Notes under the pieces: model-generated
Told to the model about the DNA's origin: nothing
Database searches by the model: none
Seen by the model: only the letters and a program-made list of their open reading frames with translations
Program-made: the position numbers and the translations under genes
NCBI GenBank assembly: GCA_002269645.1
Contig: NIVC01000567.1
Location: forward strand, 434,001-498,000
Reading direction: 5' to 3'
Origin: Macrostomum lignano
Taxonomy: Eukaryota
DNA length: 64,000 bases
Shown here: piece after piece, positions 1 to 64,000 of the stretch
Layout: each line of letters starts with the position of its first letter
Position numbering within the stretch: position 1 is the first letter of the stretch

Positions 1-2460
<2,460 letters not shown>

Positions 2461-2552
2461 CTTGGCTAATGGCTTGGCTGTAAAATTGCATTTTTAAATC
2501 AAATTATGAATAAAGCACATTAATAATTATCTAATTATCTTATTCCTGCCAA

Positions 2553-4760
2553 CTCTACCCTCCAGTGCCTGTCCTCTCGAGCGTCTGTTCCCTGTACCCC
2601 TCCAGTTCCCTCTACCCCTCCAGTTCCCTCTACCCCTCCAGGTCCCTCTACCCCTCCAGGTCCCTCTACCCCTCTAGTGCCTGTTCCCTCTACCCCTCTA
2701 GTGCCTGTTCCCTCTACCCCTCTAGTGCCTGTTCCCTCTACCCCTCTAGTGCCTGTTCCCTCTACCCCTCCAGTGTCTGTTCCCTCTACCCCTCCAGTGT
2801 CTGTTCCCTCTACCCTCCAGTGTCTGTTCCCTCTACCCCTCCAGTGTCTGTTCCATTTTCCCCTCCAGTGTCTGTTCCATTTTCCCCTCCAGTGTCTGTT
2901 CCCTCTACCCTCCAGTGTCTGTTCCATTTTCCCCTCCAGTGTCTGTTCCCTCTACCCCTCCAGTGTCTGTTCCATTTTCCCCTCCAGTGTCTGTTCCCTC
3001 TACCCTCCAGTGTCTGTTCCCTCTACCCCTCCAGTGTCTGTTCCCTCTACCCCTCCAGTGTCTGTTCCTTCTACCCTCCAGTGTCTGTTCCTTCTACCCT
3101 CCAGTGTCTGTTCCCTCTACCCTCCAGTGTCTGTTCCCTCTACCCCTCCAGTGTCTGTTCCATCTACCCTCCAGTGTCTGTTCCCTCTACCCCTCCAGTG
3201 TCTGTTCCATTTTCCCCTCCAGTGTCTGTTCCATTTTCCCCTCCAGTGTCTGTTCCCTCTACCCTCCAGTGTCTGTTCCATTTTCCCCTCCAGTGTCTGT
3301 TCCATTTTCCCCTCCAGTGTCTGTTCCATTTTCCCCTCCAGTGTCTGTTCCCTCTACCCTCCAGTGTCTGTTCCTTCTACCCTCCAGTGTCTGTTCCCTC
3401 TACCCTCCAGTGTCTGTTCCCTCTACCCCTCCAGTGTCTGTTCCCTCTACCCTCCAGTGTCTGTTCCCTCTACCCCTCCAGTGTCTGTTCCATTTTCCCC
3501 TCCAGTGTCTGTTCCCTCTACCCTCCAGTGTCTGTTCCCTCTACCCTCCAGTGTCTGTTCCCTCTACCCTCCAGTGTCTGTTCCCTCTACCCCTCCAGTG
3601 TCTGTTCCCTCTACCCCTCCAGTGTCTGTTCCATTTTCCCCTCCAGTGTCTGTTCCATTTTCCCCTCCAGTGTCTGTTCCATTTTCCCCTCCAGTGTCTG
3701 TTCCATTTTCCCCTCCAGTGTCTGTTCCCTCTACCCTCCAGTGTCTGTTCCCTCTACCCCTCCAGTGTCTGTTCCATTTTCCCCTCCAGTGTCTGTTCCC
3801 TCTACCCTCCAGTGTCTGTTCCCTCTACCCCTCCAGTGTCTGTTCCATTTTCCCCTCCAGTGTCTGTTCCCTCTACCCTCCAGTGTCTGTTCCCTCTACC
3901 CTCCAGTGTCTGTTCCCTCTACCCCTCCAGTGTCTGTTCCATTTTCCCCTCCAGTGTCTGTTCCCTCTACCCTCCAGTGTCTGTTCCATTTTCCCCTCCA
4001 GTGTCTGTTCCATTTTCCCCTCCAGTGTCTGTTCCCTCTACCCTCCAGTGTCTGTTCCATTTTCCCCTCCAGTGTCTGTTCCCTCTACCCTCCAGTGTCT
4101 GTTCCCTCTACCCCTCCAGTGTCTGCTCCCTCTACCCTCCAGTGCCTGTTCCCTCTACCCCTCCAGTGTCTGTTCCATTTTCCCCTCCAGTGTCTGTTCC
4201 ATTTTCCCCTCCAGTGTCTGTTCCATTTTCCCCTCCAGTGTCTGTTCCATTTTCCCCTCCAGTGTCTGTTCCCTCTACCCTCCAGTGTCTGTTCCCTCTA
4301 CCCCTCCAGTGTCTGTTCCATTTTCCCCTCCAGTGTCTGTTCCCTCTACCCTCCAGTGTCTGTTCCCTCTACCCCTCCAGTGTCTGTTCCATTTTCCCCT
4401 CCAGTGTCTGTTCCCTCTACCCTCCAGTGTCTGTTCCCTCTACCCTCCAGTGTCTGTTCCCTCTACCCCTCCAGTGTCTGTTCCATTTTCCCCTCCAGTG
4501 TCTGTTCCCTCTACCCTCCAGTGTCTGTTCCATTTTCCCCTCCAGTGTCTGTTCCATTTTCCCCTCCAGTGTCTGTTCCCTCTACCCTCCAGTGTCTGTT
4601 CCATTTTCCCCTCCAGTGTCTGTTCCCTCTACCCTCCAGTGTCTGTTCCCTCTACCCCTCCAGTGTCTGCTCCCTCTACCCTCCAGTGCCTGTTCCCTCT
4701 ACCCCTCCAGTGCCTGTTCCCTCTACCCCTCCATTGCCTGTTCCCCCTACCCCTCCATTG
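2553..4760. repeat. 22-23-bp minisatellite (CCAGTGTCTGTTCCCTCTACCCT / CCAGTGTCTGTTCCATTTTCCCCT)
   Basis: About 95 tandem units of two interspersed variants, starting ~90 bp upstream of the GMPPA ATG. Confidence 0.97.
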
Positions 4761-5325
4761 CATACTCCACTACGGTAACAAGATACAAATGCTTCCTACA
4801 GCACGCGGTGATAAAAACAAACATGAGTAATAAAGCAGACAATTTTACAAACCAACAGACATAACTGTCTATCATTTAAAATACGCTATCCAATATATAT
4901 TCTGTATTCGAGCCGAACAAAACAGACAGTTAGAAGACAAAAAATTAGGCGAACATTCATCATAAACTTCGGCATACTGTAAGCCCACTTACTTTAGTAG
5001 TAACTCGTACAAGTTCAGTTGGATAACTAGGAAAAAAATAAACTAATTAAAATATTTATCAATACGCGCGTACCATACTACTGCGATTTTTAAATCAACT
5101 AAAAATTGGCTCCTATGTTACACAGTCAAATCCACAAGTCAAAAAATTCATTGAAATAAATTTCATTTACCCATTTATGGTGTTTGCATTTTAACGAAAG
5201 AGCTTTAAATGACAGATGTTACAGGTAGTTCTACTACAGTACATTTTTTCTTAAAATGCACACGAGAAACACTAAAAATAATAATATAACAAGCTTTTAG
5301 CTGTTATCTAACAGATTGTCTGACA

Positions 5326-6203
5326 TGGTGTCTAACAGGTGCTAAACCCCTTGTGTCTAACAGGTTTCAAATTTCTGTGTCTAACAGGTTTCAATTCACT
5401 GTGTCTAACAGGTTCCAAATCCCAGCGTCTAACAGGTTTTAAACGCTTCTGCCTAACAGGTTTTAAAAAACCGTATCTAACAGGTGCCGAATCTCTGTGT
5501 CTAACAGGTTTCAAATTTCTGTGTCTAACAGGTTTCAAATCCCTGTGTCTAACAGGTTTCAAACACCCGTGTCTAACAGGTTTCAAACCCTTCTGCCTAA
5601 CAGGTTTTAAAAAACCGTGTCTAACAGGTGCCGAACCTCTGTGTCTAACACGTTTCAAATCCCTGTGTCTACAGGTTCCAAATCCCAGCGTCTAACAGGT
5701 TTTAAACGCTTCTGCCTAACAGGTTTTAAAAAACCGTATCTAACAGGTGCCGAATCTCTGTGTCTAACAGGTTTCAAATTTCTGTGTCTAACAGGTTTCA
5801 AATCCCTGTGTCTAACAGGTTTCAAACACCCGTGTCTAACAGGTTTCAAACCCTTCTGCCTAACAGGTTTTAAAAAACCGTGTCTAACAGGTGCCGAACC
5901 TCTGTGTCTAACACGTTTCAAATCCCTGTGTCTACAGGTTCCAAATCCCAGCGTCTAACAGGTTTTAAACGCTTCTGCCTAACAGGTTTTAAAAAACCGT
6001 ATCTAACAGGTGCCGAATCTCTGTGTCTAACAGGTTTCAAATCTCTGTGTCTAACAGGTTTCAAATCCCTGTGTCTAACAGGTTTCAAACACCCGTGTCT
6101 AACAGGTTTCAAACCCTTCTGCCTAACAGGTTTTAAAAAACCGTGTCTAACAGGTGCCGAACCTCTGTGTCTAACAGGTTTCAAATCCCTGTGTCTAACA
6201 GGT
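5326..6203. repeat. ~22-bp GTCTAACAGGT-core minisatellite with 263-bp higher-order period
   Basis: Variant order repeats at 5617/5880 and 5655/5918. Confidence 0.95.
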
Positions 6204-6285
6204 TCAAAAATCGTGTCTAATTGTGAACTCGTCTACAAAAAATCAATCTCACTAGAGTTACTAAACTGATAAATTAAAGAAATCG

Positions 6286-8315
6286 TTAAACCCCAAGCGA
6301 TTGCCGCACGGTAGCCCTGGCCCGCTGTACAAACGAATCATAATTATCTCTGTACATCTTGCCCGCGTCAACATTGGCTGGACTGTCAGCATTGGGCTCG
6401 GCCAAGATGCTCAACACTGACAGGAGAATCTTTTCAACACTCTGAACTGGACTCCAACGCTCTTGGGAGCTTTCGTAGCCAGTGGGATCCTCTCCAGGTG
6501 GATGCAGGATGCTGATGCAAACGTTGCCATCTTTGTAGATGTTGGGGTGGAAAATCTCGTTGACAAAGCGCAGTTTCGGCGGATTCAATGGATAGTCCAA
6601 CGGGAAAGTCAGGATTGTGGTGAATAGGCCGCCTTCGAATGGGCTCTGCTCTGGGCCTCTGCAATATGCCATATTAACACTATTTAGCTTAGTTAAGCAG
6701 ATTCAATAGTGGTTAGTTTCGAAGCTATCGTTTCGTAATGTTTCATAAGCTATGGATTTCACAAACAGATGCCGAACCCCTGTATCTAACAGGTGCCGAA
6801 CACCTGTATCTAACAGGTGCCGAACCCCTGTGTCTAACAGGTGCCGAACCCCTGTGTCTAACAGGTGCCGAACCCATGTGTCTAACAGGTGCCGAACCCA
6901 TGTGTCTAACAGGTGCCAAACCCTTGTGTCTAACAGGCGTCAAACCCTATGTGTCTAACAGGTGCCGAACCCATGTCTAACAGGTGCCAAACCCTTGTGT
7001 CTAACAGGCGTCAAACCCTATGTGTCTAACAGGTGCCGAACCCATGTGTCTAACAGGTGCCAAACCCTTGTGTCTAACAGGCGTCAAGCCCTATGTGTCT
7101 AACAGGTGCCGAACCCCTGTATCTAACAGGTGCCGAACCCCTGTATCTAACAGGTGCCGAACCCCTGTATCTAACAGGTGCTGAACCCCTGTGTCTAACA
7201 GGTGCCGAACCCATGTGTCTAACAGGTGCCAAACCCTTGTGTCTAACAGGCGTCAAACCCTATGTTTCTAACAGGTGCCGAACCCCTGTGTCTAACAGAT
7301 GCCGAACCTCTGTGTCTAACAGGTGCCGAACCCCTGTGTCTAACAGGTGCCGAACCCCTGTGTCTAACAGGTGCCAAACCCTTGTGTCTAACAGGTGCTG
7401 AGCCCATGTGTCCAACAGGTGCCGAACCCCTGTGTCTAACAGGTGCTGAGCCCATGTGTCTAACAGGTGCTGAGCCCATGTGTCTAACAGGTGCTGAGCC
7501 CATGTGTCTAACAGGTGCTGAGCCCATGTGTCTAACAGGTGCTGAGCCCATGTGTCTAACAGGTGCTGAGCCCATGTGTCTAACAGGTGCTGAGCCCATG
7601 TGTCTAACAGGTGCTGAGCCCATGTGTCTAACAGGTGCCGAACCCCTGTGTCTAACAGGTGCCGAACCCCTGTGTCTAACAGGTGCCGAACCCCTGTGTC
7701 CCACAGGTGCCGAACCCCTGTGTCTAACAGGTGCTGAGCCCATGTGTCTAACAGGTGCTGAGCCCATGTGTCTAACAGGTGCTGAGCCCATGTGTCTAAC
7801 AGGTGCCGAACCCCTGTGTCTAACAGGTGCCGAACCCCTGTGTCTAACAGGTGCCGAACCCCTGTGTCTAACAGGTGCCGAACCCCTGTGTCTAACAGGT
7901 GCCGAACCCCTGTGTCCAACAGGTGCCAAACCCCTGTGTCTAACAGGTACCAAACCTTTGTGTCTAACATGTGCTGAGCCCATGTCTAACAGGTGCCAAA
8001 ACCTGTGTCTAACAGGTGTTAAGACTCTGTTTAACAGGTTTTACACCCATTTGTCTGACCCTTCGCCATGATGTATACAGTATATATCCAAAAACCTTGA
8101 TTAAGCTAACATTATAATTTACAAAATTGTGTATCAAGCTTGAAGTCAACTTACTTTATCAATGCTTCCCATTCAAAGAAATTGTCACAGGATTTTGGCC
8201 CAGCAACAATGCCCTCTGGTGGGTCCTCAGTCAGCTCTAAAATTTATTTTTTAATATTGTAATGCTGAAAAGATTCTATAAATATGTTTTTAAAAATAAT
8301 GAATATACTCAAATA

Positions 8316-8346
<31 letters not shown>

Positions 8347-9145
8347 CTAGACATTTAATACTCCAATGTTTAAACAAAAGTATAGAAATAATTGGGTTTC
8401 TTGATTATATAATCTCAAATTGCTTATAGGTTCAATATAGTTATAATTATATACATGTTAATTATAGTAGAAATTTAAATTTAGCTATAGTTTAATATTT
8501 AGGTTGAACTATTGACATGGAAAATAATATTGTTTTTATAAAATATATTTAGTTTGAACTTTTTGAATGTTATAAGAATTTAAAAGGCCTAAAAACCAAA
8601 CTATTTATTTTATTTAGGCCTAATCAAAGTTGAAATCAATATAAAAAATCAAAGTATTAAGGTAAACCAGTACTATATATAATATAAATTTTGATATTAT
8701 TATAAAATATTTTAATAAGTTTTTTTCTATTATACTTTTGATAAACTTTTAATTTTATTAATATATTATATTTATAATCATTCAACAAGTTTTTTAAAAT
8801 TATATTTAATTTAGTATTCTCTTGTTGTCTTGGTAATGATAATATAACCATTGACAATTACTGTAAAACTTAATTTATATTTCTATTATAAGTTTTAAGT
8901 TAGAATAGTCAGTTTTTTAAAACTCTCTGAGCCTAGTAGGCAGCTAAGCCTAGACCTAGAACTTTAGATATAGTTTGTTTTAATTTCAAAATTTTAGGCA
9001 TAACTTATTACAGCTTACACTTACAGAAAAGCCCTTACTAAAAAAACTCTAGCTAAAATACAAATTTAAAAAACAAAACAGATCAAAAAATTAAAATCTT
9101 ACTTTTAAACTCAGCTTTCAGGCGCTTTATAGCTGCACCAGCCAT
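6286..9145 (-). CDS. UBE2G2: Ubiquitin-conjugating enzyme E2 G2 (Ubc7 family), 165 aa
   Basis: Exons 9145-9103 (MAGAAIKRLKAEFK), 8236-8155 (LTEDPPEGIVAGPKSCDNFFEWEALI) and 6658-6286 (GPEQSPFEGG...FHPNIYKDGNVCISILHPPGEDPTGYESSQERWSPVQSVEKILLSV). Total 498 nt with GT-AG boundaries. Catalytic Cys and the Ubc7 acidic loop are present. Confidence 0.95.
6765..8040. repeat. ~21-bp minisatellite TGTGTCTAACAGGTGCCGAACCCC, UBE2G2 intron 2
   Basis: Direct inspection. Same core as the 5326-6203 array. Confidence 0.96.
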
Positions 9146-10239
9146 ATGACAATGTTTAGGCTAAAAAAATACAAACTACAGTCAAAATCAGGTAAAGAAA
9201 CAGTTCGCCTAAACTAATTCAACTTAACACTAGGCCTGTCTATTACAATATTTGAACTAGGCCAAATGGAGATGCAGCTGCCTAACGTTCTTGAATTTTA
9301 GCAAACTATAATACGTTACACCGTACAGAGACAAAAAATCTATGAACAAGGCCAAACAGGAAGAAGTTTTCAATAACTAAACAAATGTAATAGATAAGCA
9401 AGCTGAAGCATGCCACTGTTTCAACTAATCTGCAGACAGGCCTTACACATTTTCTAGAAAATTCACAGAACATGCTCAGTTTAAAATTGTCCCTACTTCG
9501 TGTATTACTTGCGACTGACACATTTTAACTAATGCTGTGCAAGTAAGTACTTAGTACCTATTTAAACCTAATTATAAGCTAGCACGTAGACTGTAATAGC
9601 TTATCATTAATATTTGAATATTTTCATTCATTTTTATACAGTGAGACAGGCTGCCTATGCATGTACCCCGGTTGCACGTGTCATGCAGTACATGTAAGTG
9701 AGTGTACATTGCAAATAGGAAATAGCTACGAGATTAGTGGACCTAACATAAGCACTTGCTCAATTACATATACTACGAAAGGGACTTCCGCTTAGGTTTG
9801 CTCGCTCAGGGTCGATACTTCGAGAAGCATGAAAATTATGCATGTTACAATAAATATGTGCATGTATAAGCCAGCGCATGAATTATCCCGTCAATCACCC
9901 ATCCGAAATTAAATAACATGTACTGCAATGCATTCCCATCATCTCGTACAATACATTATAAATTGTGTTTTACATTTATGTTTAAATAAGGAAAATTAAT
10001 CGGCGGTGAGTTATTTATTGGTAAATGCGCGAACACCACACAACAATTAGTAGGGCAACTATGACTCTTGAATTGTTACCTTAATCCAAAACAACGTGTC
10101 CTAGCTTAATGGTACCACAACAGGGTGAATGAATTAAACATTCCATTTAAAAGCTGTACATAAACATGTAAATGCACTTGTAAATGTAAAAGCAAGGGTC
10201 ATACACGTTTAGTTCAATGGAGGGTACGACGGAATTTAG

Positions 10240-10650
<411 letters not shown>

Positions 10651-11304
10651 AACACTGGCCCAAATGAGAGTGATACGAGCTAAGGTTGAAGGAGGACGGA
10701 CAAAAAGAGCAGCAAATACAGAGCATTGGAGATGGATGCCTGAGCAGTCTCAACCCACCCCACCCCCACTGAGCAGATTAGCACCAAAACAATCGCCAGA
10801 GGGTGAAACCAAGTCTTGGAAGCAGAGCAACATTAATGACTGGATGACACAAAGCACCATGGGAGTGCAGGTGCACTATTTACTGACAGCACGTATTGTT
10901 AAAGTAAATCGAAGTTGAACTCAAATTTAGCCACGATTAGCACCTTTTATAAAGTATGGCAGATGATCAGAGAACTTCGCAAAAAATGAAATGACCAGCC
11001 ATTTAGAAGTGATAATTACTCAAACTCGGCATTTCTAGGCTTGATCAAATTGTGTTTAGCTATTATCAATTTATAATTATTGAAGAAATATGGTCACGTC
11101 AGTGGGTCAGGACTCAGCCCCGCATCTCTTGCCTCGCCATAGGTGGTCCCTGTACGAGGCACCTGTGGTAACTTAAAAAGTTAGCAAAAAATTCCGTGAT
11201 ACTCAAATATCAGGGTTTTCTATAGTTATTCAAAGAAGTTGAATTTTGTCGACTGTCTATTTTTTCTTGTTGGAAATATTGTTAGAAATAAAATTGTTTC
11301 ATTG

Positions 11305-11780
11305 AGAGGGAGAGCGGGGGAGGGAGACAGGAAATGGGAGCGGGGAGAGGAAGAGTAAGATGGAGAGTGCAGGTAGAGGGGAGGGAGAGCGGGAGAGGTA
11401 GAGCGGGGGAGGGAGAGCGGGGGAGGGAGAGTGGAGGAGGGAGAGCGGGGGAGGGAGAGAGGGAGAGGAAGAGAGGAAGATGGAGAGAGGAAGATTCAGA
11501 GGAGAGGGAGAGAAGAAGAGAAAGAGAGAGAAAGAGAGAGCGGGGGAGGGAGAGCGGGAGAGGTAGAGCGGGGGAGGGAGAGCGGAGCGGGAGAGGTAGA
11601 GCGGGAGAGGGAGAGCGGGAGAGGTAGAGCGGGAGAGGTAGAGCGGGGGAGAGAGAGCGGGGGAGGGAGAGCGGGGGAGGGAGAGCGGGAGAGGTAGAGC
11701 GGGGGAGGGAGAGCGGGAGAGGTAGATGCGGGGGAGGGAGAGCGGGGGAGGGAGAGCGGGAGAGGTAGAGCGGGGGAGGG
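11305..11780. repeat. Purine-rich GGGAGAGCGGG(A/G) repeat
   Basis: Direct inspection. Confidence 0.9.
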
Positions 11781-12815
11781 ATGTGTTTTCATTTCAACAG
11801 AGCATTCATTACTACAGTATTAACTGGTCAACAATGCTTTATACGTTGTCAGCTCTTCATCAGTCTTGGAAAAGCTGCAAACAGCTTCGTAGATTCTTCA
11901 GCACTTTCAAAAGTGCACTTTTGGCAAAACAGTTTCCAAATACTATAAATCAAAGTAACGTTCTCTAAGTTTTCTTTCAAATTTACATGTAAATTTTACT
12001 CCTGAACTGTAGGGCAATCATTATTAAGAATTTACACCAATGGTATCTGATAGAGAGTTGGTAGCGGACGAGTTGGCAGAGATTCACGGGCCTGACAGCG
12101 TCGGAGATCAGGACCTCTCCTAAGTAAATGGGGGGGGGGGGCATTCACAGATGAAATTCTCAAATCCAGAGTGGCAGAATGGGCCATGCCCTTGCAAAAC
12201 AGCCATGACCCGAGAGGGCCATGATCACCGCCCTGATGTCCCTAGGGTTGAGTCCAAGCAGAGCCCTACGAAAGGCGGGGGAAGGAGGAGGGGACAACCG
12301 CGCGGGATTGCCGGCAGTAGGGGACGTTAGCCCATGAACTCTCCCAGTGCTTTGAAGCCACCCACTGGTTGAAAATTCAGTTCGATGAAAAGCAGCAAGT
12401 TTGGACTTGAGATGTACGTGGAGAAATCAAATTATGACGATAAACTGAAAGTGCTGAGATACGAGATGTTCCATATAGGGAGTCATTTTCTGTAGCCTGT
12501 GGCCTCTGTAAACTTCGTAATTGGAGTTGGACGAGAGCAAAACCTCAACCTCAAGCGATGACGTAATAATTAGCTTTTTTATTAGATTCTCAAATGTACA
12601 TTCATTGGACGGCAGTTCCCCCAACCCCCCCCCCCCCCTACTCATTGATTCGTTTTGGGGGTTTGAGTTAAAAAATACAAGCGTATGTTATAGGGAGGGC
12701 AGACTGTCAGTCAGCGATTGATGAATCAAGTCGTATATAAATATTAAGTGCCGACAGAACTAGCAATGCCACTTTGATAAGGAAACCAGTGCTGCTTCAT
12801 GAGACACAGCAAAAC

Positions 12816-15800
12816 ATGAAAAAGACAAACACGACTGTTAAAGGCAGCTGCGCTAGCGACCCAGCGGCTGCTGCGGAACTGACAACGGCAGCTGAAGTGA
12901 CACCATTGGTGAAGTCGACATCAAGGACTCAGGTGCAGCAGGGATTTCAGCCGCGTTACCTAGCTAATGTGGCACCGTCTGGTGAACAGGTATGTCTGTT
13001 TATTTTAATTTAACTCCCTACCAGTTGCGCACTCAGGAATTTTAATTGGTGGGCGCCTCTGTCGCTTGGTGGGCGCCTCTGTCGCTTGGTGGGCGCCCCT
13101 GTCTCTTAATGGGCGCCTCTGTCGCTTGGTGGGCGCCGCTGTCGCTTGGTGAGCGCCCCTGTCTCTTGGTGAGCGCCCCTGTCTCTTGAAGGGCGCCTCT
13201 GTCGCTTGGTGGGCGCCTCTGTCGCTTGGTGAGCGCCCCTGTCTCTCTGTCGCTTGGTGGGCGCCCCTGTCTCTTAATGGGCGCCTCTGTCGCTTGGTGG
13301 GCGCCGCTGTCGCTTGGTGAGCGCCCCTGTCTCTTGGTGAGCGCCTCTGTCTCTTGAAGGGCGCCCCTGTCTCTTGGCGAGCGCCCCTGTCTCTTGGCGA
13401 GCGCCCCTGTCTCTTGAAGGGCGCCCCTGTCTCTTGGTGAGCGCCCCTGTCTCTTGGCGAGCGCCCCTGTCTCTTGGCGAGCGACCCTGTCTCTTGGCGA
13501 GCGCCCCTGTCTCTTGGTGGGTGCCCCTGTCTTCTGTCTTACAGGTGACGCGCATATCTAACAGTCGATTCTTATTTGCACCGTTATGATCCCTCATCAT
13601 TAGACCCATAAGGGAATTAATTATAATCAAAGTTACGCCTTGGTTAAAATTTTCAGGTTGAGATCAGTCTCAGCAACTCGTCCACGTGGCGCAAGTTCAG
13701 CCGTCAGAACACGGAGATGATTGTCACCAAGGTTGGCAGGCGAATGTTTCCAACTTTGAGTCTGGATATTCAAGGCCTCGATCCAGCTAAGAAGTACGAA
13801 GTGTACGTCACGCTAATGCTGGCCGATCGGCATACTCTGAAGTACCAGAGAGGCGTGTGGCTGCCCAATGGTCAGGGAGAGGTGTACCCGCCACCTGGCT
13901 GCACAGGTAATGTTTTGTAAACACAAATATTGATTTTCATAAATAGTGACTTGTCTTAAAGCTTTATTGCAAGTTTGTTGCCGTGTCTGCCTGATAGATT
14001 TGATAGTATGGTGTTACCTGTTAGACAGGAGTGTCACCTGTTAGACAGGAGTGTCACCTGTTAGACAGGAGTGTCACCTGTTAGACAGGAGTGTCACCTG
14101 TTAGACAGGAGTGTCACCTGTTAGACAGGAGTGTCACCTGTTAGACAGGAGTGTCACCTGTTAGACAGGAGTGTCACCTGTTAGACAGGAGTGTCACCTG
14201 TTAGACAGGAGTGTCACCTGTTAGACAGGAGTGTCACCTGTTAGACAGGAGTGTCACCTGTTAGCCAGGAGTGTCACCTGTTAGCCAGGAGTGTCACCTA
14301 TTAGCCAGGAGTGTCACCCGTTAGACAGGAGTGTCACCTGTTAGACAGGAGTGTCACCTGTTAGACATGAGTGTCACCTGTTAGCCAGGAGTGTCACCTG
14401 TTAGACAGGAGTGTCACCTGTTAGACAGGAGTATCACCTGTTAGACAGGAGTATCACCTGTTAGACAGGAGTGTCACCTGTTAGACATGAGTGTCACCTG
14501 TTAGACAGGAGTGTCACCTATTAGCCAGGAGTGTCACCTGTTAGACAGAAGTGTCACCTGTTAGACAGGAGTGTCACCTGTTAGACAGGAGTGTCACCTG
14601 TTAGACATGAGTGTCACCTGTTAGCCAGGAGTGTCACCTGTTAGACAGGAGTGTCACCTGTTAGACAGGAGTGTCACCTGTTAGACAGGAGTGTCACCTG
14701 TTAGACAGGAGTGTCACCTGTTAGACAGGAGTATCACCTGTTAGCCAGGAGTGTCACCTGTTAGCCAGGAGTGTCACCTGTTAGACAGGAGTGTCACCTG
14801 TTAGCCAGGAGTGTCACCTGTTAACCAGGAGTGTCTCCTGTTAGACAGGAGTGTCACCTGTTAGCCAGGAGTGTCACCTGTTAGACAGGAGTGTCACCTG
14901 TTAGCCAGGAGTGTCACCTGTTAGACAGGAAGGGTCACACGTTAGCTAGGAGTGTCACCTGTTAGCTAGGAGTGTCACCTGTTAGCTAGGAGTGTCACCT
15001 GTTAGACAGGAGTGTCACCTGTTCGACAGGAGTGTCACCTGTTAGACAGGAGTGTCACCTGTTAGACAGGAGTGTCACCTGTTAGACAGGAGTGTCACCT
15101 GTTAGACAGGAGTGTCACCTGTTAGACAGGAGTGTCACCTGTTAGACAGGAGTGTCACCTGTTAGACAGGAGTGTCACCTGTTAGCCAGGAGTGTCACCT
15201 GTTAGACAGGAGTGTCACTTATTAGACAGGAGTATCACCTGTTAGACAGGAGTGTCACCTGTTAGACAGGAGTGTCACCTGTTAGACAGGAGTGTCACTT
15301 ATTAGACAGGAGTATCACCTGTTAGACATGAGTGTCTCCTGTTAGCCAGTCTCACTGTCAGCCCCGCCACCCCACCAGTCGGCCTGGCCTATGTGCACCC
15401 GGACTCGCCGGCCCCCGGCAAGCACTGGACCCGGCAGGAGGTGGCCTTCATGCGGCTGAAGCTCACCAACAAGCTGGACTGCTTCGCCAGCGAACCGGCT
15501 CGCAACGGCACCATGATATTCGCGTACAGCATGCACAAGTACCTGCCTGTGGTGCACATCCGGGAGCTGGCCAAAAATGATGGTGAGGGATAATAATGTA
15601 TCACTGAGATTAAAATTTGTAGAGATGCACCCTCTGGTGGGGGATTCAAATGAAATTTTTGAGAGTGAGATTTTGGATGATGAGATTTTGGATGAGATGT
15701 AAGATGAGATGTAAGATGAGATGTAGGATGAGGTGTAGGATGAGGTGTAGGATGAGATGTAGAATGAAATGTAGGATGAGATGTAGGATGAGATGTAGGA

Positions 15801-16449
15801 TGATGTGTAGGATGAGATGTAGGATGAGATGTAGAATGAGATGTAGAATGAGATGTAGGATGAGATGTTGAATGAGATGTACGATGAGGATGTAGGATGA
15901 GATGTAGGATGAGATGCGGAATGAAATGTAGGATGAGATGTAGGATGAGATGTAGGATGAGACCTAGGAAGAGATGTAGGATGAGATATAGGATGAGGTG
16001 TAGGATGAAATGTAGGATGAGGTGTAGGATGAAATGTAGGATGAGATGTAGGATGAGACCTAGGAAGAGATGTAGGATGAGGTGTAGGATAAGATGTAGG
16101 ATGAGATGTAGAATGAAATGTAGGATGAGATGCAGGATGAGATAAAAAGAGGTAGAATGAGATGTAGGGTGAGGTGTAGGGTGAGGTGTAGATTGAGATG
16201 TAGGGTGAGATGCTTTTGCAATCCATTCTGTCCCTAACAAACCGCGCAAAAAACTTTGCTCGCAGCCACCGCGTTCTACACAGCCGTGACCTTCCCTGGC
16301 ACGGAGTTCATCACGGTCACCGCCTACCAGAACCCGGAGCTCACCGATCTGAAGATCCAATTCAATCCCTACGCTAAGGGCATCCGCAATCAGGGAGACC
16401 GGTCCGGGCCGCTGCTGATTGACAGTTTCCGGCCCACCGTGCAGGCTCT

Positions 16450-16496
<47 letters not shown>

Positions 16497-17456
16497 TTCA
16501 TGTGAAAACTGAGGGCTTGAATGCGCCCAAATTTCAAGTTGAGCAACAGCCTTCTGAAGTGTAAGTTACTTGACTCTGGTGGTTTGGCGAGAAATGAACA
16601 GGAACCCTTCCCAGCTCCCTTCCTTCTCAGACCCTTCCTTTCTCTCCCTTCATTCTCAGACCCTTCCCTTCTCTCCCTGCATTCTCAGACCCTTCCCTTC
16701 TCCCTTCATTCTCAGACCCTTCCCTTCTCTCCCTTCATTCTCAGACCTTTCCCTTCTGTCTTCAGCCTAATCTGTGACTAAACTTAAGTCCCACGCATGA
16801 CTAGAAAAGCCACTTTGAATGCAAGACAATCAGCACGCGAATTCCCTCGCTCTGATTAAACCAGGTCTCCGGCTCAGGCAGTAGAATTTGGTTCTTATCC
16901 AAGCCAAACTGAGTTGTCTTACGGGCGGTGGTTCAATGCGGAGTCTGTCGCTACGTCTGCATCACATCGTCACCGACCCTACAGCATCACCTCTTCATCA
17001 TCAACACTTACGACAGCCAGCAATGCAGCAAAGTCTTTAGTCGCTTCGTTGGCACAACCTGGTCAAGAATTACCGGCGCAGATGCACAGTCAGGCGCGGT
17101 CATGGGGTGCAGACGCTACTGAACACGACGAAGTCAGTCAACAGCCTGAGGATTTTAGTCAGCAGTTTGCGTACAATCCGTACCCGTGGTACCTGCCCAG
17201 CGTAAGTCATCAGCAGCAACTTGAGCAGCAGCAGCATGAGCAGCAGTACCCATACTACTACTATCAGCAGTATCAGCAGTATCAGCAGCACTCAGCTCAG
17301 TTCTACTATCCAAACTATTGCTTTCAACAGCAGCAGCAGCAGCAGACTACTCAGGAGCGTGAAACGCCTCAACCACAGGTTTTGCAATGCTCAACTCTGC
17401 TGCACAATGCCACAGATTCCAGCCCGTCCGGACTCAGCTTTGAGCAGGCTGAGTAG
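12816..17456 (+). CDS. T-box transcription factor (divergent; subfamily unresolved), ~504 aa with Gln-rich C-terminus
   Basis: Exons 12816-12989, 13657-13906, 15379-15582, 16266-16560 and 16865-17456 join in frame (1515 nt). T-box motifs: [73 protein letters not shown]. The start ATG is the least certain part. Confidence 0.9.
13045..13530. repeat. 20-bp minisatellite TTGGTGGGCGCCCCTGTCTC, T-box intron 1
   Basis: Tandem units preceded by CAGTTGCGCACTCAGGAATTTTAATTGG (13022), which resembles a MITE end. Confidence 0.93.
14011..15345. repeat. 20-bp minisatellite GTCACCTGTTAGACAGGAGT, T-box intron 2
   Basis: About 66 near-identical units. The core is the reverse complement of GTCTAACAGGT. Confidence 0.97.
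15661..16210. repeat. ~12-bp GATGAGATGTAG repeat, T-box intron 3
   Basis: Direct inspection. Confidence 0.92.
16601..16765. repeat. Pyrimidine-rich ~28-bp repeat (CATTCTCAGACCCTTCCCTTCTCTCCCTT), T-box intron 4
   Basis: Direct inspection. Confidence 0.85.
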
Positions 17457-18419
17457 ATTGAAACATTCGTACGCTGTGCAACTGCTTTGTGCGTGATGTG
17501 TTTTTTGTTAAAACAAAACAGAGTTGAAAATTTTAACCTAGATATTCTTGTAGCTTCATTTGTTTAAAAAATTCACTTGATTGCAAAAAACTGCAATGTT
17601 GCGATTCTGAAAGCGAAGTTCATTTTATAATATTTTAAAAAAATTGTTTTAAATAATATTGTATAAATTAAAGACAAATGACTTAATTGGGCATTTGTCA
17701 TCTTCAAATGATCTAAAATCAAAGTAAATATCTTATTTTCATCTAAGTGTTTTAAGATCTGTGTTTTCTACTAACAAATTAAGGACTATTGATCATCCAC
17801 TTTGTTTATTTTAACGAAAACCCCGATTTATTTTATTTTATTTATCAATTTGTTATACTTTGTGTCTGATTAATATCTGCGCATCCTAATATCTTTTATG
17901 CTGAATAATATTTCATGCCAGCCTTGATATTTCCGTTCTCTGGCTTATCTTCGAACTGAAAGTGCATTTTTATTATAATGCGCGGATTTCAAGGCGTCTG
18001 TTGTTTTAAGTTCAGGCTGTCATTTATTAGATTTTTCCTGTGCGTTTATCTATTTTACTAAAGCGATTCTGTTCCAGTATCTTAATATGATTTTAGCATT
18101 TGTTATTATCAAGAAAAGTATTTTTTTCATTCACACGTGTCACTTCTGGCACAAAAGCTTGCGAGTTGAAACCGGCACGTGTTGATCTGCAGTCCTTGGC
18201 GAAGTGTTCTAATAAATTTATCTTGCATTGCTCACGATTGCTCATGATCGAAAAAAATTATTTTATTTAAGATAAAGCAGTTATTTACTGTGTGAATTTT
18301 TTAACTACTACAAGTAGTAAAGCAGAAGTCCCAATTTGCAAAAATCGTTGCAAAATGCATCAGCAAAGAGATGACAATTTTTGTCATCAAAAGTTTGAAA
18401 AATAAGCTTTTGAAAAAGC

Positions 18420-18720
18420 CCCCGTCTCTTGGTGGGCGCCCCTGTCCCTTGGTGGGCGCGACAGTCTCTTGGTGTGGGTGCCCCTGTCTTATGGTGGCGC
18501 CCCTGTCTCTTGGTGGGCGCCTCTGTCTCTTGGTGGTCGCCCCTGTCTCTTGGTGGGCGCCCCTGTCTCTTGGTGGGCGCCCCTGTCTCTTGGTGGCGCC
18601 CCCGTCTCTTGGTGGGCGCCCCCGTCTCTTGGTTGGCGCACCCGTCTCTTGGTGGACAAACCCTGTCTCTTGGTGGGCGCCCCGGTCTCTTGGTGGGCGC
18701 CCGTGTCTCTTTTTAGGCGC
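18420..18720. repeat. 20-bp minisatellite TTGGTGGGCGCCCCTGTCTC (second copy of the family)
   Basis: Same unit as 13045-13530. Relics at ~19170-19240 and a MITE-like right end GCGTACGCCACCG at ~19331-19343. Confidence 0.92.
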
Positions 18721-19516
18721 TCCTGTCTTTTGTAGTATATGAGAGAGGCACACACAGCATAGTTGTTAATCCCTTTCATCACCCGAATGTAGTCAGTCAA
18801 ATTTTATGTAAAGAAATCTCAGCAATAATCTTCAAATATCCTAGCAGGTAGCTGCTTTATCGCGAGAGCATCTATCTATAGTAGAAGTACAACCTGCAAC
18901 AAATAAGATCAATTGCAACAAAAAATCCCAACAAAATTTGCAAGTCGTTTCGCATGAACGTGCCTGCCTCTTTTTTGTAAGTCAATTTTTTAACCGGCTT
19001 AGCACACTGATTGAGTGAGAGAGAGAGAGCTGTTCTGGAGCTGTGGTTGAGGTGCCTTCGTAGGCATGCTTGAGTGAACAGTGAAGTACAGGGGAGCTTA
19101 TATAACTTTGACAGGCGTATTGAAAGAATTTTTAACAAATACAAATCATACAGCGCACTGGCGTGTGCAGCGCCCCTGTCTCTTAGTCTTGGTGGGCGCC
19201 ACGTCCTAGAGGTGCAAAAGTTTGAGCCCCTGTCGCTCGTCGCTTTTGGTTACCCCTATCTGTAGTTTTCGGAGTACAATTTTTGTGGCGGCAATTAAGG
19301 GGGTGAACCGCCCCCTGCCCCCCCCCCTCAGCGTACGCCACCGTGTGTGGGTTTTCAATGGTGTCACATTTCTAAAAGTAATTAGCAATTCCGAATTTAA
19401 ACAGTAATTCTATAGGTATGAGTGACTGTTTTGCATTGAATGAATTTGCAATATGCGCCGCATTTTATTGGTACCAGGCAGTGACAGGGCCGTGTCGTGA
19501 TTACGAGCGTAAAAGC

Positions 19517-21808
19517 CACTTGATGCTGGCACCCCTTGGTGCTGGCGCCCCTTGGTGCTGGCGCCCCTTGGTGCTGGCGCCCCTTGGTGCTGGCGCCCCT
19601 TGGTGCTGGCGCCCCTTGGTGCTGGCGCCCCTTGGTGCTGGCGCCCCTTGGTGCTGGCGCCCCTTGGTGCTGGCGCCCCTTGGTGCTGGCGCCCCTTGGT
19701 GCTGGCGCCCCTTGGTGCTGGCGCCCCTTGGTGCTGGCGCCCCTTGGTGCTGGCGCCCCTTGGTGCTGGCGCCCCTTGGTGCTGGCGCCCCTTGGTGCTG
19801 GCGCCCCTTGGTGCTGGCGCCCCTTGGTGCTGGCGCCCCTTGGTGCTGGCGCCCCTTGGTGCTGGCGCCCCTTGGTGCTGGCGCCCCTTGGTGCTGGCGC
19901 CCCTTGGTGCTGGCGCCCCTTGGTGCTGGCGCCCCTTGGTGCTGGCGCCCCTTGGTGCTGGCGCCCCTTGGTGCTGGCGCCCCTTGGTGCTGGCGCCCCT
20001 TGGTGCTGGCGCCCCTTGGTGCTGGCGCCCCTTGGTGCTGGCGCCCCTTGGTGCTGGCGCCCCTTGGTGCTGGCGCCCCTTGGTGCTGGCGCCCCTTGGT
20101 GCTGGCCCCCTTGGTGCTAAAGCCCCTTGGTGCTGCGCCCCTTGGTGCTGGCGCCCCTTGGTGCTGGCGCCCCTTGGTGCTGGCGCCCCTTGGTGCTAAA
20201 GCCCCTTGGTGCTAAAGCCCCTTGGTGCTAAAGCCCCTTGGTGCTAAAGCCCCTTGGTGCTGGCGCCCCTTGGTGCTAAAGCCCCTTGGTGCTAAAGCCC
20301 CTTGGTGCTAAAGCCCCTTGGTGCTAAAGCCCCTTGGTGCTAAAGCCCCTTGGTGCTAAAGCCCCTTGGTGCTAAAGCCCCTTGGTGCTAAAGCCCCTTG
20401 GTGCTAAAGCCCCTTGGTGCTAAAGCCCCTTGGTGCTAAAGCCCCTTGGTGCTAAAGCCCCTTGGTGCTAAAGCCCCTTGGTGCTAAAGCCCCTTGGTGC
20501 TAAAGCCCCTTGGTGCTAAAGCCCCTTGGTGCTAAAGCCCCTTGGTGCTAAAGCCCCTTGGTGCTGGCGCCCCTTGGTGCTAAAGCCCCTTGGTGCTAAA
20601 GCCCCTTGGTGCTAAAGCCCCTTGGTGCTAAAGCCCCTTGGTGCTAAAGCCCCTTGGTGCTAAAGCCCCTTGGTGCTAAAGCCCCTTGGTGCTGGCGCCC
20701 CTTGGTGCTAAAGCCCCTTGGTGCTAAAGCCCCTTGGTGCTAAAGCCCCTTGGTGCTAAAGCCCCTTGGTGCTGGCGCCCCTTGGTGCTGGCGCCCTTGG
20801 TGCTGGCGCCCCTTGGTGCTAAAGCCCCTTGGTGCTAAAGCCCCTTGGTGCTAAAGCCCCTTGGTGCTAAAGCCCCTTGGTGCTAAAGCCCCTTGGTGCT
20901 AAAGCCCCTTGGTGCTAAAGCCCCTTGGTGCTAAAGCCCCTTGGTGCTAAAGCCCCTTGGTGCTAAAGCCCCTTGGTGCTAAAGCCCCTTGGTGCTAAAG
21001 CCCCTTGGTGCTAAAGCCCCTTGGTGCTAAAGCCCCTTGGTGCTGGCGCCCCTTGGTGCTAAAGCCCCTTGGTGCTGGCGCCCCTTGGTGCTAAAGCCCC
21101 TTGGTGCTAAAGCCCCTTGGTGCTGGCGCCCCTTGGTGCTGGCGCCCCTTGGTGCTAAAGCCCCTTGGTGCTAAAGCCCCTTGGTGCTAAAGCCCCTTGG
21201 TGATAAAAAGCCCCTTGGTGCTAAAGCCCCTTGGTGCTAAAGCCCCTTGGTGCTAAAGCCCCTTGGTGCTAAAGCCCCTTGGTGCTAAAGCCCCTTGGTG
21301 CTAAAGCCCCTTGGTGCTAAAGCCCCTTGGTGCTAAAGCCCCTTGGTGCTAAAGCCCCTTGGTGCTAAAGCCCCTTGGTGCTAAAGCCCCTTGGTGCTAA
21401 AGCCCCTTGGTGCTAAAGCCCCTTGGTGCTAAAGCCCCTTGGTGCTTGGCGCCCCTTGGTGCTAAAGCCCCTTGGTGCTAAAGCCCCTTGGTGCTAAAGC
21501 CCCTTGGTGCTAAAGCCCCTTGGTGCTAAAGCCCCTTGGTGCTGGCGCCCCTTGGTGCTAAAGCCCCTTGGTGCTAAAGCCCCTTGGTGCTAAAGCCCCT
21601 TGGTGCTAAAGCCCCTTGGTGCTAAAGCCCCTTGGTGCTAAAGCCCCTTGGTGCTGGCGCCCCTTGGTGCTAAAGCCCCTTGGTGCTAAAGCCCCTTGGT
21701 GCTAAAGCCCCTTGGTGCTAAAGCCCCTTGGTGCTTGGCGCCCCTTGGTGCTAAAGCCCCTTGGTGCTAAAGCCCCTTGGTGCTAAAGCCCCTTGGTGCT
21801 AAAGCCCC
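19517..21808. repeat. 16-bp minisatellite TTGGTGCTGGCGCCCC switching to TTGGTGCTAAAGCCCC
   Basis: About 140 units. GGC variant to ~20100, AAA variant dominant after ~20200. Confidence 0.97.
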
Positions 21809-23205
21809 AAATTATTCAAACTGTTTGTTTTGTTTTGCTACCGTTTGTCTGTTTGTTACTGCTAGCAACGAATGGCCGCAGTTTCGGTGGTATACCTGAA
21901 TTGAATTATGCTTTACAAGTAAGCGGGTTTAGCGAGCTCTTGAAGACCCATTAAGCGCAGCTACACTTTACAATGTTTTGCTTTCTAAGAAGCCGCAACG
22001 CCACTTAAGTCAATGAATCAGTCAGTGGTCAGCAATTCTATAAGGCTGCTTGAGTGGACCAATATGTGGCTACATTTGTAACAGAAATTGAAAGAAGAAA
22101 TTAAGCAAAGGAGAGAGACACGCACACACACTTTGCATTGGCCAAGAAAATGCCAGAAAAAATCTCTATTTTTGGCCTCATAGTAACGACTTCCATGCAG
22201 GTGAAACGTTCTTCTCCAAAACTTGCACAGCCGGTAGCTCTACAGTTAATTAGAGTCGAGCTTAAACAGAATGCTCAACCCAATGCCAAGTAGGCAGTCG
22301 AATGTTGCAAATTCTGATTTGAACGTCATCTCCGAGACTGGTCAGCATGGCTCTGTAGATTTTGGTAAGGTTCTTTGAAAATTGCAAAACATTTGTCCAT
22401 TCGGAAGTCTAGGATGCAAAAGATCTGTGGTTGTATCAGACCTCAATGCCCCAGTCTGCCAAGATATTAATCTGGGGGTTCGCGATGCAGATTTGCTAAA
22501 GACAAACATATCCATCCCCCACCCGAAAGGAAGGGATTAATCAAGGCAGAAGCAGAAGCGCACAAAAAAGAAGAGTCTGAAAGCCCCGCCCATATTGTCT
22601 GCTTTTAGTTTTTATCATAGTACATATTTACTAGCTTATATGGCTCGAAACCACAGCCACACAAAAAGGAGATTTGGACTTTTTACACCAGGATCTCAGT
22701 CAGACAGGATGGGGAATCGACAAATATTGGCTGACGAACTTGACTTGACTTCGCGTTCGGCCTGTGGGGGGAGACACACGTACAGGGCTATCAATATTGT
22801 CGCTAGCTATAACTATAAAAAGGAACAACTTTTAGTAGGGGTGGATTGGAAGACATGTTTTGTGGGGGTGGAGAATATATTATTGGCAAACTCAGTCGAG
22901 CTGCGCCCCTGAGGCATGGATGAGATGAGGTGGTGGGGATCGAGAGGAGCTGCCTCAATCTTGATTCTACTGGCTAGCGAAGCAGCTTGCAGCCTCCCTC
23001 CCTCCAGTTGAGCTGCATTCATAAACGAGTCTGGGCGGGGCCTCTCTCTCTCTCCCCCCTCTCTCCCTCATACTGCCATGCAGCCGGGGAAAAATCTAAT
23101 TTCAATCGGATACATCAACCCTGCACGCGCACACTTTGATGCCCAGTAAAGATATAATTCTAATAGAAACTAAATAGAAACAGATTTCTCTCATTATTTG
23201 CACAG

Positions 23206-29322
<6,117 letters not shown>

Positions 29323-29628
29323 CTGCGTTGGTTAAAACCGTAACAGTCAGCTTATTGTATTATCGTTAAAAAGAATAACGATTATTTGTCTTGTCACACA
29401 AGCATTTTGTTTAACATTATAATTCAAACCTAAAAACTACATAATTATTTTGCTTTGCTAGAGTACATCTTAGACGTAAGTCCATGCTTCATCTAATCAA
29501 GACTTACGATTATCTTATCACGAGTATTTTCCAGCACTAATCAGTAAATTGTAGGTTTTTTCTATCCAAAGGTACGTACACTTCTGCGTGAATCAATAAC
29601 CCGTTTACAACAGCCCATATTGTCTTGT

Positions 29629-30246
29629 CCCAAAACGACCACCACCTCATTTAGGACCCGCAAAACGACCGCCACCTGTTTCCAGAGCCCCCAAAACGAC
29701 CACCACCTCATTTAGGACCCGCAAAACGACCGCCACCTGATTCCAGAGCCCCCAAAACGACCACCACCTCATTTAGGACCCGCAAAACGACCGCCACCTG
29801 ATTCCAGAGCCCCCAAAACGACCACCACCTCATTTAGGACCCGCAAAACGACCGCCACCTGATTCCAGAGCCCCCAAAACGACCACCACCTCATTTAGGA
29901 CCCGCAAAACGACCGCCACCTGATTCCAGAGCCCCCAAAACGACCACCACCTCATTTAGGACCCGCAAAACGACCGCCACCTGATTCCAGAGCCCCCAAA
30001 ACGACCACCACCTCATTTAGGACCCGCAAAACGACCGCCACCTGATTCCAGACCCCTAAAACGACCGCCACCTCATTTCAGAGCCCCAAAACGACCACCA
30101 CCTCATTCCAGACCCCCCCAAAACGACCATCTCCTCATTTCAGACCCCAAAAACGACCGCCACCTCATTTCAGAGCCCCAAAACGACCACCACCTCATTT
30201 CAGACCCCAAAAACGACCGCCACCTCATTTCAGAGCCCCAAACGAT
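29629..30246. repeat. ~30/31-bp dimeric minisatellite (AAAACGACC(A/G)CCACCT core)
   Basis: Alternating units give a ~61-bp period. Confidence 0.94.
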
Positions 30247-31108
30247 CATTTGCCGCATTCTTTACGTCCCTAAAAGCAGATGGCAATAGTATAATCTTTT
30301 AATTCCGTCAGCTTTCGAAAATCTTCATATTTTCCACTTTTTTCCAGCAAGTCTTTCCTAATGCAGAGATACTAGAATAATTTAGTAGCAACAAATGATT
30401 CACAGTTAAGTTTGTAAACTTTGGAACAATAGTTATTCATAGCCAAGGTTTGGTTAACAAAAACGTAGCATAATGTGCATACAGTATATTTTTGCTTTCC
30501 GTGTACTAATAATTTATAAAACTATTCGACATTCTCACGCGGAAATTCTCGTACGATGCTGACAAATAAAAAAGCAATATTTGATATTATAAATTTTAAA
30601 CGTATGCAAACGTTTTTTTTGTGAGATTCTAAGAAATCCTGCGATTTAAAAAAATTATGTCTTTAAAACACATTTTCGGAACAGTCGTTTAACTAAATGG
30701 TTGTAAAATTATTTATTTCTTCAGTTAGGATTCAGAGACAGACTATGATAGTGAATAAGTAAAAAATCTCTCAAAACTCGTATCTTATTATATTTATATT
30801 TATATCAATGGTAATATTTTAACCGAAATTCGGTACAAATCTCGAAAAAATTCTCGAGACAGAAAAGCAATACAATCCAAGAAGGCACAAGTGGAAAAAT
30901 ATTCAGCAATTTAGGAAACAATCTATCGTTTAAAACACCGTAATTTTTACATCAATTCTAGTGATTAAAAAAACTGTATTGAACACAGATAATATCCGCG
31001 ACTCTGAAATCTGTGGGAGAGCTTTTGCACTTGCCAAACTGATAGCGAATTTTTGCAGAAATTCCAAAGTAAAAGAAAGAGTTAGGAACATTCGCGCTTA
31101 CAGAAAAT

Positions 31109-33131
31109 ATACTCTAGAGTGGCGCCATCCACAGGGAGCGATTCTAGAGTGGCGCCATCGGTAAGAGGGAGCGATTCTAGAGTGGCGCCATCGGTAAGAG
31201 GGAGCGATTCTAGAGTAACGTCATCGATTGGGGGCAATTCTAGAGTGACGTCATCGATTGGGGGCGATTCTAGAGTGACGTCATCGATTGGGGGCGATTC
31301 TAGAGTAACGTCATCGATTGGGGGCGATTCTAGAGTAACGTCATCGATTGGGGGCAATTCAAGAGTAACGTCATCGATTGAGGGCGATTCTAGAGTAACG
31401 TCATCGATTGGGGGCGATTCTACAGTGACGTCATCGATTGGGGTCGATTCTAGAGTGATTTCATCGATTGGGGGCGATTCTAGAGTAACGTCATCGATTG
31501 GGGCGAGGGCGATTCTAGAGTGACGTCATCGATTGGGGGCGATTCTACAGTGACGTCATCAATTGAGGGCGATTCTACAGTGACGTCATCAATTGAGGGC
31601 GATTCTACAGTGACGTCATCGATTGGGGGCAATTCTAGAGTAACGTCATCGATTGAGGGCGATTCTACAGTGACGTCATCGATTGGGGGCGATTCTAGAG
31701 TAACGTCATCGACTAAGGGCGATTCTAGAGCGACGTCATTGATTGGGGGGCGATTCTAGAGTGACGTCATCGATTGGGGGCGATTCTAGAGTGGCGTCAT
31801 CGATTGGGGGCGATTCTAGAGTGGCGTCATCGATTGGGGGCGATTCTAGAGTGACGTCATTAATTGGAGGCGATTCTAGAGTGACGTCATCGATTAAGGG
31901 CGATTCTAGAGTGACGTCATTGATTAGGGGCGATTCTAGAGTGACGTCATCGATTGGGGGAGGCGATTCTAGAGTGACGTCATCGATTAGGGGCGATTCT
32001 AGAGTGGCGTCATCGATTGGGGGCGATTCTAGAGTGACGTCATCGATTAGGGGCGATTCTAGAGTGGCGCCATTAATTGGAGGCGATTATAGAGTGACGT
32101 CATCGATTGGGGGCGATTCTAGAGTGACGTCATCGATTGGGGGCGATTCTAGAGTGACGTCATCGATTGGGGGCGATTCTAGAGTGACGTCATCGATTGG
32201 GGCGATTCTAGAGTAACGTCATCGATTAAGGGCGATTCTAGAGTGACGTCATTGATTAGGGGCGATTCTAGAGTGACGTCATCGATTGGGGGAGGCGATT
32301 CTAGAGTGACGTCATCGATTGGGGGAGGCGATTCTAGAGTGGCGTCATCGATTGGGGGCGATTCTAGAGTGACGTCATCGATTGGGGGCGATTCTAGAGT
32401 GACGTCATCGATTTGGGGCGATTCTAGAGTAACGTCATCGATTGGGGGCGATTCTAGAGTAACGTCATCGATTGGGGGCAATTCTAGAGTAACGTCATCG
32501 ATTGAGGGCGATTCTAGAGTGACGTCATCGATTGGGGGCGATTCTACAGTGACGTCATCGATTGGGGTCGATTCTAGAGTGATTTCATCGATTGGGGGCG
32601 ATTCTAGAGTAACGTCATCGATTGGGGCGAGGGCGATTCTAGAGTGACGTCATCGATTTGGGGCGATTCTACAGTGACGTCATCAATTGAGGGCGATTCT
32701 ACAGTGACGTCATCAATTGAGGGCGATTCTACAGTGACGTCATCGATTGGGGGCAATTCTAGAGTGGCGTCATCGATTGGGGGCGATTCTAGAGTGACGT
32801 CATCGATTGGGGCGATTCTAGAGTGGCGCCATTAATTGGAGGCGATTCTAGAGTGACGTCATCGATTGGGGGCGATTCTAGAGTGACGTCATCGATTGGG
32901 GGAGGCGATTCTAGAGTGGCGTCATCGATTGGGGGCGATTCTAGAGTGGCGTCATCGATTGGGGGCGATTCTAGAGTGACGTCATCGATCGGGGGCGATT
33001 CTAGAGTGACGTCATCGATTGGGGCGATTCTAGAGTGGCGCCATTAATTGGAGGCGATTCTAGAGTGACGTCATCGATTAGGGGCGATTCTAGAGTGACG
33101 TCATCGATTGGGGGAGGCGATTCTAGAGTAT
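31109..33131. repeat. 30-bp palindrome-rich minisatellite GGCGATTCTAGAGTGACGTCATCGATTGGG
   Basis: About 67 units, typically containing TCTAGA, TGACGTCA and ATCGAT. Block duplication with ~1124-bp offset (31523/32647). Confidence 0.97.
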
Positions 33132-33240
33132 CTAAAGGCTTACTGTTTAACCAATAGAGGAATGCAGCTTGTACATGTATTTATATTTGTTAATTCGTTG
33201 TCAATAAAAACGGAGGAACGAGATGACGACAAACTGCCTG

Positions 33241-48375
<15,135 letters not shown>

Positions 48376-49907
48376 CGTAATTTTACTGACAGATTTTTTG
48401 GCTGAAAAAGTAATAAGCGATGTTCTTGAAGCATTGATGGTGATCATGCAGCGATTAACTAATGCTTGTCTTAGAAAAAAGTCATGTAATGACTGACTGA
48501 TGTCGTTATATGTAGAGTTATAATCTTATTATGAAAAGAAGTAACACTCTACGTTATGTAGTCGAGAGTCGAGACTTAGAGATTAGTCTACGAAATAAAC
48601 GTTTCGTACAATGTCAGATAATTAGTACATTTGTTTGTAAAGACAAAAAACTTTTAAACTTACCACAAAGTGTATTTATTGCTTCTACCAACAAAACTAT
48701 ACTTGACCCGAGCTCATAAAAGTTATTTTACTGAGCACTATAATGATAAACCTGTGTCAAATCATATGACCATATAGTCATAAAATATTCTGAAACGTAG
48801 AGACTAAATTCGTGCATCAACCTTTTTAGCATTTGTGTTAAATTTTGCTGTAATTGTACAATAAAACAGTTAAAATTTCTTAAAGTTTTAAAATAAGTTA
48901 TATAAAAAGATTAATTTTACTGAAAAACATCGTCAACAAAATTTTGTTTCTCTGCGTCAGTTTTCATTTTGAGTCAGTAGCAATTTTAAACGCGGTCTTT
49001 TGGACCCATTTTTAGAAAGTCTACCAACTGAATGAGAGCTTATTCATTCGGCACCGGCGTGCTGGATATTCTATAGGAAGTAGAAAATGTATTTTTCGCC
49101 TAGTTATTTTGCTTTAGAAATTGTAAAAGCTCTCAATATGCGCTATTTTCATCAAAATCATAGCCTCGATTCAGCTAATTTTGATCTAATCATGTCCATT
49201 CCATACCGAACACTTCAATGAACACTTCACAGAAATTTTCTAAAATTGTTACTTAAAACAGTTTTTGGGGGGTTAGATAACCGCTTACTTGTATTTCATG
49301 CAATAATGCGAGAAATGTATATAAATGAAACAATTATCTTTCTGATTGTAACTTGTAACTTGTAAGTATTGTGTTCAAGTAAAAGTATTGCCTTCTTGAG
49401 GCAATTTATTTAAATGCTACTTTCCTAACTTTCGTTGGTTTATATTATCATGTCTTTAGCTAAGGCTAAAAAATCACATGCACATATTTTTTCTAAAGTT
49501 GAAGAAACGCAAGTTATATATGAATTTTTAGTTTATCATCAATATCTAAGTATTTTGAAAATATCACCTGTGTGAAAAGAAACATATCTTTTAATTGTTG
49601 CAATTTTTACTTTCAAAACTTTTAGATACTTTATTGCATGTCAACTACTACGATTTTGATTTAATTAAGTTTACTGGACCTTGTGAAGCTGTGATATATA
49701 GAAAGCCACAATTTTCTCTTACACAAATGAATTACATAATAATTTGTGTCTATAATTTGAATATAATTTGAAATCCTAATTGGCTAGATTGAAAATTTTA
49801 TAGAAAAAACGAACTATTAACATTTAAACTAGAGAGGATCTATATATTTTTTCTGAAATAAAAATTAAATCATCCATTTTATTGCATGTAGAAAATATCC
49901 GACACTC

Positions 49908-52900
49908 ATGTCCACTGCAACAACCGACACAACCCAGACGCCGAAGACTCGCGTCCTTAGCAACCGCTACCGCGTGGTTCGCCAAATTGGCAAAGGCGCT
50001 TTCGGCACGGTGCACCTTGTTGAAGATTTGCGCAGCTCGGAAGAGAAATTCAAAGTGCTGAAAGAAGTTCAAATTGGTGAAGTTGACCCGGATGAAACTC
50101 TGGAAGTTGTGCACGAGGCCAAGCTGCTTGGAAAGCTTGATCACTCAGCTATTCTGAAGTTTTACAATTGTTTTATGGGTAGGTTGGCTCATTAAGTATT
50201 TGTTTTCCTTTAAAAACAACTTTTCCCTGAAAAAAGATTGGGATTCCTCGTGGCAGTAAATTTTACAAACCGGTGGCCTTGAAATCGGGATTCCCGTTGA
50301 GCAATCTTTTAAATAGGATTTCCTCGCCATTCAGTAGCATGGAAAGTGAGATTTTTCATTTGATGACATTATGGGTGGACTTTTCCATTAAGTGACCTTG
50401 AAAGTGAGGATTCCCTTTTGAGTGAAATTAAAAGTAGCTAAGGATGGATTTTCGCTGTGTCCCTGAAAGTACGAGCCAGGATTTCCCGCTAAGTGACCTT
50501 GAAAGTACGATTTTCCGTCGAGCGACCTTGGAATCAGGAATTCCGTTGCGCGACCTTAAAAGTAGGATTCCCCGTTGAGCGACCTTGAAAGTAAAGGCTT
50601 TCCAGTAAAGTGACCTTGAAAGTAAAATTTTCCGGTAACCGACCTTGAAAGAATATAGGATTTCCTATTAAGCGACCTTGAAAGTATAGGATGGTTTTCA
50701 CTTGAGTGACCTTGAAAGAAATTTCCGCTTAATACGTTGAAAATGATTCCGCGTTAAGTGACCTTGAAAGTAGAATTTGACTGTCCACTTGTGGCCTCCG
50801 ATTTTTATTGATGCTTTTTTCGCCAAAAACAACACAGAACCGCCGTCGTTTTGCATCGTGACCGAGTACTGCGACGAAGGCGACCTGGACCAGTGCATCA
50901 GCCGTCTAAAGCAGGCAGGACACAACCTACCGGTGCAAACCACCATCCGATGGTTCATTCAAATCCTACTAGGCGTTGACTATTTGCACGGTCGACGGAT
51001 TTTGCACAGAGATTTGAAAACTAAAAACATATTTTTGAAAAGTGGTACAGTGAAAATTGGCGACTTTGGTATCTCAAGGGTGCTGATGAGCAACTCCGAT
51101 ATGGCGTCAACTTTTCTTGGCACGCCGTACTTTATGAGTCCGGAACTGCTCAAACATGAGGGTGAGCTGGGGAGGTCTGCGGCATGCCATCTACTTCCCC
51201 ATTCATTCTCTATTCTACCTCTATTCTTTCTCTATTCTCACTCCCTTCATTCTCTATTCCCACCTCCCTTCATTCTCTATTCTCACCTCCATTCATTCTC
51301 TATTCTCACCTCCATTCATTCTCTATTCTCACCGTTATTCATTTTCTATTCTCACCCCCATTCATTCTCTATTCTCACTCCCATTCATTCTCTATTCTCA
51401 CTCCCATTCATTCTCTATTCTCACTCCCATTCATTCTCTATTCTCACTCCCATTCATTCTCTTTTCTCACCTCCACTAATTCTCTATTCTCACTCCCATT
51501 TATTCGCTATTCTCACCCCCACTAATTCTCTATTCTCACTCCCATTCATTCTCTTTTCTCACCTCCACTAATTCTCTATTCCCACCAGTGTTGGGCAAGT
51601 TACTCAAAAAAAGTAACTTGCGTTACTGTAACTTAAGTTACCACTTTTTAAAAAGTAACTTACGTTAGCCTAGTAACTTTGAACAAAAACCCGGTAACTT
51701 TTAAGTTACTTCCGTTACTTACTTCCGTTACCTATGTTATTAACAAAATTTTCTGCTTTTTTTAACATTGCAAATGTGATGGAACAGCACAAATGATCGC
51801 GAAAGCCAGGAGGAAGAATACAACAACATTAATTTCAGTAACTGTATTAAATTTTAATCACTTTAGGCCCTTTCCGTAAAAAGAAGAGAAGCTGAAGGTC
51901 AGAAACGTTAAAGGCAAAACGCAATTTAATTTTTAATAACATTATAAGTTATAATACACAAGGACAACTTAACGTAACTTCAGTTGTCCTTGATAATACA
52001 TCGCTCGTAATAAGTATCTGGCTTTACTCCACTCTACAGTCTGCTTTACTAGTATTTTTATTTATTTTCAATTATTATCATTAATATTAAATTATTGTGC
52101 AGTGCAGTGCAGTGCCAGTGGACTTTAGTGGTGTAGCCAGGGAGGCCGCCTTAACAATCGTTGGGGCGGCAACTTCACCCCACCTGCAAGACACCCCACC
52201 TGGGGGGGTGGGGTTGGGCGTGGCGGGTACCAAAAACCATGAGGCGATTTGAGTGCCTGCGGCGCTTAAATGAGTGCCTGCGGCGCTTAAATAAGTGCTT
52301 GCGGCGCTAAAATGAGTGCCTGCGGCGCTAAAAGTGGCAATAACATGAGGCATGGCCAGCCAGGCCAACCCGCCCCCCCCCAATTAAAATTCCTGGCTAC
52401 GTCGATCACTGAGTGGATTTGTGGAGACTACAGATGAATTTCTTTCTTTGGTTGTTTGTTTCTAAGAACTAAACAAAATATTTTTATTAACTTAAAAACG
52501 AAAAGCAAAAATATTTTACCGAAAATAACAAAGTAAAAACATGTTTCAAGTATTTCTTTATTAATTACAGCGTAATACCGTATGATATTATTCACTTAGT
52601 TTTGAATTTAGGAATGAAAAATGCTAAAAATGTGACAACTGGCGTAATAGCTAAGCATATCAGTTTTAAATTTAAATATTGCGATTGTTGCAAAGTAACT
52701 GTAACGGACTTCCGAAATTTGAGTAACTTACCGTTACTCCGTTACCAAAATAGGAAAGTAACTTGCGTAAGGAACGCTTTACGAAAAAGTAACTTGCGTT
52801 ACCATTTACAAGTTACTCGGTAACGGAAGTGCCCAACACTGATTCCCACTCCCATTTATTCTCTATTCTCACCGTTATTCATTTTCTATTCTCACCCCCA

Positions 52901-55900
52901 TTCATTCTCTATTCTCACTCCCATTCATTCTCTATTCTCACTCCCATTCATTCTCTATTCTCACTCCCATTCATTCTCTTTTCTCACCTCCACTAGTTCT
53001 CTATTCCCACTCCCATTTATTCTCTATTCTCACCCCCACTAATTCTCTATTCTCACTCCCATTCATTCTCTATTTCCACCTCCATTAATTCTCTATTCTC
53101 ACCCCATTCATTCTCTATTTCCACCTCCATTAATTCTCTATTCTCACCCCATTCATTCTCTTTTCTCACCTCCATTCATTCTCTATTCCCACTCCCATTC
53201 ATTCTCTATTCTGACTCCCATTCATTCTCTATTTCCACCTCCATTAATTCTCTATTCTCACCCCATTCATTCTCTTTTCTCACCTCCATTCATTCTCTAT
53301 TCTCACTCCCATTCATTCTCTATTTCCACCTCCATTAATTCTCTATTCTCACCCCATTCATTCTCTTTTCTCACCTCCATTCATTCTCTATTCTCACTCC
53401 CATTCATTCTCTATTTCCACCTCCATTAATTCTCTATTCTCACCCCATTCATTCTCTTTTCTCACCTCCATTCATTCTCTATTCTCACTCCCATTCATTC
53501 TCTATTTCCACCTCCATTAATTCTCTATTCTCACCCCATTCATTCTCTATTTCCACCTCCATTAATTCTCTATTCTCACCCCATTCATTCTCTTTTCTCA
53601 CCTCCATTCATTCTCTATTCCCACTCCCATTCATTCTCTATTCTCACTCCCATTCATTCTCTATTTCCACCTCCATTAATTCTCTATTCTCACCCCATTC
53701 ATTCTCTTTTCTCACCTCCATTCATTCTCTATTCTCACTCCCATTCATTCTCTATTTCCACCTCCATTAATTCTCTATTCTCACCCCATTCATTCTCTTT
53801 TCTCACCTCCATTCATTCTCTATTCTCACTCCCATTCATTCTCTATTTCCACCTCCATTAATTCTCTATTCTCACCCCATTCATTCTCTTTTCTCACCTC
53901 CATTCATTCTCTATTCTCACTCCCATTCATTCTCTATTTCCACCTCCATTAATTCTCTATTCTCACCCCATTCATTCTCTTTTCTCACCCCATTCATTCT
54001 CTATTCTCACTCCCATTCATTCTCTTTTCTCACCTCCACTAATTCACTATTCCCACTCCCATTTATTCTCTATTCTCACCCCCACTAATTCTCTATTCTC
54101 ACTCCCATTCATTCTATTCTCACCTCCATTCATTCTCTATTCTCACCTCTATTCATTCTCTATTCTCACCTCTATTCATTCTCTATTCTCACCTCTATTC
54201 ATTCTTTTTTCTCACCTCCATTCATTCTCTCTTCTCATCCCATTCATTCTCTATTCTCACTCCCATTCATTCTCTACTCTCACCCAAATTCATTCTCTAT
54301 TCCCACCCGCCCCGACCTGTTCCAGGCTACAACGCCAAAAGCGACATTTGGAGTGTCGGCTGCATTCTATACGAGATGTGCGCCCTGGAGCACGCATTCA
54401 AAGGCGCTGGTCTGATGGGGATTCTATTCAGCATCTGTGGCAACCCCTGCCCGGTGATCCCAGACCGCTACCCTCCCGAGCTGCAGGCGGTTCTGGAGAA
54501 GATGCTAGCCAAAGATCCGCAGGACAGACTCAGCGCCAGAGAGGTGCTCAAAGAGCCGTTCGTACGCGAGCAGATGCAGAGCCTGCGCGAGGCTGTTGAG
54601 TCTCAGAGCGGCGGCAACCGGCAGCAGCAGCTGCTGATGGAGGAGACAATTAACGAAGCCGCAAGCAAAAACCTACTATCCGTGCTGCAGGAGAAACCAA
54701 CGCTCAACAGTCTGGAGTTCGAATCCCGAGCGATGGCGGCGGCCGCAGCGGCTGCCGCTGAAGTCACTCTGAAGCCCAACAGCGACACGGTCCGGCAGAA
54801 GGTCAAGGGACCCGGCCAGGCCGGTGGAGACTTCAATGCCCTCAGCCCGCACCAGAAGATGCTGTTGCGAAAGCAACGCGAGGCAGACGACCGCGCCAGA
54901 GAGCTGGCCACACAGGCCGCCGAGACGAGCCGTAGAAACGCCGAGCTGGCTAAGAAGTTCGGCAATCGGACTTTTCGACCGAGCGGCAGCGAAGGCAGAA
55001 CGGCGTTTCCTCAGCCGCAAGACGACCTGCCAGTGCGGAACCAACGCTTCTTGGAGGAGCAGCAGCAGCAGAGGCAACAGCAGAAGCACACCGCTTGGGA
55101 GTCGCATGACTACGAGCCTCGCCACAATGAAGGTCGCCGAGATTCTGAAGAAGACTATTACGGCAATGACGGGGATGACAGCGACGAGGAAGACGATCTG
55201 GTGCCTGCCAGTCTGGCTCGACGGCAGCCGACTCGGCCAACTGCCGTGGCTTCAAGCAGAGACGAGCGGCCCATCACGCCGATGAAAATTGACCTCTATC
55301 AGCAGATGAATCGGGCTGGCAGTTTTAAAGAGGCCGCCATGGAGAATGAAGAGCTGGCTGACACCTACTATCAGGTGCTGGACTAATTTTGATTTTAGTC
55401 ACTTTATATAGCATAGCATAGAATAGCATAGAACTTTATAGCGTAGAATTATTGGTGATAAGTCATAGAGATATGAAATCGACACTCCCCCAAAATTTTT
55501 AGAAAATCGGCAGAAAATTTTCGATAGTTTCCAAATATGTACAGGACCTGTCGCGACTGTCTTAGTCATTTTTTAGTTCATCTGCACTTGTCTCTGTTTA
55601 CTCTGTTTTCTCTCCGTATCTGTCTGGTTCAGTCTTGTTATTTTTCTCTCTCTCTATCCCTCGCTGCCTTCTGATTGGCTCTTCAATCTCGCCTCCTTGT
55701 CTTATCTACAAAGGGGGGGTGGAGTGCGCGATTGAGGAAAGAGACGAGATTGAAGAGCCAATCAGAAGGCAGCGAGGGATAGAGAGAAAAAATAACAAGA
55801 CTGAACTAGATAACAGAGAGGGAGAGATAACAGAGTAAGCAGAAACAAATGCATATGAACTAAGAAATGACTAAGAAAGTCGATTAGATAGCAATAACAA

Positions 55901-56847
55901 GATTAAACTGGGCAGAGAGGGAGAGGGATAAGAAAAGGAGGGGTGGAGTGCGCGATTAAGGAAAGAGGCGAGATTGAAGAGCCAATCAGAAGGCAGCGAG
56001 AGAGAGAGAGAGAGATAAGAATAACAAGACTGACTGAGAGGAAGAGAAACCTGGGTAAGCAGAGACGAGGTCAGATGAACTGAAGAGATGACTAAGCAAG
56101 TCGCGACTGAACTTTTCAAACCATTCTGACAAAAAATTCAAACAAATCAAAAGAAACTGATGTCATTTAATAGTGTCAAATTTCAAAACAAAATGACATT
56201 TAATTTTTTTATCTAATCGGCAATGAAAAAGTAAAAAAAAATTCTTACATCTACATCTTTTACATTTACATTTCATTTCATTTCATTTACATCTTTTACA
56301 TGAGGTTATACATGTAGCTACATTCAGGTCTACCTGGTTTCAGGATGGAAAATTGATGAGTGTACACTTTCGACAATGTAACTAGTCCACAAACATTGAT
56401 TGCGAACCGCCTCCATTGTCCCAAAAACAGGCCATGGCCGATTTCGAAGACGACTTCGACGACTACGAAGACGACGACGAAGACGACGTCCAGGTGACGC
56501 TGAAATTCGCTAAGGAGCTGGACGGTGCACTCGGCAGCGGTGGCCTCGGCGGCACCCGCGGCGGCCGGCTTGAAAGAACCTTCGAGAACCGGACAGACGT
56601 CGCCACCGAGCGGGTGTTTGGCCGGGAGGGTCGGGAGACGATGCTGCAGAAGCTGCGGGATCAGTGCCGGCATGCCGCTGAGCTCAACGGCTTCAGCTAC
56701 GATGAGGTGTACAGCTTCCTCAAAAAGAATTTGGACGCGTCCTACTCGGTGAAGTCGCAGGGTCTGCAGAGACTCACTGGCAATCAGATGTCGGCTGCGT
56801 TTCCTTTTGAGCAGCTGGTGTTTCTGGAGTCTGTTGACTCCGCGTGA
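49908..56847 (+). CDS. NEK11: NIMA-related kinase NEK11-like, ~686 aa
   Basis: Exons 49908-50178, 50838-51161, 54326-55374 and 56431-56847 (2061 nt, in frame). Kinase motifs: IGKGAFGTV, KVLKEV, HEAKLL, FCIVTEYC, ILHRDLKTKNIFL, KIGDFGISR, GTPYFMSPELLKHEGYNAKSDIWS. The C-terminal EVYSFLK...FEQLVFLE tail resembles NEK11. Confidence 0.9.
50390..50772. repeat. Degenerate ~35-40-bp repeat with (T/C)GACCTTGAAAGT core, NEK11 intron 1
   Basis: About 10 degenerate units. Confidence 0.8.
51586..52841. mobile_element. Non-autonomous hAT-type DNA transposon (MITE), 1256 bp
   Basis: Perfect 12-bp TIRs CAGTGTTGGGCA...TGCCCAACACTG. Perfect 8-bp TSD ATTCCCAC (51578-51585 and 52842-52849). Clustered subterminal GTAAC/GTTAC motifs at both ends. 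No transposase ORF. Inserted in the NEK11 intron 2 minisatellite. Confidence 0.9.
52126..52411. mobile_element. Small degenerate MITE nested in the hAT element (Tip100/Zaphod-like ends)
   Basis: Ends AGTGGTGTAGCCAGG...CCTGGCTACGTCGATCACTG. Near-TSD AGTGGACT/AGTGGATT (7/8). GC-rich island within an AT-rich host, with an internal ~21-bp repeat (TGAGTGCCTGCGGCGCT) x4. Confidence 0.55.
55627..55806. repeat. Inverted repeat / hairpin (~62-bp arms) in NEK11 intron 3, with a direct copy of the right arm at ~55940-56035
   Basis: 55627-55691 is the reverse complement of 55745-55806, apart from a 3-nt bulge in the CT tract. Confidence 0.9.
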
Positions 56848-57004
56848 GAGCATAACTGCGGGCTTGTGCTGACAGCATAACTGCGAGTCTTCTGCTGCCG
56901 CATCCATCACTGCTGGGCTGTGCGGCTCTTCGCTGCCTGCCGCTTCATGTTTGATAATGTACTCATTTTGTTAATCTGCTTTTAGTTTCAGTTCTGACCT
57001 GTCT

Positions 57005-58040
<1,036 letters not shown>

Positions 58041-59049
58041 CAATCAGTCGCCTTCAACCGGAGTCTTCATTCCTCTCTGTGACTTGAAATTTGCTCCGAC
58101 AGCACAGAACCAGTTTTCTTACTGTTTTTGTGTGTCTCCAAGGATTTCAGAATACTAGCTGTTTCACAATTTCCTTTCATTGGCACCAACTTTTTTATTG
58201 TTTTTAGCAAGCAATCAGTTCACATGCTGATAGTAGTGTAAATTGTGTTTGTTTTAATATTTGATATGTATCGAAAGTTGATTAGCCAGTTAGACGGACA
58301 ACACAGATAATCCCGATATTAAACCGTTTGATGTGACTCTGAACATTATCACAAAGACTGTTTTGTTTTGTTATAGCAATGGTCTCCAGTGTCAAGTTTT
58401 AAGTGCAGTTTATTCTGCGACGCCATCTATATCTATATTTACCAGAATGAGATAAGTTAAAAGTGCACTGAACTGCCGTTAACTGTGTGTAATAATTTTG
58501 AATATAATTTGCAAAGGAATCAACCATTTTTCCATTGCTACTTGTCAAACTCAAGTTTTCGATTTGAACGCATTCATAAAAGTGTTATAAATATAACAAA
58601 ATCGTCATCTTTTCGGTCCAAAAAGTCGTTCGACTGTAAATTATTGAAACTCATTAAAGAGACCTAAAATATAGGCAAATTTACTTATTTACCTTTGTGA
58701 AGTGTAAATTTGTTTTTGATTGATTAAGCAGTGAACCAAAAAAGTGTCTGTGGGGCTAAAGTTAGAATTAAAATTAAATTAAATTAAAGTACAGGTAAGC
58801 AGATGAAAAACAATTAAAGCCTGAATGTTACGCATTGGGTCATACGTTTTTTTAAATTTCACTGCCAGAGCTCTTCCGATCTACCAGTATGTACAATTGT
58901 ACATGTATGTATGTATATGTACCTGCTACTTAAACTGCTTATACTAACTACCTAATAAATCGTACAATTTTTATAGTATCAACAGAAAAAATGTGATAAA
59001 TTACCAGCATATGTCTGTGTTAGCGAGCGACAGCCCATCGCTCTCGCAG

Positions 59050-62038
59050 TCACGATGAGGCACTCAGGAACCTGTGCCGAAGCAGCTCCGCAGTGTCCGC
59101 TCGCTTCCTCGGGTCATAGTCTACGCACCTGAGGTAGAAGTCCTTCAGGCCGGCTGAGAACCCGTCCGCAATCCGAGGCATCTCCTGCCTTCTATCCCTC
59201 AGAATGCCAATATTTACACTTGGCTGGTTCCTATCAGGAGGCTGCATGGCCGTCATCTCAAACACCGTGCAGCCGAAGGCCCACACGTCGGTCTTGGCTG
59301 AGTATGGAAGCGATTGGACTTCTGTGTCGAACAGCTCCGGAGCTATGAAGTAGGTGGTGCCTTTTGGACCGAAGCCTGTGCTCAGACCGCTGCTCTTCCC
59401 GACCTCCTTGGCCAAACCGAAGTCGATCAGCTTGATGACGCCCTCGTTGGTGAGCATCACGTTGTTGCAGTTTATATCCCGGTGCAAGATGGCGCCCTCC
59501 AGATTGCAGTGCAGGAAGTTTAGACCTGAGCAGATCTGCAGATAAAGTTGCAACTATTAATTTTGGATGCCAACAAACTGATCCCACACTGATCCCACAC
59601 TGATCTCACACTGATCCCACACTGATCCCTCACCGATTCCACACTGATCCCAGGCTGATCCCACACTGATCCCACACTGATCCCACACTGATCCCTCACC
59701 GATTCCACACTGATCCCAGGCTGATCCCACACTGATCCCACACTGATCCCACACTAATCCCATACTGATCCCACACTGATCCCACACTGATCCCACCCAT
59801 TCCAGGCAATGCCAGGGAACCCAGAGACGCACCTGTCTGGAGAAGTCCCTGACCCCGGACTCCTTGAACGGCTTGTTCTGACGCTGCATCAGCTCAAAGA
59901 GGCTGTGACCCGAGACCAGCTCGGTGAAGATGTACAGCCCATCCGACTTCTGCTCGCACTTGAGGAACTGCACAATGTTGGGATGTGAAATTCGCTTGAG
60001 GATCTCAACTCCCCGCTTCTCCATCAGAATTATCTTCAGTTTCCCTGCAGCTTGCCTCGCATGGCTCAGTGGTAATTTTTTGACAGCCACCGTCTGGTTG
60101 CGGTCTGTGAGAGCCTTGTACACCTTGCCGAATCCACCACGGCCGATGAGCTGCTTCTTGTTGTCCTGCCGGATGAAGTCCCAGTCGGTGAAGTTGGGGT
60201 CCAGCTGCTTCCTGACGCTGAGAACATGAGGTGAAGGAATTCGTTAAATTTTGTGTGGCTTGGGGCTTTCTGAGTACTTTGGAGTCACTCAGCCTTCTGC
60301 GTCACCACCCTTCTGCGTCCCCACCATTCTGCGTCACCATATTTTAAGCGCGGACTCACCGAGTCTCCTCAGGCGGTTCCACCTCGGATGCCGAAGTCGG
60401 TCCAGGCGGCGGCTCGACGCGGTCCCGAGCTCGCGGGCGGGGACGCGGAGCTGCAGCTCTGTGGGGGCGAATGAGGGAAAATGTATGAGGGATTTTGCTA
60501 AATTTGTACTTAAATTCGACCTGAGTACGATGACTTAAATGACTTAAAGAGTAGAATGAAAGTATAACGATCTTTAAGCTACTCAAAATTTACTTGATCA
60601 CTTTCTCCACTCGTTCTCTGGCTGCTGACAAATTAAATGCTTTGTAGAAGTTCTCAGTCAGGACTCACCCAGCTGAGGCGGCAGTCGGCGCTGAGCTGCC
60701 AGCGGGAGGCCGAGAGGCTTCGAGCCGCCGCTGCGTGGAGGAAATCCAGGCCCGCTTTGCTGACCGGTCTGTGTAGCACCGCCGACTCTCAACAGCATCA
60801 GCCGGTGTTCTGCCCCACATGTTCATCAAGCTGAACATTTCGGCTCCGATTTGGTCAAAAATGAACTGAAGAGAGTCGACTGGCTGATGCTGAGCGGCCC
60901 AATGGACGACCGTGTCACCGTCTTTGTCAGGAACTGTGAGACAGTCGTTGCCGAGCTCCTTCACCAGCCACTTCAGATTTGAATTGTCAGAATTCATTGT
61001 AGCAATGTGAAATGCTGTTCTATCCCAGAATCCTTTCAGCCGAAAGCAGTCAGTTCCGATCTGTTTCTTGATCCACTCCAGCGACTCGACGCCCTGATGT
61101 ATAGCGGTCAAATGGACGGCCGTGCTACCGTATCTGTCAGGAACTGTGAGACAGTCGCTGTCGAGCTCCTTCACCAGCCACTCCAAATTTGAACCTTCAG
61201 ACTTCTGAGCAGCAAAATGAAATGATGCTGTACCACTGTTTGACTTTAGCCGAAAGCAGTCAGTTCCGATCTGTCTCTTGATCCACTCCAGTGACTCGAT
61301 GCCCTGATGCTTCTTGGCAAAATGGACGGCCGTGTCACCGTCTCTGTCAGGAACTGTGAGACAGTCGCTGCCGAGCTCCTTCACCAGCCACTCCAAATTT
61401 GAATTGTCAGACTTCTGAGCAGCAATGTGAAATGCTGTTCTATCACTCTTTGTCTTTAGCCGAAAGCAGTCAGTTCCAATCTGTCTCTTGATCCACTCCA
61501 GCGACTCGATGCCCTGATGCTGAGCGGCCAAATGGACCGCCATGTTACCATCTTTGTCAGGAACTGTGAGACAGTCCCTGCCGACTTCCTTCACCAGCCA
61601 CTTCAGACAAGAGTTGCTTTTTCTGTTCCCAGCGGCAAAGTGAGCGACTCTCTTTCCCCATCTATCGACAATTCTCAAGCAACCTCGGCCTCCCTTCTCT
61701 TTAACCAGCTTCATCCAAGACTCGTCCTGATGCTGGGCTGCTAAGTGAACTGGAGTCTCACCCCTATCATTTCTGAATTTCAGACAGTCGGGTCCGAATC
61801 TGTCAATCAGCAGCTCCAGGCACGACGAACTCACCGGCTTGCAGGCCACGTGATGGACCAGCGGCATTTTGCGAAGCTCTTCAAAAGGAAAGTCTTGCTT
61901 GTCGAACCCGCCCACCTCCAGCTCGATGTTGCTGCCGACCTCACCGCACAGTCGCTGCAGCTCCTCGCTGTCTCCAGCCTCCAGTGTCGCTCTGAGCTTC
62001 CGCTCCATCTCCATGGATACACTCCAAGCGTTCCCCAT
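59050..62038 (-). CDS. Ankyrin-repeat / MAP3K(STE11)-like protein kinase fusion, ~779 aa, predicted N-myristoylated (MGNAWS)
   Basis: Exons 62038-60669 (ankyrin repeats), 60458-60360 (Pro/Arg linker), 60217-59833 (IGRGGFGKVY, VAVKK, SHPNIVQF, IFTELVSG) and 59535-59050 (HRDINCNN, DFG, APE, DVWAFGC). Canonical gtgagt/gtgagt/gtgcgt donors and cag acceptors join in frame (2340 nt). Confidence 0.85.
59578..59793. repeat. 11-bp CCCACACTGAT repeat, ANK-kinase intron 3
   Basis: Direct inspection. Confidence 0.92.
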
Positions 62039-62514
62039 GCTGGCTTCTCCTAGCAGCGCTTCTCTGCCGATCTTCTGTCTGCCGCAGCTGTTCCACACGG
62101 CTTCAGACTGAGTGCTTTGCTCTTCTTCAAGCGAATTTGCCTGCCAGCTCAGCAGCAGCAGAAAAAGTCCCGCTGTCACGGACTGAAATCTCTGAGCTCT
62201 CCCTGTGCAGAGAAATTTGTTTAAATGGAGTTAAACAATGAGAGCTCACTGTGGCTGCGTGCTCGGCATAGCAAGTGCATTGTCAGTGGGCAGGGGTGAA
62301 GGGACGGCAGCTGAGACACGAGGGGAGAGAGAGATGGAGAGGGGAGGGAGGGCAGGGCTGAGGCCTTGATTCAAGCAGAGTTCTGTGATCATTTTCAATT
62401 TAGTTTGCAGATGAGATGCATGGCAAATATTTTTCTGAAAATGCTTGACTGAGGATTTTTCTGTTGCTGAATTCAAATGAAAGGAAAATTCCGCTTGGGT
62501 TTGCCACTGACACT

Positions 62515-62974
62515 TTACATCAGTATCTAACAGGTGAAAGCAGTATCTAACAGGTGACATCAGTATCTAACAGGTGACATCAGTATCTAACAGGTGACAT
62601 CAGTATCTAACAGGTGACATCAGTATCTAACAGGTGACATCAGTATCTAACAGGTGACATCAGTATCCAACACGTGACATCAGTATCTAACAAGTGACGT
62701 CAGTATCTTACAGGTGACATCAGTATCTAACAGGTGACATCAGTATCTAACAGGTGACATCAGTATCTAACAGGTGACATCAGTATCTAACAGGTGACAT
62801 CAGTATCTAACAGGTGACATCAGTATCTAACAGGGGACATCAGTATCTAACAGGTGACATCAGTATCCAACACGTGACATCAGTATCTAACAGGTGACAT
62901 CAGTATCTAACAGGTGACATCAGTATCCAACACGTGATATCAGTATCTAACAGGTGACATCAGTATCTAACAGG
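62515..62974. repeat. 20-bp minisatellite CAGTATCTAACAGGTGACAT
   Basis: About 23 units sharing the TCTAACAGGTG core with the 5.3, 6.8 and 14 kb arrays. Confidence 0.96.
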
Positions 62975-63434
62975 TTGCCGGGCTCTTCTGCTAATATTTT
63001 ATGTAATTTTCGTTTGAATTTGATTGTAAAAATTACAATTCCGAGTTAGACAAAGCGAAATAAATATTGCAGGAGTAATGGCAATTCAAGTAATAAATAT
63101 TAGAGGAAAGGAGGACAGAAGTAGAAAGTACTCGCAAAAAGAGCTGGAGACAGGTGTCAAAGTAAATCAATTTTAAGCAATTGAAAAAATTAAAACAATT
63201 CAACAATACAAATGAAAAATGATTACTAATACAAATATTTTAGAGGTGTAAAAAACTGTTTACGCGCTACAGTGCAAAGAGGAATATGGGATGATTAGCC
63301 AAACAAATAATATAAGTGGGGTATTTTTCATTGTAGTCAGTATGAGTCTTGAAAGAGGCAATGTTTGGGAAGCTGGGAGGAGGCCTATATCCCCAGCGAG
63401 GTCCTGAGATCAATATTTCAAGTTATTCATGGCT

Positions 63435-63990
63435 CTTTTGAGTTTGGTGGTAGCAGGGACTCTATGGTCGGCGGCCTGCTCCAATCTTTGAGGTCAAAGC
63501 TATGGAACCCTTTTGTGACTTTTTTATGCCATATTTTAACCAGGATCCATATTCCCTCTTTAAACCTGGGCATCTTGCTGGAATCATGCAGTAAGTAGCT
63601 GATTTTAGTGTACTTAGGCGCATCAAGGGAAATCCTGAGCTCCTGGTTTTGGAGGACCTGAAGTTAATTATGAAGTATGTAATGCCGCTCTCAGTGTAAG
63701 ACCCGTGAATCAGTCTGAGCGCAAGTTAAGTTGGGCGATCCTGGTACTCCGAGCGATCCTTCTTATTGAGTTGAGCCTGGGCATTGTGATGCCAGCCGTT
63801 CTGGATAAAGTTGAGTACATCTAGGAAGACAGCAGAATCAAAGTATTGGATGTCTTCCTGACCAGGTTTGATGGACGGCTTATCAAGACCTGTGATGTGC
63901 GTGATTTCCTTTAAACTTAAAGAGACAGGCTTGCTTTTCGCTGGATTGATAGTGATGCAAACGTCACCCAGCCATTTTTTCTATGTGATG
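63435..63990 (-). mobile_element. Possible decayed Ty3/Gypsy pol fragments
   Basis: Two ATG-less minus-strand open stretches. One reads ...GQEDIQYFDSAVFLDVLNFIQNGW..., loosely like the RNaseH-integrase linker Q..D....V...I..GW. The other reads ...PRFKEGIWILVK...KGFHSFDLKDWSRPPTI, loosely like the integrase C-terminal F..G..VLV. The resemblance is weak and the integrase core is absent. Confidence 0.25.
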
Positions 63991-64000
63991 AAGCAGCCAT

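What the first reader, a model, noticed from the sequence alone, without database searches (positions are those of the whole stretch)
59050..62038. Myristoylated ankyrin-repeat / MAP3K-like kinase fusion: candidate membrane-anchored sensor-kinase
Seen: the ankyrin ORF and the two kinase ORFs, listed separately in the ORF track, splice into one 779-aa protein through a Pro/Arg-rich linker exon. The first ATG after the upstream acceptor gives MGNAWS, which fits the MGxxxS N-myristoylation consensus. Known: ankyrin-kinase fusions such as ILK, TNNI3K, RIPK4 and LRRK use TKL-type kinases. This kinase looks STE11/MEKK-like by eye (GRGGFGKVY, HPNIVQF, IFTELVSG), and I do not recognise the architecture as a conserved animal gene. 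Inference: a lineage-specific receptor in which the repeats bind a ligand and the kinase domain signals, as in innate immune sensors.
Basis: partly seen in the sequence, partly recalled or inferred. Interest (0 to 1): 0.72.

Follow-up and report, generated by a model that had tools for sequence, protein, structure and literature searches.

The report
Flatworm ankyrin-repeat STE kinase family
This is an intact gene of the flatworm Macrostomum lignano that joins about eleven ankyrin repeats to an STE-type protein kinase; it belongs to a large family seen so far only in this worm, and the binding face of the repeats changes far faster than neutral sites, which makes the family a candidate set of intracellular recognition proteins, although no function has been tested.

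Summary
Four minus-strand exons (62038-60669, 60458-60360, 60217-59833, 59535-59050) join in frame through GT-AG introns into a 779-aa protein. It has an N-terminal helical cap, about 11 ankyrin-like repeats, a disordered Pro/Arg linker and a complete protein kinase domain. The window is Macrostomum lignano: a UniRef fragment is 100% identical to three blocks of the model. The gene is one of dozens of M. lignano paralogues with this architecture. All named relatives are from this species.

The kinase belongs to the STE group, not TKL. Its closest outside relatives are plant MEKK-type MAP3Ks. In the PDB, SLK/MST3 rank slightly above MEKK2 and ASK1.

New here: the repeats form 70-aa double units that are nearly identical in framework but hypervariable at the canonical ankyrin binding positions. 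Surface dN is about 0.45-0.47 against framework dS of about 0.07.

- MGNAWS fits the myristoylation pattern, but only 2 of 12 close paralogues with a full N-terminus have Gly2.
- There is no second membrane signal.
- This copy has Asn in place of the catalytic-loop Lys.
- Immune function is untested.

The parts
62517..62975 (-). 20-bp minisatellite (about 23 copies, unit ATGTCACCTGTTAGATACTG on the gene strand, contains a CACCTG E-box) about 300-760 bp upstream of the putative 5' exon; part of the duplicated unit
   Evidence: TRF. The same array lies upstream of the paralogues in L003 (9006-9396) and L004 (9144-9402, 5304-5725) at 88-94% identity.
62203..62516 (-). Promoter-proximal or outron region conserved among paralogues, ending in the candidate acceptor AG (62204-62203)
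   Evidence: About 88% identity to L003 and L004 across 62888-62228, and to L001 from 62229. Sequence read.
62039..62202 (-). Putative 5' UTR (164 nt, no ATG)
   Evidence: More than 90% identical to the 5' regions of L001-L004. The upstream reading frame is not conserved among paralogues.
60669..62038 (-). Coding exon 1: start codon, MGNAWS, N-terminal helical cap, about 11 ANK-like repeats (residues about 60-445) and the start of the linker. The paralogue-type start codon (Met9, CCATGG) is at 62014-62012.
   Evidence: AF2 pLDDT above 90 over residues about 10-445, with regular helix pairs every 35 residues.
60944..61573 (-). Three complete 210-nt (70-aa) double-ANK units: framework conserved, hypervariable at unit positions 7, 8, 10, 18, 41, 42, 43 and 53
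   Evidence: TRF period 210, 3.4 copies, 85% matches. Unit extraction and entropy. dN/dS.
60459..60668 (-). Intron 1 (GT...AG)
   Evidence: Donor context identical to L003.
60360..60458 (-). Coding exon 2: 33-aa Pro/Arg-rich linker (AAAPRPRPRARDRVEPPPGPTSASEVEPPEETR), 99 nt, so frame-neutral
   Evidence: The homologous exon is present in L003 (14169-14267) and in proteins P0002/3/6/8/9. It is absent from the genomic loci L001, L002 and L004. AF2 pLDDT about 33. The UniRef fragment P0333 of this very gene skips it.
60218..60359 (-). Intron 2, with a 16-bp repeat (60284-60339) that is much expanded in paralogues
59833..60217 (-). Coding exon 3: conserved DPxFTxWDF lead-in and kinase N-lobe (GRGGFGKV, VAVK Lys536, alphaC Glu556)
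59536..59832 (-). Intron 3, mostly an 11-bp minisatellite (59577-59796, 20 copies)
59050..59535 (-). Coding exon 4: kinase C-lobe (HRDINCNN at 59484-59461, Asn640 codon AAC at 59472-59470, DFG, APE) and stop codon TGA at 59052-59050
   Evidence: Homology with paralogues ends about 20 nt after the stop.

Best explanation
The region is one intact four-exon gene of Macrostomum lignano. It encodes a soluble 779-aa protein: an N-terminal helical cap, about 11 ankyrin-type repeats, a roughly 45-residue disordered Pro/Arg/Ser linker and a C-terminal STE-group (MEKK/STE20-like) Ser/Thr kinase domain. It is one member of a multigene family known only from this worm, spread by duplication of a roughly 4-kb unit (gene plus upstream minisatellite), in at least some cases in tandem.

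Proposed mechanism (inferred). The concave face of the ANK solenoid is a diversified recognition surface. Each 70-aa double repeat is a near-identical scaffold carrying about 8 hypervariable contact residues. Repeat units differ in number between paralogues. Binding of a target to this face controls the tethered kinase, by relief of autoinhibition or by clustering, and the kinase then signals, plausibly into a MAPK-type cascade.

In this particular copy an extra 17-nt segment creates an upstream start codon and an MGNAWS N-terminus. That N-terminus could be N-myristoylated and give weak, reversible membrane association. The catalytic-loop Lys is Asn, so its activity may be altered.

Shown: gene structure, domain composition, kinase group, lineage restriction and family size, repeat-number variation, and surface-restricted excess of non-synonymous change. 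Inferred: ligand binding, the activation mechanism, myristoylation, and any role in non-self recognition.
For: Gene model:
- In frame, with GT-AG introns.
- The junctions match those of paralogue L003/P0003.

Domains:
- Pfam Pkinase 5e-55 plus Ank families.
- AF2 mean pLDDT 83. The ANK solenoid is above 90, the linker (residues 447-492) about 33 and the kinase about 85.

Kinase group:
- PDB sequence hits: SLK, STK10, MST3/4, ASK1.
- Family profile: SLK 191.6, MST3 186.8, MEKK2 175.7, ASK1 171.2 bits, with no TKL kinase among the best 60.
- Foldseek: SLK, ASK1, TAO3, STK10.
- The best named non-Macrostomum sequences are plant MAP3Ks at 35-39% identity.
- The catalytic residues G-loop, Lys536, Glu556, HRD, Asn643, DFG and APE are invariant across 14 diverse family members.

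Lineage restriction:
- In the exhaustive scan of 1.84 billion representatives, every named protein that combines this kinase with ANK repeats is from M. lignano.
- About 75 of the 120 best profile hits are M. lignano entries.
- The window itself is M. lignano, because P0333 is 100% identical in three blocks.

Diversifying surface:
- Variability is confined to unit positions 7, 8, 10, 18, 41, 42, 43 and 53. These correspond to positions 1, 2, 3, 5 and 13 of the ANK consensus, in the beta-turn and the start of helix 1; positions 2, 3, 5 and 13 are among those randomised in designed ankyrin binders (my knowledge).
- For a surface set fixed in advance, dN is 0.47 against dS 0.07 and dN 0.04 for the rest. 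None of 10,000 random codon sets reaches this value.
- For nearest-unit pairs between loci, surface dN is 0.45 against framework dS 0.069. It also exceeds the kinase dS of the same loci, 0.03-0.30.
- There are 35 distinct surface signatures among 36 unique units.
- Paralogues carry 2-5 spacings between double-unit starts in the deposited proteins, and 11 complete units in the genomic ORF of L003.

Purifying selection on the kinase: omega 0.2-0.7.

Precedents: fungal NLR ANK repeats show the same combination of internal conservation, repeat-number polymorphism and positive selection on the concave face (PMC4986451). RNase L pairs ANK ligand sensing with a kinase fold.
Against: - There is no RNA evidence for this locus and no expression or functional data for any family member.
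- The dN/dS estimates are simple Nei-Gojobori counts on 23 non-independent units from five loci. Recombination and gene conversion were not modelled, and conversion could depress framework dS.
- Loops are also the least constrained part of an ANK repeat, although relaxed constraint alone cannot give dN above dS.
- This copy's repeats are less uniform than those of its paralogues (73% aa identity between units, against 83-88%).
- Its kinase omega against paralogues is fairly high, 0.41-0.53.
- It has Asn in place of the catalytic-loop Lys, so it could be a weakly active or inactive member.
- Gly2 is not conserved in the family.
- No ligand, no substrate and no partner domain (death, TIR, NACHT) was found in any member to tie the family to immunity.
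Confidence: 0.55

Rival explanations
1. One reading: an N-myristoylated, membrane-anchored sensor kinase. Lipidation of Gly2 would place the protein at a membrane, where the repeats would detect a ligand.
For: - MGNAWSV fits the N-myristoylation pattern.
- The ATG at 62038 is the first in the putative 5' UTR and has the stronger Kozak context: A at -3 and G at +4, against T at -3 for the paralogue-type ATG at 62014.
- P0010 has the same MGNxxSV start, encoded in its genomic locus.
- AF2 leaves residues 1-5 flexible.
Against: - Only 2 of the 12 close paralogues with a readable N-terminus have Gly2. L001, L003 and L004 lack the 17-nt segment that carries the upstream ATG.
- More distant members start MESRL, MEPEL and so on.
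- No neighbouring Cys or polybasic stretch provides the second membrane signal that stable anchoring needs (two-signal rule, my knowledge).
- No hydrophobic segment is present.
- The 5' end of the mRNA is unknown. If the M. lignano spliced leader, which ends in ATG (PMC8629364), is added at 62203/62202, it opens a 9-codon upstream ORF ending at 62176.
- The pattern is of low specificity.
Confidence: 0.2
2. A fast-evolving reproduction-related (for example sperm or seminal) kinase family. The surface diversification would reflect sexual selection or conflict in a hermaphrodite rather than pathogen or non-self recognition.
For: - Reproduction-related genes evolve rapidly in Macrostomum (title and abstract of PMC7336406, listed).
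- Lineage-specific kinase expansions with germline expression are known in other invertebrates (my knowledge).
- The family shows tandem duplication and a kinase omega of 0.2-0.7.
Against: - None of 12 family gene identifiers occurs in the germline/neoblast supplementary table of PMC5816591. That file is truncated as held, so this is weak evidence.
- The proteins have no signal peptide, so they are not secreted seminal proteins.
- Surface-restricted hypervariability on an otherwise frozen repeat scaffold is best documented for recognition receptors.
Confidence: 0.2
3. This copy is a kinase-impaired scaffold (pseudokinase) or a decaying duplicate. The ANK domain may still bind partners, but signalling is not by phosphotransfer.
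For: - HRDINCNN lacks the catalytic-loop Lys.
- The repeats are more diverged than in the paralogues.
- Omega is about 0.45 against the paralogues.
- Broken or chimaeric relatives exist: P0149 with HRN/GFG, a frameshifted exon 4 in the copy at L002 690-1171, and P0028 fused to an integrase.
- RNase L shows that ANK + pseudokinase can be a working design.
Against: - All four exons are open and all other catalytic residues are intact.
- The Asn variant is not a one-off lesion. HRDINCSN occurs 38 times among the fetched family sequences, as often as HRDIKSSN (36) and HRDIKCSN (34). The subfamily that carries it keeps the Lys, Glu, Asp, Asn and DFG residues at only 39-43% identity to this protein.
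- Omega stays below 1.
Confidence: 0.15
4. The ANK ORF and the kinase ORFs are separate genes, and the fusion is an artefact of reading splice sites by eye.
For: No transcript evidence for this locus was available.
Against: - More than 25 deposited M. lignano proteins have the same collinear ANK-linker-kinase order.
- P0333 itself joins the end of the ANK exon to the kinase exon.
- A transcript contig from another data set (P0128) encodes ANK + kinase in one uninterrupted ORF.
- The kinase exons have no upstream start codon or promoter of their own, and exon 3 starts in mid-codon.
Confidence: 0.03

Closest known systems
Animal ANK-repeat kinases of the TKL group (ILK, TNNI3K; also RIPK4/ANKK1 and LRRK1/2)
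   Same: Ankyrin repeats and a kinase fold in one cytosolic polypeptide. In ILK and TNNI3K the ANK domain is N-terminal and the kinase C-terminal, as here (my knowledge).
   Different: The kinase here is STE-group, not TKL. Pkinase scores above PK_Tyr_Ser-Thr, and no TKL kinase is among the best 60 PDB profile hits or the best 50 structural hits. Those genes are conserved and single-copy or low-copy across animals. This one is a species-restricted multigene family with hypervariable repeats.
RNase L (2-5A-dependent ribonuclease)
   Same: N-terminal ANK repeats that sense a ligand, followed by a kinase-fold domain. It is an innate-immunity sensor, and it is the only PDB entry aligned over the whole model (6m13, 725 columns, rank 40).
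   Different: RNase L has a pseudokinase and a C-terminal KEN ribonuclease domain, whereas this protein ends with the kinase. The match is weak (TM about 0.3, 14% identity). RNase L repeats are not hypervariable, and the gene is single-copy (my knowledge).
Highly internally conserved, hypervariable ANK/TPR/WD repeats of fungal NLR (STAND) proteins
   Same: Near-identical repeat scaffolds, repeat-number polymorphism, multigene families, and positive selection restricted to a few positions on the concave binding face (PMC4986451; compare).
   Different: Fungal proteins couple the repeats to a NACHT/NB-ARC nucleotide switch and death or enzymatic effector domains, with the repeats C-terminal. Here the repeats are N-terminal and coupled directly to a kinase, there is no NOD domain, and the organism is an animal.
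STE-group kinases: MEKK-type MAP3Ks (plant MAPKKK1/ANP1, MEKK2, ASK1) and STE20 kinases (SLK, STK10, MST3/4)
   Same: Closest kinase domains by sequence and by predicted structure. HRDIKxxN and GTPYFMAPE-type motifs occur in most family members. ASK1 also aligns with the lead-in before the Gly loop (query residues 6-9 onward).
   Different: Only 29-39% identity. None of these relatives carries N-terminal ANK repeats. The subgroup (STE11 or STE20) is unresolved. This copy has Asn in place of the catalytic-loop Lys.
DAPK1 and the ANK-containing NEK kinases of Giardia (my knowledge, not tested here)
   Same: They show that ANK repeats are also joined to non-TKL kinases. The Giardia family is likewise a large lineage-specific expansion.
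   Different: In those proteins the kinase is N-terminal and the repeats C-terminal, and the kinase groups differ (CAMK, NEK). NEK1 and NEK7 score below the STE kinases here.

Membership tests
Eukaryotic protein kinase superfamily (Pfam PF00069) | Significant match to the full-length kinase profile | tested here: met
   Pkinase E = 5.2e-55, 187 bits (cut-off 31.7), residues 510-775, profile positions 3-263 of 263. AF2 gives a kinase fold with TM about 0.85 to ASK1.
Eukaryotic protein kinase superfamily (active Ser/Thr kinase) | Catalytic residues: Gly-rich loop, VAIK Lys, alphaC Glu, HRD Asp, catalytic-loop Lys (HRDxKxxN), Asn, DFG, APE | tested here: inconclusive
   GRGGFG, Lys536, Glu556, His-Arg-Asp 636-638, Asn643, DFG 656-658 and APE are present and invariant in the family. 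The catalytic-loop Lys is Asn640 (HRDINCNN). The Asn variant is common in the family. Activity was not assayed.
STE group of protein kinases | Closest relatives by sequence and structure are STE7/11/20 kinases; HRDIKxxN and GTPxxMAPE-type motifs | tested here: met
   The best PDB hits are STE kinases before NEK1/NEK7 appear: the first 35 with the single sequence and the first 37 with the family profile. Foldseek top hits are SLK, ASK1, TAO3 and STK10. Paralogues have HRDIKSSN and GTPYFMAPE; this copy has HRDINCNN and GTTYFIAPE.
STE11 / MEKK-type MAP3K | Groups with MEKK/ASK kinases rather than with STE20 kinases | tested here: inconclusive
   The best named hits outside Macrostomum are plant MAPKKK1/ANP1-like proteins. 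In the PDB, however, SLK (191.6 bits) and MST3 (186.8) exceed MEKK2 (175.7) and ASK1 (171.2). No phylogeny with a labelled kinome was possible.
STE11 / MEKK-type MAP3K | Phosphorylates a MAP2K | not testable with these tools
   Needs a biochemical assay.
TKL-group ANK kinases (ILK, TNNI3K, RIPK4/ANKK1, LRRK) | Kinase domain of TKL type | tested here: not met
   PK_Tyr_Ser-Thr scores below Pkinase (138 against 187 bits). No TKL kinase is among the best 60 PDB profile hits or the best 50 Foldseek hits.
Ankyrin-repeat proteins | Tandem roughly 33-residue helix-turn-helix repeats forming a solenoid | tested here: met
   Ank_2 2e-26, Ank_4 2e-24, Ank 1e-14. AF2 pLDDT above 90, with about 11 regularly spaced helix pairs. 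The repeat length is 35 residues, and each pair of repeats forms a 70-residue unit.
N-myristoylated proteins | Met-Gly start with a permissive residue at position 3 and Ser/Thr/Ala/Gly/Cys/Asn at position 6 | tested here: met
   MGNAWSV. It is the first ATG after the candidate acceptor, in a strong context.
N-myristoylated proteins | Actual modification by N-myristoyltransferase; conservation of Gly2 among homologues | tested here: not met
   Conservation fails: Gly2 occurs only in the window gene and P0010 among 12 close paralogues with a readable N-terminus, and in none of the distant ones. The modification itself cannot be tested with these tools.
Hypervariable, internally conserved repeat receptors (fungal NLR type) | High internal repeat conservation, repeat-number variation, and positive selection on binding-face positions | tested here: met
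   Units are 73% (this gene) to 88% (L003) identical in amino acids and 85-93% in nucleotides. Unit number varies among paralogues. Surface dN is 0.45-0.47 against framework dS 0.07.
Hypervariable, internally conserved repeat receptors (fungal NLR type) | NACHT/NB-ARC nucleotide-binding switch domain | tested here: not met
   No such Pfam match in this protein or in 10 diverse family members.
RNase L-like sensors | C-terminal KEN ribonuclease domain after the ANK and kinase-fold domains | tested here: not met
   The protein ends 4 residues after the kinase profile match. All paralogues end ...FLSASS.

The most novel reading that the evidence does not exclude
The family is a previously unrecognised class of animal intracellular recognition receptors. 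These would be germline-encoded, combinatorially diversified ankyrin-repeat 'binders' wired directly to a MAP3K-like kinase, used by a flatworm for pathogen, effector or allo-recognition. This would be convergent with fungal NLR repeat diversification and with plant receptor kinases, but would use neither LRRs nor a NOD domain.
Probability: 0.25. Interest if true: 0.85.

Novelty: new variant of a known kind. Interest (0 to 1): 0.6.

Why it matters
Flatworm innate immunity and self/non-self recognition are poorly known at the receptor level. A family that couples a hypervariable ankyrin binding face directly to a signalling kinase, found so far in one species only, would be a new way for an animal to build a diversified recognition repertoire. 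It would also be a natural counterpart of designed ankyrin binders.

M. lignano has RNAi and transgenesis, so the idea can be tested at the bench. Even if the function lies elsewhere, for example in reproduction, the family is a clean animal example of strong diversifying selection on a repeat scaffold. It also adds an STE-group kinase to the list of kinases joined to ankyrin repeats.

In public databases these proteins carry only automatic names ('hypothetical protein', 'Protein kinase domain-containing protein'). This particular gene exists there only as a 269-aa fragment.

Tried and rejected
- Expression and function from the literature. Full-text searches for Macrostomum + ankyrin + kinase, for repeat diversification in flatworms and for six family gene identifiers found nothing on this family. 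Twelve identifiers were absent from the supplementary table of PMC5816591, but that file is truncated as held, so the result is uninformative.
- Source of the ANK+kinase transcript P0128. The contigs come from runs SRR28338163 and SRR28338164. The run numbers occur in no paper, and the 5' ends show no M. lignano spliced leader. The species stays unknown.
- Alternative splicing of the linker exon. Rejected as the explanation for paralogues with and without the linker, because the exon is absent from the genomic loci L001, L002 and L004 and present in L003. Skipping in this gene itself remains possible (P0333).
- Transmembrane or secreted receptor. Rejected: no hydrophobic segment.
- Other immune-type domains in family members (death, TIR, NACHT). 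None found in 10 diverse members.
- A second paralogue inside the window. tblastn finds only weak kinase similarity at 50960-51160 and 54328-54564, which belongs to an unrelated NEK-like gene.
- Other long ORFs of the window give no credible Pfam match and are mostly low-complexity repeats.
- My first dN/dS run used hypervariable positions chosen from the data, which is circular. I repeated it with a position set fixed beforehand from the designed-ankyrin literature, and again with nearest-unit pairs between loci.


Full report
**1. The observation**

Joining 62038-60669, 60458-60360, 60217-59833 and 59535-59050 gives a 2340-nt reading frame with no internal stop, and the protein is 779 aa. 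Each intron begins GT and ends AG after a pyrimidine-rich tract. All the quoted peptide strings are present.

Pfam finds a full-length protein kinase domain (Pkinase, E = 5e-55, residues 510-775). It also finds several ankyrin families over residues about 60-430.

**2. Organism and gene model**

A search of 5.8 billion protein clusters returned 28 Macrostomum lignano entries. Nearly all have the same collinear ANK-linker-kinase order, at 32-89% identity in the local alignments.

A later profile search returned P0333, a 269-aa UniRef fragment from M. lignano. It is 100% identical to the model in three blocks: residues 357-457, 491-611 and 662-708. The window is therefore M. lignano. This gene is publicly known only as that fragment.

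I fetched four paralogue loci from assembly GCA_002269645.1. In L003 the exon ends lie at homologous positions with near-identical flanks:
- ...CTGG|GTGAGTCCTGACTGAGA
- ...CAGACAG|GTGCGTCTCT
- ...CTGCAG|ATCTGCTCAGG

The deposited protein from that locus reads across all of them.

The 99-nt linker exon has a genomic homologue in L003 only. It is absent from L001, L002 and L004, whose proteins lack the linker. Its presence is therefore a difference between gene copies rather than alternative splicing. Skipping in this gene cannot be excluded, because the exon is frame-neutral and P0333 omits it.

I had no RNA reads for this locus.

**3. The N-terminus**

The candidate acceptor AG is at 62204-62203. 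The following 164 nt hold no ATG. The ATG at 62038 has A at -3 and G at +4. MGNAWSV fits the usual N-myristoylation pattern.

Aligning the 5' regions of five loci shows that a 17-nt segment carrying this ATG is present only in the window and in L002 (P0010, MGNTRSV...). L001, L003 and L004 lack it and start at the downstream CCATGG (MATEMERK). The window retains that ATG as Met9 at 62014. More distant members begin MESRL, MEPEL and so on.

Gly2 is therefore a minority, recent feature. No Cys or basic cluster lies next to it, and the protein has no hydrophobic segment (maximum 19-residue hydropathy 1.12).

About 30% of M. lignano genes are trans-spliced to a leader that ends in ATG (PMC8629364). 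If that leader were added at 62203/62202, it would open a 9-codon upstream ORF ending at 62176. The true 5' end matters and is unknown.

**4. The kinase**

- With the single sequence, the best PDB chains are SLK, ASK1, STK10, MST3/4, STK25 and TAO3. NEK1 appears only at rank 36.
- A profile of 14 diverse family kinases gives SLK 191.6, MST3 186.8, STK10 179, MEKK2 175.7, ASK1 171, PAK 168 and NEK7 167 bits. No TKL kinase is among the best 60.
- Foldseek on the AlphaFold model gives SLK, ASK1, TAO3 and STK10.
- In the large sequence collections, the best named non-Macrostomum relatives are plant MEKK-type MAP3Ks at 35-39% identity: Ceratopteris, Dioscorea, Eucalyptus, Camelina MAPKKK1-like and Tarenaya ANP1-like.

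The choice between STE11 and STE20 is not settled.

Across the family the Gly loop, Lys536, Glu556, HRD, Asn643, DFG and APE are invariant. The exception is the catalytic-loop Lys. This gene has HRDINCNN (Asn640, codon AAC at 59472-59470), whereas most close paralogues have HRDIKSSN. The Asn form is common: HRDINCSN occurs 38 times among the fetched family sequences, against 36 for HRDIKSSN and 34 for HRDIKCSN. It is fixed in a subfamily that keeps all the other catalytic residues. It is therefore not simply decay, but its effect on catalysis is unknown.

Kinase dN/dS between this gene and four paralogues is 0.41-0.53. That is constrained, but loosely for a kinase.

**5. The family**

The exhaustive HMMER scan of 1.84 billion representatives listed 40 proteins that match both halves of the query. 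Every one that carries a source name is from M. lignano.

Two further proteins are unnamed:
- P0229 is a MetaClust entry.
- P0128 is an RNA-seq contig from SRR28338163/4. It encodes 16 canonical ANK repeats plus this kinase type in one ORF, and it is 54% identical over its full length to M. lignano P0112. It is probably an orthologue in an unidentified species.

More distant M. lignano members (P0112, P0130) also have canonical ANK repeats. The window's subfamily, with its divergent 35-residue repeats, looks derived from them.

The duplicated unit runs from about 62975 to 59030. It comprises the gene plus about 750 bp upstream, including a 20-bp minisatellite. Copies can lie in tandem: a second kinase 3' end sits 7 kb upstream of P0010's gene in L002, and P0001 is a read-through of two adjacent copies.

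**6. The repeats (the main new result)**

The ANK region contains 210-nt (70-aa) double units (TRF). In 24 such units from 11 proteins, variability is confined to unit positions 7, 8, 10, 18, 41, 42, 43 and 53. The other 62 positions are almost invariant.

Counting from the conserved Asp/Gly-x-x-Gly-x-Thr motif, these are positions 1, 2, 3, 5 and 13 of the ANK consensus. They lie in the beta-turn and at the start of the first helix. This region forms the concave binding face, and positions 2, 3, 5 and 13 are among those randomised in designed ankyrin binders (established knowledge; see also PMC4986451).

Nei-Gojobori counts on 23 units of coding DNA from the window and four paralogue loci gave:

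| Codon set | dN | dS |
|---|---|---|
| Data-chosen hypervariable positions | 0.84 | 0.25 |
| Framework (remaining positions of that split) | 0.041 | 0.066 |
| Surface set fixed in advance | 0.47 | 0.14 |
| Rest of the unit (same split) | 0.042 | 0.070 |
| Surface, nearest-unit pairs between loci | 0.45 | 0.15 |
| Framework, nearest-unit pairs between loci | 0.045 | 0.069 |

The set fixed in advance comprised the designed-binder positions of both repeats, which avoids circular choice. None of 10,000 random 12-codon sets reached its dN.

Surface dN also exceeds the synonymous divergence of the kinase exons of the same loci, 0.03-0.30. Homogenisation of the framework by gene conversion therefore cannot explain the excess away.

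There are 35 different 8-residue surface signatures among 36 unique units. Unit number differs among paralogues: 2-5 spacings between unit starts in the deposited proteins, and 11 complete units in the single genomic ORF of L003.

AlphaFold models the whole ANK region as one confident solenoid (pLDDT above 90). It is joined to the kinase by a disordered 45-residue linker.

Caveats: the units are not independent, recombination was not modelled, and the test is crude. The effect size is large.

**7. Interpretation**

The anatomy is a variable protein-binding solenoid tethered to a signalling kinase. The closest evolutionary parallel is the internally conserved but hypervariable ANK/TPR/WD repeats of fungal NLRs, which are under positive selection on the same face (PMC4986451). 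The closest architectural parallel in the PDB is RNase L, where ANK repeats sense a ligand and a kinase-fold domain mediates activation.

I therefore think the most likely mechanism is target recognition by the ANK face controlling an STE-type kinase. That is inference. Nothing here shows a ligand, a substrate, an expression site or an immune role.

The main rivals are:
- a reproduction-related, fast-evolving family;
- a kinase-impaired scaffold, for this particular copy;

**8. Novelty**

ANK-kinase fusions, STE kinases and hypervariable repeat receptors are each known. What appears undescribed is their combination: a large animal multigene family, found so far in one species, that joins diversifying ANK repeats directly to an STE kinase without a NOD domain. 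I found no paper on it, and the database entries carry only automatic names. I rate it a new variant of a known kind, with moderately high interest. M. lignano has RNAi and transgenesis, so the hypothesis is testable.

Noticed in passing
window 62517-62975; L003 9006-9396; L004 9144-9402 and 5304-5725: A 20-bp minisatellite (about 23 copies here), each unit containing a CACCTG E-box, lies a few hundred bp upstream of the gene. It is conserved at 88-94% identity upstream of at least two paralogues. It may be a shared regulatory array that travels with the duplicated unit.
   Followed up: partly
window 49908-55386, + strand: The neighbouring gene is an unrelated NEK-type Ser/Thr kinase, split over at least three exons (49908-50195, about 50870-51160, 54376-55386). 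Its best PDB matches are NEK1 and NEK7. The ORF that continues after its second exon runs into a low-complexity repeat.
   Followed up: partly
window 56988-58158: A (GACA)n/(TGTC)n microsatellite of about 1.1 kb lies between the two kinase genes. It produces long spurious ORFs in several frames.
   Followed up: no
window 59577-59796 and 60284-60339; L001 7776-7957; L003 14372-14707: Introns 3 and 2 carry 11-bp and 16-bp minisatellites. The 16-bp repeat has 3.4 copies here but is expanded to roughly 180-340 bp in paralogues.
   Followed up: no
L003 10660-13180: The genomic ANK exon of paralogue Mlig011736 contains 11 complete double units in one open frame. These include a repeated block of unit types (SRGD / KYGT / ILGD). 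The deposited protein P0003 has only 4-5 units. Either the transcript-based model collapsed the repeats or the assembly expanded them.
   Followed up: no
L002 129-1171: The 3' part of another family member lies about 7 kb upstream of P0010's gene, in tandem arrangement. Its exon 4 aligns in two frames that overlap by one base. This suggests a frameshift, either a pseudogene or a long-read indel error.
   Followed up: no
L005 and L006 (Logan contigs from SRR28338164 and SRR28338163): Transcript contigs encode P0128: 16 canonical ANK repeats plus this kinase type in one ORF, 54% identical over its full length to M. lignano P0112. It is probably an orthologue in another species. The species could not be identified.
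   Followed up: partly
P0112 (M. lignano, 1180 aa): A distant family member has canonical ANK repeats followed by two tandem kinase domains (610-872 and 902-1180).
   Followed up: no
window 62176-62204: If the M. lignano spliced leader, which ends in ATG, is added at the AG at 62204-62203, it creates a 9-codon upstream ORF (MGELRDFSP) ending at 62176, out of frame with the main ORF. The six bases before the junction (GCACAG) fit the published trans-splice acceptor motif [T/C]TNCAG only in its CAG.
   Followed up: partly
P0028 and P0020 (M. lignano UniRef entries): Some database models fuse degraded family members to an integrase catalytic domain or to long low-complexity N-termini. These are probably chimaeric predictions or copies next to mobile elements.
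   Followed up: no
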